DNA of 63,555 bases, filler included, from Octopus bimaculoides (lineage: Eukaryota), in assembly GCF_001194135.2 (NCBI RefSeq). It is 8 parts of 7 records of this genome, joined end to end, with 100 filler letters (N's around TTAATTAATTAA, not from the genome) between each part and the next. Parts side by side here need not be neighbours in the genome. Positions count along the whole stretch, not along the records: positions 50,501 to 54,100 come from NC_068994.1; 7 more parts are not named here. One strand, 5' to 3'. A program made the position numbers and the translations under genes. Each line of letters opens with the position of its first letter. Positions within the stretch are counted from its first letter, which is position 1. The notes beneath the pieces are model-generated. The model was not told the origin of the DNA. It was given only the letters and a program-made list of their open reading frames with translations, and did not search any database. Below are positions 1 through 63,555 of this stretch, in pieces.

Positions 1-125
1 AGGAGGAGGACAACGATGACGATGATGATGATGATAATGAAGAGGAGGAGGAGGAGGAAGAAGAAGAAGAAGAAGAAGAAGAAGAGGAGGAGGAGGAGGA
101 GGAGGAGGAGGAGGACAACGATGAC

Positions 126-160
<35 letters not shown>

Positions 161-162
161 CG
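1..162. repeat. Compound trinucleotide microsatellite (GGA/GAA/GAT)n
   Basis: Direct runs of gga, gaa and gat at the window start. Confidence 0.9.
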
Positions 163-779
163 CTAATTGTGTAGTAGATGAGAATGAGGGATTTGTTTTT
201 GCGAGAAGATTAACGGATTAACTGTACAGGACAGAATGTTAATCCGGAGACTAGCGTTAGACCTCTCCAGTTTGAAGATGAACGTATATGTTTACACACA
301 CGCACACACAGACACACACATACATACACACACACACACAAACAAACACATACAAACACACTCACATATATACAAAGAAATACACACAAATATGTCTTAT
401 ACACACACATACACATACGTATGCATATACACTTTATCTCTCTTTCTACTTCCAGCTATAGACATATCTTTCTGTCTGTGCTTTTAACTTACACAAGCAT
501 ACACACACACGCACACACATATACTCACGCGCAAACACACACACTTCGCACACAATCACATAGATGCATACAAACAAGTATACATTGCACTTGTGTGTAT
601 GTATATATATATATATGATATTTTATAGTCATATACATAATTATAACAAGGGATCGGCTTAACACCTCACCACGCACTGCAAGAAATAGACACTAAAGCC
701 CCTATTACCACCTTAAAATCTCCGAGAATAACACGCTATATTGTAGACGAGCAGAAGAAAAATAATGAATCAACAAGGC

Positions 780-1578
780 ATATGGATGATCTTGGAAAAT
801 CTAGCTCCCAACTTTGGAATTAAGAGCTATATCAACCACCGAACTGGACGGTACTGCATAGTACCAAAGACCCCACATGCAGTACTGCTTGGCATTGGCG
901 CTGGAAGCTCCATTATGAATATTTCAGAGTGTTTGGGTGTCAATCTGAGGACATCTACCGCGAGTGATAAAAATCAAACATCCAATCAACATCATTGTGC
1001 TTGGAGTGATCACTAGTGATGGTAACGTTATGCCGCCATTCATCTTCCCACACGGCCTCAGCCTCAACACGCAGGTCTACATTAAGTGCCTGGAGGAAGT
1101 AGTGCTGCCCTGGGTGAAGAAGGTGGCTGCTGGAAGCCCCTGTGTCTGGCAACACGACTCTGCACCATGCCAGACAAGCAGGAGAACCCAGTAATAGCTG
1201 TCCGACAATTTCTACGACCACACCACCCCTAACATCTGGCCACCTAACTCCCCCCAGACTGCAACCCCCTTGATTATTATGTGTGTGGGGGCGGAATTGA
1301 GCGAGGGACCAACAAAACTGCTTCTAACACCAATGGTGAAGGCAAGGATTATGGAAGCATTGACCAACTTAAACAAGGAGACCGTCCAGAGTTGTAAGAG
1401 ATCTCGAAGTCGTCTGGAGGCCGTGGTTGAAGCCAATGGCGATTTTATTGAATAAATTTCCTCTTTAGTATTTCAAGATATTTTAATGTAATTTTGATAA
1501 ATATAACTGTTAAAATGAGACGCCAGTGTTATTTTCATTTTTGCATAATTTAGACAACAGTTTATTCACTGGACCCTG
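780..1578 (+). mobile_element. Tc1-like DNA transposon remnant, internally deleted, one terminus visible
   Basis: Translation gives KHPINIIVLGVITSDGNVMPPFIF...WQHDSAPCQTSRRTQ*...NIWPPNSPDCNPLD, typical of Tc1 catalytic and WPPNSPD regions, with stops and frameshifts. The right end ...CACTGGACCCTGTG reads as a CAGGG-type terminus. No matching left end was found. Confidence 0.8.
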
Positions 1579-2477
1579 TGTNNNNNNNNNNNNNNNNNNN
1601 NNNNNNNNNNNNNNNNNNNNNNNNNNNNNNNNNNNNNNNNNNNNNNNNNNNNNNNNNNNNNNNNNNNNNNNNNNNNNNNNNNNNNNNNNNNNNNNNNNNN
1701 NNNNNNNNNNNNNNNNNNNNNNNNNNNNNNNNNNNNNNNNNNNNNNNNNNNNNNNNNNNNNNNNNNNNNNNNNNNNNNNNNNNNNNNNNNNNNNNNNNNN
1801 NNNNNNNNNNNNNNNNNNNNNNNNNNNNNNNNNNNNNNNNNNNNNNNNNNNNNNNNNNNNNNNNNNNNNNNNNNNNNNNNNNNNNNNNNNNNNNNNNNNN
1901 NNNNNNNNNNNNNNNNNNNNNNNNNNNNNNNNNNNNNNNNNNNNNNNNNNNNNNNNNNNNNNNNNNNNNNNNNNNNNNNNNNNNNNNNNNNNNNNNNNNN
2001 NNNNNNNNNNNNNNNNNNNNNNNNNNNNNNNNNNNNNNNNNNNNNNNNNNNNNNNNNNNNNNNNNNNNNNNNNNNNNNNNNNNNNNNNNNNNNNNNNNNN
2101 NNNNNNNNNNNNNNNNNNNNNNNNNNNNNNNNNNNNNNNNNNNNNNNNNNNNNNNNNNNNNNNNNNNNNNNNNNNNNNNNNNNNNNNNNNNNNNNNNNNN
2201 NNNNNNNNNNNNNNNNNNNNNNNNNNNNNNNNNNNNNNNNNNNNNNNNNNNNNNNNNNNNNNNNNNNNNNNNNNNNNNNNNNNNNNNNNNNNNNNNNNNN
2301 NNNNNNNNNNNNNNNNNNNNNNNNNNNNNNNNNNNNNNNNNNNNNNNNNNNNNNNNNNNNNNNNNNNNNNNNNNNNNNNNNNNNNNNNNNNNNNNNNNNN
2401 NNNNNNNNNNNNNNNAATATATGTGACAGTGGATTTTCATCGATGAGTTCATGAACCTTGGTTCTTTTCCCTAAAAC

Positions 2478-2532
<55 letters not shown>

Positions 2533-2559
2533 ATATATATTTGTGTGTGCGCGTGTGTA

Positions 2560-2770
2560 TGTCTTTATGTCTGTTTGTCCCCCATCACCACTTGACAACC
2601 GGTGTTGGTGTGTTTACCTCTCCGTAACTTAGCGATTCAGCGAAAGACAGATCTAAAGTAAGTACCAGGCTTAAAAAACAAGTACGGAGGTCGATTCGTT
2701 CGACTAAGAATTCAAAGCGGTGCCCCAGTATGGGCACAGTCTAATGACCGAAACAAGTAAACGATAAGTA
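2560..2770 (+). mobile_element. SINE (family B) 3' half
   Basis: Body matches other copies in the window (55880-56010; reverse at 55225-55330) and ends in the GGTGCCCCAG-ATGG-CACAG...GAAACAAGTAAA tail. Confidence 0.75.
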
Positions 2771-2782
2771 AATATACCAGCC

Positions 2783-2854
2783 AGGTCTCACCGAGATTCG
2801 AACTCAGATCGCTGGATTCAAAGCCCAGAGTGCTAACCATTACACCATGAGACC
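2783..2854 (-). tRNA. tRNA-Gln (anticodon TTG)
   Basis: Reverse complement is GGTCTCATGGTGTAATGGTTAGCACTCTGGGCTTTGAATCCAGCGATCTGAGTTCGAATCTCGGTGAGACCT (72 nt). It has a perfect 7-bp acceptor stem, a D arm, anticodon stem CTGGG/TCCAG with loop CT-TTG-AA, and a TTCGAAT T-loop. It closely matches canonical metazoan tRNA-Gln. No TTTT terminator lies immediately downstream. Confidence 0.85.
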
Positions 2855-2914
2855 GTGAACAGAAAAAAAGCACTCAAAATGTTGCTACTTCAGTTCAGTA
2901 GGAAGAAAGTTTCT

Positions 2915-3075
2915 CTGGCGCAGGCATAATTGCGTAGTAAGAAGTTTGCTTGCTAACCACGTGGTTCTAGGTTCAGTCCCACTCTGTGGCACCTTGGGCA
3001 AGTGCCTTCTACTATAGCCTCGGGCCGACTAAAGCCTTGTGAGTGGGTGTAGTAGACATAAAATAAATGAAGCAC
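2915..3075 (+). mobile_element. SINE (family B) tRNA-derived head
   Basis: GGCGCAGG...GTAAGAAGTTTGCTT..CCACGTGGTTCTAGGTTCAGTCCCAC..GGCACCTTGGGCAAGTG has A/B-box-like motifs. The same head recurs at 55610-55770 and 63145-63215. Confidence 0.75.
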
Positions 3076-3138
3076 GTCGTATATATATATATATATACTT
3101 ATGTAGATGAATTGATAGATAGATAAATAGATAGATGT

Positions 3139-3238
3139 NNNNNNNNNNNNNNNNNNNNNNNNNNNNNNNNNNNNNNNNNNNNTTAATTAATTAANNNNNN
3201 NNNNNNNNNNNNNNNNNNNNNNNNNNNNNNNNNNNNNN
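3139..3238. other. Synthetic scaffold spacer 44N-TTAATTAATTAA-44N (7 in window)
   Basis: The identical 12-mer is centred in 100-bp gaps at 3183, 28691, 43896, 50445, 54145, 60354 and 61654; it has stop codons in all six frames. Confidence 0.95.
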
Positions 3239-6010
3239 TGTCAAAGTGGACCTCGTGGACCGTTGCGATAAGGAGGCGAGATGGATTTTAATAGAAAAAG
3301 AAAAGTATAAAAAATTAAAAGAGGCTTTCCCGACAGATATAAACCCACTGGGGCCCGAGGTGAATTTCGAACCCAGCGCTCCGGTGGTGAACTACGAGGA
3401 AATAAAAGATTATATAAAATGGTGAGTAGTTTTATTTTGGATAAATTATTGAGATAATTTTGAAAAGAACTATCGAAGACTGTGAAAGGAACTATTAAGA
3501 ACTGTTGAAATAATTGAAATAACGCGGAGAGAAGATAGAGACGTGCTTGAAGCCAATTTGGAGCGGCGTAGTTTATCTGACAAGAGACAGGAAGTTTGGT
3601 ACGGTGGAAGTAAGGTTTACCAACAAAGAAATTGCTCAAAAACATTCTGTAGAAACGCTGAAAACGGACGACGTGGCGCTCATCTCCACTTATATGGGGA
3701 TAAAAACGTCCAGAATTAAAATCACAAGGGTCCCACCGGAAGTGGATCCTATGTAGTTGGTGGCGGCAGTTCTAATCAAGCAGGAAGAGAAAATTACCCT
3801 CCTCCAGGCTGCCTCTACCGAAAACGCAAACTGTACTGGTCAAACAGGTAGTCTCCTCATCCAGGCTGACCCTAAAATAATTGAAGCAATTCCCAAGACA
3901 ATTGAGATAGGGGAGAGATCCTCGTGGTATTTGTTGAGGGCCGAAAACTCCGATGTTATTTGTGCGGCCAATTAGGCCACATTCGAAGGAACTCCAGGGA
4001 AAATGAGGAAGAGGGGGAAGAGGAGAAAGAAGAAAAAGATGAGAAGAAAACAACAAACAAAAGAAAAATACAATCAGCAACTCAACCGAGAGCGGCGACT
4101 AGTACAGAACAACGACCAAAAAACACTGCCAGAAGAGAAAAAAAGGAAAAAGGCATAATTGCTGTATACACTAAAGATACTGAGCTAATGAGAGACATTC
4201 AATTAATTAAGACGGCAAAAAAAAATAGATAACCTTTCGAAGAAATATAACAATTATGACGTGTATGAAGTCTCAAATAAGACTCATAGAATTTTACGAA
4301 ACAAATATCGTAAGACAGTATCATCAATGAGACTGGACTTTAATAAGTCTATATTCAATGGACTACCAGCCCCGATCCCGCGAGAAAAGGAAAAAGTGGA
4401 GACCCCACTTCCACCTGATAATTCTGTGTCGGTAATGAGACGGTATTTTAAAAAATCTGTTTCCCAAGACCTGCCACCTCCGACACTATATCAAGAAAAG
4501 GTGGAGGGTCCCTCTCCACNNNNNNNNNNNNNNNNNNNNNNNNNNNNNNNNNNNNNNNNNNNNNNNNNNNNNNNNNNNNNNNNNNNNNNNNNNNNNNNNN
4601 NNNNNNNNNNNNNNNNNNNNNNNNNNNNNNNNNNNNNNNNNNNNNNNNNNNNNNNNNNNNNNNNNNNNNNNNNNNNNNNNNNNNNNNNNNNNNNNNNNNN
4701 NNNNNNNNNNNNNNNNNNNNNNNNNNNNNNNNNNNNNGGGTCCTACTAAAAAGAAACCGGGTAGCTGAGAAAAAGTTGTTTTTTTTCTGATCCAGAAGGT
4801 AGGCTGGTCGTTCTCGACCTGACATTCAGTTGTGGCAAGATAATCAGGCTGGTTGCAATTTACGCACCCAACATTATGGGCCCGCAAAGTGATTGAGGAA
4901 TACAGAAGGCGGATCAAGATGTTAATACAGAGGGCATTGACAGGTACCATCATTAATAACAAATGGTGGTACACCCTGAAAAGAGCCATCAAATATGAGT
5001 CTATTAGGTTTAGCATAAGTTTAGTTAAGAAGGGACGTAAAATAGGAGATGGTTTAGTTAAGGAGCTAGAAGAAGCCTGGAGGACTGGTAATGCGGACCA
5101 AGCGAAGGTGAAAAAACTGGAGTTAAATCAGCATCTTGAAGCCCAACACAGCGGTGGGCGTTCCACACTGATTTTATATAGTGGATTGGTAGAGTCTGAA
5201 TGCGACGATGGCCTTGGGGCGACTCTTGGTCTCGGGTTTATTCAACTGGACAGCCTGTTTCACCGTACATTCGGGTTGAGAACGTTGGACAACTTCCAAA
5301 TGTCCTTAACCTGGCAATGCTACAGAGGTGCCTTGCCCGTGTGGGATAAGCTCGCAAGACACGGTAAGCGTCAGTCGCCGACATGTCCAAGATGCGGGGG
5401 AGTTAGGGAAACCGTCCCTCACGCTATTGTTCAGTGTCTGGAGATATCTGAAATGTAGGCTTATGCTGAATACCTGTTGTCCGGCGAAGGAAGAGTACAG
5501 TTGTCGACTGAGTCAATTGTAAAAATTGACCCACCGGGAGTTTTAACAAACGGAGGTAAGGATTGTTTTCTCACGGTTGTAGCAATAGCGAAAGAGGCAG
5601 TAGGGAAGAAAGACAGGCAACTTTATCTCTGGCCACAATTTACGTTCATTTTTTTACCTTTCGTTTGAAAAGGAAGTTGTGGCTGGAGAAGAGATGTCTG
5701 TCGGAGTTTACATTCCAAAAGAGATGGAAGCATGTTGCACAAGTGTTGTGCATGCAAGGAACTGTGTGAAAAGACGGAAAAAAGAGAAAAAAAAGCTACC
5801 AGCGATAGATCGGGGCTTGTGGGGTTGGAGCGTGGCCTGATCATCGCTTCATTTGTATTGTCCCTGTATTGTGAATTTCATTCGATTTTTTAATATAGTT
5901 TATTAAATTTTTTAAAGTCATATTTTATGTAAAATTATACCGATTTACTGATCTCATCAGTTGTTTTGTCCAATTCTATGTTTAGCCCCCGGTGGGCAAT
6001 AAAGAAATTG
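3239..6010 (+). mobile_element. Tx1/L1-like non-LTR retrotransposon, degenerate, internally deleted (RT domain missing)
   Basis: ORF1 fragments include FGTVEVRF...KITRVPPEVD and a zinc knuckle CYLCGQLGHIRRNS (~3954-3995). ORF2 fragments are endonuclease VVLDLTFSCGKIIRLVAIYAPN (~4808-4872), the post-endonuclease helical region, and C-terminal GALPVWDKL...CPRCG..ETVPHAIVQC (zf-RVT-like). It ends in an AT-rich 3' UTR with tail ATGTTTAGCCCCCGGTGGGCAATAAAGAAAT. Confidence 0.75.
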
Positions 6011-6190
6011 GTATTTCGTCTGCCATTATGTTCTGAGTTCAAATTCCGCTGAGGTCGATTTTGCCTTTCATCCTTTCGGGGTCGATGAAATAAGTACCAG
6101 TTATGCACTGGGGGCATTGTAATCGACTTAATCCCTTTGTTTGTTACCCTCTATGTTTATCCCCATGGGCAATAAAGAAATAAATATTTC
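6011..6190 (+). mobile_element. SINE (family A), lacking first ~45 nt, with Tx1-type tail
   Basis: GGTATTTCGTCTG...GAGTTCAAATTCCGC (B box)...GCCTTTCATCCTTTCGGGGTCGATGAAATAAGTACC (core resembling the Deu/Nin SINE domain), then a ...GGGCAATAAAGAAATA tail. Confidence 0.75.
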
Positions 6191-6399
6191 CATTCGACAA
6201 TGTTCAACATCAGCAAAGTCTTGCTTGGATGGTTGATTAATTTTTTTAGCGTTTCCCTTTTCACAAGTGGTATAGGAATTAGTTCTGTCCATTTACCGGG
6301 CCACTCTCAGTAGGCAAAGCTCTATTATAAATTTTACAAAGAATCTTACTGATAGTTTTCCCTTTCTTTTTAACTGTTCTGCCTAGTGTTTATTATGTT

Positions 6400-6620
6400 G
6401 CACTCACGATCGCAAGATAATGGCTTCGATTCTCAGACCGGGCAGAGCTTTGTGTTCCTGAGCAGAACACTTCACTTCACATTGCTCGTGTTCACTCAGC
6501 TACATATGAGTTCCAGTAATAGTTGGGAAGTTAATCCTGTGACGCACCAGCGTCGAGTTCAGTGAGGGAGTGTTGTAAATTCAGTCACTCATGCGCCATG
6601 AAGCCTGGATTAATCTCCGG
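6400..6620 (+). mobile_element. SINE (family C), decayed
   Basis: GGCTTCGATTCTC..CCGGGC...TGAGCAGAACACTTCACTTCACATTGCTC; a related copy lies at 25985-26140. Confidence 0.55.
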
Positions 6621-6699
6621 CTTATTGGTTCCTAGTATTTATGACAAATCTGTGTCAAAATCATTTATATTATCTGTTTCAGGTTAGTAATCAAATTTT

Positions 6700-7330
6700 A
6701 GTTTCCTAATTGCCGATGTAACTTCTGATGTAATTTCTGGCTCTTGTTGTATACTAAAAGGAGTTTCTTTTCTTAATTGTTTTTTGTACATTACTATCTA
6801 CCTCTGCTTTATAGCTGTCAAGTTTCTCTCAGCATTCTACCTGTCTATCTGATCTATCATTTTCTGCATTTGCCTTCTTTAGTAGACTTGCATATTTATC
6901 CTCAACAACTTGGCTTTTAGGTACCCTTCTTTGTGGTAGATCGTTTGCCGATTGATATGTTTCCCACCAGTAACACACTCTATATCATTCTATTTCTTCA
7001 CCGCTTTCATATCTTTTACTGCCTTTTTTTTTACTCTCCTATAGGCTAATCTATATTCCATTTCTGCCGTTTCGTTTTCATATAGTTTCTGTTTCAGATC
7101 TCTTCTTTCATCACAATTGATTAAAATATCATTATTTATCAAAGGTTTCTCAGCTTTCTTCCTTTTACATAGAATTCTTGTTAGCTGTTGTTATTATTTC
7201 TTCAATGGATCCTCTTAATTCCAGCACATTTACATCTAATAATAATAAAGGCGCGAATTTCTTTCTATCTATGCTTTTAATACTGGTCTGATGTTCGGGC
7301 TCTTGAATATTCAAAGATTATATTTTATTC
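6700..7330 (-). mobile_element. Possible third, heavily decayed Tx1-like ORF1 remnant
   Basis: Minus strand reads EFYVKGRKLR, compared with VFVEGRKLR in the 3239-6010 copy, within Lys/Glu-rich reading frames interrupted by stops. Confidence 0.35.
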
Positions 7331-7559
7331 GTACATTTTGGTTCTTTTCGCTGATTTTAGTGTAATTTTTATTATTATTATCAAAATTTCGTGATGGATA
7401 CCTATATCAGTTCATGAAAAAAAAATAGAGGTTTGGCTCTACTTATAGTAGAGGGATGAAAATAAAATATATCTGGTTAATATATATCTTTCCGAGTGAA
7501 GGTCATATTGTTCATGAAGGTTTCTCTTGATGTGTTATATTTTCTATAATTAGTTTGTG

Positions 7560-7750
7560 TAGTTTGGGAGAATCGTTAGAGTGTCGGACAAAATGTATAA
7601 CAACATTTCTTCCAACTCAGTTTAAATGGCAACTTTGACTTTCATTTCTCCGGGATCGATAAAATAAAGTGCCAGTGCAGTACTGAGGTTGATGTAAACG
7701 ACTATCCCCTCCCCTCAAAACTAGTTACCTTGTGCCAAAATTTGAGACAA
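7560..7750 (+). mobile_element. SINE (family A), decayed
   Basis: GGAGAATCGTTAG head, TTTCAT..TCCGGGATCGATAAAATAA core and CCTTGTGCCAAAATTTGAGAC tail. Confidence 0.65.
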
Positions 7751-7944
7751 TTTCTAATGATTTAATATTTCTCCTGTTAATTGTCACAAAGCTATATTTA
7801 AGAACCGACGTTTCAGGTCGGAACAGCATTTTGCGATCTCCCTGGCGTTCCAGGTGAACAGCTGTGTTATTTTTGGAAGACCTGTGTTTTCTCTGGCAAA
7901 ATATTACAGCCTGATGCCGTTCTACGTTTGTATACACGTTATAA

Positions 7945-8270
7945 ATGTATATGAACTGGCACTCGGCAGTCACGACGATAAGGGTTCCAATTGAACCGAT
8001 CAACGGAACAGCCTGCGCGTGAAATTAACTTGCAAGTGGCTGAGCGCTTCACTGATACACGTACCTATAACGTAGTTCAGTGTGATCTAGAGTGTGACAA
8101 GGCTGGCCATTTGAAATACTGGTACAACTCACTTTTCTCAGCTGAGTGAATTGGAGCAATGGGAAATAAAGTGTCTTCCTCAAGGACACACCGTATCGCC
8201 AGATATCGAACCTACGATTTTACGACTCTAAGCCAAATTTCCTAACCATGAAACCATGCGCTATTTCAGT
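7945..8270 (-). mobile_element. SINE related to family D (22850-23235 type), older copy
   Basis: Shares GGGTTCCAATTGA.CCGATCAACGGAACAGCCTGC.CGTGAAATTAAC.TGCAAGTGGCTGAGC with 58614-59000. Confidence 0.65.
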
Positions 8271-8289
8271 CTAAGGATGTTTCAAGTGC

Positions 8290-8900
8290 GCATTTTTCAT
8301 TTTCTATTTTCAGCTCGACAGCTGCGGCCATGCCAGGCACCGCCCTTTGCTTTGCTACACTTGCACTACTTTAAACCATTTCTAGTATGTGGTATTTGGT
8401 GAATGAAGGGGTTTGATGTTGCTACCCTCATTTGAGATAGGATCATCCGGAACTCTTGAGATGAGGAGATCCAGTTTTGTTTTGAAGACACATCCAATCA
8501 GATTTTTTGGGGGGAGGATATTGAGTTTTAGATCCTTGAAACGTGCTTCAGCATCTGATTTTGTTTCCTGATGATAATGTTGATATTTTTTGCACTAAGC
8601 AATGACCCTCTGTTCTGCTATTTGTGCAACAAAAAATTTGGGACAAGTCTTTCCAAGATTTTCGAGATGTATATCCCTGCATATGATTCTACTTCGTTCT
8701 TGGGAGTGGAGTCTTAACTTTTTCAGCCTCTACCAGAAACTGACACGTCGCATTGAGGCAATCTCTTTTGTGTAGCTTTTCTGGATTGCCTCGTGTTCCT
8801 CCGCGTAAGTTAATGTTAGTATTTAAGAAAGGTTTGACTGCTAATTCAGACGAGGTCGATTAATCTTTGTGAAAAAGTTCAATATTTTGCTTAATGACCG
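8290..8900 (-). mobile_element. CR1/L2-group LINE 3' end remnant
   Basis: Frameshifted minus-strand translation LHSQER.R..YAGIYISKILERLVPNF...VFKTKLDLLISRVPDDP resembles the CR1-group ORF2 C-terminus. It is followed by tail GGCGGTGCCTGGCATGGCCGCAGCT..GCTGAAA. Confidence 0.6.
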
Positions 8901-9074
8901 GCACACACAAATGCACTGCACTAAATTGTATCCCATTCATATGAGCACCGAGAAATATTTGGAGTTAGTGCTATATTGACCTCTATTTGATGTAATAATG
9001 TGAGCACGCGTGCGCGCGTGTGCATAGAAGGAAAACATATTGGAAGCTACGTTTATTAATATTTAGTTATTAAT

Positions 9075-9205
9075 CCGCTGGGAAAGAGTTTGCCTTTCAT
9101 GATCGATAAAATAAGTACGAGATGGATACTGGGGTCGATGTAATCGATTTACCCTCTCTCCCAAAATTGCTGGTATTGTACCAGTGCCAAACGTCGAAAC
9201 CATTA
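9075..9205 (+). mobile_element. SINE (family A) 3' fragment
   Basis: TTTGCCTTTCAT..GATCGATAAAATAAGTAC...CTGGGGTCGATGTAATCGA. Confidence 0.6.
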
Positions 9206-10380
9206 TTTTATTATTGATAATGAACATTTTCTAAAATGTAATATAAAAAAGATTTGGAGTCACGAAAGATGAATATTTTATGAAGGAAGATTTTACATTT
9301 TGAACTTGTTTCATATTTTTGATCACACCCACCTACCCACCCCACCTCAACTTAAATAGTATTTTCGAGTTCTGTCAAACAACCCGATATACCAGATAGA
9401 TCACCTGCAAGTTGATGTTAATAAAATTCTTCAGAAATATGTTTGCATATTTAAACAAATTTTCAATATAATGTGTTTGTGTGGACACGAACAAACGAAA
9501 TTTGCTTGTAATCAAGAGTTTTAACTCAGCTACTATATAAATTAAAATTTAGGGAATGGAGCAGATAAAATCCAGGCTACATATGTTTTCTGTCTAGCAG
9601 AACCTCGGAAGTAGTTGTTATTCAACAAGGGGTACTCCACTAGCTCGTCATCAGGCCGAAGATACCTTAGTTGAATAGAGGTTACATTGTCAAGGGATCC
9701 CACGTTAACTCGTAGCAGATTTGATCGAAAATGAATGGAAATCACTGAGTGAGAGAACAAAAGAAGAACAACAGATGGTTAGTAGCTAAAGGAGTGGGGT
9801 AGTTGTAAGTGGTTTTGGTTGAAGAGGAGTTTGAGAAAATAGGAAAAAATACAACTTGTGTGGATGGGGAGGCTGTGAAGGAGGTAGGATATGGTGGGTA
9901 AGAGGAATGTGTAAAGGTAAGGACTAATTTAGTAGAAAGGGTGGTATTAGTGGAGGAGCTAAGTTGCTAGGTCGACCTAGTTGTACCTTAAGGTTAATCA
10001 TAATTAAGAATAATCAGAGTTAAGGGATTACACAGGTTTAATGAAATGGGCAAACAATGAGTAGGACCTGTGTTAACTAGAGAGTACTACATCTGAGAAT
10101 TTATTAAGTAATAAAGGTTTGTGCTTCTGGAAGATGGTTAGCTATTTCCTTAAACGCGATTTATAAATGCCAAGGTTAGTGTTGTAAGTGGGGAGCCAGA
10201 ACTTGACTGACACGTTATTATACCAACCCAAGTAATTAATCAATCCCGGAATGATGAAAGACAGCAGAATTGAAATGTTTCTAAGATACGCGCCAATCTT
10301 ATGGGCAGTGTATCAATCGATTTTATCTATTCTAGTAATAGATTGGTATTCAAATATGTAACATAACCGATACCTTAGAG

Positions 10381-10637
10381 TACTGGTTCTGAAAAGTGTG
10401 CCATGGATTTTTGAAAACCTGTAATAATACTCGCACATCATGAAAAACGTGCTGTTCATAATTTTTATTGTACATTGACAAGGATGATTAATAAAATAAT
10501 GTGATCAATAGTTATTTTTATTTTATTTTCCAAATCTAAAAAAAAAATTGCTTTAAAACCGTCCATGTAAATTGCATCAGTAATATTTAGTTTTTATCTC
10601 CGGTGCGCCACGAAGCCGAGAAGACTGGGAACTACTG
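10381..10637. mobile_element. Decayed hAT-type MITE
   Basis: Termini TACTGGTTCTGAAAAGTGTG...GACTGGGAACTACTG resemble CAGTGGTTC/GAACCACTG. Flanks CCTTAGAG and CCTGAGCG match at 6/8 positions as an 8-bp TSD. Confidence 0.45.
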
Positions 10638-12393
10638 CCTGAGCGGATTATAGAAAAGCTAAGTGAAACGTGAAATAAAGATTCGTTATTTGATATCTTC
10701 TAGAGTAGATGTAAATAAATTATCTCATATACTATCTCCGATTTATTTAGTTAGATAAAAATTGGTATTACGAGGATTAAACGACGTGGAAAAAAGGAGG
10801 ATGACATGAGCTTAACACGTGTTTATATAGTGGAAAGAAGGCAAAGTTAACATATGTTGACATAATATAGGCGACTCAAGAAATTTTTTTGTTTTAAATT
10901 TCAAGAAGGGATTATTCCTCGGCGCCTTGAGTGAAGAAAAGCAATGAATAGTTGTGTATTTATGACGCATTAATGATTATAGAACATGGCTGTAAATGAT
11001 AATACCAAATCCAAGATGTCATCAAAGAATTAACAGCAATATAATCTCCAAATCTCTCACTGCCATACTAATATTTCCGACATGAACAAGAACATTAAGA
11101 AGGAACCTCTATACGGACGCTCGTGCTGCTAAAAATAGCAGTAAAAATTCTCTCATCAATCATTACCTTACGGCTGGAACGTCTTTGACAATAGGTTTAC
11201 TCATTCAGGTCAGACCTGGGGCTAAAAAGAAACCATCACTACACAACTACAAAATTTCTAAGTATAGAAATAATAATTTCTTCCATAAGAACGAGATATA
11301 AAATTTAGGGAAAAGGAGAATCGGTTAAATTACATCAATTCTTTCCAGTATTTATTTAGTTCATTATTATATCAGCTTTAGTACTTGGCTGGTATTTTAC
11401 AGAGCACAAAAAAAATGAAAGGCAAAATCTGAACACAGAAACAAAAGAGCAGTGAAAATATAGTTGTTTCGAACATAAAATACAAGACCTGAATTTTTGG
11501 TTTTTGCTAGAAAGAACAGTTGGTTATATCTATCCCGGTACTTGTTTGGTACTTTATTTTATCACCCCAAAAAGATGAAAGACAATCAGTAGGCAATAAA
11601 CTCAAAATGTAAAAACATCGAAAAAATACCACTTCAAGTCTTCTGCCAATGCATTATTCTAAAATAAATAAAATTTCTGTCATGGACACAAGACAAGAAA
11701 CGCTTTTGGGAGAGGGATTAACTTGTTAAATCGACTTAAGTAGGTGAATAGTTTATCTACTACAATGAATAACCTCTTCTAGAAATTTGAAAAATATAAG
11801 AAAAATCATTGAATAGCCTACTTTTTACTGTCATCATAGTTGACTTCGGCGGGATTTGAACGCTGCATGTAATGGGCTGTAACTAAATAGGGCAATGAAT
11901 TTTTTCCCCAAAACAGCTAGCGATACTGCTGCCAAGCTATGCACCTCAAGAAAGGGGAAGGTATTGGGTCAAACCATAAATAATGCGGTTTTGTAATATT
12001 CCTTTTATATTTCAAAATTAAGATAAAGTTCTTTTTTTAATCTAAAATATACTCTCCTTCATTTTCTACAGTGCTCTTCCATCTATCTGGTAGACTTGCA
12101 AGTCCCCCTCTTCCAAAATTCACTTGTCCGTGACGAAAAATACTCCCCCAGTACTGTTCAGACCTCGTCTACAGAATTCATATTTTTTCTGTCCAAATGA
12201 TTTTGAAGACTACGGGGAAAATGATAATCAGATAGGGCAATGTCCGGCGAATATGGTGGGTGGGGCATCGTTTCCTATTCAAACTGCTCCAGCCTTTGGA
12301 ATGTCATCCTCGTTGTATGTGGCCGAGTATTATATTTTTCTCTCTTTTTTTCACCTCTCTTCTTTTTCTTTATCGTCGCACTCTTCTTCTGGT

Positions 12394-13835
12394 CTAGATT
12401 ATTTTGGTTTTCATTATTATGGCCGCCACTAGCCAGGCAGCATCTACTTCCGGAGGAATATTTGTAATTTTTATTTTTGATGTTCTTCCCATATATATTG
12501 GAAAAAGAACCACCTCTTCGGTTCTCAAAGTCTCTGAAAAGTGCCGCCTGGCCACCTCCTCTGATGTGAACCTCACTTCGACCGTCCCAAAACGTTTTCG
12601 GATCTATTTTAAAACGGGGGCCACATTTTTCATTAATGTTTTACGTAGTGTTTTTGGTACGGAAAGACTTTCAAACTTCGTATACTTATCTATTTTGTGT
12701 TATAGAACAGAAAAATATTTTTGTATTCGAATTTATTTCATGTAAAAAATTGTCTTATTTCGATAATTTCAACCAATCACTGACAAGTATTCAGTTGTTT
12801 ACATTTACTCCCTCCTTTGGCTGATTAAGCAATGTAAAGCGTATTTAATCTCCATACCTTCGTTTTATTTGCTTTTTTTATTTTAAATTTGCTTAACCCT
12901 AACCGTAGGTTAGGGTTAATTGTTTCAGAATCGTTTGTTTATGTAGTCGGCACTAAATGTATATCGGCTGAATGGACGTCAGTGATTGGTTGAAATTACA
13001 GAAATACGACAACTTTAACATGGAATAACTTATTGATTTCTTTTTTTTTTTAAGAAGACTAAGAGAAAAAGATGTTTTATGACACATTCTACCAGTGTTC
13101 CAAGTTTCAAAGTGTTTCGTTAATGAAAAATGTGGCCCCGTTTTAAAAAAGATCCACGTTTTCCTCTTGTCATGTAAGTTATATCCGACCATATGAGCTT
13201 GAGGCATTTTTCAATAACTTTTTCTTCTGCTTTATGTATTCGTTTCTTCTCGACTTTGTAAGTTTTGTAGATTATTCTTTTCTTATTTACTTGTTCTATT
13301 GTTTCTGTTGGAGGGGCTACTTGTATTTCCGCCCCCTCCATTTTTAAACATAAGACATAAACTTTTTAAAATTATTTTTCTCTGTGTTAATTTGTCTCTC
13401 CTTCTTTCCTGCTACCTCAGCAAAGTTTAACTTTTTTGGCGACACCGCCGATGTTTTTTCTTCTTCACCTGTTACAAAAACAGGCATATCAATAACTAAG
13501 TTTTTGGGTGAGTCCATTGAACTCAATGGTGACTCCATGTTGTTTTTTAAATTTTTTATCAAAACGCAATTTACGGCAAAACGCCGAACACAGAAACAAA
13601 TTTTGGCTAACGTCCCACAGAATTGGCTCAATACCGCACAATTTCAACAATAATTCCCCCGCAGGAGTGGGGGATTGAAAACAAGCCACTTCAACGAAGC
13701 AATAAACAGTCCTTCAACAAAAACAGTCGCAAAACAACCTCAACTCACCGCAACAACAACACTTCAACAAATGACAAAGGAAGCACCGGCAAAATGTTCA
13801 TACGACAACAAACTTCCACTAAGAATAATTTGATT
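12394..13835 (-). mobile_element. 5' part (UTR + ORF1) of a Tx1-like retrotransposon nested in the mariner
   Basis: ATG at 13538 (MESPLSSMDSP...). After removing the MITE it reads YMTRGKRFGTVEVRFTSEEVARRHFSETLRTEEVVLFPIYMGRTSKIKITNIPPEVD, homologous to YLTRDRKFGTVEVRFTNKEIAQKHSVETLKTDDVALISTYMGIKTSRIKITRVPPEVD at 3547-3756. Confidence 0.75.
12600..13155. mobile_element. 556-bp MITE, GG...CC termini, 8-bp TSD (Merlin-like)
   Basis: TIRs 12600-12636 and 13120-13155 differ by one substitution and one indel. The TSD ACGTTTTC is exact at 12592-12599 and 13156-13163. Excision restores the host ORF1 frame. Confidence 0.85.
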
Positions 13836-14834
13836 TTTTATTGCCCACAAGGGGCCAACATAGATGGGACGACACAAAGGCATGTGGGGACATAACACAA
13901 AACTTAGAATAAAATTATAAAAATGATATGAAATGAAAAAATGGAAATGAGCTGCCTGCCCCACTGCAAGCAGCGTCATTTACTCCTCTGGAGTCCTTTC
14001 TTCACGTCGATTCCATATTTTTGCAGCAGAATCTCACATTCCCCTCCTACGTTTAGTTCATATAATTGAAAAAAGCGCATTATTTATGGGATGACCCAAT
14101 ATAAGTCGATTAAATCCAAGTACATCAGCCGATACCTTATTTTTATCGACCCGGATGTTAGCGACACATAATTGACCACAGGGTAATTTGAACTGAGAAC
14201 ATACAAAGCTGTAATTAAAGGCATTTTGTCCGACCTTCTAACGATTCTGCCAACTCCTTCCTCCGAGTAAAACAACAGCAACAACAAGAAAGGAATGAAA
14301 AAACTAAAACAAAAAACTAAATACAAATAAAAGAAATAAGTCTCGCGCACTATAATTCTCGTAATATTGAAATATTCATCTTGTTTATTTGCACCCCCCC
14401 CCCTTTCCTCACAGGATCTCAATAATAACAGCTGATATATAATTCATTGTTTCTAAATATTTAGCTGCAAGTCAAAAAGGATATCCAGAAAGCTCTGTGC
14501 TGTAATCACATAAATTCCATTGTAATTTTTAGTAACGGTTGAGAGCGATTTCATTTATTCTTTATATTCCTTTTTTAAGAATAAACTTTGTTATATTGAT
14601 TTTTGCCGAAGTTGCTATGAAGTCACTACTACTACTACTACTACTGCAACAAAAAATTGCCACTACTACTCGATTAACTCCAACCATATCTTACCATGTT
14701 AAAAAAAGAAGGATACACTCTGTAAAGGCAGGGCTGCCACGGTTGGAATTACCTTTGGTCATAGAACTGCTTGATTAGAGTTGGCCTGGGGTTAAACAAC
14801 ATCAGCAGCAATGTTGAATTTTGTCACATAGCCA

Positions 14835-15235
14835 GCAAGTTCGTAGGAGGGGGTAAGTCGATTACTTCGACCTCAGTGCTCAACTGGTACTTAATTTATT
14901 GCTCCCAAAAGATAAAAGGCAAAATCGATCTCGGCGGAATTTGAACTTAAAACATAAAGACAGACGAAATACCGCTAGGCATTTTGTCAGGCGTGCTAAC
15001 GATTTGGCTAGCTGGCCGCCTTACAGTTTTATAATAATAATCCTTTCTATTAAAGGCACATGGTCCGGAATTTTGGGGGAGGGGACTAGTCGATTATATC
15101 GACCCCAGTGTTTCACTGGTACTTAATCGACTCCGAAACGATGAAAGGCAAAAGCGACCTCGGCGGAATTGGAACTCAGAACGTAGCGACAGACGAAATA
15201 CCACTAAGAATTTTGCTCGGCGTGCTAACGATTCT
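14835..15235 (-). mobile_element. Two tandem SINE family A copies
   Basis: Two repeats of GTCGATT..ATCGACC.CAGTG..CAACTGGTACTTAAT...AAAGGCAAAA.CGA.CTCGGCGGAATT.GAAC. Confidence 0.8.
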
Positions 15236-15374
15236 TAATTTTTTATTATCCATAAGGACATAGAAGGGACAGCACAATGAAATCGAATGATTTTACATGA
15301 AATGCGATTGGGGTCCTTTTAAAAATTCTAATTACATTATATATAATACGGATGATGATAGGACACAATAAGAC

Positions 15375-16565
15375 ATCTATGTCTTCACCCTTATTGTTTA
15401 CAACTTTCTTCCAACGTTCAACAAGATTTTTAATACCTTGTTGGTAGAAATCACCCAATTTCGACTCGAAAAATTGATCCAACCAAGTTCTCAATTCTGC
15501 ATCAGTATTGAATGAAACTCCGCGCGTAGCATTTGACAGAGATCGAAAGAGGTGGAAATCCGTTGGTGCCAAATCAGGAGAGTATGGCGGGTGTGGCAGC
15601 ACTTCCCAGCCATGCGTTTGAATGGCTTCCCTGCCTTGGTCATATTGGCGATATGAGGGTGGGCGTTGTCGTGCAGCAGAAGAATACCATGCTGCCGATT
15701 AGGACTTTTCTCTTGAATAGCCGTGTTGAGTCGTTCCATCTGACCGTTTGGTGCCGTTCAAGCAATTCGTAATGGATAATCCTTACCCAGTCCCATCATA
15801 CACACAACATCGTTTTACGCGGATGAAGATCTTGTTTCACGCGCGGTGTCGCTTGTTTACCGGGGCTAAGCCATTCCTTACGCTGCTTCATATTGATGTA
15901 CAGGCACCATTTTTCGTCGCCAGTAACTATTCGGTAAAGAAATCGTTGTTTGTGTCCATGAGCTGAGCGATGACGAGAAAGCAAACCAGCGGAGATTGTG
16001 GTTCGTTGATTTTTGTTGTAACTTAAAGCATGCGGAACTCAAGCTCCATACTTTTGAACCTTTCCCATCGAGTGAAGATGCTTCTCTATAGCAGTGTGGG
16101 AGCATTCCATTTTCTCTGCCAGTTCCCTTGTCGTTTGGCGAGAATTTTCTTGCAAAAGTTGGTTTAATCGCTCTTTATCGAACTCAACTGGACGGCCAGA
16201 ACGAGGTGCATCTTTGAGGTCAAAATTTCCAATTTTGAACTTGGCATACCAATCACGAGCGGTTCTTTCAGCTATGGAACCCTTTCCATACACAGCACAA
16301 ATGTTGCGAGGAGCTTTTGCGGCCATAGAACCTTAATTAAAAGCAAAAAGAAGGAGGTGTCGAAAATGCTCGTTTTTCTTTACTTGACATTCTATTTTAA
16401 TGATCTGAAAATAAACAAAAATTAACTAAAATTAACTAGTAAAAAACAAAATAGATTCCAAAATGATTCAAAAATAGAATTCTTGAAAAACATAGATTCC
16501 AAAATTTAAAAACGCAATAAATACCAAAATTTAAAAAAACGGCGGGAACTTAGTTGCCAACCCAA
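15375..16565 (-). mobile_element. Mariner (DD34D) transposon, near full-length pseudogenised transposase, 3' TIR missing
   Basis: 5' TIR TTGGGTTGGCAACTAAGTTCCCGCCG has TA at 16566-67. Motifs include ERTARDWYAKF, DAPRSGRP, *VPHAL, IVTGDEKW, HDNAHPH and HPPYSPDLAPTDFHLF. The start codon is mutated, and stops and frameshifts are present. Confidence 0.9.
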
Positions 16566-16947
16566 TACATTCATATATTATATGCTTGAAAATTTCGTTT
16601 ACATTATCACATAACCGATACTCATCTTACTGGTTTTTTAAATATTTATTTTTGCTTAAATGAGCCTTGTCCTATTCCTCTATAGTTCTATTGCTGTGAT
16701 CAAACTTTCTGTTTGCTCCTGTAGACTTCCATCTCATTTTACGCTATCTCTTGTTTTTCTAGCTACCAAATCATATTCAACTTATTTGTTTTTCCGTCTC
16801 TCATCTTCTTCTTTATTGTTTCTATGTGCCACCATTGATTTTCCTGGATGCCCGTTCTAACATTCTTTTCCCGTGTTCCAGCATTACTTACTAGTCCTAT
16901 AATGTAAATAGTGAATAGATATTCCCAACCAAACAACTGAAGATAAC

Positions 16948-17093
16948 TGTCGCTTGTTTACCGGGGCTAAGCCATTCCTTACGCTGCTTCATATTGATGT
17001 ACAGGCACCATTTTTCGTCGCCAGTAACTATTCGGTAAAGAAATCGTTGTTTGTGTCCATGAGCTGAGCGATGACGAGAAAGCAAACCAGCGG
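16948..17093 (-). repeat. Exact 146-bp copy of mariner segment 15847-15992
   Basis: Base-for-base identical by eye; covers the IVTGDEKW region. Confidence 0.85.
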
Positions 17094-17739
17094 TGTTTCT
17101 TATTCGGAATGAAGTTAGGTCAGCAGACCCGAGTTCCCTTTCAATCAGATTTACTGATTAGTATTATTTACCTCTTCACGGACTCAAAAAAGAAATAGGG
17201 TCTAAGCTTGGTGTTTGTCCGTCTCTTAACCAAGCTGCGTTTCAAAGGTACTGGGCTCAGACCACTCACCCAGTAACATAGTCGATGTAGATGTAGACAA
17301 AGTTGTTCTCTCTTCTAGACATATGCTTTAACAAAAGCTAAAGTGTGTCTCCACACACCCGACACTAAGTCCCTGTGCTATCGCAAGATAGTCGTTGATC
17401 CAGTGTTAGACTCGTCCATACTTTTGCCATGTATTGATTTCATCCTGCTGGGTTTCTAGCGACCTTCTTCGCTTAGAAAGCGTAGTGTATGTGTGTGTGT
17501 GTGTGTGCGGGGTGGGGGAGCTTAGTCGCTGCTGACCCGTCCACGTAAGAGGTTGTACTGGACTTCATGCTACCAATAACAGTCGTAATTGACCTTATAT
17601 TTATAGAAGTGAGGAATAGGGGCCGAAACCGGACGTGGTTCCTCCTGATGATGTCTTTAACCACTGGATCCTATAAAGGACCTGTTGAGGTAGCAAACCA
17701 CGAAACGCGGTTGGAATTCCTCGTAAGCAACGTTAATAT

Positions 17740-17830
17740 ATTCTTCAGATGGTTATTGTCTCTTGTAATCAGTTTTAAGTCATCAATATGCAAAAGGTGC
17801 TTTGGAATTTGTGCGTAGTATTTCTAACGA
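17740..17830 (-). mobile_element. Non-LTR reverse-transcriptase motif fragment
   Basis: HLLHIDDLKLI resembles the HLLYMDDLKL catalytic motif of R2/R4/NeSL-type RTs; short and isolated. Confidence 0.4.
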
Positions 17831-19425
17831 TCGACAGTTTCTTTTACCGGATTTGGTATTGGATGCAAAACTTGTAGAGGAACTGAAGGGATAAATGGTT
17901 TCTTTTTTCTTAAACCAGTTATTATTCTTATAGGTGTAGAGGTGAATATTTTTAATCAGTAATACTATTGTTTATGGTGTGAGAAATACATCGTAAGTTT
18001 CTATAATTGGAAAATAAGCTAACCGTTGGATCTCGTTAATAAAAAAGTTCAAAATTAACCAATAAGGTGTGAAAGTAGTTTAGCAATATTTAGAGATAAA
18101 GGTTATACCATATTTTGCAACGTGCCTCTGTCATCGTACAGGTAATCTGTCGAAGTTTTAAGATATTGTGTTGGTGCATTATAGCAGCCGTACCGATTAC
18201 ATATAGGATCATGGAATATTTTCTGAACTACCACAATAATTTTCATTGAATGATCATGGAATATTTCCAGCTTCCTTCTAAACAATAACCATCTGGTATC
18301 ATTATGTTGGTCATCATTATATTATTTTAATTTTTGTCATGAAAATAGTGTACGGTTTATGAAATATGTGATCGTAGTCTCTCTCTCTCTCCCTTCATAA
18401 TCTTACAATATTTTCACATTGTCACTTTATATCATAAAGAGAGGTTCTTATGGGTACTGCATTACTTTTTCACGCGTAAGTGAAAACGTTTTGTAAGGTT
18501 TATGTTGAGCAGCTTCACTTTAATATTGTGTCTTCAATAACATAGTGGTTGAATGTGATGTTTCTTAGAAAATATTCCACACAAGCGATATTTGTCATTT
18601 ATAGTATGAGAATTATAGTTATTCCTTTGAATATGTTTAGTGGTGATTGCTTTCTTCGGTATGCTGAATATTATTGTTGCAGTTGCCTCTGAAATCTGGC
18701 TAGATTAGCTTGTTCAGGCTAGAATTAATTTCGGTAGCGAAAGATTTTTCAGAATAAATACTAACCAGTACTTTGTACAAAGCACACATTCTAAGAAGAC
18801 GGCAAAGGAAAGTCAAAAATTGCTATTTAATTTATATACTTATTATTCCTACAATAACTCACTTTTTCTACTCCACTGAATTTTTAGCATCGAGACCCCA
18901 ATATGCATGCGAGATACATTTATTTGCAAAAAACAAGTTAATTATGTTATTTGAAGTAACAAGTTAATTTACTTAACACAAGTTCAGTTAATGTAAACAT
19001 ATTTAATGCAGGAAACATCAAAAAGATCTTTGTAAAAAACAACAAAAAAAAAAAAGAAGTGAAGAGTAAATTATTCTCTGAATATTTCAAAAGTTTCTAA
19101 ACACTCACATATTACTTTATTACTTTGTTAATTATACAATTTTTTTTTTCGTTTCTTCGCAATTTATATTTTAGTGTAATTTCCCGAGTATTAATTTTTT
19201 GTGTATATACTTGCTGTGTTTGAAGTTCGTATGTTCAACTGTTTGTGCTTCTTCTCCATTATTGTATGAATTTACACTTGTGAAACATTGAAGCTTAAAT
19301 GATAAACGTTACTAAATTGTATGCATTGTTGTTACTGTTACTGTTAGTGTGATATTTTATCACTGAAATATTTCGATGATATTGATTTTTGAAAAGAACA
19401 GAGAAGGCATTCTCTTTCTTTCAGT

Positions 19426-19458
<33 letters not shown>

Positions 19459-19652
19459 ATCAGATGGGATTCAATACAATTTCGGTCTAACCAATTTCTG
19501 TTATAGCTCATGGGTCAACGCGAGACCATAATAAAATACACTCGCTCAAGATTTCACTCAGTAGCATCGAACCTTGGAGTTCGTGATTGAGAAGCGAGTC
19601 TCTTAGTCATTCGGCCACTCTGCGTATTGGAGTGTGTGTGTGTGTGTGAGAG

Positions 19653-19687
<35 letters not shown>

Positions 19688-20029
19688 TGTGTGTGAGTGA
19701 GTGAGTGTATGTTTGTGCAAACAGATGAGGTTAGTAACAAGAAAGGAAACCGGCTGTAGCAAATCTACCACAACAAATGCCTTCTGAGCTATGCGAGCAT
19801 CGAAAAGTAGATGTTAAATGATGATAATTATGGTGAAAATGATGACGATGATACATGTATATATAATACACACGCACACACACACACACACACTCACACA
19901 CACACACACACATCTAGTTCATTTATGCAAATTACCATAAGCTGTAATAGTTCACTATTCTCTTTGCAAGTCTAAATCTTATATCAGCTTGAGTAAAGGT
20001 AGGGCATTTACCCTAGTGATGAAACCTAT

Positions 20030-20210
20030 TCTTTTCTACTCTAGTGTACCTAGTGGCCCGAAATTTTTGGGGAGGGGGCCGCTCGATTAGATCGGCCCCA
20101 GTACGCAACTGGTATTTAATTTATCGACCCCGAAAGGATGAAAGGTAAAGTCGACCGCGGCGGAATTTGAACTCAGAACGTAAGAACAGACGAAATACCG
20201 CTAAGCTCGG
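20030..20210 (-). mobile_element. SINE family A
   Basis: ATCGACCCCGAAAGGATGAAAGG..AAGTCGACC..GGCGGAATTTGAACTCAGAACG. Confidence 0.8.
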
Positions 20211-21541
20211 CATAGTGATGAAAATTATCGAGGCAGAAATATGATCACAGCTGTCATCTTGCTTCCTGAAGAACAAAAACTAAAAAGATAAAAAAAACAA
20301 ACAAACAAACAAAAAACCAGGCTTTTCCTCAATGCATATCAATTCCAGGAAATTTTTGATTTTTCAGATTACCTCCCCTGCTCATTCGAACCTGATCACA
20401 ATAGCTACCAAGTATATGTCTACCGTCTCTCGAAGCGAAGATAGTTTCAATAAATCAAGACTTTATCTTGCATGGTGCTTGATATATCTCTCGTTGTTCA
20501 AATTCACGTCACAGGTCACAGTGTGATATTTGTCTTAGATCAATTTTGGGATGCACTACCGCCCACACGCTCACACATGTATCTGTATGAGTGTATGAGT
20601 GTTTATTTTCTCTCTGTATATCTTCCCTTACTCTTTCAATAGTGCTTCACCTTTCACAGAATTACAATTTAGTTATCATTACTCGTCATTCCTTTTGGAA
20701 AGGGCCTCGAGAAAAAAAAAACCCCTCTTGTTCATAAGCATTTACAGGCAGGGCGGGAATGATATAGCCGACGGAATGATATCATACAGGCAAGTGCTAA
20801 GTATTTAAGCCTGTAAGTATGTTTTGAAGTGTTGGTCGGTTAAAACTTAACACTCGGCTCTTTTGTACGTTGAGCATCCTGGCTTTTCCATTTCTTCTTT
20901 CGAGACTGATAAACCGACAGAAAATAAGAACCAGTAATACACTACTTCGATGAGATTGAGCAGAATCCTATTCCCAAATATTTGACTGTCTGCCAAGTGT
21001 TAGAAATCAATGCAAACTTAATCTTCAAACAGAAAGAAAGAGAAGTAGAGCGTTTAAACTTAGATTCGATTGAAACACAGAAACCCGAACACACAAACAC
21101 ACGGACACATCAGCACTTACAATATTATATACACACACATAAACGCGTAGACACACACACATACGCTCACTCCCCCTACACACATTTATATAGAAGCACA
21201 TAGATATAAACACACGTATTCCTTGTATTGTTGGTTAGCGGTTTGTCAATAACGTTGCATTAATACAGCCGTTTGTGTGGCTGGGTGAATAACCTCTCGT
21301 GGTCACAGTTCACACGTAACTATGCTTATGAGACTTGCTTTTCACACAGTACTATTTCAAAGTATTGACTTTAATATGATATTTCTAACATCGATTAGAT
21401 AAAGTTTCAAATAGAAATATTTATGTCCCGACAGTAAACTACGTGAAATAACTAAAGGAATTTTCTTTTTTTTTTCTCTATATTCTTAATGTATTTCCTA
21501 GTCAGAAGTATATATATAAAATATTTCTGATCTTCTTTCCA

Positions 21542-21570
21542 ATGTATGTATGTATATCTGTATATATCTG

Positions 21571-21609
<39 letters not shown>

Positions 21610-21660
21610 GTATGTATATGTATATGTATGTATATGTATATGTATGTATGTATGTATATG

Positions 21661-21692
<32 letters not shown>

Positions 21693-21696
21693 TATG

Positions 21697-21727
<31 letters not shown>

Positions 21728-21764
21728 GTATATATATGTGTATATGTATATATATGTATATATG

Positions 21765-21796
<32 letters not shown>

Positions 21797-21814
21797 TATA
21801 AATGTATGTATGTA

Positions 21815-21872
<58 letters not shown>
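21542..21872. repeat. (TA)n/(TATG)n compound microsatellite
   Basis: Direct. Similar CA/TA/GATA/GTAG tracts occur throughout, e.g. 23700-24200, 24670-25310, 30160-30270, 35110-35700, 42040-42260, 43470-43560, 49680-50060, 53080-53180. Confidence 0.95.
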
Positions 21873-21874
<2 letters not shown>

Positions 21875-21879
21875 ATCTT

Positions 21880-22160
21880 GCTTCAGTCGTTGGACTGTGG
21901 CCAAGCAGAGGCACCATCTTAAATAGTTTAGTCGGACAAATCGACCACAGTATCTATTTATTTTAGTCTGTCGCTCTCTTTTTGCCAGAACCCTAATTTT
22001 TAGGCACACAAACAAATTAATATCGGTTGTCAAGTGCTGTAGCGGCAGATATACGAATGTAAGGTCGTCCATTCTCACAGTTCTAATCTACCAAATTTAC
22101 TCGAATGGCATTGTTCGGCCAGGAGTTATAGTAAAAGAATTGCTCAATGTACCGCACAAT
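21880..22160 (-). mobile_element. SINE family B, decayed
   Basis: TTCAGTCGTTGGACTGTGGCCA..GAGGCACC...TTTAGTCGGACAAATCGACC...CGGTTGTCAAG...CTACCAAATTTACTCG. Confidence 0.6.
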
Positions 22161-22229
22161 GAAACTAAAATCAACACCTAGAGAAGGTTAATCGACTTTT
22201 TTAATGACATAACAAGGCCAGTATATAAT

Positions 22230-22598
22230 ATATTATTTAATAAACACAATATGAGTTTTTATATACAACTATTAGTCTCATGTGTTGAGAGCATGCCAGA
22301 CACAGTAGTTTTAACACGTCTGATGTCCTAGCTCAATGATCAGCCACTGCCCACATGGCATAACGAATTAAAAATGGGACGAAAGGATGATAGAAAAAGC
22401 GATAAAGAAGTAAATGTAAAAGGTGGAAGATTGAAAACCGGAAAACGAAGAAGAAAACAGTTCATTATGCCATGTAGACAGTACCTAATGATTGTGGTAT
22501 AACACCAGACATGTTCAAAAACACTCTCTGACATGCTCTTAACACATGAAACTAATAGTAGCACATAGAAATATATATTGTGTTTGTTGAATAATATT
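22230..22598. mobile_element. MITE-like element with ~90-bp imperfect terminal inverted repeats
   Basis: 22232-22322 is an imperfect reverse complement of 22506-22595. Confidence 0.6.
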
Positions 22599-22849
22599 TA
22601 TCTCTCACCAGATGGAATACTTTTTGTTGATCTTACCATCAAGGAACAGTACAACTTTTTTGTTTAATGAACATACTGTTAACGTCATAGCGAAAAGTAA
22701 AAAATGAACAAAAGAAACAATTTAAAGAAAGCAGTTTTGTTCCTCCGTAGGAAGAGGCTGTTGGATCAATCAGAAGAAGTGTGCTCATCTTCTTATCACA
22801 GAGAAATTAGGTGCTCATGGCTTTTTCTTGTGCATACATACTAGGACTT

Positions 22850-23235
22850 TGTGGCGGCGCAATGGCCCAGTGGTTAGGGCAGCGGACTCGCGGTCATAGG
22901 ATCGCGGCTTCGATTCCCAGACCGGGCGTTGTGGGTGTTTATGGGGCGAAAACACCTAAAGCTGCACGAGGCTCCGGCAGGGGATTGTGGCGAACCCTGC
23001 TGTACTCTTTCACCACAACTTTCTCTCACTCTTACTTCCTGTTTCTGTTGTGCCTGTAATACAAAGGGCCAGCCTTGTCACACTGTGTCACGCTGAATAT
23101 CCCCTACGTTAAGGGTACACGTGTCTGTGGAGTGCTCAGCCACTTGCACGTTAATTTCACGAGCAGGCTGTTCCGTTGATTGGATCAACTGGAACCCTCG
23201 ACGTCGGAAGCGATGGAGTGCCAACCACAACAACC
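22850..23235 (+). mobile_element. SINE family D (young, tRNA head GGCGCAATGGCCCAGTGGTTAGGGC)
   Basis: A box and B box (GCTTCGATTCCC), CAA-rich tail; near-identical copies at 53770-54100 and 58614-59000. Confidence 0.85.
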
Positions 23236-23867
23236 TTGCATTGTATATAATCAAAAAATAAAACAAAGCAAAACATGCATCAACTCTATCCACAAAAATA
23301 AAAAGAATGGGTAATATAGTTCATTATAGATGAATTTATTAATCTAGACTGTCAGTGCATGCACTGTTATGCAAATTAGACTAACCAGTCTAGATGAATC
23401 GTAGTTCGCTTACACTTTAAATAGCTATAAACCACAAGCTGTCAGTGGGGAGAAAACAAGAATTGTTCTTCTAATTGAGGTCTACTGACACTTGATAAAC
23501 AGTCATGTTGCTCCTAATATTTCTGTTCACAGGAGGCAAAGCCCTTGGGTGTAACACTTTTATTTACTTTCACAGTTTGATTAAATTGTTTTGTTTATTA
23601 AGAAAGGATATTTTACATTTCAGATGTTTGTTTGTTTCTATGTATGTATGTGCATTTATGTATGTATATATGTTCGTATGTATATATGTATAAATGCACA
23701 CATATATATATTTATATATACACATTCATGTATATATATATATATATGTACATCTACATATATATATATATCTATCTACACATATATATATATATATAAA
23801 TATATATTTATACAGATATATAGACATACATATATATACGTATGTATATGTATCTATGTACTTCTAG

Positions 23868-23919
<52 letters not shown>

Positions 23920-24781
23920 ACACATATATATGTATATATATACATTCATATACAGATAAACATGCACACACACATAAGCACATACAAAGAAGCATTCACA
24001 CACTCACACAAACACACACACACACACATATCCACTTACGTGTATTCATCCATAGATTCACGAATAGAGATGTATACACATACATTTATACATAAATACG
24101 CCCGTCTGCATGCACTCACGCACTCACGCACTTAGACACTCAGACACGCACGGACACACACACACGCGCGCACGCACACACACGTACACACACATAGTCA
24201 CACAAACACACATACTTGTGTCTATACAGTACTTTGTTTTTGCCTTCGCGATACAATCTTTATAAACGCAATAATATGTGTACACAGTTTATACAAGAGG
24301 AAAACTCTTATCTATTTGTTCCATCATTCCACCTTACCATTTATTTACACTTCAGCTCCTCATCTTAAGTAGCTATTTATCTTGGCAGTTTGTCTATCTA
24401 AAGTATTATGTTTTGATAAAGAAAAGTCAGTTTTGTTTAACAAACTGTAGTTATAGATTTTGTACCATTAGTCATTTTACACATTGCACTACAAAATATC
24501 TTCGATTTGTAATTTCAAACTTAGAAGTAAAAATCAAAGAGAATTTTAAAAAAATATGCATTTATTTATTTATTTTCATTGAAACGTATATTGTATGTAA
24601 AATAGATGAATGGCATTCAGAATTTCAGAATATAATTAGTTACTTATTTTAATATTCATAAATTCAAGAATGTGTACTTATGTATGTATGTATGCATATA
24701 TGCGTGTGAGCGTGTGTGTGTGTGTGTGTACATACATTTACATGTGTCTATTATATATATATATATATATACTCACACTTT

Positions 24782-24818
<37 letters not shown>

Positions 24819-24926
24819 CTGTGTGTGTGTGTCTGTGTGTGTGTGTGTGTGTAAAGAAAGGGTGAAAATGTGTGCGGAATGATAATTGTATGAAAAATAG
24901 TAACGTAGCAGACACATAAACGCATG

Positions 24927-24982
<56 letters not shown>

Positions 24983-25184
24983 TGCATGTGTGTATGCATG
25001 TGTGTGAGTGTATTTATGTACATGTATATATGCATGTATCCATACATAGATATATATATATATATATACGTATGGATACATGCATATAGATATATATATA
25101 GATATATATATAGATATATCTATCTATCTATCTATATATATATATACACACATGCATATATATGTAGCAGATACATATGTATAC

Positions 25185-25241
<57 letters not shown>

Positions 25242-25984
25242 TGCGTCTCTGTCTCCATATCTATCTATCTTTCTATATAACTATCACTCTCTAACACACA
25301 TACACACACACACGTTCATATTACATTATTTATGGTGATTTTTCAGCATATTGCATAACAAAGTTTATAACATTCACAGAAAATATTTGTGTACCAAGCG
25401 CAAACAAACGAATTTACAGAGTTGTATTTTTTTTCTCTCTTCTTGGAATGATGTTGCATAAAAATTACATTTTGTACCATAAATTTATAATATTCAGGCA
25501 GCCTAAAAAGAAAATAACTTTTGCTATAAATCATAAGTAGAAATAATCTTGTTAGCTGCCCGAAGTAAAATAGGAAGTGATTCGTTGAAATTCATTAAAA
25601 AAATAGTTCTTTAGATTCATGAAATATTCTATTTTAAAGTGTAAGCAATTTAAATAAAACTAACAAATTAAGCTGAAATATAAGTTGGTTTTAAATAAAT
25701 ACAGTCACATATTCTTTGTGTAATTCAATGTAAAATTGAAATCTAAATTGCTGATTCCAATAACTGTTGAAATAAATAGATTCTTTGAGTGTATATAGTT
25801 TCATTGTATACAACAAGAATAATGTTGATGTATAGAATAATAAACTGATCAGTCTTGCCGAGAAAAGTTCCAAGAACGGGAATGTAATTAAATGCCTCGT
25901 CAGCAGAAGAAACAAATTATGTTAAATAATGTATGACTGTCACTTAGATTCCACTATAAATGTGCGTTCAAATGGAATTAGACA

Positions 25985-26140
25985 ACTGTGAAGGTGCGTG
26001 GCCGAGTGGTAAAAACGTTATGCATACAATCTTGGACCAGGCGGTGTGTTGCTTTGTTGAGTAAAACACTTCATTTCACGTTGATTCAGTCCATTTAACT
26101 GTAAATATGTAATCCTGCATCGGACTGCTTTCCTTTTGCG
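25985..26140 (+). mobile_element. SINE family C, decayed
   Basis: GTGCGTGGCCGAGTGGTAA head; TTGAGTAAAACACTTCATTTCACGTTG..CAGTCCA core. Confidence 0.55.
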
Positions 26141-26829
26141 GATCAATGTTATGATATCGGTCATTTATAGACCATAAAAACTGGTTAACTAGCCATAGAA
26201 GTAGTAGATTGTACTTACATTTAATTAGATCACTGTAGAGAAAACCACTGTGTAGTTTCAGACAGATCGAAATCGGAGTTCAACCGTACAATATACACTA
26301 CTACGGGGTATTTGTTCTGTAGTAGAAATAGTCTTCACTGTTGCTTTTTGTTAATGCTGTTTTGAAGATTCTAGGCAATAATAAGATCATGGTTCATGTT
26401 TTCCTTTAACATGGTTCATGTTTTCTTTTAACAGCGCAAGTTGGTGGTCAAAGTAAAAACGAAGGAACATAGGTAGAGAGGGAATTATAGGACGCAAACG
26501 TTCTGGGTAGGAATAATTGGGAGAGAAGTTAGCGCGGAACCTCGAGGTAAGGATGGACAAAATAAAGCGTTCAAAGGAGTGAGGACGAGTGAGTAGAGAG
26601 AGTCTGAATAACTGTGGGTTCCTATTTGTTCCGAGTAATCTCAGTAATTGCAGTAAGATTTGAAAGGCAGATTGAGGAAATGATCACCAGTGGTAGGCTA
26701 ACAACTTTAAACCAATCTGTTGGGTGAGCAGCTTTTGGATGTAGTCTAGGATGTCTCTATGAAGGATAGCAGCACAATTCCACGTACTAAATTAAATTCT
26801 TTTAAATATAATTCTTAGTGAGAGAAGCA

Positions 26830-27550
26830 ATATTAATAACAAAAGGTAATATTAAAAGTGGTTGTTGTGTCAGAACACACAATACTGTAATAGCTACCAT
26901 GAGAGAAACTCTCATATGGGTTTTTGGTGGATATAAGCACTCTTGTTTACATCGCTAGCAGGCGGATAATTACTGGCCATTGCCACCGCTGTGACTACCA
27001 GATCACGAAATTTTGGACTTCCCTGGCCTTGTCAGTGGCAGACACTCGAACACTGGAGATAGCAGCGATATGTCTGCTAGCGAATCTCATTGAATCTCAG
27101 TGCCTAAACAGGTACCAAAGGCCGATATGAGAGTTTCTCTCGTGGTAACTATCGCAGTATCTTGTGTACTTATACAACGTTCATTTTTAAGTATGGATAG
27201 ATATCACCTTTTAATATTAATACTGCTTCTGTCGTTCATACTTATTTTCTATAAGCCCACTAGCTGTTCGCGTCAGCAGTGTATGTTCTGGAACTGTAAT
27301 TCCAGATATCGCTTTCTCCAGAGTCCGAGCATCTACCATTTACCAGGCTTGGAAAGGCCGAAATTACGTGATCTGGTAGTCTCGGCGTTGGGGATGGCGG
27401 CTGACTTATCTCCCCGCTAGCGTTGTATACAAGAGCGCTTATATACAGCCAAAGCCTATATGAAAGTTTCTCTCATAGTACCTGTCGCAGTATCTGGTGT
27501 TCTAACACTACATTCACTTCTAAGTGGGGAAAATATTATCTTTTAAATAT
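26830..27550. mobile_element. Fold-back element with ~250-bp inverted arms and an internal third partial arm
   Basis: 26830-27075 is an imperfect reverse complement of 27305-27550. The terminal ~100-bp unit (ATATGAGAGTTTCTCTC.TGGTA) occurs again at 27117-27230. Confidence 0.65.
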
Positions 27551-28851
27551 GATTTTAATTTAGCACATAAAGCTAACGAGCATGTCATTGCTCCTATATC
27601 ATCTCGTTATTAGAATCTTATACATATTCTGCATGTAGGAAGGTCGTAGCTTTATACAAATAGAAAGCTACTATAACGGATCTCCAGTAGATATAGCAAA
27701 TACTCTACTCTTTCCTCTAAACTTAGCAACTAAACGGTGAGATGATAAGGCAGATGAATAAAAATATAGACACTTTACAAAGGGATACATATCTACTCAG
27801 TGGTATGTGACTTATCAAAGCATTAATTTAACGTACTGAAGTTTCTCTTGGAAGCAGCAGAAATATAAAGAACATCGGACTAACCGAAAGCACTTAAACA
27901 TAGATATACTCGGTTTTCTGCTCCTGTCGGTTTCCATAAATCTTCATTGTCACAATATGATGGTCACAATATGTCTAGGTCTAGAGTATGACAGGTGAAA
28001 ATATTCATTATTTCAAAAGAAGACGGCCAGCTTTTGAAATTGTGTCTACATAAACAAATAGGTTTTTGCTTATTGAGAAGTACAAGATTTTAATGCATAT
28101 ATTTAATATATTGAACAGAAAATATGAATTGATTTTGACTTGCCAAAATCAGTTTTCTGTTTAAAATTTTCATTTTACCCACTGGGTCTGAAAAATGAGA
28201 TTTTTCAACGGTTACATGGTTTAATGGTTTCCAATCCAAATTTGCGCATTTTTACACGCTTTTTTAATATATCGTTATTTTAACTACGAATAAAATCTCT
28301 TACACCGCCATTGCTTTATATTAAACGATGAACTTCTCTGCAAATATTTAAAAAATATTTTTCTATTATAACATATATCTACAGATATTGTTTTTGCATC
28401 CATGCACAGAATTGCTCAATATAGAAATAATATTCAGAACACGATTCTAAAATGCGTTTCTCTTACTATTAAGTCATGATGCTTCACAGTCAAAAACAGA
28501 AACCTCATGTAATAATGCATGGAAAAATTAATCTCAGAAAAAATAAAATAAATAACAACCGCTACTTCATGCAGTGAATAACTTTCCTTTTCATTTTATA
28601 AATTCACACCCACCCACACATACATATACAATACTGTATGTGTATANNNNNNNNNNNNNNNNNNNNNNNNNNNNNNNNNNNNNNNNNNNNTTAATTAATT
28701 AANNNNNNNNNNNNNNNNNNNNNNNNNNNNNNNNNNNNNNNNNNNNATATATATGTACATACATATATATATATATCCATATATACACACATGTACAGAG
28801 GGAGAGAGAAAGATATTGATATAAATATAGATATATGTAGATATATATACA

Positions 28852-29375
28852 CAGGGTGATGCAAAAGTATGAACCCATAAGTAATTTATTATATAACAAT
28901 TTACGGTTCACAATAAATGTTCGAACTGATTTCACAATAAATGTTCGAACTGATTTCCACCTGCTACCGTGCAAACGTTTGGATCCATAAGCAATATATT
29001 ATATAACAATTTACGGTTGACAATAAGTTCTCAAACTGATTTCCACCTTCTTCCATACACTTTCTCACTCGGGAGACGCATGATTTTTCCACATTTCTCA
29101 GCATAGAGTTTTTCCTTCTTATGGCTTCAATTTCTTCTGTGATGTTATATTTTATTGCTTGTAATGTTCTTGGTCTGTTAGCATAAACCACTGATTTTTA
29201 AGATGTCCCCATAATAAAAAAAATCTAAACTACTCAAATCCGGATATCTTGGTGGTCATTCAACCGGTCCTTGACGTCCAGTTCATTTTCTTCAAAATGT
29301 ATTGACTAAAAAAACTGCGCACATCTTTCGTATAATGTGGCGGAGCCACATCCTGTTGACTTTTACACCACCCTG
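28852..29375 (-). mobile_element. Non-autonomous Tc1/mariner-superfamily element
   Basis: TIRs CAGGGTGATGCAAAAGT and ACTTTTACACCACCCTG(TA). The minus strand retains only the transposase C-terminus (QQDVAPPHY...VVYANRPRTLQAIK...EGGNQFENLL). Confidence 0.75.
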
Positions 29376-30171
29376 TATATATATTTATATTTGTGTGTCC
29401 TTGATTATTTTTATTCTATCCATTTGCTTTTCTCATTTTTCGCTCACTTTATCAGTCTATTTCTCCCTTCCCATCCTCTCTTTCTTATCTCTTTCTTTCT
29501 TCTCTCGCTCTCTCTCATTTTCATATACTCTGTGTCTCCTACTCGCTTTTTTTTTTTTTTTTTCTGTCTCCGAACTGAAGTCTTTTAATCCATCTGCCCT
29601 CTACGCTATTTTTCTCTTTCCCCCTTGTTTTTCGTGTCTTATTCAGTAACACAACAATTTAGTTACCACCAGGTAACTAAATAACTAAACACTTTACAAC
29701 AGTGGTGTTTCCTCTTCAAAGAGATTTTCATTCAATTGTGGATATTACAAAGATGAGATAAAGATCAAAGTATTATAGAAAAATCCTTCGTGCTTGTGTT
29801 TTAGGAAGAATGTATGCACGAATGTGTTTTCGTAAGGTTGAGTGTGCCTCTCTGTCTTCATATATATATATATATACATACATATNNNNNNNNNNNNNNN
29901 NNNNNNNNNNNNNNNNNNNNNNNNNNNNNNNNNNNNNNNNNNNNNNNNNNNNNNNNNNNNNNNNNNNNNNNNNNNNNNNNNNNNNNNNNNNNNNNNNNNN
30001 NNNNNNNNNNNNNNNNNNNNNNNNNNNNNNNNNNNNNNNNNNNNNNNNNNNNNNNNNNNNNNNNNNNNNNNNNNNNNNNNNNNNNNNNNNNNNNNNNNNN
30101 NNNNNNNNNNNNNNNNNNNNNNNNNNNNNNNNNNNNNNNNNTATGTATATATGAATATATTTATCTATCTC

Positions 30172-30208
<37 letters not shown>

Positions 30209-30209
30209 T

Positions 30210-30273
<64 letters not shown>

Positions 30274-30757
30274 AATATATATCTTCGGGATGTATTCGTG
30301 TGCTTTTGTGATGTTTGCTTGTGTGCCTGTGAGTATGTGTGTTTATGTATGACTGTGAAAAAATATTTTTGTGTTGTATAACTTTGGTGTGTGTCAGATA
30401 ATGTGCAATTATGTCCCAGTTTTGCGTTTCCTGCCTGACTTTCAGTGTGCTTTTGAATACTGGTAAAAGTTTCACGCACAAAATTACGTACATACACATA
30501 CACACAAACACGAAAAACGCATATTTATGTATCCACACATAGATAAATAAACAAATAACATACATAAATACAAGATACAAATATATATTTACATATATGA
30601 ATTATGTGCTTGTGTTTGTGTATGTTCGTGGATGTGTGTGTGTGGCTTTGTGTGCGTCAGTATTTTCATACTTGTGAGCATATCTGTGTGTAAGTTCGAC
30701 TTCGTGTATATGCAGCCATGCACGGGCGCATATATACGTTTGTATGAATATTTGAGA

Positions 30758-30829
<72 letters not shown>

Positions 30830-31970
30830 TTATCTATGTATCTATGTATATACATACTTAAGTATATATATGTATATGTATACATGTATACATATATATA
30901 TATATATATATNNNNNNNNNNNNNNNNNNNNNNNNNNNNNNNNNNNNNNNNNNNNNNNNNNNNNNNNNNNNNNNNNNNNNNNNNNNNNNNNNNNNNNNNN
31001 NNNNNNNNNNNNNNNNNNNNNNNNNNNNNNNNNNNNNNNNNNNNNNNNNNNNNNNNNNNNNNNNNNNNNNNNNNNNNNNNNNNNNNNNNNNNNNNNNNNN
31101 NNNNNNNNNNNNNNNNNNNNNNNNNNNNNNNNNNNNNNNNNNNNNNNNNNNNNNNNNNNNNNNNNNNNNNNNNNNNNNNNNNNNNNNNNNNNNNNNNNNN
31201 NNNNNNNNNNNNNNNNNNNNNNNNNNNNNNNNNNNNNNNNNNNNNNNNNNNNNNNNNNNNNNNNNNNNNNNNNNNNNNNNNNNNNNNNNNNNNNNNNNNN
31301 NNNNNNNNNNNNNNNNNNNNNNNNNNNNNNNNNNNNNNNNNNNNNNNNNNNNNCCACTGAATTCGTTCATTATTAACTAATAAATAATTTTTAGAGTAAT
31401 TAATCAAGGGATGTAGATAGAAAGAGCAAGTGGAAATGCAAGTTATACTCGTGTATTTTCTGTTAAACATTGGATCAGAGAATAATTTTATACCAATTTC
31501 CTTATAACTTGAGAAATATCAAACATCAAACAAAAGGTTCATTTCAGACCCCTAAATAACAAACAAATGTAAATAACAACATCAGAACAGTGGATAAAAA
31601 TGGTCTTTTGAAAATATAATTACACTAATGCTTTCCAAGATAAAACATTCTTTACTCCAAAGCGTAATTCTGCATACATACATATGTATACTGAGAGTTT
31701 CCGGCTATCAAATGCAGTTACAAGTCTTTGGTCGGCACGGTGCTATAGTAAAATACACTTGCCGAAGTTGCCACGCAGAGTGATTGAAACCTGAAGTATG
31801 TGGTTGGGAAACAATCTACTTAACACACAGCCTGGGCATAATGGAATGAAATTTTTGGCATAAGGTTACCTATTTTACGGGGAGGGCGTGACGATTTCAT
31901 TGACTCAGCAAGCTTCTTACAATAGAAACACGTCTGCGCCTATTGTATACACGCACACACACACATACAC

Positions 31971-32014
<44 letters not shown>

Positions 32015-33699
32015 TTTCTTTGTCTATCTCTCTCCTTTATCGATTATGTCCATCACATTCTACCACTCACAAACTCATAATCCGTGCAATTTCTCAACCG
32101 CATATTTTTCCCTTATCTCTTCGCCCCTCATTTCTACCCAAGGACCTTTTAAACCTTTAGATTCAAGTCCCGGGATACATACACATAAATACTACACACA
32201 TACAAATATATCCACATATGTACACGCACAAAACATACACTATGTCACACCACAAATATACGCGTTCGGGTTCTTATATAATACAAAATTTCTGTTATTC
32301 TGTTACACGTTATAATCGAAAAATGACCGTGCGCAAGTTTATAGCGCCTTAATATAGTTATTAAGCATTTTCCTATTTCCTTGTTAGCCTTTTACATTTA
32401 GTTTGGAATAATAATGTGTTTAGAACAATGTATGCCTGTACGGCCATATACGGCATATCGTCCTGATGAACTGGTTTCATTGTTATATACGTTACATGTA
32501 TATAACAATACGTTACATGTTATATACGTTACATGACATTTTAAATATATATTCATCAACACTATAGACACAGTAACTTCATGTGTTTACTAGTCACTGA
32601 TTCCAGTTATATCCGCATAAATATATTCATTTCTTTCTAAATTTGTATTCCAACTGTAACAAAAAACTAATTAACTACTTATTAACAAACTAATTAACTA
32701 ATTTATCTATTTATAAATTTGAACATCAAAACCTGTAAAGACAATCGCAGCGCCAGCTTCGCTACAGCTGACATTATACATATATGCTAACATACACATA
32801 TGTGTTAGTGTCTGGTTATGTGAGCGTGTATATGTACATGCATGCGTGTGTGTGCGTGTGCGGAGCGTGTATGTGCGCGCGTATGCGTGTGTGTGAAAAC
32901 AGAAAGAAGTTAAAAGGAAATTTGAATATAAAATTACAAAATTTGTTTAATGCTTTTTTCCTACCGTTTGTTGGTTTGTAATTGCTGATACGTTAGTATT
33001 TTCTTTGTGAATTCTTCCTATTAAACGTAATTTTCTACAGAACTGAGGGTTATTGTCCTGTATTTCATTGAAGTTTGTATATTGTGAAATGTCTGTGATT
33101 CTGAATTTCTGAGAAGATTGGAATTTGTCGTGTTGAAAGATTTTTTATATAAGAGATCGATTATCTTCGGTTTATAATATTTTGATTTGACCCTCCTGGT
33201 ATTGACAGAATGTGAGAGAAAAGTGATCTTATCAAGCTCTCAATTTGTTGGTGCTTTTGTTTCCGTTCATAATTTTTCTGTTCCTAACTAATTCACAATA
33301 GTAATAGTGTTCCTTCTTAGATTCAGATATCCTGCGGCTGCCTCTGTCTAGAATTGTTCTTTTGTGTGTGTCAGGGTCCCCTAATCGGCAACTTTTTTGG
33401 GTTTTTATGAAGGAACGCTTAAGATTCATCTACATTGTCTAAAAATCTTTAAAAATATTAGGATTATTTTATTCGTCGTTATAAATTTGATAATTTTTAT
33501 GTCTTTTTTATCGTTTGTGTATTAGGTTTGTAGAAATTCACGTTTCTTTGGAAATGGGTTATCAGCATATATATATNNNNNNNNNNNNNNNNNNNNNNNN
33601 NNNNNNNNNNNNNNNNNNNNNNNNNNNNNNNNNNNNNNNNNNNNNNNNNNNNNNNNNNNNNNNNNNNNNNNNNNNNNNNNNNNNNNNNNNNNNNNNNNN

Positions 33700-33731
<32 letters not shown>

Positions 33732-34204
33732 TAGACAGATAGATAGATAGATAGATAGATATTTCTTACCATTGCCATATTATCCACAAAATCACAGAGC
33801 TGATTGCCAAAATGTGTGGTTATCTTCATCAGCTTGATTGGTGCAAGCGTTCGTGAAACTTTTATTTTTTGCCACGAAATATAATGTTAGGAATGACAAC
33901 TAAGCAGTTCAAATGAAGCCTGCTCTGAAAAACTGAGTCAGTGTTCATAAGCAACAAATACATCCTACCATGAGATTACACTAAGAGAGCATTTACAATT
34001 GCAATAAAATATAACTAACATTTGTAATTTATCCAATTTAGCTTCCGTCCGAAAACGCAACACATAGAATAGTGGCAAATAAAAAAAAAGATAGGCCACA
34101 CCATAATCTGGGGAGTTACGGTGGCCCTATTATAACATAAATATGATTAATAAGTGTTAGATATTATCAAATATTCACCTTTATTTCAAAACTTTGCTTA
34201 CAAA

Positions 34205-34420
34205 TATTCTTTTCTACTCTACGCACAAGGCCCGAAATTCTGGGGGAGGGGGCCAGTCGATTAGAACGACACCAGTACGTAACTGGTACTTAATTTATCG
34301 ACCTTGAAAGGATGAAAGGCCAAGTCGAACTCGGCGGAATTTGAACTCAGAATGTAAAGACAGACGAAATACCGTTAAGCATTTGGCCCGGCGTTCTAAC
34401 GTTTCTGCCAGCTCGCCGCT
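34205..34420 (-). mobile_element. SINE family A, full length
   Basis: Reverse complement has head GGCGAGCTGGCAGAAACGTTAG, B box GAGTTCAAATTCC and core CCTTTCATCCTTTCAAGGTCGATAAATTAAGTACC. Confidence 0.85.
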
Positions 34421-35160
34421 TACTTTGCTTACAAATATTAAAACATTTTTTGCGGAAATTACTTTTTGAAAGTACACTTAATTGATAAATAAACTCGACT
34501 ACTGATACACCGTCGTCTGCTTTACATCCCAGTGATGTCGACTGGATAGGTCACACCCTTGATTTTTACTCGAAATGTTTGTTAGAATAAAATAGTTCCA
34601 CCTGTTCCCGAGTGTATACGGTAAACTATTTTTCTATTGTTAGCTATTCTGGAAAATTGCTGATCATAATGTCACATGACACAATCTCACGACTATAAAT
34701 GCAATACACGCGTAATTGGTTCGTCTTTAGGCACTCGTAACAAGGGCTATTTTATTCCCAGTTATCGTATATGATGTTCATAAACTTTTGAGTAGCTACA
34801 GACGAAAAGGTATGAAGACCACTCTTGCTTTCCTGGTTTTACAAAGAAACCATGATATTTCTAATAAGTCCGATATTTAACCCCAAAACATATAAAATCA
34901 GTTTTATATGTTTTATACATATAGTCTTATACATATAGCCTTTAGAATAAAACCAAACATACTGCCTTACGTTATGAATTATTATATTTCAATAAAATAG
35001 TATCCTGTAGGACGACCAACTATAAAAACACGCATACACACATATGCCAGGAACAGTGTGAGAATATTAGGGGTCATAGGGGGGGGGAGCAAGAGAGATA
35101 ACAAACGATAGCTAGCGAGCCAAACAGAAATAGATACAGCGATATAGATAGATAGATAGC

Positions 35161-35226
<66 letters not shown>

Positions 35227-35488
35227 TTTACATATTTGTTCAACTATATATGAGCACGGTGGTGTGTGTGCATGTATGTACGAGTCTATAATAATAGGTA
35301 TCCATGTATGTATGCATGCATCCATGAATGTACGTGTGTGTATAGAGATATATCTGTCTGTTTAAGCGTGAGGTGTATGGGTTCTCAATTTTTTTCTGTT
35401 TTATTATTCCATATACAACTGTAAACACGTGTGATCACTCTCACACACACACACTCTCTCTCTCCACATATGTGTATGTATATGTGTT

Positions 35489-35540
<52 letters not shown>

Positions 35541-36503
35541 CATATATGTGTGTGTATGTGTGCGTGTGTGCATGTATATATGCATATATTCATATATACA
35601 AAAATATGCATGCATGTACGTTTGTATATGTATATGCTTGTATATATGTGTATATATGGGCGAGTGTTTGTGCGTGTGTGTGCGTCTGTGTGCGTCTGTG
35701 GGGTGTGTGCTTGCCTATGTATATGCGTATGACTGTGTGTATGTGGATGTATTCGTACACGTATATATCTCTGTGAGTATCTGTTTTTGTGTAGTTGCGC
35801 ATGTGCTTGTATACAGATGGTTGTACGTTTCTTGCACGCTCATGTATACGTTCTCAGCTCTATCTATCTGTTAGTCTGTCGTTCAGTCTGCCTGTCTTTC
35901 AAATTTGTATGCCTGTTTGCTGTGTGTAAGAGCTTGTGTAGTACAGCTTCGGCTCTGCATTTATTGGACACGCATTTAAACATGTCAGTTGTGCAAAAGA
36001 CTCTTTCCTCTCATCCACAAAGATCAAAGTAGATCTGAAAGGAAACCATCAGATGAGCGGTGTTTGTTCAATTGATCTATCAAATCAATAATTTCCTTCA
36101 TACTAGAAAGAAGGAAGCTGTGTTGCTAATGGCAACACGTTTCCACTGTGTCGATCTTTGCTCAGACAATGAAATATTTCCTGCTACCACTCCACCCTGC
36201 TCTCACACTATCGTTCCCCTAAATTAATAAATAAAATTATCATTCTCTTTCTGAGAAACGTTGAGGAAACAAAATTTCCCCACAAATAAAACAGATTTAA
36301 CGTGTGAGTACGTGCGAAAACTAAGAGCTCCAGTTTGATGTGGTTTTAGAAATTTAAATACATTCACACACGTACACGCAATACAATTTCACGACTTCAG
36401 GTTTGCATATATGTACATATATGTATATTAATGTATGTGTGTGCGTGTGTATGTTTGTGTGTGACCATGTGTATGTGTGTGCGCATGTGTATGTGTGTAT
36501 ATA

Positions 36504-36570
<67 letters not shown>

Positions 36571-37173
36571 CATGTATACATACATGTATGTTTGTACATG
36601 TATATATGATTAAACATATATATACATACACACACNNNNNNNNNNNNNNNNNNNNNNNNNNNNNNNNNNNNNNNNNNNNNNNNNNNNNNNNNNNNNNNNN
36701 NNNNNNNNNNNNNNNNNNNNNNNNNNNNNNNNNNNNNNNNNNNNNNNNNNNNNNNNNNNNNNNNNNNNNNNNNNNNNNNNNNNNNNNNNNNNNNNNNNNN
36801 NNNNNNNNGTTATATCAGGATATATATATATCCTGATATAACTGTGAGGCGGGATATCTCCAATGCATGTAATGCGTTCGTAGTTTTTTGCTGAAAAACA
36901 AAAATAAACAAAAATATGTTCACAAATTTAGACACGATCACCTACGCACATACACGTACACGTGCACACACATATTCACACACTTCCATCTTTTTTTTCT
37001 TTTCTGTATTTTTCTTATCCATCTCAACATTTGTTTGCCTCTGTTTTTATTATCGTGCTGACGTGCTGAACACTTTGTCTTCCAATTTCTCCTCCATTTG
37101 GCTTCGGTTCTGTGCTTCAACACGAAGCTGCGATGTTAAGTCATATTCACTTCACATTATATATGTGTTTAGC

Positions 37174-37219
<46 letters not shown>

Positions 37220-37699
37220 TGTCTGTATGTACATACGTCTGTTTACGTGTGCATGTGCGCGCGCGTCTGTATCCTCACTGTTTACATCTTACTTTTCCGT
37301 TAGTTTTCATATTTCATCATCGTCCAGTGCCTATTTTCATTCTGATCTTGGCTCCTCATCGATGTTTTGTAATTTTGTAATATGTAGTTCTCTGTGATTG
37401 GACAGCATTCATTTCATTAGCAGATCTTGGTTGAATGTTGATAATCAATGTGAGTAACCAACGTCCAACGCTACAATGTCGTTGACATATTTGGTGTTGA
37501 GGCAAAGACACAACTATACAGTGAACTCTCAAAATCTCCCATCTTAACATCTCTAATGTAGTGGGAACATTGATAAACTATCTACTACTTCCTTACGTTG
37601 AATATTTGCAAGTTCTGAAGGACTCGTACAGAGACAGACTCTTTGAAAAACACAAATGCTTAATTGCGTTTGAGAAAATTTACTGATTGTATGAAGCCA

Positions 37700-37775
37700 T
37701 CGCTCTTGCACCTGCACTTCACTCTTGCACATCGCTCTTGCACATCGCTCTTTCACATCGCTCTTGCACTTCGCA
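37700..37775. repeat. 13-bp minisatellite (GCACATCGCTCTT)n, ~4-5 copies
   Basis: Direct. Confidence 0.7.
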
Positions 37776-37789
37776 GCAGCACACGTCAG

Positions 37790-37985
37790 AATCGTTATTA
37801 GGATGGACGAACTGCCAAGCGGTATTTCGCCCGTCGCTACTTTCTGACCTCAAATTCCGCCGAGATCAACTTTGCCTTTCATCCTTTTGCGGTTGATAAA
37901 TTAAGTAGCAGTAGCGTACTGGGGTCGATCTAATCGACTGGCCCCCTCCTCCAATGTCCAGGCCTTCTGCCTATTGTAGAAAGGA
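37790..37985 (+). mobile_element. SINE family A
   Basis: CAGAATCGTTA head; TTTGCCTTTCATCCTTTTGCGGTTGATAAATTAAGTA core. Confidence 0.75.
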
Positions 37986-38907
37986 TTATGTAGTATAAAA
38001 TTCATAAGTTCCTTAATAATAGGTTTCATTAAGTGTCTTCTACTGACAAATTTATAACAAAAAATTTCTTTAGAATGTGGCTACTAAATATGCGTATACC
38101 ATGGTAAGTCTTACAATGGGTATCTACACAAATATCATAAAATGTGTAAATTTTAAAATATGAATCTTGATAAACATTCCTCTTATGTCTTTGAAGATGT
38201 TTGTCATTATTGAGAAAGTAATTCATCAAGGCAATTCCATGAGTTGATCACTAAGGCTTAGATTATATAGACCGGCTATTCTTTCACTTATTGGGTTCAG
38301 ATATAAGACTTCTGCAAGTTGCAACTCTGCCTTCGAGTCAATACAGATCGACCTCCTCAATGTTCTTCTGAAAATGCTACGGGCCAACATCTGCAAGTAC
38401 ATCTGCGTGGGTTAGAAATAATAGGGAGCCGATGACCAGGACAGACGGTTGACGTTTACTTTGTAATAATAAAATCAAATAAAATATAGTTTGAAAACAT
38501 TTAGTACGTGAAATATATTCAGTGAAGATCTTGTGTAAGATGTTGCATATCCTACTGTGTGTTACGCAAGATATGATATGAATCGTAGTATTAAATGCTT
38601 CCAAAATATCATTATTTCGTTTCCTTTCATTATTACAAATTATATATAACTATACATACATACAAATATATTTATATATATTTCTCCATGATAGATCGCT
38701 AACCACTACAAACATTTTTTCTCTCCTTTTTTATCTCCTTTTATTTCTCTCCTTGTTTCTTTCTGTGTTCCTTTTTGTGGAAGAGCGTAGGCTCGAAACG
38801 TTAAAGATTTTTCAATTCCCGAGCGTTTGTTTTCTAAAACACCTATCTTCGTCTTTTGTTTGTTTGTGAATTTTCCCTATATATATATATATTTATATAT
38901 ATATATA

Positions 38908-39525
38908 TATAAGGTATGAGATTAGAATTTATGGAAAGATATCCCATAGAAACTCAACAGACTATTAAAGATGGAGAAGAGATGTTAAAATTTAAAAAAA
39001 AGAATTTTAATACAAGCATACGAGCGTTTAGAACAGCAATATTAACATGTAAATAACAAGCTAGAATAATTAGAAATTAATTAAATCACATTAAATTAAT
39101 TAATTACTTATTACTGCTCTCCTCAGTGCAGAAAAAGAATGCATCAACGCATGTTTTAGTTCTTTAACAACTAGACTCAACAACACCTTTTTCTGATTAA
39201 GCTCATAATCTTCTATAAGAATAAAATATGTATATCCGAATAAGTTATTTGCTACTTCTTCCATCAAATCTTTTGTAACAATAATAACAATAATCTTTTA
39301 ATGCATTCTTTTTTTCTGCACCGAGGAGAACATAAATATGTAATTTAATTTAATCAATTTCTAATCATTCTACCATGTTATTTACATGTTAATATTACGG
39401 TACGAAACGATCGCATGCATATATAAAAATTGTATTTTTTTAATTTTAACAACTTCTCGTCTCCATCTTTAACAGTCTTTTGAGTTTCTATGGTATACCT
39501 TTCCATAAATTATCATCACTTTATA
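38908..39525. mobile_element. Fold-back/MITE with ~235-bp inverted arms
   Basis: 38910-39145 is an imperfect reverse complement of 39300-39525, e.g. CCATAGAAACTCAACAGACTATTAAAGATGGAG vs CTCCATCTTTAACAGTCTTTTGAGTTTCTATGG. Both ends are in a TA context. Confidence 0.75.
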
Positions 39526-39783
39526 CATGTAATAATTTCATATTCCTAAAAATCTTACGCCAGTAAGCTACCAACGAAATATGAAGAATCTTTATTAGAA
39601 ACCGTCCGTTTGGAACTCTCTAATTTAAAGGGTAAATTGAACTTTATCTTTTCGCGCGCGTGCACATACACACACACATACACACACACACACACACACA
39701 CAGATATACGAGCATGTATCGTTAGGTATAATGGTATGTATATATACATATATATATGCGTATATACGTATATTCACTTATAT

Positions 39784-39836
<53 letters not shown>

Positions 39837-41621
39837 TGTGTGTACTTTCCAGTCAGTCCTCAGTATTGGTTACCAAACATGGGTTATGCAATGGAAGAAA
39901 ACATGGGACACGGGGCTAATGAAAGTTCAAATAAACGTGGTACCAGATCAAAGACATTGGAGAAGTAGGGGCAACTATAGTCACTGTAGTTCAAAGGGGA
40001 AAGAGGAAACAATATATCTCAGATCCAAAGGTTGTTGCATGCTGTTGAGTCGATTGATGCCAATCAATCAAGCAGCCTTTCACCGGATGTGGTCACTGAT
40101 GGCTGTGTTAGTAGAATTACTACCCTTCATGTGATAGAACAACATTGCCGGTTAGAGATGTGCTTTGATAATACTGAGCCGTCAAAAGCATAGTTATACA
40201 ACTCTAAACTACCTACTTTGGCTCTAGCTTAATTTTCGACTGCTTTAACTTTATATATTGCAAATGATTCTTGTATGTTATTATTCATTTATAGAATACG
40301 GGCACGTCTCCTCAAAGTGATAGTCAACAAGCTGTTAAACGTTTCAGTCAGAAGAAGTCAAAAGTGTCAAAAGTGAAGCTGCAATATATTTACATATTTG
40401 TAACTTCCTCTCCTAGCCGCTTAAAATGTATATAAAAATTAATTCTCATTCATTTTCGTTCATGCTGTGCTGTGCATTGCATGCCTATATCATACATATA
40501 CGCAGATGTAGCAACTTGTGCGCTCCAAATTCATCGGATGTAAATCTCATAGATTACTATGTTTTGTGTATTGATGAAAGGCAGATCATTCTACACCTCC
40601 AAAATACAATATCAGCCATAAAGGTCGCCATTCGATAGGTGATGCCCGGAAAGAATAAGGAACATTTAATGCGGTCATGCCAATGACTCCGATACATTAA
40701 AAACAGTCGTCGAAGATAAGGCGGATCCATAAGTAATCTTAAAAGAAAAGAATAAAAAGATTTGAATGGTACAGCAATGCACTATAATACAAAAAATGGA
40801 CTATATACCTGTTGTAATTTAGTTATCTATAGTCCGATGATATTTCGGAATACAATTCCTTCTTCAGATATTCTTAGATGGAGTCGCTGCTATAATCTGT
40901 TTTCCAACGGCTTTACTTTTTTTGGAAGCGTCTCAGTAGTGTTCTCACGAAGCTCCTTCCGGAATTCCTCATGAGAGGTGTGTGAGGTTGGCTGTGTCTC
41001 AATCTCGTGTATGTTGGTACATCTATAGCGCTGCTTCTATGTTATGTGTTATATGTGAAGCTTCCTTTTTGCTCTTCTTTCTTTTCCTCTTTTTTTTTTG
41101 TTATAAACAATACACGAGCATGTTATCAAGAATGAAACTACACGCATCCAGATGTAACTAAATAATTTATTGACTACCAGCCTCAGCCTGTTGCTAATTT
41201 GGGTCCTAGTCTGTGTATGAGTATAGCTTCCTTAATTCTTAAATTACCCAAATTTCTTAAAAGAAAGTTTATAAAGAACACATGCACAATTTATTTTATT
41301 AAAATCCATTTAGCTTAGCTTCATTAAAGTTGTTTTAATAAATGACTAAATATATCTTCAAATATCTCCTGCACTTTGTGTATATTTAGAAAATGCATAT
41401 CACTGTATCACATTATCGGCCAGACTAGCCGATGTTGCCATACACCGCCCGTGACAAGGCACTTCTTCGCATTCTTGTAGATTTCGATTGATATCAACCC
41501 GTTGACTAGTCGAGCAAGACATTACTTTTGAACGGTCATTGACAGCTGAGTGATCTGGTGCAAGGTGAGACAAATGATTTTACACACAAGCACAAGCACG
41601 TACGCACACACACACATACAC

Positions 41622-41657
<36 letters not shown>

Positions 41658-41919
41658 ACGTGCTCTCTTTCTCTATTTAACTTTTTTTTTTTTTTTTTTT
41701 NNNNNNNNNNNNNNNNNNNNNNNNNNNNNNNNNNNNNNNNNNNNNNNNNNNNNNNNNNNNNNNNNNNNNNNNNNNNNNNNNNNNNNNNNNNNNNNNNNNN
41801 NNNNNNNNNNNNNNNNNNNNNNNNNNNNNNNNNNNNNNNNNNNNNNNNNNNNNNNNNNNNNNNNNNNNNNNNNNNNNNNNNNNNNNNNNNNNNNNNNNNN
41901 NNNNNNNNNNNNNNNNNNN

Positions 41920-41971
<52 letters not shown>

Positions 41972-43270
41972 TAATAATTACATTTAATTGTATATACATA
42001 CGTGAGTATCTTTGGCACGTATGTATATAAGTAGATAGATATGTAGGTACGCAGGTAGGTAGGTAGGTAGGTAGGTAGGTAGGTAGGTAGGTAGGTTGGA
42101 TGGATTAAATGTAAGGAGGTAGACACGTAGGTTAGTACGTAGATAGGAGGTTAGACAGGTGCGTATATATGCACGTATGTATATATGTATGTAGGTAGGT
42201 CGGTCGGTCGGTCGGTCGGTCGGTAGATAGGTAGGTAGGTAGGTGGGTAGGTAGATCTATCTGATTTAGAGTATGTCTGTGAATGGCATAGATCGGTGTC
42301 TGGAATAGTTTAGAAACTGTGATGTGTAGTTTGGTGATTTAAAGTAGATAAACTTTTTCTGTACAGCAAGATAATGTAAGGTCATTGCTATGACAACCGA
42401 TGACACAGACATAAAGTGACAAATCGTGTTAGACTATTTTTTTTACACTTTCACCGAATAAATTTACAATAAAAGGAAATTAAAAAAAACAATTGAAGGA
42501 AGATCTCATGTAAAGATACTGTGTAAGCAAACATACACACAGTTGAATGATCATATATATATATATATATANNNNNNNNNNNNNNNNNNNNNNNNNNNNN
42601 NNNNNNNNNNNNNNNNNNNNNNNNNNNNNNNNNNNNNNNNNNNNNNNNNNNNNNNNNNNNNNNNNNNNNNNNNNNNNNNNNNNNNNNNNNNNNNNNNNNN
42701 NNNNNNNNNNNNNNNNNNNNNNNNNNNNNNNNNNNNNNNNNNNNNNNNNNNNNNNNNNNNNNNNNNNNNNNNNNNNNNNNNNNNNNNNNNNNNNNNNNNN
42801 NNNNNNNNNNNNNNNNNNNNNNNNNNNNNNNNNNNNNNNNNNNNNNNNNNNNNNNNNNNNNNNNNNNNNNNNNNNNNNNNNNNNNNNNNNNNNNNNNNNN
42901 NNNNNNNNNNNNNNNNNNNNNNNNNNNNNNNNNNNNNNNNNNNNNNNNNNNNNNNNNNNNNNNNNNNNNNNNNNNNNNNNNNNNNNNNNNNNNNNNNNNN
43001 NNNNNNNNNNNNNNNNNNNNNNNNNNNNNNNNNNNNNNNNNNNNNNNNNNNNNNNNNNNNNNNNNNNNNNNNNNNNNNNTATATATATATATATATATAT
43101 ATATATTGATATATTGGGATAATTATATGGATATATGTATGTGTGTATGCATGTATGTACGTATGTATATATATATGTATATATATATATATATATATAC
43201 ATATATATATACATACGTACATACATGCATACACACATACATATATCCATATAATTATCCCAATATATCA

Positions 43271-43301
<31 letters not shown>

Positions 43302-43468
43302 CTTCTATATTTATATATGCACAAACACACATACACAGACTCACACACACGCTCACCCAACACATATATATAAATTTGATATTCTATGTGTATTTGATTG
43401 TAAGAGGAAAATTAATCTCAATGATTTCAGGATGCATGTGTGTATGTGAGTTGGAGTGGACGGAGTAA

Positions 43469-43559
<91 letters not shown>

Positions 43560-43752
43560 TACGCTGGACTGTCAGTAACAGAGGAAATATGAGTTGGCGG
43601 CTAAGAAATACTGTATGTTCTGTTGATATTTTAGTGTATACATTAGTGACTCTGACACTAGTTATATCAAAATATATATCTGTAAGTATATACATATACA
43701 TCCACTTACACACACATTCGCATCTGGCGGTGTGCACTCACATCGTATACGT

Positions 43753-43851
<99 letters not shown>

Positions 43852-44192
43852 NNNNNNNNNNNNNNNNNNNNNNNNNNNNNNNNNNNNNNNNNNNNTTAAT
43901 TAATTAANNNNNNNNNNNNNNNNNNNNNNNNNNNNNNNNNNNNNNNNNNNNTTCACTATATATATATATATATACATTCATATATATATATATATATATA
44001 TATACAGAGAGAGAGAGAGAGAGAGACAGAGAGAGACAGAGACAGAGACAGAGACAGAGACAGACAGACAGACAGACAGACAGAGACGGAGAGAGGTAGA
44101 TATAGAGGGAAGTCGGGAGAGAGAGATGGACGAAGTGGAAGAGGAAAAGGAGAAAGAAGAATAATACTGAGAAGAGAATGAATGGCAAGGTC

Positions 44193-44245
<53 letters not shown>

Positions 44246-44279
44246 AAGAGAGAGCGAGAGACAGAGAGAGCCAGTGAGA

Positions 44280-44766
44280 GGCGTGTGACGAGGCGACAGT
44301 CAGTCGAAGAGCGCGAGAGAACGAGTCACAGAGAGAGAGGGCACGAGAGTGGGAGAGAGAGAGAGAGAGAGAATGAGAGAGAGAGAAAGGTGGAGGGAAG
44401 ATAGAGGGAGGGATGGAGAGAGAGAGAGAGATGAAAGGAAGGATCGCGGAGGGAAGCAGGAAGAGAAAAACCAGTGATGGAGTAGAGAGAAGGAAAGAGA
44501 ATGAGAGAGGAGGAGAGACTGAAAGCCAAAGCGAATGAAAAAGTTCTCAAACGCAACTATACAAGTTGAGAAATCGTGGTTATGTTTCATATATGTCGAA
44601 ATAACAGAATGAAGAAGTGCAACAATATTAAGAGCGGATGCACATATTCTGCATCATATGTTTTTTGACACAATTCTACAACCGCCGCTGCCACCGTGCT
44701 CCTCCTGTTGTTGTTGTTGCTGCTGGTGTTGCATGTTGCTTTTATGTCTCCACAATCTAGGTAGGT
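44280..44766 (+). promoter_or_regulatory. Candidate promoter / 5' exon (GA-rich, Inr-like TCAGTC, donor AG|GTAGGT)
   Basis: TCAGTC at 44300-44305 in a CpG-containing GA-rich tract, followed by unique non-repeat sequence and a splice-donor consensus at 44760|44761. Inference only. Confidence 0.3.
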
Positions 44767-44802
44767 CGGCCAAAACATTACAATACATTCTATTATTATT
44801 TA

Positions 44803-44855
<53 letters not shown>

Positions 44856-45201
44856 ATGCCTTGCGCAGATTCTACATGGATATATGTAAGCATATATGTA
44901 TGTATGTATGTGTGTGCGGATCTATTTATCTATCTATCTCTATGCATTCATATATATACATACGTACACACACACGTAAATAGATACATACGTACATATT
45001 TATAAAGTGTGAAGTGTGTAAGTGTTACTAAGTATATATATGCACTCAGGCAGGGTTGTGTAAATTAATGTATATATTTAAGTACATATACTCTGTAAGA
45101 AGACATCAGAAGTGCGTATAATATATATTCATGTGTGTGTGTTTCTTTAATCGGAAGAAGTTACAAAGTGATCCGTGGACCGAGAGTTTCATGCATTGTC
45201 A

Positions 45202-45234
<33 letters not shown>

Positions 45235-45474
45235 NNNNNNNNNNNNNNNNNNNNNNNNNNNNNNNNNNNNNNNNNNNNNNNNNNNNNNNNNNNNNNNNNN
45301 NNNNNNNNNNNNNNNNNNNNNNNNNNNNNNNNNNNNNNNNNNNNNNNNNNNNNNNNNNNNNNNNNNNNNNNNNNNNNNNNNNNNNNNNNNNNNNNNNNNN
45401 NNNNNNNNNNNNNNNNNNNNNNNNNNNNNNNNNNNNNNNNNNNNNNNNNNNNNNNNNNNNNNNNNNNNNNNNNN

Positions 45475-45527
<53 letters not shown>

Positions 45528-46538
45528 ACCACTTATCATTCCCGCATATCTAAACATGTATATATGCATTTACTTATCCACATGTGTTTTATATGTATAC
45601 ACTTATGTTATATACATTGCTACATGAGTGTAGAATGCACTATAGTTTGTGTTTAGATAGGCGTGTATGCATAAGTGTGTGTTTTGTTTACGTATCTATT
45701 TGTGTCGATACAAGCATTTTGTCATTTTGGCCGGAGTTAACTACGAACATGCAGAAAAGACATGCCATACATGACTAAGTCGCTGACGTGCAACTCTGTG
45801 TCGGCGAAATTTATCTAATAGATCCTTTGTATTTTTTGTTTTCTATTAGATTAATCAAGAATTTGAATTATTTACTTAATATATTTAGCAGGCTGAGCCA
45901 ACGAGAAGACCACGTAAAAAATTGTACATAGGCTCGCCTATGATAAGTCTAAATGGACATATCATAGGCGAGCCTATGTACAAGTCTAAATGTACATGAG
46001 CGTGTTACTATATATATATATATATATGTAGATAAATGTATGTACATATCTACGGGTATATATATATATATATATATANNNNNNNNNNNNNNNNNNNNNN
46101 NNNNNNNNNNNNNNNNNNNNNNNNNNNNNNNNNNNNNNNNNNNNNNNNNNNNNNNNNNNNNNNNNNNNNNNNNNNNNNNNNNNNNNNNNNNNNNNNNNNN
46201 NNNNNNNNNNNNNNNNNNNNNNNNNNNNNNNNNNNNNNNNNNNNNNNNNNNNNNNNNNNNNNNNNNNNNNNNNNNNNNNNNNNNNNNNNNNNNNNNNNNN
46301 NNNNNNNNNNNNNNNNNNNNNNNNNNNNNNNNNNNNNNNNNNNNNNNNNNNNNNNNNNNNNNNNNNNNNNNNNNNNNNNNNNNNNNNNNNNNNNNNNNNN
46401 NNNNNNNNNNNNNNNNNNNNNNNNNNNNNNNNNNNNNNNNNNNNNNNNNNNNNNNNNNNNNNNNNNNNNNNNNNNNNNNNNNNNNNNNNNNNNNNNNNNN
46501 NNNNNNNNNNNNNNNNNNNNNNNNNNNNNNNNNNNNNN

Positions 46539-46586
<48 letters not shown>

Positions 46587-47039
46587 ACGTTGAGAAGGCG
46601 AACCTCGAATGAAATAAAGATATAAATAATAGTGTGTAAATATTAAATCTAAAATCATTTTGGACTGAAAAATGTCGAAGGGTGTAAATATGAAGTCAAC
46701 AATATACATACAAACATACATACACACACAGGCACTTACATATACATACACACATAAATACCTACATATATACATATGAGTGCGTGTATGTGTATGTGCG
46801 TGTGCTATACTTATGTAATTTTCAAAAGCGTCATAGATACAGTTTAAGGTTTTTAACATAGTAACCATGTCAGAGCTATGTTATAGGTCGAGTTTGTTTA
46901 TATATTATAATGATTGTATTATATGACTTATATGAGGAGTGGACGTTAGTGATAAATCGAACCCTAATTCACGAGACTTGTGTCTTTAGAGAACACTGGT
47001 AAGTAGGAAGTTACAAATATATATATAAACAAATAGTAA

Positions 47040-47539
47040 ATGAGTATATGCATATATACGTACAGGTATGTGCGTACCGACATCCACCTGTATGTATAGG
47101 TGCATATCTGGGTACAGGACATTGCAAACAAAACGTAGACGAGAAAACACACAAGCCACATAGAGAACATTCTACTTCATCAGCCNNNNNNNNNNNNNNN
47201 NNNNNNNNNNNNNNNNNNNNNNNNNNNNNNNNNNNNNNNNNNNNNNNNNNNNNNNNNNNNNNNNNNNNNNNNNNNNNNNNNNNNNNNNNNNNNNNNNNNN
47301 NNNNNNNNNNNNNNNNNNNNNNNNNNNNNNNNNNNNNNNNNNNNNNNNNNNNNNNNNNNNNNNNNNNNNNNNNNNNNNNNNNNNNNNNNNNNNNNNNNNN
47401 NNNNNNNNNNNNNNNNNNNNNNNNNNNNNNNNNNNNNNNNNNNNNNNNNNNNNNNNNNNNNNNNNNNNNNNNNNNNNNNNNNNNNNNNNNNNNNNNNNNN
47501 NNNNNNNNNNNNNNNNNNNNNNNNNNNNNNNNNNNNNNN

Positions 47540-47570
<31 letters not shown>

Positions 47571-47775
47571 CAAATAATAAATGAGTATATGCATATATAA
47601 GTACAGGTATGTGCATACCTAAATCTACCTGTATATATAGTTGCATATCTGGGTACAGGACATTGCAAACAAGACGTAGACAAAAAAATGATAATAACCG
47701 GAGTACAGAAAACATACAGGCCACATAGGGAACATTTTTCTTCATCAGCTACCCCCATTCTAACACAAGCGTTTC
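47040..47775. repeat. Interspersed repeat, two diverged copies flanking a gap (third at 50680-50890)
   Basis: GCATATCTGGGTACAGGACATTGCAAAC...CTTCATCAGC occurs at 47101-47185, 47643-47750 and 50720-50850. Confidence 0.7.
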
Positions 47776-48899
47776 GAATACATATGTGTGTATGTGTGTG
47801 TGTGTGTGTACACGTGATATATACGTACACGTTAATGAGTGAGTGTTGGAAAAAGTGAACTAGATACCATTAGCACAGTTTTATATCTTTTGTTTTCGTC
47901 GAGTCCGTCTTTCACAACTTTGACTTTCTCACCTGAGAAACTCATAGTGGTGAGGAAATGGCTCGACCACTGTATATACACCAGTAAATATATATACTTT
48001 ATTTTGTAACCTCTCGCATTGTTCCGGCCTTACACAATAAATCTCTTTAAAGTAATTCCACACAATGCTTCACTAAAACTACTCCATTTTAATATATATA
48101 TATTTATATATGCATGATACATAAAAGAATGCATATATATCATATACATGTATTTGTTTATTCCGCTTAATTATACCGATACTAATCCTGGCGTTAGATT
48201 TTAAATTACACCAGTGTGTGTGTGTGTGTGTGTGTTTGTGTATATATAAATATATTAATGTTTGTTTTATGTCAATTTATATACGAAACAATTTAGAATT
48301 ATACTGAAGAAGTACCCAATAATTTTTACCACGTGTGTTCGTGTGTATGTGTGTGCATATACACACACAAATGCGCAGACAGACATACACATACACGAAG
48401 AAAGTAAAGACTTTCACAGAGTGAATTCTCGTCTGCCAAATTCCATTAAGAAATTATTGGTAATCCGAAGGTACTGAAGCATTTGTGAAACGAACCAGAA
48501 AAATGTGTGGTTGCCAGACGAGATTCCTAACCATGCACCCATAACTATCTTTAAAACTCTACTGCAGTTATCTTTCACTCGAATATAATGTGTGTGCATG
48601 TTTGTGTGTGTGTTTATGTGTGTTGCTATATTTTGCGGTGGGTACTTCGATGTAAAATGAATGAAATAAATGAATACAAAAAATTCATGTAGGCTAGGAA
48701 ATAACTTTAAAAATTCTAAGAAATATATGAACGGAATAGTTGAACAGGCACGTGTGGTTGATTATGGTTTTGGTAATTAATCTGGAAATATAAATCAGAT
48801 AAAAGGAATTGGTTTCTACTAGTAGTCGAAATTACAAATGCTGTGTCTGACACGCGAGCTTAGAGATAGATAGGTTGTATGGCTTCTCTTCCAAACTTC

Positions 48900-49160
48900 T
48901 TTCCCAGCTGTATCGTCTTGGGTTCAGTTCCAAAGCGAAGCACACTGGACCAAGGTTGACCAAGGAATTACGAGTGGATTTGGTAGATGGTAACTGATGG
49001 GAGTCAGTCGCGCGCGCGCATGTGTTTTTGTGTATGCGTGTACGTTTGTCTGTCTGTCGTTCAAAGCCGCGTGAAATCGGAGTTGGTTTATTTACGTCCA
49101 CGTAGCTTAGTGCTGAGATCGATTCATTTGGATTAACCCTTGAAGAAGGTGCCCCAGGAT
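48900..49160 (+). mobile_element. SINE family B, decayed
   Basis: GGGTTCAGTTCC...GAGTGGATTTGGTAGATGG...TTTACGTCC.CGTAGCTTAG...AAGGTGCCCCAG. Confidence 0.6.
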
Positions 49161-50932
49161 TGCTAAAATAAGAATACTATCATACATACATACATACATA
49201 CATATGTGTGTGTGTGTGCCAGATAAACCGGGAAACCGGCCGCATGCTTCTTTCTATGTAATGAGGACTAATATAGTGTAAACATTAGGTTAACAAACAT
49301 CTTTGCATACAAAAAGGTCAAAGGCTGCCATTGAGACTCGAACCCGTATCAACTTTATACATGACAAGTCACCAACAATATTCTTTTATAGAATATTTAT
49401 TTATTTGAAGTTTCGGTTCATCCCTGTCTCAGTTGTCCATTCTGTTTCCTGATATTTCTCTTTAAAATGAATATTTTTACTTTACATATTTGCTGGCAAA
49501 ATGCATGTCCCGAGAATTTAGATTACGTAGTGTTGATGGTTTACACAACAGTTTCAGGAAAATAGTCCTAAAAAGACTGAAAGCTCCGGAAAATTCTGGT
49601 AACGAAGGTCCAGGCGAATGCGGGAATGAACGATGAGAAACGTTACTAAATTCGGGGGTATTAATCTGTCGATAAGCTGCGTATATGTATGTATCTATGC
49701 ATGTATGTATGTATGTATGTATGTATGTATGTATGTATGTATGTATGTGTGTGTGTATGTATGCATGTTGGTATATATGCATATGTTGGTATGTATATAA
49801 ATGTTGGTATGTATATATGTTGGTATGCATATATATGTTGGTATGTATATATATGTTGATATGTATATGTACACATGCGCACACACACTCATATGTTGAA
49901 TTCTTCTTGTATTTTGTTTGTCCTACCCTTGATTTATCCATGCAACATATGTATATATGTTTATCTATATATTTATATATATGTACGTATATGTATGTAT
50001 GTATGTATGTATGTATATATCTATCTATCTATCTATCTATATATATATATATATAATGCATTTAAGAATAATGTGTATACAAGATATCTATGTATGTCTA
50101 TGTATATCACACACATGTATGTATACATATGTATTTGTGAACATACGTACACACCCATACCTAAACAGCAGCCCATATATAATATACACCAATCACATTT
50201 GCAATCCGTCATTCATGCAAGCAGTTGCGGGTGTAAAATATGAATGTGAAACATCTTGAACAAATATATTTTAATGTGATGTTAAAATGTCGTGTTATCT
50301 TGATATATAAATAGAAACCTATGAAATAAATGAATTTATGTACTAATGAATGAATGTATGTGGTATATACGAATATATATATATATATATATATATATAT
50401 NNNNNNNNNNNNNNNNNNNNNNNNNNNNNNNNNNNNNNNNNNNNTTAATTAATTAANNNNNNNNNNNNNNNNNNNNNNNNNNNNNNNNNNNNNNNNNNNN
50501 TCTTCACTTGATCTCCCGTCTTTAATCCTTTCCTTTCAGATGCTTTCCCTCTCTCTTCATTGCTGGTTCCACTTATCGTTGCCTTATATTATATTTACCT
50601 TTTAGCTTACTTCGTATGTATGTATGTATGTATGTCTATGTAATAATACAAATGATATGTAAGCATATGCATGTATACATACATATATGTACATACCTAC
50701 AACTACATGTATATATAGATGCATATCCGGGTACAGGACGTTAGAAAAATGAACGGGGACATAAAAACAAAAACGGACTTTGTTTACAGACAACAGAACG
50801 AACACATAGGAAAACAAACAAGCCACTTATGGAATTATTCCTTCATCAGCTGCCTCTATTCTAAAACTATGCGTTTCGAAGATAAGGCAGGACGCATGCA
50901 TGTCTAAGTATGTATGTATGTATGTATGTATG

Positions 50933-50964
<32 letters not shown>

Positions 50965-51609
50965 CCCCCTCTCTCTCTCGTTCTCCCCTCCCGCAATCAG
51001 AAAAGATTATATACACAGTTATTCTTTTACCTTACTTTTCATGCTTCACTAACCCCACGTGGCGGTGGAGATGCTATTGCTCCTAGTTGAACATCAATGG
51101 ATAGAGAGCAACTCTCACAAAAACATTAAAAAAAAAGAAAAAGAAAGGGAAATGGTTTCAGAGAATTGAGAATTAATATCACAAAATTAATTTACGGAAT
51201 TTTGAGGGAAATCGGATGCTTATTTTCCAAGCAAAGAAACAACGAAGAACCTGTTCCGGTCTTCATAGACCTTATCAGCTTAGCACCATTTATTCGAGTC
51301 TGCTTAGATAAACCGACAAAGGATTTTACATGTGGAAGAAGGGATACGAAGGGTTTGGTTCAGTAGTAATTTGCATAATTAAGAAAGGAAATGAACTTGC
51401 TTTTCGTTATTCGTTTTCTTTCTTCAATTAATTGAAAATCGTTTTTTTTTTTTGCGTACTTCATTCAGTACATCTTTATGTAATGTACTTATCTAAACTT
51501 ACGGTATTCATCTTCAGGAGTAAATTTTCCTTAAATCAATTTATTCTTTCATTAGGCAAATAATTATTTTCGATATATTTTCTGTGCTATGTTGATGAGG
51601 GAATTTAAT

Positions 51610-51875
51610 GACGGAATTTGAACTCAGAACGTAAATCTGGAAGAAATGCCAGTAAGCATTTTGTCCGGCGCAACAACAATTCCACCAGCTCGCCGCTTTA
51701 CAACACTGTATAATAATAATTATTAATAATTCTTGGAATTCTGCCGAGGTTGGCTTAGCTCTTCATCCTTTTGGAGTCGATAAAATACGTACCAGTTGAA
51801 CACTGAGGTCGACTTAATTGACTTTGCCTCTTCCCCGAAATTGCAGGCATTGTACCAAAATTTGAAACCAATAAT
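51610..51875. mobile_element. Two SINE family A fragments in opposite orientation
   Basis: GGAATTTGAACTCAGAACG (-) at 51612-51700; GCTCTTCATCCTTTTGGAGTCGATAAAATACGTACC (+) at 51735-51875. Confidence 0.65.
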
Positions 51876-52648
51876 AATTCTTGGAAGTTATCTCCCATTT
51901 TCATTCAGAGTTACTAAGAAACATCGCTAGGTTGTTGTTTTCTCCCTCCAAATAACAGGGGCAATTTTAGTTTATTGTTGATAATTTTTGCGCACATCAT
52001 TCAGTACATCAGCTCTTAATTTATTATTCCAGACTATAATCATTATCGCATACAATGAACGGAGAAAGCTCGTTTTCCTCACGTCTCCCCCACCCCAAGT
52101 AGCTCCACATACCAATGATTTAATCAGCACTTGATTTCAAGATAAAGTAAATGGCGAAATGGCAAAGGTGACTTAACAGCTCCAGTTTATTCTTAAATGC
52201 AATATTAGAGACACATGTGAAATGACCCGAAAAAAAAATAAGGAAAACGTAGCTGCTATCACAAATCCAAATGCGTCTCGCTTTATAGGAAGCTAAATCC
52301 TTATTCTAAACTATAATATATTCTTTACAGACGTACAATAACTGGGAATTCGAAAATTTAGAAAGAAACAGATTACATGATGTTCATTCTTTTCTCAAAT
52401 ATGTCAGTAATGCCAAATAAAATACATCGAATAATCGGAAATAGAAACAAGACTGTAATATCGGCTCATTGAGTTTTTTGCTTCTACAAAACGCCTCGAA
52501 CATTATTAAATATTCTGTCAAACTTTAATATTCGAATAAACAATTGCAAGGCATTCTTTGTGGTCCTCGTACCCTGCCTTCATCTTCTTTCCTCTTTCTC
52601 TTCCGTTTTTTTCCTGTATTTCTCTCCCTATCTATTTCTTTGCCTATC

Positions 52649-52699
<51 letters not shown>

Positions 52700-53095
52700 G
52701 AATGTCCGTCTGTCTGTCTGTATGTATGCCTGTCTGTCTGTCCGTGTACCAGTTCATTCAGTCATCTAACTCAATTCTTATGAACCTACCATCTGTTTCT
52801 CTTTCATCAAGTATGTTTGTCAAGAGAGGGCTTCAAACGAACCAGAACAAACACACATATGCACGCACACACACAATAAAGGAAGAAAAAAATGAGTGTG
52901 GGTGGGAGACAGAAATAATAGGAGGAGTGAGAGAGAGAGAAAGAGTTAATGAAATAGTGCAAGAGAGTGACAGAAATGATTTAGACAATTGTTACTGATT
53001 TGAAGCCAAAACAGAAAAAAGAAAACATCAAAATATCTAAAACCCGCCAATCTGATGAAATTACCCATTTAATATTATTATAATTATAATTATTA

Positions 53096-53159
<64 letters not shown>

Positions 53160-53227
53160 CATCATTATTATTATTATTATTTTATTTCTTTCATATCAGT
53201 TTATCGTAATCTTATCTGAAAGACGAT

Positions 53228-53708
53228 ATGCAAATCAGTCACAGCGGCATCCCAGTACCAGTTCCTCTACCAGTATGGTACTATAGTCAATGCATCCGAT
53301 TTCCGGGTACGTCAATACACCCTGCTTTCACTCGGGCTCTTTTACCTGTACCAAACGCTCAAGGTGCATCTTTACGTCTTTCGCCATCGATAAGCGAAAC
53401 GTCGCCGACAAACCATGTCTTGTCATCGGCAAGTCCGGACGCTAATTCTTTATGGCATCACGAATCGTCGAAACCGAAGAAGAACTCTTTCTCGATCGAT
53501 GCCATATTAAACAGAGATTCCTGTAAATCCGAAGAGATTTCTCCGAGGGGAGAGAGCATGACAGAAGCGGCAACTTGTTTGGCGGCCACAGAGAAGAGGC
53601 GGCAGCGATTGTACAACACAAGTCATCCGTATATTTCGACAACGTATTCAACAAATATCCATTATCAAAACCACCATCAGTACCAAGTGTGTCAAGACTC
53701 AAAGACTG
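53228..53708 (+). CDS. First (or 5') coding exon of an eh1-containing transcriptional repressor, probably a homeobox or other developmental TF; partial gene
   Basis: 160 stop-free codons of balanced, CpG-containing, non-repeat sequence; Pro/Ser-rich N-terminus; eh1 motif FSIDAIL at 53489-53509; ends at a strong donor CTG|GTGAGT (phase 1). A polypyrimidine/CAG acceptor lies at 53199. No DNA-binding domain was found in the window. Confidence 0.7.
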
Positions 53709-53769
53709 GTGAGTAAATGAACCATTATTTTAAGTATTAAACTGTTTATATGTTGTTGTTGTTGTGTGT

Positions 53770-54100
53770 TGTGGAGGCGCAATGGCCCAGTCGTTAGGGC
53801 AGCGGACTCGTGGTCATAGGATCACGGTTTCGATTCCCAGACCGGCCGTTGTGAGTGTTTATTGAGCGAAAACACCTAAAGCTCCACGAGGCTCCGGCAG
53901 GGGATGGTGGTGAACCCTGCTGTACTCTTTCACCACAACTTTCTCTCACTCTTACTTCCTGTTTCTGTTGTGCCTGTAATTCAAAGGGTCAGCCTTGTCA
54001 CACTGTGTCACGCTGAATATCCCCGAGAACTACGTTAAGGGTACACGTGTCTGTGGAGTGCTCAGCCACTTGCACGTTAATTTCTCGAGCAGGCTGTTCC
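53770..54100 (+). mobile_element. SINE family D, truncated by gap
   Basis: Near-identical to 22850-23235. Confidence 0.85.
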
Positions 54101-54829
54101 NNNNNNNNNNNNNNNNNNNNNNNNNNNNNNNNNNNNNNNNNNNNTTAATTAATTAANNNNNNNNNNNNNNNNNNNNNNNNNNNNNNNNNNNNNNNNNNNN
54201 AATTTCGACCGACCAATAGAAACAGACCATAAACGAAATAAGAATGGATTGACGAGATTTTGCAGCAAATTTTTAACTAACTCTACACCCCACCTTTCTC
54301 TCTCCTCCACCTCTCTCTCTCGCTCCGCTCTCTCTCTCATTTTCCCTCTCTTTCTTTCTCCCTCTCTGTCTCTTTTCTCTCTGTTTCTCTCGCTTTCCAC
54401 TCCGCTCTCTTTTGCTCTTTTCATTACTTTTTTGTTTAGTCATCCAGTCATCCAGTCATCCACCTAACGCTTCGAGCCCACACAACCAGTCAGATTTCAG
54501 ATTTTGCTTTTTGTCCTTGTGAGTTAACGGTGATGTGTGTGTGTGTGTGTGGAAGACCCTCTATTTGGTCTCTTGATCAGCTAGATATAGCAGTCAAATT
54601 TTCACCCATTCCCATCCCCAGCAAAAAGCATCAACCATTAAAAAAATTGAAAGTCACTTTACATAAACGAAGATTGAACGAAATATAGTTTTGGTCTGTC
54701 TAAAAGACTTCTAAATCACGGAACTTAGGGACCGGGGTTGATTCGCGGTTAGACAATAATAAGAACAAACGAGATTGCAACCGAATAATCGGGTTGTCTT
54801 GTTTTTTTTAAATTCTTTAATTCTTTTAT

Positions 54830-55480
54830 CTGTTTCAGTAATTTGACTGCGGCCATTCTGGAGCACCGCCGCGAACAGTTTTAGTCAAACAGATTGATCC
54901 CAGGACTTATCTTTTTGTTGTGTAGTGAAATTGTATACCCCTCCCGGTAAAAAGTGGTAGGAACCAGCCATTATAAATAGACCAGTAGCCGGTCGTCAAG
55001 AGAGGGTCGAACGTCGAAGGGTTGAGAGTCGACAGTTCTAGTCGGTGTCTGGTCGAGCTATCAGCGATAGCAAAACAGAAGAAGTTAGTTTATTACTGTT
55101 CCGGTACAAAGAGATACAACAGTGTCCGATGACTAGTAACTATTGTGGCTACTAGCGTAAAACAGCAGCTGCAGTACAACGGCAGTCACACATCACACCG
55201 GTGAGAGGAACCCATTTTACAACACCTTTTGAATCCTATTACTTATTCTATTGGTCCCTTTTGCCGAACTGCTGGCTTACGCAATGTAAACACACCAACA
55301 ATCGGTTGTCAAGCGGTGATGGGGTGGGGGACAACACACACGTACACACGTATATGACGGGCCTATCATCTACCAAATCCACCTACAAGGCTTTGGTCGA
55401 CCCGAGGCTATAGTTGAAGACACTCGCCGAAGGTGCCACGCAGTGGGACCGAACCTGGAACCCTGTGGTTGGGAAGCTTC
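54830..55480 (-). mobile_element. SINE family B interrupted by LTR-like insert
   Basis: SINE sequence ...CAGGACTTATCTTTT resumes as ...GAATCCTATTACTTATTCTATTGGTCCCTTTTGCCGAAC after the insert. Confidence 0.7.
54916..55224 (+). mobile_element. Probable solo LTR (309 bp)
   Basis: Termini TGTTGT...ACAACA; TATAAATA at 54972-54979; flanks TCTTTT / CCTTTT (5/6 match); cleanly interrupts a SINE. Confidence 0.6.
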
Positions 55481-55609
55481 GCTGCGTAGATATCCTCAAC
55501 AGCTGCGTTTCTCAACCATTTTATACCTATGAACCCTTTGATTCCTGTTTTACGCGTGTGGGCCCTTAAAAACCATTCGATGTTTAAAATTCCCTTTGTG
55601 TAGGTGCGG

Positions 55610-55770
55610 ACGTGGATGTGTGGTAAGAAGTTTGCTTCCCAGCCACATGGTTCCGGGTTCACTCCCACCGCTCAGCACCACGCAGCACCTAGGCAAGTGT
55701 TTTCTAATGTAGCCTTGGGTCGACCAAATCCTTGTGAGTGGATTTGGTAGATGTAAGTGAAAGAATCCCG

Positions 55771-55858
<88 letters not shown>

Positions 55859-56010
55859 GTGTATGTATGTGTGTGTGTGTGTCTGTGTTTGTGTCTGTGT
55901 TTGTCCCCTTCCACCGACAACCGGTCGGTATTGATGTGTTTAAGCCCCTGTAACTTAGCGGTTTGGCTAAGAAATCGATAGAATAAGTACCAAGTACTGG
56001 AATCGATTTA
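55610..56010 (+). mobile_element. SINE family B with internal (TA)n
   Basis: GTGTGGTAAGAAGTTTGCTTCCCAGCCACATGGTTCCGGGTTCA head; GTCCCC..CCACC..GACAACCGG...GTAACTTAGCGG body. Confidence 0.75.
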
Positions 56011-56012
56011 TT

Positions 56013-56285
56013 ATGTAGGTATGTGTGGCTCGTTTAACGTTCATCTTTGTTTCGTAGTACTAAAATCATCTACATAAATACACTGTTAATAAATTCATGT
56101 AGAATTGTGAGGCTTGTTAAACGTTCATCATTGCTTCGCTTTACGAAAATAGTCTACATAGATATACTGTTAGGGAATTCATTATGTAGGAATTTGTTGC
56201 TTACCTAATGTTCATCATTGTTTCGTTGAATGGAAATACTCTTCACTGTTAAAATCATGAAGGAATGTTTGACTGGTTTAACGAA
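56013..56285. repeat. Degenerate ~85-bp tandem repeat, ~3.3 copies
   Basis: Units start at 56013, 56097, 56184 and 56257 (ATGTAG...AACGTTCATC.TTG.TTCG...CTACATA.ATA.ACTGTTA). Confidence 0.65.
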
Positions 56286-58443
56286 CGACATTATCTCTCA
56301 GTGTGGGAATTATTTTACCTGCAACAAAAGCATTGAAGTTATCATCTACGTCTTAGTCAGAAGAGAAAACGTTAGCCCCGACGACATTTTGCAATGGCAT
56401 CAAGAAAGGTGGAAAGGGGGGAAAAGGCAAGGGAATTGAATCAACCGCTTTTATTCCTTGTTCCTCACGAGCAACATGAAGCTATCCTCGTACTCACTGA
56501 GTTGAATAACTCTTGGAAAAAACACAAAGAACAAACCCAACGAGGCTTTTCATGATACGACATATTTTAGTCAATACATTAAAAGGAATTAGGCAAATTA
56601 CCTTTAATGTTATCTGCATCAAGTTCCTTAAGCGGAATTAAACAAATATTTCAATCACCATCAAATTAACAAATATGCCTTCAAACGAGTACAAGATATG
56701 ATGGATTACCATTATTCATAATCAAGCATAGCTTCGATTCCATAATTAAATCGCTTCTCACAATTCCAACAAGCCCTTGGAGACTGGTGTTTTATCGATA
56801 CGAATGCAATTTCCTCTTTAACCAAATGTAGAGATGATAGCGATTGCAACAACTGTTCTCCATATTTACATACTACAAGCGCTTTCCAACGTTCCATATC
56901 AAAATATTACCCGCCAATTATAACATTTAACTGATTATAATACCGCCAGGATTACGATATATTCAAGAAGTTTACTTCACAATCATGAGTTTACTTCACA
57001 ATCATGAGTTTACTATTTTAATCCCAGTGTAATCTGTTAGGCAATTGCATTTTTTGAATATCTTTGAGTCAATCCTAGCCATGAGAGAAATTGAATATAA
57101 ATATAAATTGCGTGGAAGCCGTCCAGAAGGATTATCAGTAAATCAAAGGACATCTTTATCATACTATATTCCCCAGATTATTCTATGTTGCTGGAATTAC
57201 TTTCATTGACTGTATTATGTAAACACACCAATTTAGCAGAAAACCAAGGAATCAAGAGAACAAATGTTGATTCAGATTCTTCATTGATAGGGAGAAATCC
57301 AGGAGGTTCGTACAATAATGTCACTGATGAGAAACAGAAAAAAATGTGTTGATTCAACCGAGATAGATTAGTAAAAACCTTGAGAATCATTGGCCGAAAC
57401 CTCACAAATAACAATGCACATGCCTGCTTTTAATGAACGCCATAACCCAGAAACAGCTGTAAAGAACTACCTGCACTTCCCACTCCCTTATTTGTTACAT
57501 TTATATATGTTTAAGCTGTCTTCTGTATATATATATATATGTTAAAAATGATGTGATGCTTTACCTGTTTATCTTTTATTTTCATTATACTTTCTTTGGC
57601 TCTACTTCTACATTTCTTTTAGTCAACTCGTACTTCCATGGATCTTGTAACCTATTCATTCAACGTCGGTTTTTAGGAAGTTGGTCCCATCGAAGCACTT
57701 ATTGCGTTTTCCTATTAGATTATACGTAATTTTCAACGTTTCTTACCTATTACGTAAACATATGTAATAAATTATAGACGGAAAATGGAAAATCTGTTGC
57801 TAACATTTTTTTAAAGTTTATATTTGTGTATGTAATTTTTGTCTTTAAATACATTATTTGTCTCATTGTTATTTTTAACATTTTTACTTTGAAGTTGCTT
57901 ATTGAAAAAATTATTTCGTACACAAAAAAATACGTTTCTTATTTTTTTAATTTTCATCTTAAAATGTAAAATTTCTTCAACTTTTTTTTTTTTTTTGAAT
58001 TCTATTTTGCTCTCTATTTTATACTATTTATATGACTTTCCAGTATTTAAATTATTTCTTTTTATTACATAAAAAATGATCTGGAAGACAACTTAGATTA
58101 AAAACGTTGTCCTTTTGATTTATTCTTATCGAAATCTCTTTTGGTTTGCATATATTTTTATATCCCATTATATTTAGTTGACAATGAAATAAATAAAATT
58201 TCTATTTATCTAATTGACAAAGAAAAAAAAATAGATTGTAGACTATTTCTAATACAGTAGTAGTAGGTTTAACTTTGGATGCGTGGTCTAATATAGTGCT
58301 CGGCTTAACTTCGACTTGAAAACACCATCAAAACGATTTAGTTACGGACAGGATTTAGTTACGGCATTCGATTTAATTTTGAGTGCTAGATTTAGTATAT
58401 GGTACAATTTAAACCTTAACACTATCTTAGGAGGCCTTTAGAT

Positions 58444-59114
58444 CAGTGGTTCTTAACCATTTTCCTTATCTATGGACCCTTTGATCCCTATTTTATTCAA
58501 ATGGTCCCTAATAACCAGTCGACGTTTAAAAAATCCTGTTATATTTTTATAACAGAATATTATTAGGAATTGTATGAAAAATTGTTAAAATATTTTGTGC
58601 ATTGTAGAAATATGTGTTGTTGGCACTCCGTCGCTTACGACGTCGAGGGTTCCAGTTGATCCGATCAGCGGAACAGCCTGCTCGTGAAATTAACGTGCAA
58701 GTGGCTGAGCACTCCACAAACACATGTACCCTTAACGTAGTTCTCGGGGATATTCAGCTTGACACAGTGTGACAAGGCTGGCCCTTTGAATTACAGGCAC
58801 AACAGAAACAGGAAGTAAGAGTGAGAGAAAGTTGTGGTGAAAGAGTACAGCAGAGTTCGCCACCATCCCCTGCCGGAGCCTCGTGGAGCTTTAGGTGTTT
58901 TCCCTCAATAAACACTCACAACGCCCGGACTGGGAATCGAAACCGCGATCCTATGACCGCAAGTCCGCTGCCCTAACCACTGGGCCATTGCGCCTCCACA
59001 GTAGAAATATAACCAGTTTTATTGCACATAAATTTAAACAACAAAATCTTGCAGGAATCCCTAAGGATAATACAGGGCCCTAAGGGTTATATGGATTCCG
59101 GTTGAGAACCACTA
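58444..59114. mobile_element. hAT-type MITE with nested SINE
   Basis: TIRs CAGTGGTTCTTAACC / GGTTGAGAACCACTA; 8-bp TSD CTTTAGAT / CTTTAGAG. Confidence 0.8.
58614..59000 (-). mobile_element. SINE family D, full length with 10-bp TSD
   Basis: Exact TSD GTAGAAATAT at 58604-58613 and 59001-59010. Confidence 0.9.
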
Positions 59115-59619
59115 CTTTAGAGGAATTCCTTCTATTGAAAGTATTCAAACGGTGTCCCTGGTTCCCTCTCTCCCATTTGCTCCTGCAGAAATTAATCTGT
59201 GGCTGGGTATCCCTGGATTGAACCAGTTTTCATTTGTCCAAGAAGTTCTGCAAAGATCATTTTCTTCTCCCTTGACTAAATGTTATAAAATATAACTGAC
59301 TGAATGGCTTCTAGTTCTTTTTTTTTCCACACATCTTTTCCATTATACCAAAATTATTACGATTCCCTAAATTTAGCTGAAAATCCTGAAATTGAAAGCG
59401 AATTTTAATTGATTTAATCATTCTTGTACTTAATGAGTAATTTCATCAATTCACTTTATTTTTCATCTCCAGAACCCTGAGCGTCGTCGTAGATATCTGT
59501 TAGTTCTACATGAAGGATTATTCCTAACAACAGATGCTCTTCGAGTTTAGTCATAATTTCTTATAAAATATCAAATTATGGGCCGTTCATCACTCTATCA
59601 AATACATTAGTTAACAAAC

Positions 59620-60188
59620 TCATGTCCTGATGCACTACCAGGCAATGGCTCTCATCGTTTCTGATCTCAACTGATTGGAAATGTTATCATGTACATGTTT
59701 TGTCTTGGTATAAAAAATAGGCTACAGCAAATATTCTGCTCAATAGCACAGATTTACTTGTCAGTTGTCTGACCTTAACTAGTTGAGCATGTCCCTTGGT
59801 GGCTGACGATATATGCATCTCTGATCACGAGCAGAAGTAGTGGGGGAGCATCATAGCCATGTGTTGAAAAGAATTCTTTGGAGTTTGAATAATTCACCTT
59901 TGGAAACATGGGTGTTTTGCTCAACATCCTTAACCAAACCTTATTCAGGGACATTTGGAGCGGGATGGGCTACTCGACCTGAAGAAAATTCTAACTGGGC
60001 CCCACCTGCGAGGTCATGCGCTGTTTATCTTGATATGAGATCACCATGTCGCGCACATATGGCTGTGATGCATGTGCCTGGTGTACCCTTATCAGAAGGG
60101 TAGTCATGATGGGTAGACTAGGCTACGTATATTTTACGTCAGTGTTACTTTGATGACACACATTGCTCTCTCACTCAATAATAATAGC

Positions 60189-60245
<57 letters not shown>
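59620..60245 (+). mobile_element. ~560-bp retroposon-like repeat ending in (AAT)n tail
   Basis: Higher-GC block ending CTCTCTCACTC-(AAT)n, consistent with a non-LTR 3' end; family not named. Confidence 0.5.
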
Positions 60246-60246
<1 letters not shown>

Positions 60247-62299
60247 CCCCAAGAGCAGCCATTTGGGGGAGGGGATAAGTCGTTTACATCGACTCGAGTG
60301 TTTCACTGGNNNNNNNNNNNNNNNNNNNNNNNNNNNNNNNNNNNNNNNNNNNNTTAATTAATTAANNNNNNNNNNNNNNNNNNNNNNNNNNNNNNNNNNN
60401 NNNNNNNNNTCTGTAATGGAAAAACAAACACTATAAACGTGTATCGAACCTTACACTTCTGCTCGCATACATGTAACACTGTACTTAATTACAATTTCTA
60501 ATTGTTTAATAAGTGTCATAGCAATTCATTTTGGATTTTGTGTTCATTCCACTGTTACGATTATCAAATAACGAAATGCTTACTCTTAGCAGTAATTTTA
60601 CGTGAGGATCTTCCTCTTGTAATTAAAACACATCTAGTTTAAAATAAACAGTGTAATTCCAAATTTACATCAATGGATTAATAGCTACAGTAAGAGAAAC
60701 AGAGACGGATAATTTGATCAACCCAACAAAATAATTAGTGAAAATTTTGCGAATTTTTGAATTCTATGAAACTGATCTTGTTAATTCTAAAGGATATTTT
60801 TGAATTCACTGAATAATCCTCATTTCATTTCTTACTTGCAATGATCTGAAGTTGTTAATTTCAACAAGTTACGGTTATTAAATATGTGAATATTTAGCGC
60901 ACGTATTCATTTAATATGCATACCAAAATTTGCACATATACACATAAAGCTATAAAATAATAACATCAGTAGATATATACATAATATTTACCTCATGCAT
61001 CTATCATTCTCTCTCTTTCTCCCTAGACTCTTACACTTAAATACGCATAATCATCAGAAATACATAATCGAGCTGACGTGTTTGTGCGTAACATTTCTCT
61101 AAATAGTTTTTCCCCATGTCCCAAATCTATTTGTGTTAAAATATCAATAATATCAATATATATCGTAAGTATAGAAACTGATTCTTTCACTCTTTGAATT
61201 GAAAACATAATGGAAATAGAGAATGTACAGATTAGTGCTAAAATGGAAGAAATCAAATTATCGAAGCGTAGAATAACAGAAAGCAAAATATTTTCTTAGG
61301 GAGTTTCATCTAATTTAAAATTAATCAGATGACTGTAACATCTGTTACATGGATCGCAAATAAGTCAATCACATCGTATATAACCTAAGAGTGAGACTTC
61401 CAATTTTGACAAAACGATATATGTCTAAACACTGTCAGTACGAATGTCTATTTACTAAATGTACCATCATATGCAAAGATATCTTGTTAGAAATTTCCAT
61501 TAAAAATGGTACTGAATCAGTAAATATCCAGCTGAAAATACTTGCTCACAAGTAGCAAGATTGCTTTTAATCCTCACTATTTCCTCCAGCTTGTATTCAA
61601 TATATATATNNNNNNNNNNNNNNNNNNNNNNNNNNNNNNNNNNNNNNNNNNNNTTAATTAATTAANNNNNNNNNNNNNNNNNNNNNNNNNNNNNNNNNNN
61701 NNNNNNNNNTTTATTTGAAACATCGTTATATTCTACTGTAAGTTCAAATAACGCCTGGGAAGAGAGACACACACGGGCAGACAGGCAGCAGACATACATA
61801 CAGACAGATTGAGTGATTTCGTCAGTTACTAATTACCCCATTAAAAATATGCAACTTTATATGACGATTAGCTGATTAGATATATAATCATTTATCTAAT
61901 TACCATCATTAGATCTTTCACTTGTCATTGTCATACCTAATCTGATAATGAACCTTTCACAAACAGAGGTATTACAATCAGAAGTCTAAGTATTTCTACC
62001 CTCTAACCTCCATAGCATTAACACAAACACGTGCACGTGCATGCATGGCCGAAGCATTCTAGCATTTAGTATCAAATATATTCAATAAATTATATAGCTT
62101 CGAAGTAACAGTGGATATTGATATGATTATATAAAATAAAGTGTTAAGCGATTGCTATAACACGCAGTTATATCTTCTTTCCTGTGTGGGTACCTTTATT
62201 ATTATTTATGGCATCTCTGTCATCAAATGATTTTTGACATTGGTACAGTATCTCGTCTGTTTAATTAGATACATGTTTAGTTAATTGTCTTTTTTTAAT

Positions 62300-62730
62300 G
62301 ATGTACCACAATATCAGTAACATGCCTCAATAATATGCTTTCTCTTCGGAATGAATAGTTAAGGGACCATTCTGAGAGAATAATTTCCCACAGACATAAC
62401 AATGATATGGTGGGTTTTTTTTCTCCTGTGTTTGTGTATGGTTACTTTACTACTTGTTGGGAACGATTTACCACAAATATCATCGTGATATGGTCTCTCT
62501 CTCGCCTGTTGTGAATAGTTAAATTAGTCATTGCTAGAATGATTTACCATAAATGGCTTTTCCCCTGTATGAGTGCACTTGTGTTTAGTCAGGCCACAAC
62601 TTCTAGAGAACGATTTCCCAAAGATATCACACTAATATGATTTCGCTCTCCGATGAATGAGTTTATGCTTAGTTAAATTACTTTATAGTCCGGTAGACGG
62701 ATTTACCACAGATATCAAAATGATAAGGAT
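62300..62730. repeat. Degenerate ~80-bp tandem array, 6 units, core GATTTACCACA(G/A)ATATCA
   Basis: Cores at ~62300, 62383, 62465, 62541, 62612 and 62700. Confidence 0.6.
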
Positions 62731-62799
62731 CCTCACCTATATGAATATATGTATGTTTGCATAGTCCTCTGGTCATTACACTGGTATGAGACCTTAGGT

Positions 62800-63030
62800 A
62801 AACTTAGCAACAACTACTTAGTAAGTAGAAAAGAAGACAGGATCCTGGCACCTTCGAGGAAATAAACTTAGTCAATATGTAGGATAAGGTTTCGGCATAA
62901 ACTCCATTCGCCGTATCCAGTGTAAGGTACGGACACAAGAGATGTACCGGATTCACACACCCGCAAAGAACTTAAGTTTTATATGTGATAGATGCACAGG
63001 AGAAGTACCGATTTCGAACAAGCCGGAAAC
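62800..63030 (+). mobile_element. RTE-like LINE ORF2 C-terminal Cys-rich remnant
   Basis: Frameshifted GINSIR.IQCK..THKRCTG....F.CDRCTG resembles the PHD-like finger of RTE elements. Confidence 0.45.
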
Positions 63031-63555
63031 ATACTTCCTTGAATGCCTGGATAGCTCAATAGAAAAGGTTGGTAGCTATGGTACTTGGATACGTCATCAG
63101 CAAGGAAGATGATTGCTCCGAGAAAGAATGAGCATGGCAAATGTCTTCTACTATAGCCTCGGGTCGACCAAAGACTTGTGAGTGAATTCGATAGAGGGGA
63201 ATTGAAAGATGTGCGTCGTACTCACACATACATATATATATGTGTATGTGGGTACGGACAATGAGGTTGGAGGCGACGGGAGGGGGACGGGAAATGAAGA
63301 CGTGAATAATGGTAGACACTGTATGCTGGTACTTAGGCTTCGGATTGGATGGCAGAGAGCAATAGAAGAAGGTGTCTTGAAGTTGACGGAGAGCTTCAGC
63401 CTTGTAAATGTCTGCGCGCTACACCACTACAGCCCCGCCATTGTCGGTCGCTTTGATGACGATATCTTTTCAGCGTTATCTTATATGCCCTCTGGGGCAT
63501 AACGAACAGGACACTTCGTGAAAAGAAGAGGAAAGCACCCTCACAGACAGATTTA

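What the first reader, a model, noticed from the sequence alone, without database searches (positions are those of the whole stretch)
53228..53714. Isolated eh1-bearing exon: 5' coding exon of a Groucho-recruiting developmental transcription factor
Seen: the only non-repeat, balanced-composition ORF in 63 kb, with KKNSFSIDAIL and a GTGAGT donor in phase 1. Established: FxIxxIL (eh1) recruits Groucho/TLE and typically lies N-terminal to the homeodomain in NK-like, engrailed and goosecoid classes; it also occurs in some Fox, T-box and zinc-finger factors. Inference: the window is the regulatory desert and intron of such a gene, with the DNA-binding exon beyond 63555 or in a gap. This gives the unique non-coding islands here enhancer potential.
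Basis: partly seen in the sequence, partly recalled or inferred. Interest (0 to 1): 0.7.

Follow-up and report, generated by a model that had tools for sequence, protein, structure and literature searches.

The report
First exon of octopus Not homeobox gene
This stretch is the genuine first coding exon of an octopus copy of the well-known Not/Noto developmental homeobox gene, carrying its conserved Groucho-type repressor motif; it is a correct but ordinary gene annotation, not a new kind of element.

Summary
Window 53228-53716 (+) is a 162-codon ORF containing KKNSFSIDAIL, and it runs into a CTG|GTGAGT donor after base 53708, in phase 1. It is real coding sequence. The ATG, the reading frame and the donor are conserved in Argonauta hians, in a second more distant cephalopod contig (probably decapodiform) and in Octopus vulgaris. 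Against O. vulgaris, dN/dS is 0.15. DNA similarity to Argonauta starts about 9 nt before the ATG and stops at the donor.

The O. vulgaris orthologue is 316 aa and 96% identical over this exon. After a 47.3 kb intron it continues into a homeodomain. That homeodomain carries the Not/Noto signature (QQYMVGTER; E19, G28, E30). Its best matches include the experimentally named Not proteins of sea urchin, Platynereis, Halocynthia and Xenopus. Cephalopod transcript contigs from four sequencing runs join exon 1 to the homeodomain exon at the same phase-1 position.

The eh1 core (F88, I90, I93, L94) is invariant in 14 Not orthologues across Bilateria. Groucho binding is inferred, not shown. The suggested enhancer potential of the flanks finds no support in this piece. 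Interest is low, because this is a known gene family with a gene model already present in a sister species.

The parts
53228..53708 (+). Coding part of exon 1 of a Not/Noto-family homeobox gene (160 codons plus the first base of codon 161)
   Evidence: ORF. It is 96% identical in protein to residues 1-160 of the O. vulgaris 316-aa homeodomain protein P0003, with orthologous exons in Argonauta (L001) and a second cephalopod contig (L002). dN/dS against O. vulgaris is 0.15. Differences from Argonauta by codon position are 33/24/93.
53228..53230 (+). Start codon
   Evidence: An in-frame TAA lies at 53207-53209. The same ATG is conserved in Argonauta, L002, O. vulgaris and the transcript contig L004, where it is the first in-frame ATG. 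Cross-species similarity begins about 9 nt upstream of it.
53276..53284 (+). Block W17-Y18-Y19 (W-P-F in bivalves), N-terminal conserved block 1
   Evidence: Alignment A3; invariant in the three cephalopods of A1.
53318..53329 (+). HPAF block (H31-F34), conserved in Not orthologues of molluscs, annelid, nemertean and brachiopod; FPAF in Xenopus
   Evidence: Alignment A3; P32 is invariant in 14 of 14 sequences.
53489..53509 (+). eh1 (Engrailed homology 1) core FSIDAIL, the presumed Groucho/TLE-binding motif
   Evidence: It matches the consensus [FY]x[IVM]xx[IL][IVLM] quoted in bioRxiv 10.1101/2023.03.14.532566. F88, I90, I93 and L94 are invariant in 14 Not orthologues. 110 of 118 relatives have such a motif N-terminal to the homeodomain.
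53597..53635 (+). Block R124-I136 (RRQRLYNTSHPYI), the family block RR.(Q/H)RL...HPY between eh1 and the homeodomain
   Evidence: Alignments A1 and A3. P134 is invariant in 14 of 14. The block is also present in the exon-1-only hits P0005-P0008.
53709..53714 (+). 5' splice donor GTGAGT of intron 1 (phase 1)
   Evidence: A GT donor sits at the homologous codon position in Argonauta (GGG|GTGAGT), L002 (ATG|GTAAGT) and O. vulgaris (identical over 19 nt). The O. vulgaris acceptor ...ttgcag|CG gives G+CG = Ala, as in the annotated protein. Transcript L004 switches to exon 2 at the same point.
53069..53186 (.). (TTA)n microsatellite, about 40 copies, ending 42 nt upstream of the ATG. It lies in the putative 5' UTR or promoter region and is not part of the coding feature.
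   Evidence: Tandem Repeats Finder. Window 53105-53227 aligns to the O. vulgaris locus at 120 of 123 identical.
53771..54100 (.). Dispersed Octopus repeat(s) inside intron 1, beginning 63 nt after the donor
   Evidence: 8 copies or fragments occur elsewhere in the 74 kb O. vulgaris locus, but none at the orthologous position, where collinear alignment ends at window 53772. None occur in Argonauta or L002. ARAGORN finds no intact tRNA.

Best explanation
Window 53228-53708 (+) is the first coding exon of the octopus orthologue of the Not/Noto homeobox gene (ANTP class, NK-like subclass). It encodes the N-terminal 160 residues of a protein of about 316 aa. That region carries an eh1 motif (FSIDAIL) flanked by three further family-conserved blocks (WYY, HPAF, RRQRL...HPY). 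Transcription reads through the ATG at 53228. The exon is spliced at CTG|GTGAGT (phase 1), across an intron of roughly 47 kb in O. vulgaris, to two exons that encode the homeodomain. By inference, the protein binds DNA through that homeodomain and represses target genes by docking the Groucho/TLE co-repressor on the eh1 motif, as established for other eh1-bearing NK-like factors. Shown here: coding status, exon boundaries, splice phase, orthology and family assignment, and conservation of the motif. Inferred: Groucho binding, repressor activity, and a developmental role in octopus.
For: The ORF, motif and donor are present. Orthologous exons in Argonauta hians and a second cephalopod contig share the ATG, the frame and a GT donor at the same codon position. 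Purifying selection is clear. Against O. vulgaris there are 20 nt differences (6/2/12 by codon position), with dN 0.019, dS 0.129 and omega 0.15. Against Argonauta, pN is 0.17 while pS is 0.80, i.e. saturated. DNA similarity to Argonauta is confined to the span from the ATG to the donor, and blastn finds nothing else conserved in the piece. A profile search of 1.84 billion representatives returns an O. vulgaris 316-aa protein matching positions 1-161 (E = 1.3e-87), with a Pfam Homeodomain at residues 208-264 (E = 6.6e-21). Its gene has exon 1, then a 47.3 kb intron, then the acceptor ttgcag|CG, consistent with phase 1. Transcript-like contigs from four sequencing runs (L004-L007) encode exon 1 fused to the homeodomain, with the junction at the homologous base. 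For family assignment, the hits include Not proteins named from experimental work in Strongylocentrotus, Hemicentrotus, Platynereis, Halocynthia and Xenopus. Homeodomain-only scores are 88-98 bits against these, versus at most 55 bits against any homeodomain class in the PDB at the same database size. 117 of 118 retrieved relatives share QQYM[VI]G and E19/G28/E30 with the octopus homeodomain; the E19/G28/E30 combination is reported for Noto (and Vax) in bioRxiv 10.1101/2023.03.14.532566. The N-terminal blocks in the window exon align with those of Not proteins from bivalves, a nemertean, Platynereis and Lingula, and the eh1 core is invariant in 14 of 14. The role of eh1 as a Groucho/TLE docking motif in NKL homeodomain proteins is from PMC4901127.
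Against: The homeodomain exons are not in the window, so the link between this exon and a homeodomain rests on the O. vulgaris gene model and on transcripts from other cephalopods, not on RNA from the window's own species. True Emx and Vax sequences, the classes nearest to Not, were not available as outgroups, so no formal phylogeny was made. No experiment shows Groucho binding for any cephalopod or, in the papers read here, for any Not protein. The cephalopod homeodomain has M at position 56 where 115 of 118 relatives have W, a lineage-specific departure of unknown effect.
Confidence: 0.93

Rival explanations
1. The exon belongs to a different eh1-bearing NK-like homeobox family closest to Not (Vax or Emx), or to a cephalopod-specific NKL paralogue, rather than to Not itself.
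For: Emx, Vax and Noto form one clade, and Vax shares the E19/G28/E30 pattern (bioRxiv 10.1101/2023.03.14.532566). Automated names among the hits include EMX1-like, EMX2 and VAX2-like. No outgroup phylogeny was run.
Against: Every inspected hit that carries an Emx, Vax or BarH name has the same QQYMVG.ER / RIKWRK homeodomain as the experimentally named Not proteins. 117 of 118 relatives form one homogeneous signature group. The pre-homeodomain blocks HPAF and RR..RL...HPY are shared with Platynereis Noto and with bivalve, brachiopod and nemertean orthologues. Only one such gene per cephalopod was recovered.
Confidence: 0.04
2. The ORF is a decaying relic, either a pseudogenised first exon or an exon no longer spliced to a homeodomain in this species.
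For: The homeodomain exons cannot be seen in the window. The Argonauta annotation is a partial, exon-1-only model. A repeat has inserted 63 nt downstream of the donor.
Against: The frame is intact over 160 codons, omega is 0.15 against O. vulgaris, and the donor plus the following 13 nt are identical to O. vulgaris. The start codon and all family blocks are intact.
Confidence: 0.02
3. It is a chance ORF or a transposon-derived ORF.
For: ORFs of this length arise by chance in about 0.2-1% of random 3.6 kb sequences, and the surrounding sequence is repeat-rich.
Against: There is no Pfam or transposon match. The locus is single-copy and orthologous in three other cephalopods, with a codon-position-biased substitution pattern. 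It is part of an annotated homeodomain protein.
Confidence: 0.01

Closest known systems
Not/Noto homeobox family (Xenopus Xnot/noto, zebrafish floating head, sea-urchin SpNot/HpNot, Platynereis noto, Halocynthia Hr-Not); ANTP class, NKL subclass
   Same: The orthologue's homeodomain is 46-50 of 60 identical to these proteins and has the same QQYMVG(T/S)ER and E19/G28/E30 signature. It has an eh1 motif of the form SF(S/T)I(D/E)AIL N-terminal to the homeodomain. It shares the HPAF and HPY blocks with protostome Not proteins.
   Different: The cephalopod proteins have M instead of W at homeodomain position 56, and KMRKQQQEA instead of KWRKQ.LEQQ after helix 3. They have a longer Ser/Pro-rich spacer before eh1 and cephalopod-specific blocks (PVPLPVWYY, QVCQDSK). 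Intron 1 is very long, at 47 kb. Nothing is known here about expression or function in a cephalopod.
Octopus vulgaris protein P0003 (GCA_951406725.2, chromosome OX597827.1), deposited under the name 'serine/threonine-protein kinase dyrk1'
   Same: The same gene in a sister species. It is 96% identical in protein over exon 1, and 95.8% identical in nucleotides over window 53105-53772, with an identical donor.
   Different: 7 amino-acid differences in exon 1. The deposited name is wrong: the protein has a homeodomain and no kinase domain. The window carries a repeat insertion in intron 1 and an upstream stretch of about 1.95 kb that are absent from the O. vulgaris locus.
eh1/Groucho-interaction motif of Engrailed, Goosecoid, Nkx and other NKL or PRD-like homeodomain proteins
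   Same: It has the seven-residue core with F at position 1 and aliphatic residues at 3, 6 and 7. It lies N-terminal to the homeodomain and is deeply conserved.
   Different: Binding to Groucho/TLE has not been shown for this protein. In this protein the motif sits about 85 residues from the N-terminus.

Membership tests
Not/Noto homeobox family (ANTP class, NKL) | Homeodomain with the family signature (QQYMVG.ER in loop/helix 2; E19, G28, E30) | tested here: met
   Tested on the O. vulgaris orthologue P0003, because the homeodomain exons lie outside the window. It has E19, G28, E30 and QQYMVGTER, a signature shared by 117 of 118 retrieved relatives. The diagnostic residues are from bioRxiv 10.1101/2023.03.14.532566.
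Not/Noto homeobox family (ANTP class, NKL) | Closest similarity to experimentally named Not proteins rather than to other homeodomain classes | tested here: met
   Homeodomain-only phmmer scores are 88-98 bits against SpNot, HpNot, Platynereis noto, Hr-Not and Xenopus noto. The best scores for other classes in the PDB (En, Gbx, Gsx, BarH, Nkx2, Msx, Dlx, Tlx, Hox, Prd) are at most 55 bits at the same Z.
Not/Noto homeobox family (ANTP class, NKL) | Separation from the sister classes Emx and Vax in a phylogeny with authentic outgroups | not tested
   No authentic Emx or Vax sequence was returned by any tool. Hits named Emx or Vax by pipelines all carry the Not signature. E19 argues against Emx, where residue 19 is uncharged according to the preprint.
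Not/Noto homeobox family (ANTP class, NKL) | Sequence blocks outside the homeodomain shared with orthologues (encoded by the window exon itself) | tested here: met
   HPAF, SF(S/T)IDAIL and RR..RL...HPY align between the window exon and Not proteins of bivalves, Lineus, Platynereis and Lingula. The exon-only profile retrieves those bivalve-type N-termini at E = 5e-5 to 7e-4.
Not/Noto homeobox family (ANTP class, NKL) | Conserved linkage with NK-cluster genes including Emx and Vax (as on one oyster scaffold, PMC7566022) | not tested
   Only 3.6 kb of the window and 74 kb of O. vulgaris were examined, and no neighbouring homeobox gene was seen.
eh1 Groucho/TLE-interaction motif | Match to the consensus [FY]x[IVM]xx[IL][IVLM] | tested here: met
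   FSIDAIL at residues 88-94; the consensus is as quoted. A match alone is weak evidence, since such a pattern is expected by chance in a few per cent of proteins of this length.
eh1 Groucho/TLE-interaction motif | Position N-terminal to the DNA-binding domain and conservation among orthologues | tested here: met
   It lies 120 residues upstream of the homeodomain in P0003. The core is invariant in 14 of 14 orthologues, and 110 of 118 relatives have the motif.
eh1 Groucho/TLE-interaction motif | Physical binding to the WD40 domain of Groucho/TLE, and eh1-dependent repression | not testable with these tools
   This needs a binding or reporter assay. The general mechanism is from PMC4901127.
Protein-coding first exon | Conserved start codon closed upstream, conserved donor, and splice phase matching cDNA | tested here: met
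   TAA at 53207-53209. ATG and donor conserved in four lineages. Phase 1 confirmed by the O. vulgaris acceptor and by transcript L004.
Protein-coding first exon | Transcription and splicing in the window's own species | not testable with these tools
   No RNA data for the source species were available. An exact-sequence protein was not in the 5.8-billion-protein collection.

The most novel reading that the evidence does not exclude
The window exon shows that Not proteins carry two further deeply conserved short linear motifs besides eh1. One is HPAF near the N-terminus. The other is RR.(Q/H)RL...HPY between eh1 and the homeodomain, possibly a degenerate hexapeptide-like, cofactor-binding element. 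I did not find either described in the papers read. Together with the cephalopod-specific W56M change after the recognition helix, they could mark partner interactions of Not that are not yet characterised, and that have been modified in cephalopods.
Probability: 0.15. Interest if true: 0.35.

Novelty: new member of a known kind. Interest (0 to 1): 0.15.

Why it matters
It gives a correct name and exon structure to a cephalopod developmental regulator. In the public records this gene is either mis-named (a 'dyrk1 kinase' in O. vulgaris) or truncated (an exon-1-only 'hypothetical protein' in Argonauta). Not/Noto marks axial midline mesoderm in chordates and the annelid axochord, so a properly annotated octopus orthologue is a usable probe for comparative work on midline and mesoderm patterning in molluscs. 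Beyond that it is routine annotation. No new mechanism or element class is involved.

Tried and rejected
- Pfam scan of the exon peptide alone: no family at E up to 10, as expected for a disordered N-terminal region with short motifs.
- Regex search for a homeodomain (WFQNRR-type) in six frames of the Argonauta flank (3.7 kb downstream) and the L002 flank (10 kb downstream): none found. The intron is longer than the flanks held.
- blastn for conserved non-coding elements between the piece and Argonauta or L002: only the exon aligns, so the enhancer idea has no support in this piece.
- ARAGORN on the piece, to test whether the downstream repeat has an intact tRNA-like head: none found.
- Rfam scan at permissive E-value: only sub-threshold mir-297, mir-466 and mir-3149 hits (27-42 bits against gathering scores of 85-100), on TG/TA-rich low-complexity sequence at 50604-50960. 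These were rejected as compositional.
- dS against Argonauta and L002 could not be estimated because synonymous sites are saturated (pS 0.80-0.84). The O. vulgaris pair was used instead.
- The octopus genome paper (PMC4795812) is not held, so I could not check whether Not was listed in its homeobox catalogue.
- The notochord review PMC13327544 contains no statement on eh1 or repression by Noto, and the EH1 survey PMC1310626 does not mention Noto by name in its text.
- Minus-strand ORFs overlapping the exon (86 and 53 aa) were not pursued. All the conservation and codon-position evidence is in the plus-strand frame.

Full report
**1. Observation**

The genuine piece (50501-54100) contains one outstanding ORF: plus strand, ATG 53228 to TAA 53714-53716, 162 aa. 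The next longest is 98 aa and lies in microsatellite-derived sequence. KKNSFSIDAIL is residues 84-94, and the core FSIDAIL is encoded at 53489-53509.

The sequence around the end of the ORF reads ...AAG ACT G|GTGAGTAA. GC is 45-49% over the ORF against 15-38% just upstream. An in-frame TAA at 53207-53209 closes the frame upstream.

An ORF this long appeared in 3 of 2000 shuffles of the piece and in 19 of 2000 random sequences with the exon's own composition. That is unusual but not proof on its own.

**2. It is a real, constrained coding exon**

A search of 5.8 billion proteins found two relatives. One is a partial 'hypothetical protein' of Argonauta hians (P0001, 61% identity). The other is an unnamed ORF on an ENA contig (P0002, 44% identity). 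Both ORFs end where the window ORF ends.

At DNA level all three loci have a consensus GT donor at the same codon position: CTG|GTGAGT, GGG|GTGAGT and ATG|GTAAGT.

In the window/Argonauta DNA alignment, similarity starts about 9 nt before the ATG and ends at GTGAGTA. The flanks do not align, and blastn finds nothing else in the piece conserved with Argonauta or L002.

Substitutions are concentrated at third codon positions:
- Window against Argonauta: 33/24/93 differences by codon position over 158 codons, with pN 0.17 and pS 0.80.
- Window against O. vulgaris: 20 differences (6/2/12), with dN 0.019, dS 0.129 and omega 0.15.

The peptide matches no Pfam family, and none of its homologues is a transposon protein.

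**3. What the exon belongs to**

A profile of the three cephalopod peptides was searched against 1.84 billion representatives. It returned an O. vulgaris protein of 316 aa (P0003) matching profile positions 1-161 at E = 1.3e-87. It continues ...QVCQDSKT-AEEDSLSG... into a Pfam Homeodomain at residues 208-264 (E = 6.6e-21).

The gene on chromosome OX597827.1 (L003) has this structure:

| Feature | L003 coordinates | Boundary detail |
|---|---|---|
| Exon 1 | 10001-10481 | Donor and the following 19 nt identical to the window |
| Intron 1 | 47,273 bp | — |
| Exon 2 | starts 57755 | Acceptor tttctttgcag\|CG |
| Intron 2 | — | Donor AG\|GTACGT, within the codon for homeodomain residue R31 |
| Exon 3 | starts 59654 | — |

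G from exon 1 plus CG gives GCG (Ala), the residue annotated after ...SKT. That independently confirms phase 1.

A second relative (P0009, 428 aa) sits on contigs of 2.2-3.7 kb assembled from four sequencing runs (L004-L007). These carry exon 1 and the homeodomain contiguously, which is what spliced transcripts would look like. L004 aligns to the genomic contig L002 from 19 nt before the ATG up to the codon before the donor. It then continues with ...K-V-S-V-E-E-S..., the junction codon being G|TC, again phase 1 at the homologous base. In L004 the homologous ATG is the first in-frame ATG.

**4. Family assignment**

Searching with P0003 gave 672 hits at E ≤ 1e-5. Among the best 120 are proteins whose names derive from experimental work: Not of Strongylocentrotus purpuratus and Hemicentrotus, 'Notochord homeobox' of Platynereis dumerilii, Not of Halocynthia roretzi and noto of Xenopus tropicalis. 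There are also many 'not2' and 'notochord' predictions.

With the homeodomain alone as query:
- The named Not proteins score 88-98 bits.
- The best homeodomain of any other class in the PDB scores 55 bits, at the same database size. The classes covered are Engrailed, Gbx, Gsx, BarH, Nkx2, Msx, Dlx, Tlx, Hox and Paired-type.
- Identity to the named Not homeodomains is 46-50 of 60.

117 of 118 retrieved relatives share QQYM[VI]G and acidic-19/G28/acidic-30 with the octopus homeodomain. A preprint on ANTP homeodomains lists G28 for Vax, Emx and Noto, and two acidic residues at 19 and 30 only for Gbx, Noto and Vax (bioRxiv 10.1101/2023.03.14.532566).

Hits that pipelines had named Emx, Vax, BarH, Bsx and so on all carry the Not signature.

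The window exon itself also carries orthology evidence. In an alignment of 14 proteins (A3), its blocks W17YY, H31PAF, S87FSIDAIL and R124..RL...HPY135 align with those of Not proteins from four bivalves, Lineus, Platynereis and Lingula. F88, I90, I93, L94, P32 and P134 are invariant.

I did not have authentic Emx or Vax sequences, so no outgroup phylogeny was run. This is the main untested point, and I give the rival 'other NKL family' about 4%.

Noto is a recognised mollusc homeobox family; it is listed on the NK-linked oyster scaffold in PMC7566022.

**5. Mechanism**

Shown:
- The exon encodes the N-terminal, non-DNA-binding half of a homeodomain protein.
- Its most constrained element is an eh1 motif matching [FY]x[IVM]xx[IL][IVLM].

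From established knowledge: eh1 motifs lie N-terminal in many NKL families and bind the WD40 domain of Groucho/TLE to confer repression (PMC4901127).

Inferred: octopus Not binds DNA through the homeodomain encoded about 47 kb downstream and represses targets by recruiting Groucho through FSIDAIL. Neither binding nor repression can be tested here.

**6. Comparison, novelty and verdict**

This is an orthologue of a known gene family, and the same gene already has a model in O. vulgaris, though under a wrong product name. Its secondary suggestion about enhancers has no support in this piece.

Cephalopod-specific details are minor: M56 in place of the near-universal W56, a very long first intron, and extra conserved N-terminal blocks. 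Interest is low (0.15), and the novelty class is 'new member of a known kind'.

The most novel reading not excluded is that the HPAF and RR..RL...HPY blocks are uncharacterised partner-binding motifs of Not proteins (probability about 0.15).

Noticed in passing
L003 10001-63797 (O. vulgaris OX597827.1), protein P0003: The O. vulgaris orthologue is deposited in NCBI and UniRef as 'serine/threonine-protein kinase dyrk1'. Its only Pfam domain is a homeodomain. This is a clear product-name error.
   Followed up: yes
L001 10001-10534 (Argonauta hians BAAFZT010000287.1): The Argonauta gene model is partial and covers exon 1 only. It starts at an upstream ATG (MKDD-MQIS...), and the window has CTG at that codon. 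The shared ATG (window 53228) is therefore the more likely start.
   Followed up: partly
Homeodomain position 56 of P0003 and P0009 (exon 3, outside the window): Both cephalopod Not proteins have Met at homeodomain position 56 (RIKMRK). 115 of 118 relatives have Trp (RIKWRK). The sequence after helix 3 also differs (QQQEA against .LEQQ).
   Followed up: partly
window 53069-53186: A (TTA)n microsatellite of about 40 copies ends 42 nt upstream of the start codon. The orthologous O. vulgaris region aligns at 120 of 123 over window 53105-53227. It lies in the presumed 5' UTR or core promoter region.
   Followed up: partly
window 53771-54100: Dispersed repeat sequence, apparently two elements (53771-53934 and 53967-54100), begins 63 nt into intron 1. 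There are 8 copies or fragments elsewhere in the 74 kb O. vulgaris locus but none at the orthologous site, and none in Argonauta or L002. This looks like a recent insertion specific to Octopus. ARAGORN finds no intact tRNA.
   Followed up: partly
window 50692-52645: About 1.95 kb upstream of the exon has no counterpart in O. vulgaris: collinear matches jump from L003 8811 to 9000. The stretch contains fragments of another dispersed repeat (window about 51738-51890, with 15 matches in L003). This is an insertion or deletion difference between the two octopus species.
   Followed up: partly
window 50604-50960: Sub-threshold Rfam hits to mir-297, mir-466 and mir-3149 occur on both strands (27-42 bits against gathering scores of 85-100). 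They coincide with (GTAT)n and (TCTA)n-type low-complexity sequence and are almost certainly compositional.
   Followed up: yes
L003 57983/57984 and 59653/59654: The homeodomain of octopus Not is split by a phase-2 intron inside the codon for residue R31 (AG|GTACGT ... aacag|G). I did not compare this intron position with Not genes of other phyla.
   Followed up: no
Proteins P0013-P0126: Automated product names for what are evidently Not orthologues are very inconsistent across NCBI records (MOX-1/2-like, HEX/pha-2-like, Hox-A1/B3/B4-like, Pitx2-like, BarH-like, Nkx-6.1-like, vent1-like, EMX-like and others), although all carry the Not homeodomain signature. P0010 (Willisornis) contains two Not-type homeodomains, which points to a fused model or a tandem pair.
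   Followed up: partly
L004 1-397 (cephalopod transcript contig): The 5' leader of the transcript is open in frame for 96 codons upstream of the conserved ATG, but it contains no in-frame ATG. The gene caller started at a GTG, so P0009's first 96 residues are probably translated 5' UTR. An out-of-frame ATG lies at about position 226.
   Followed up: partly
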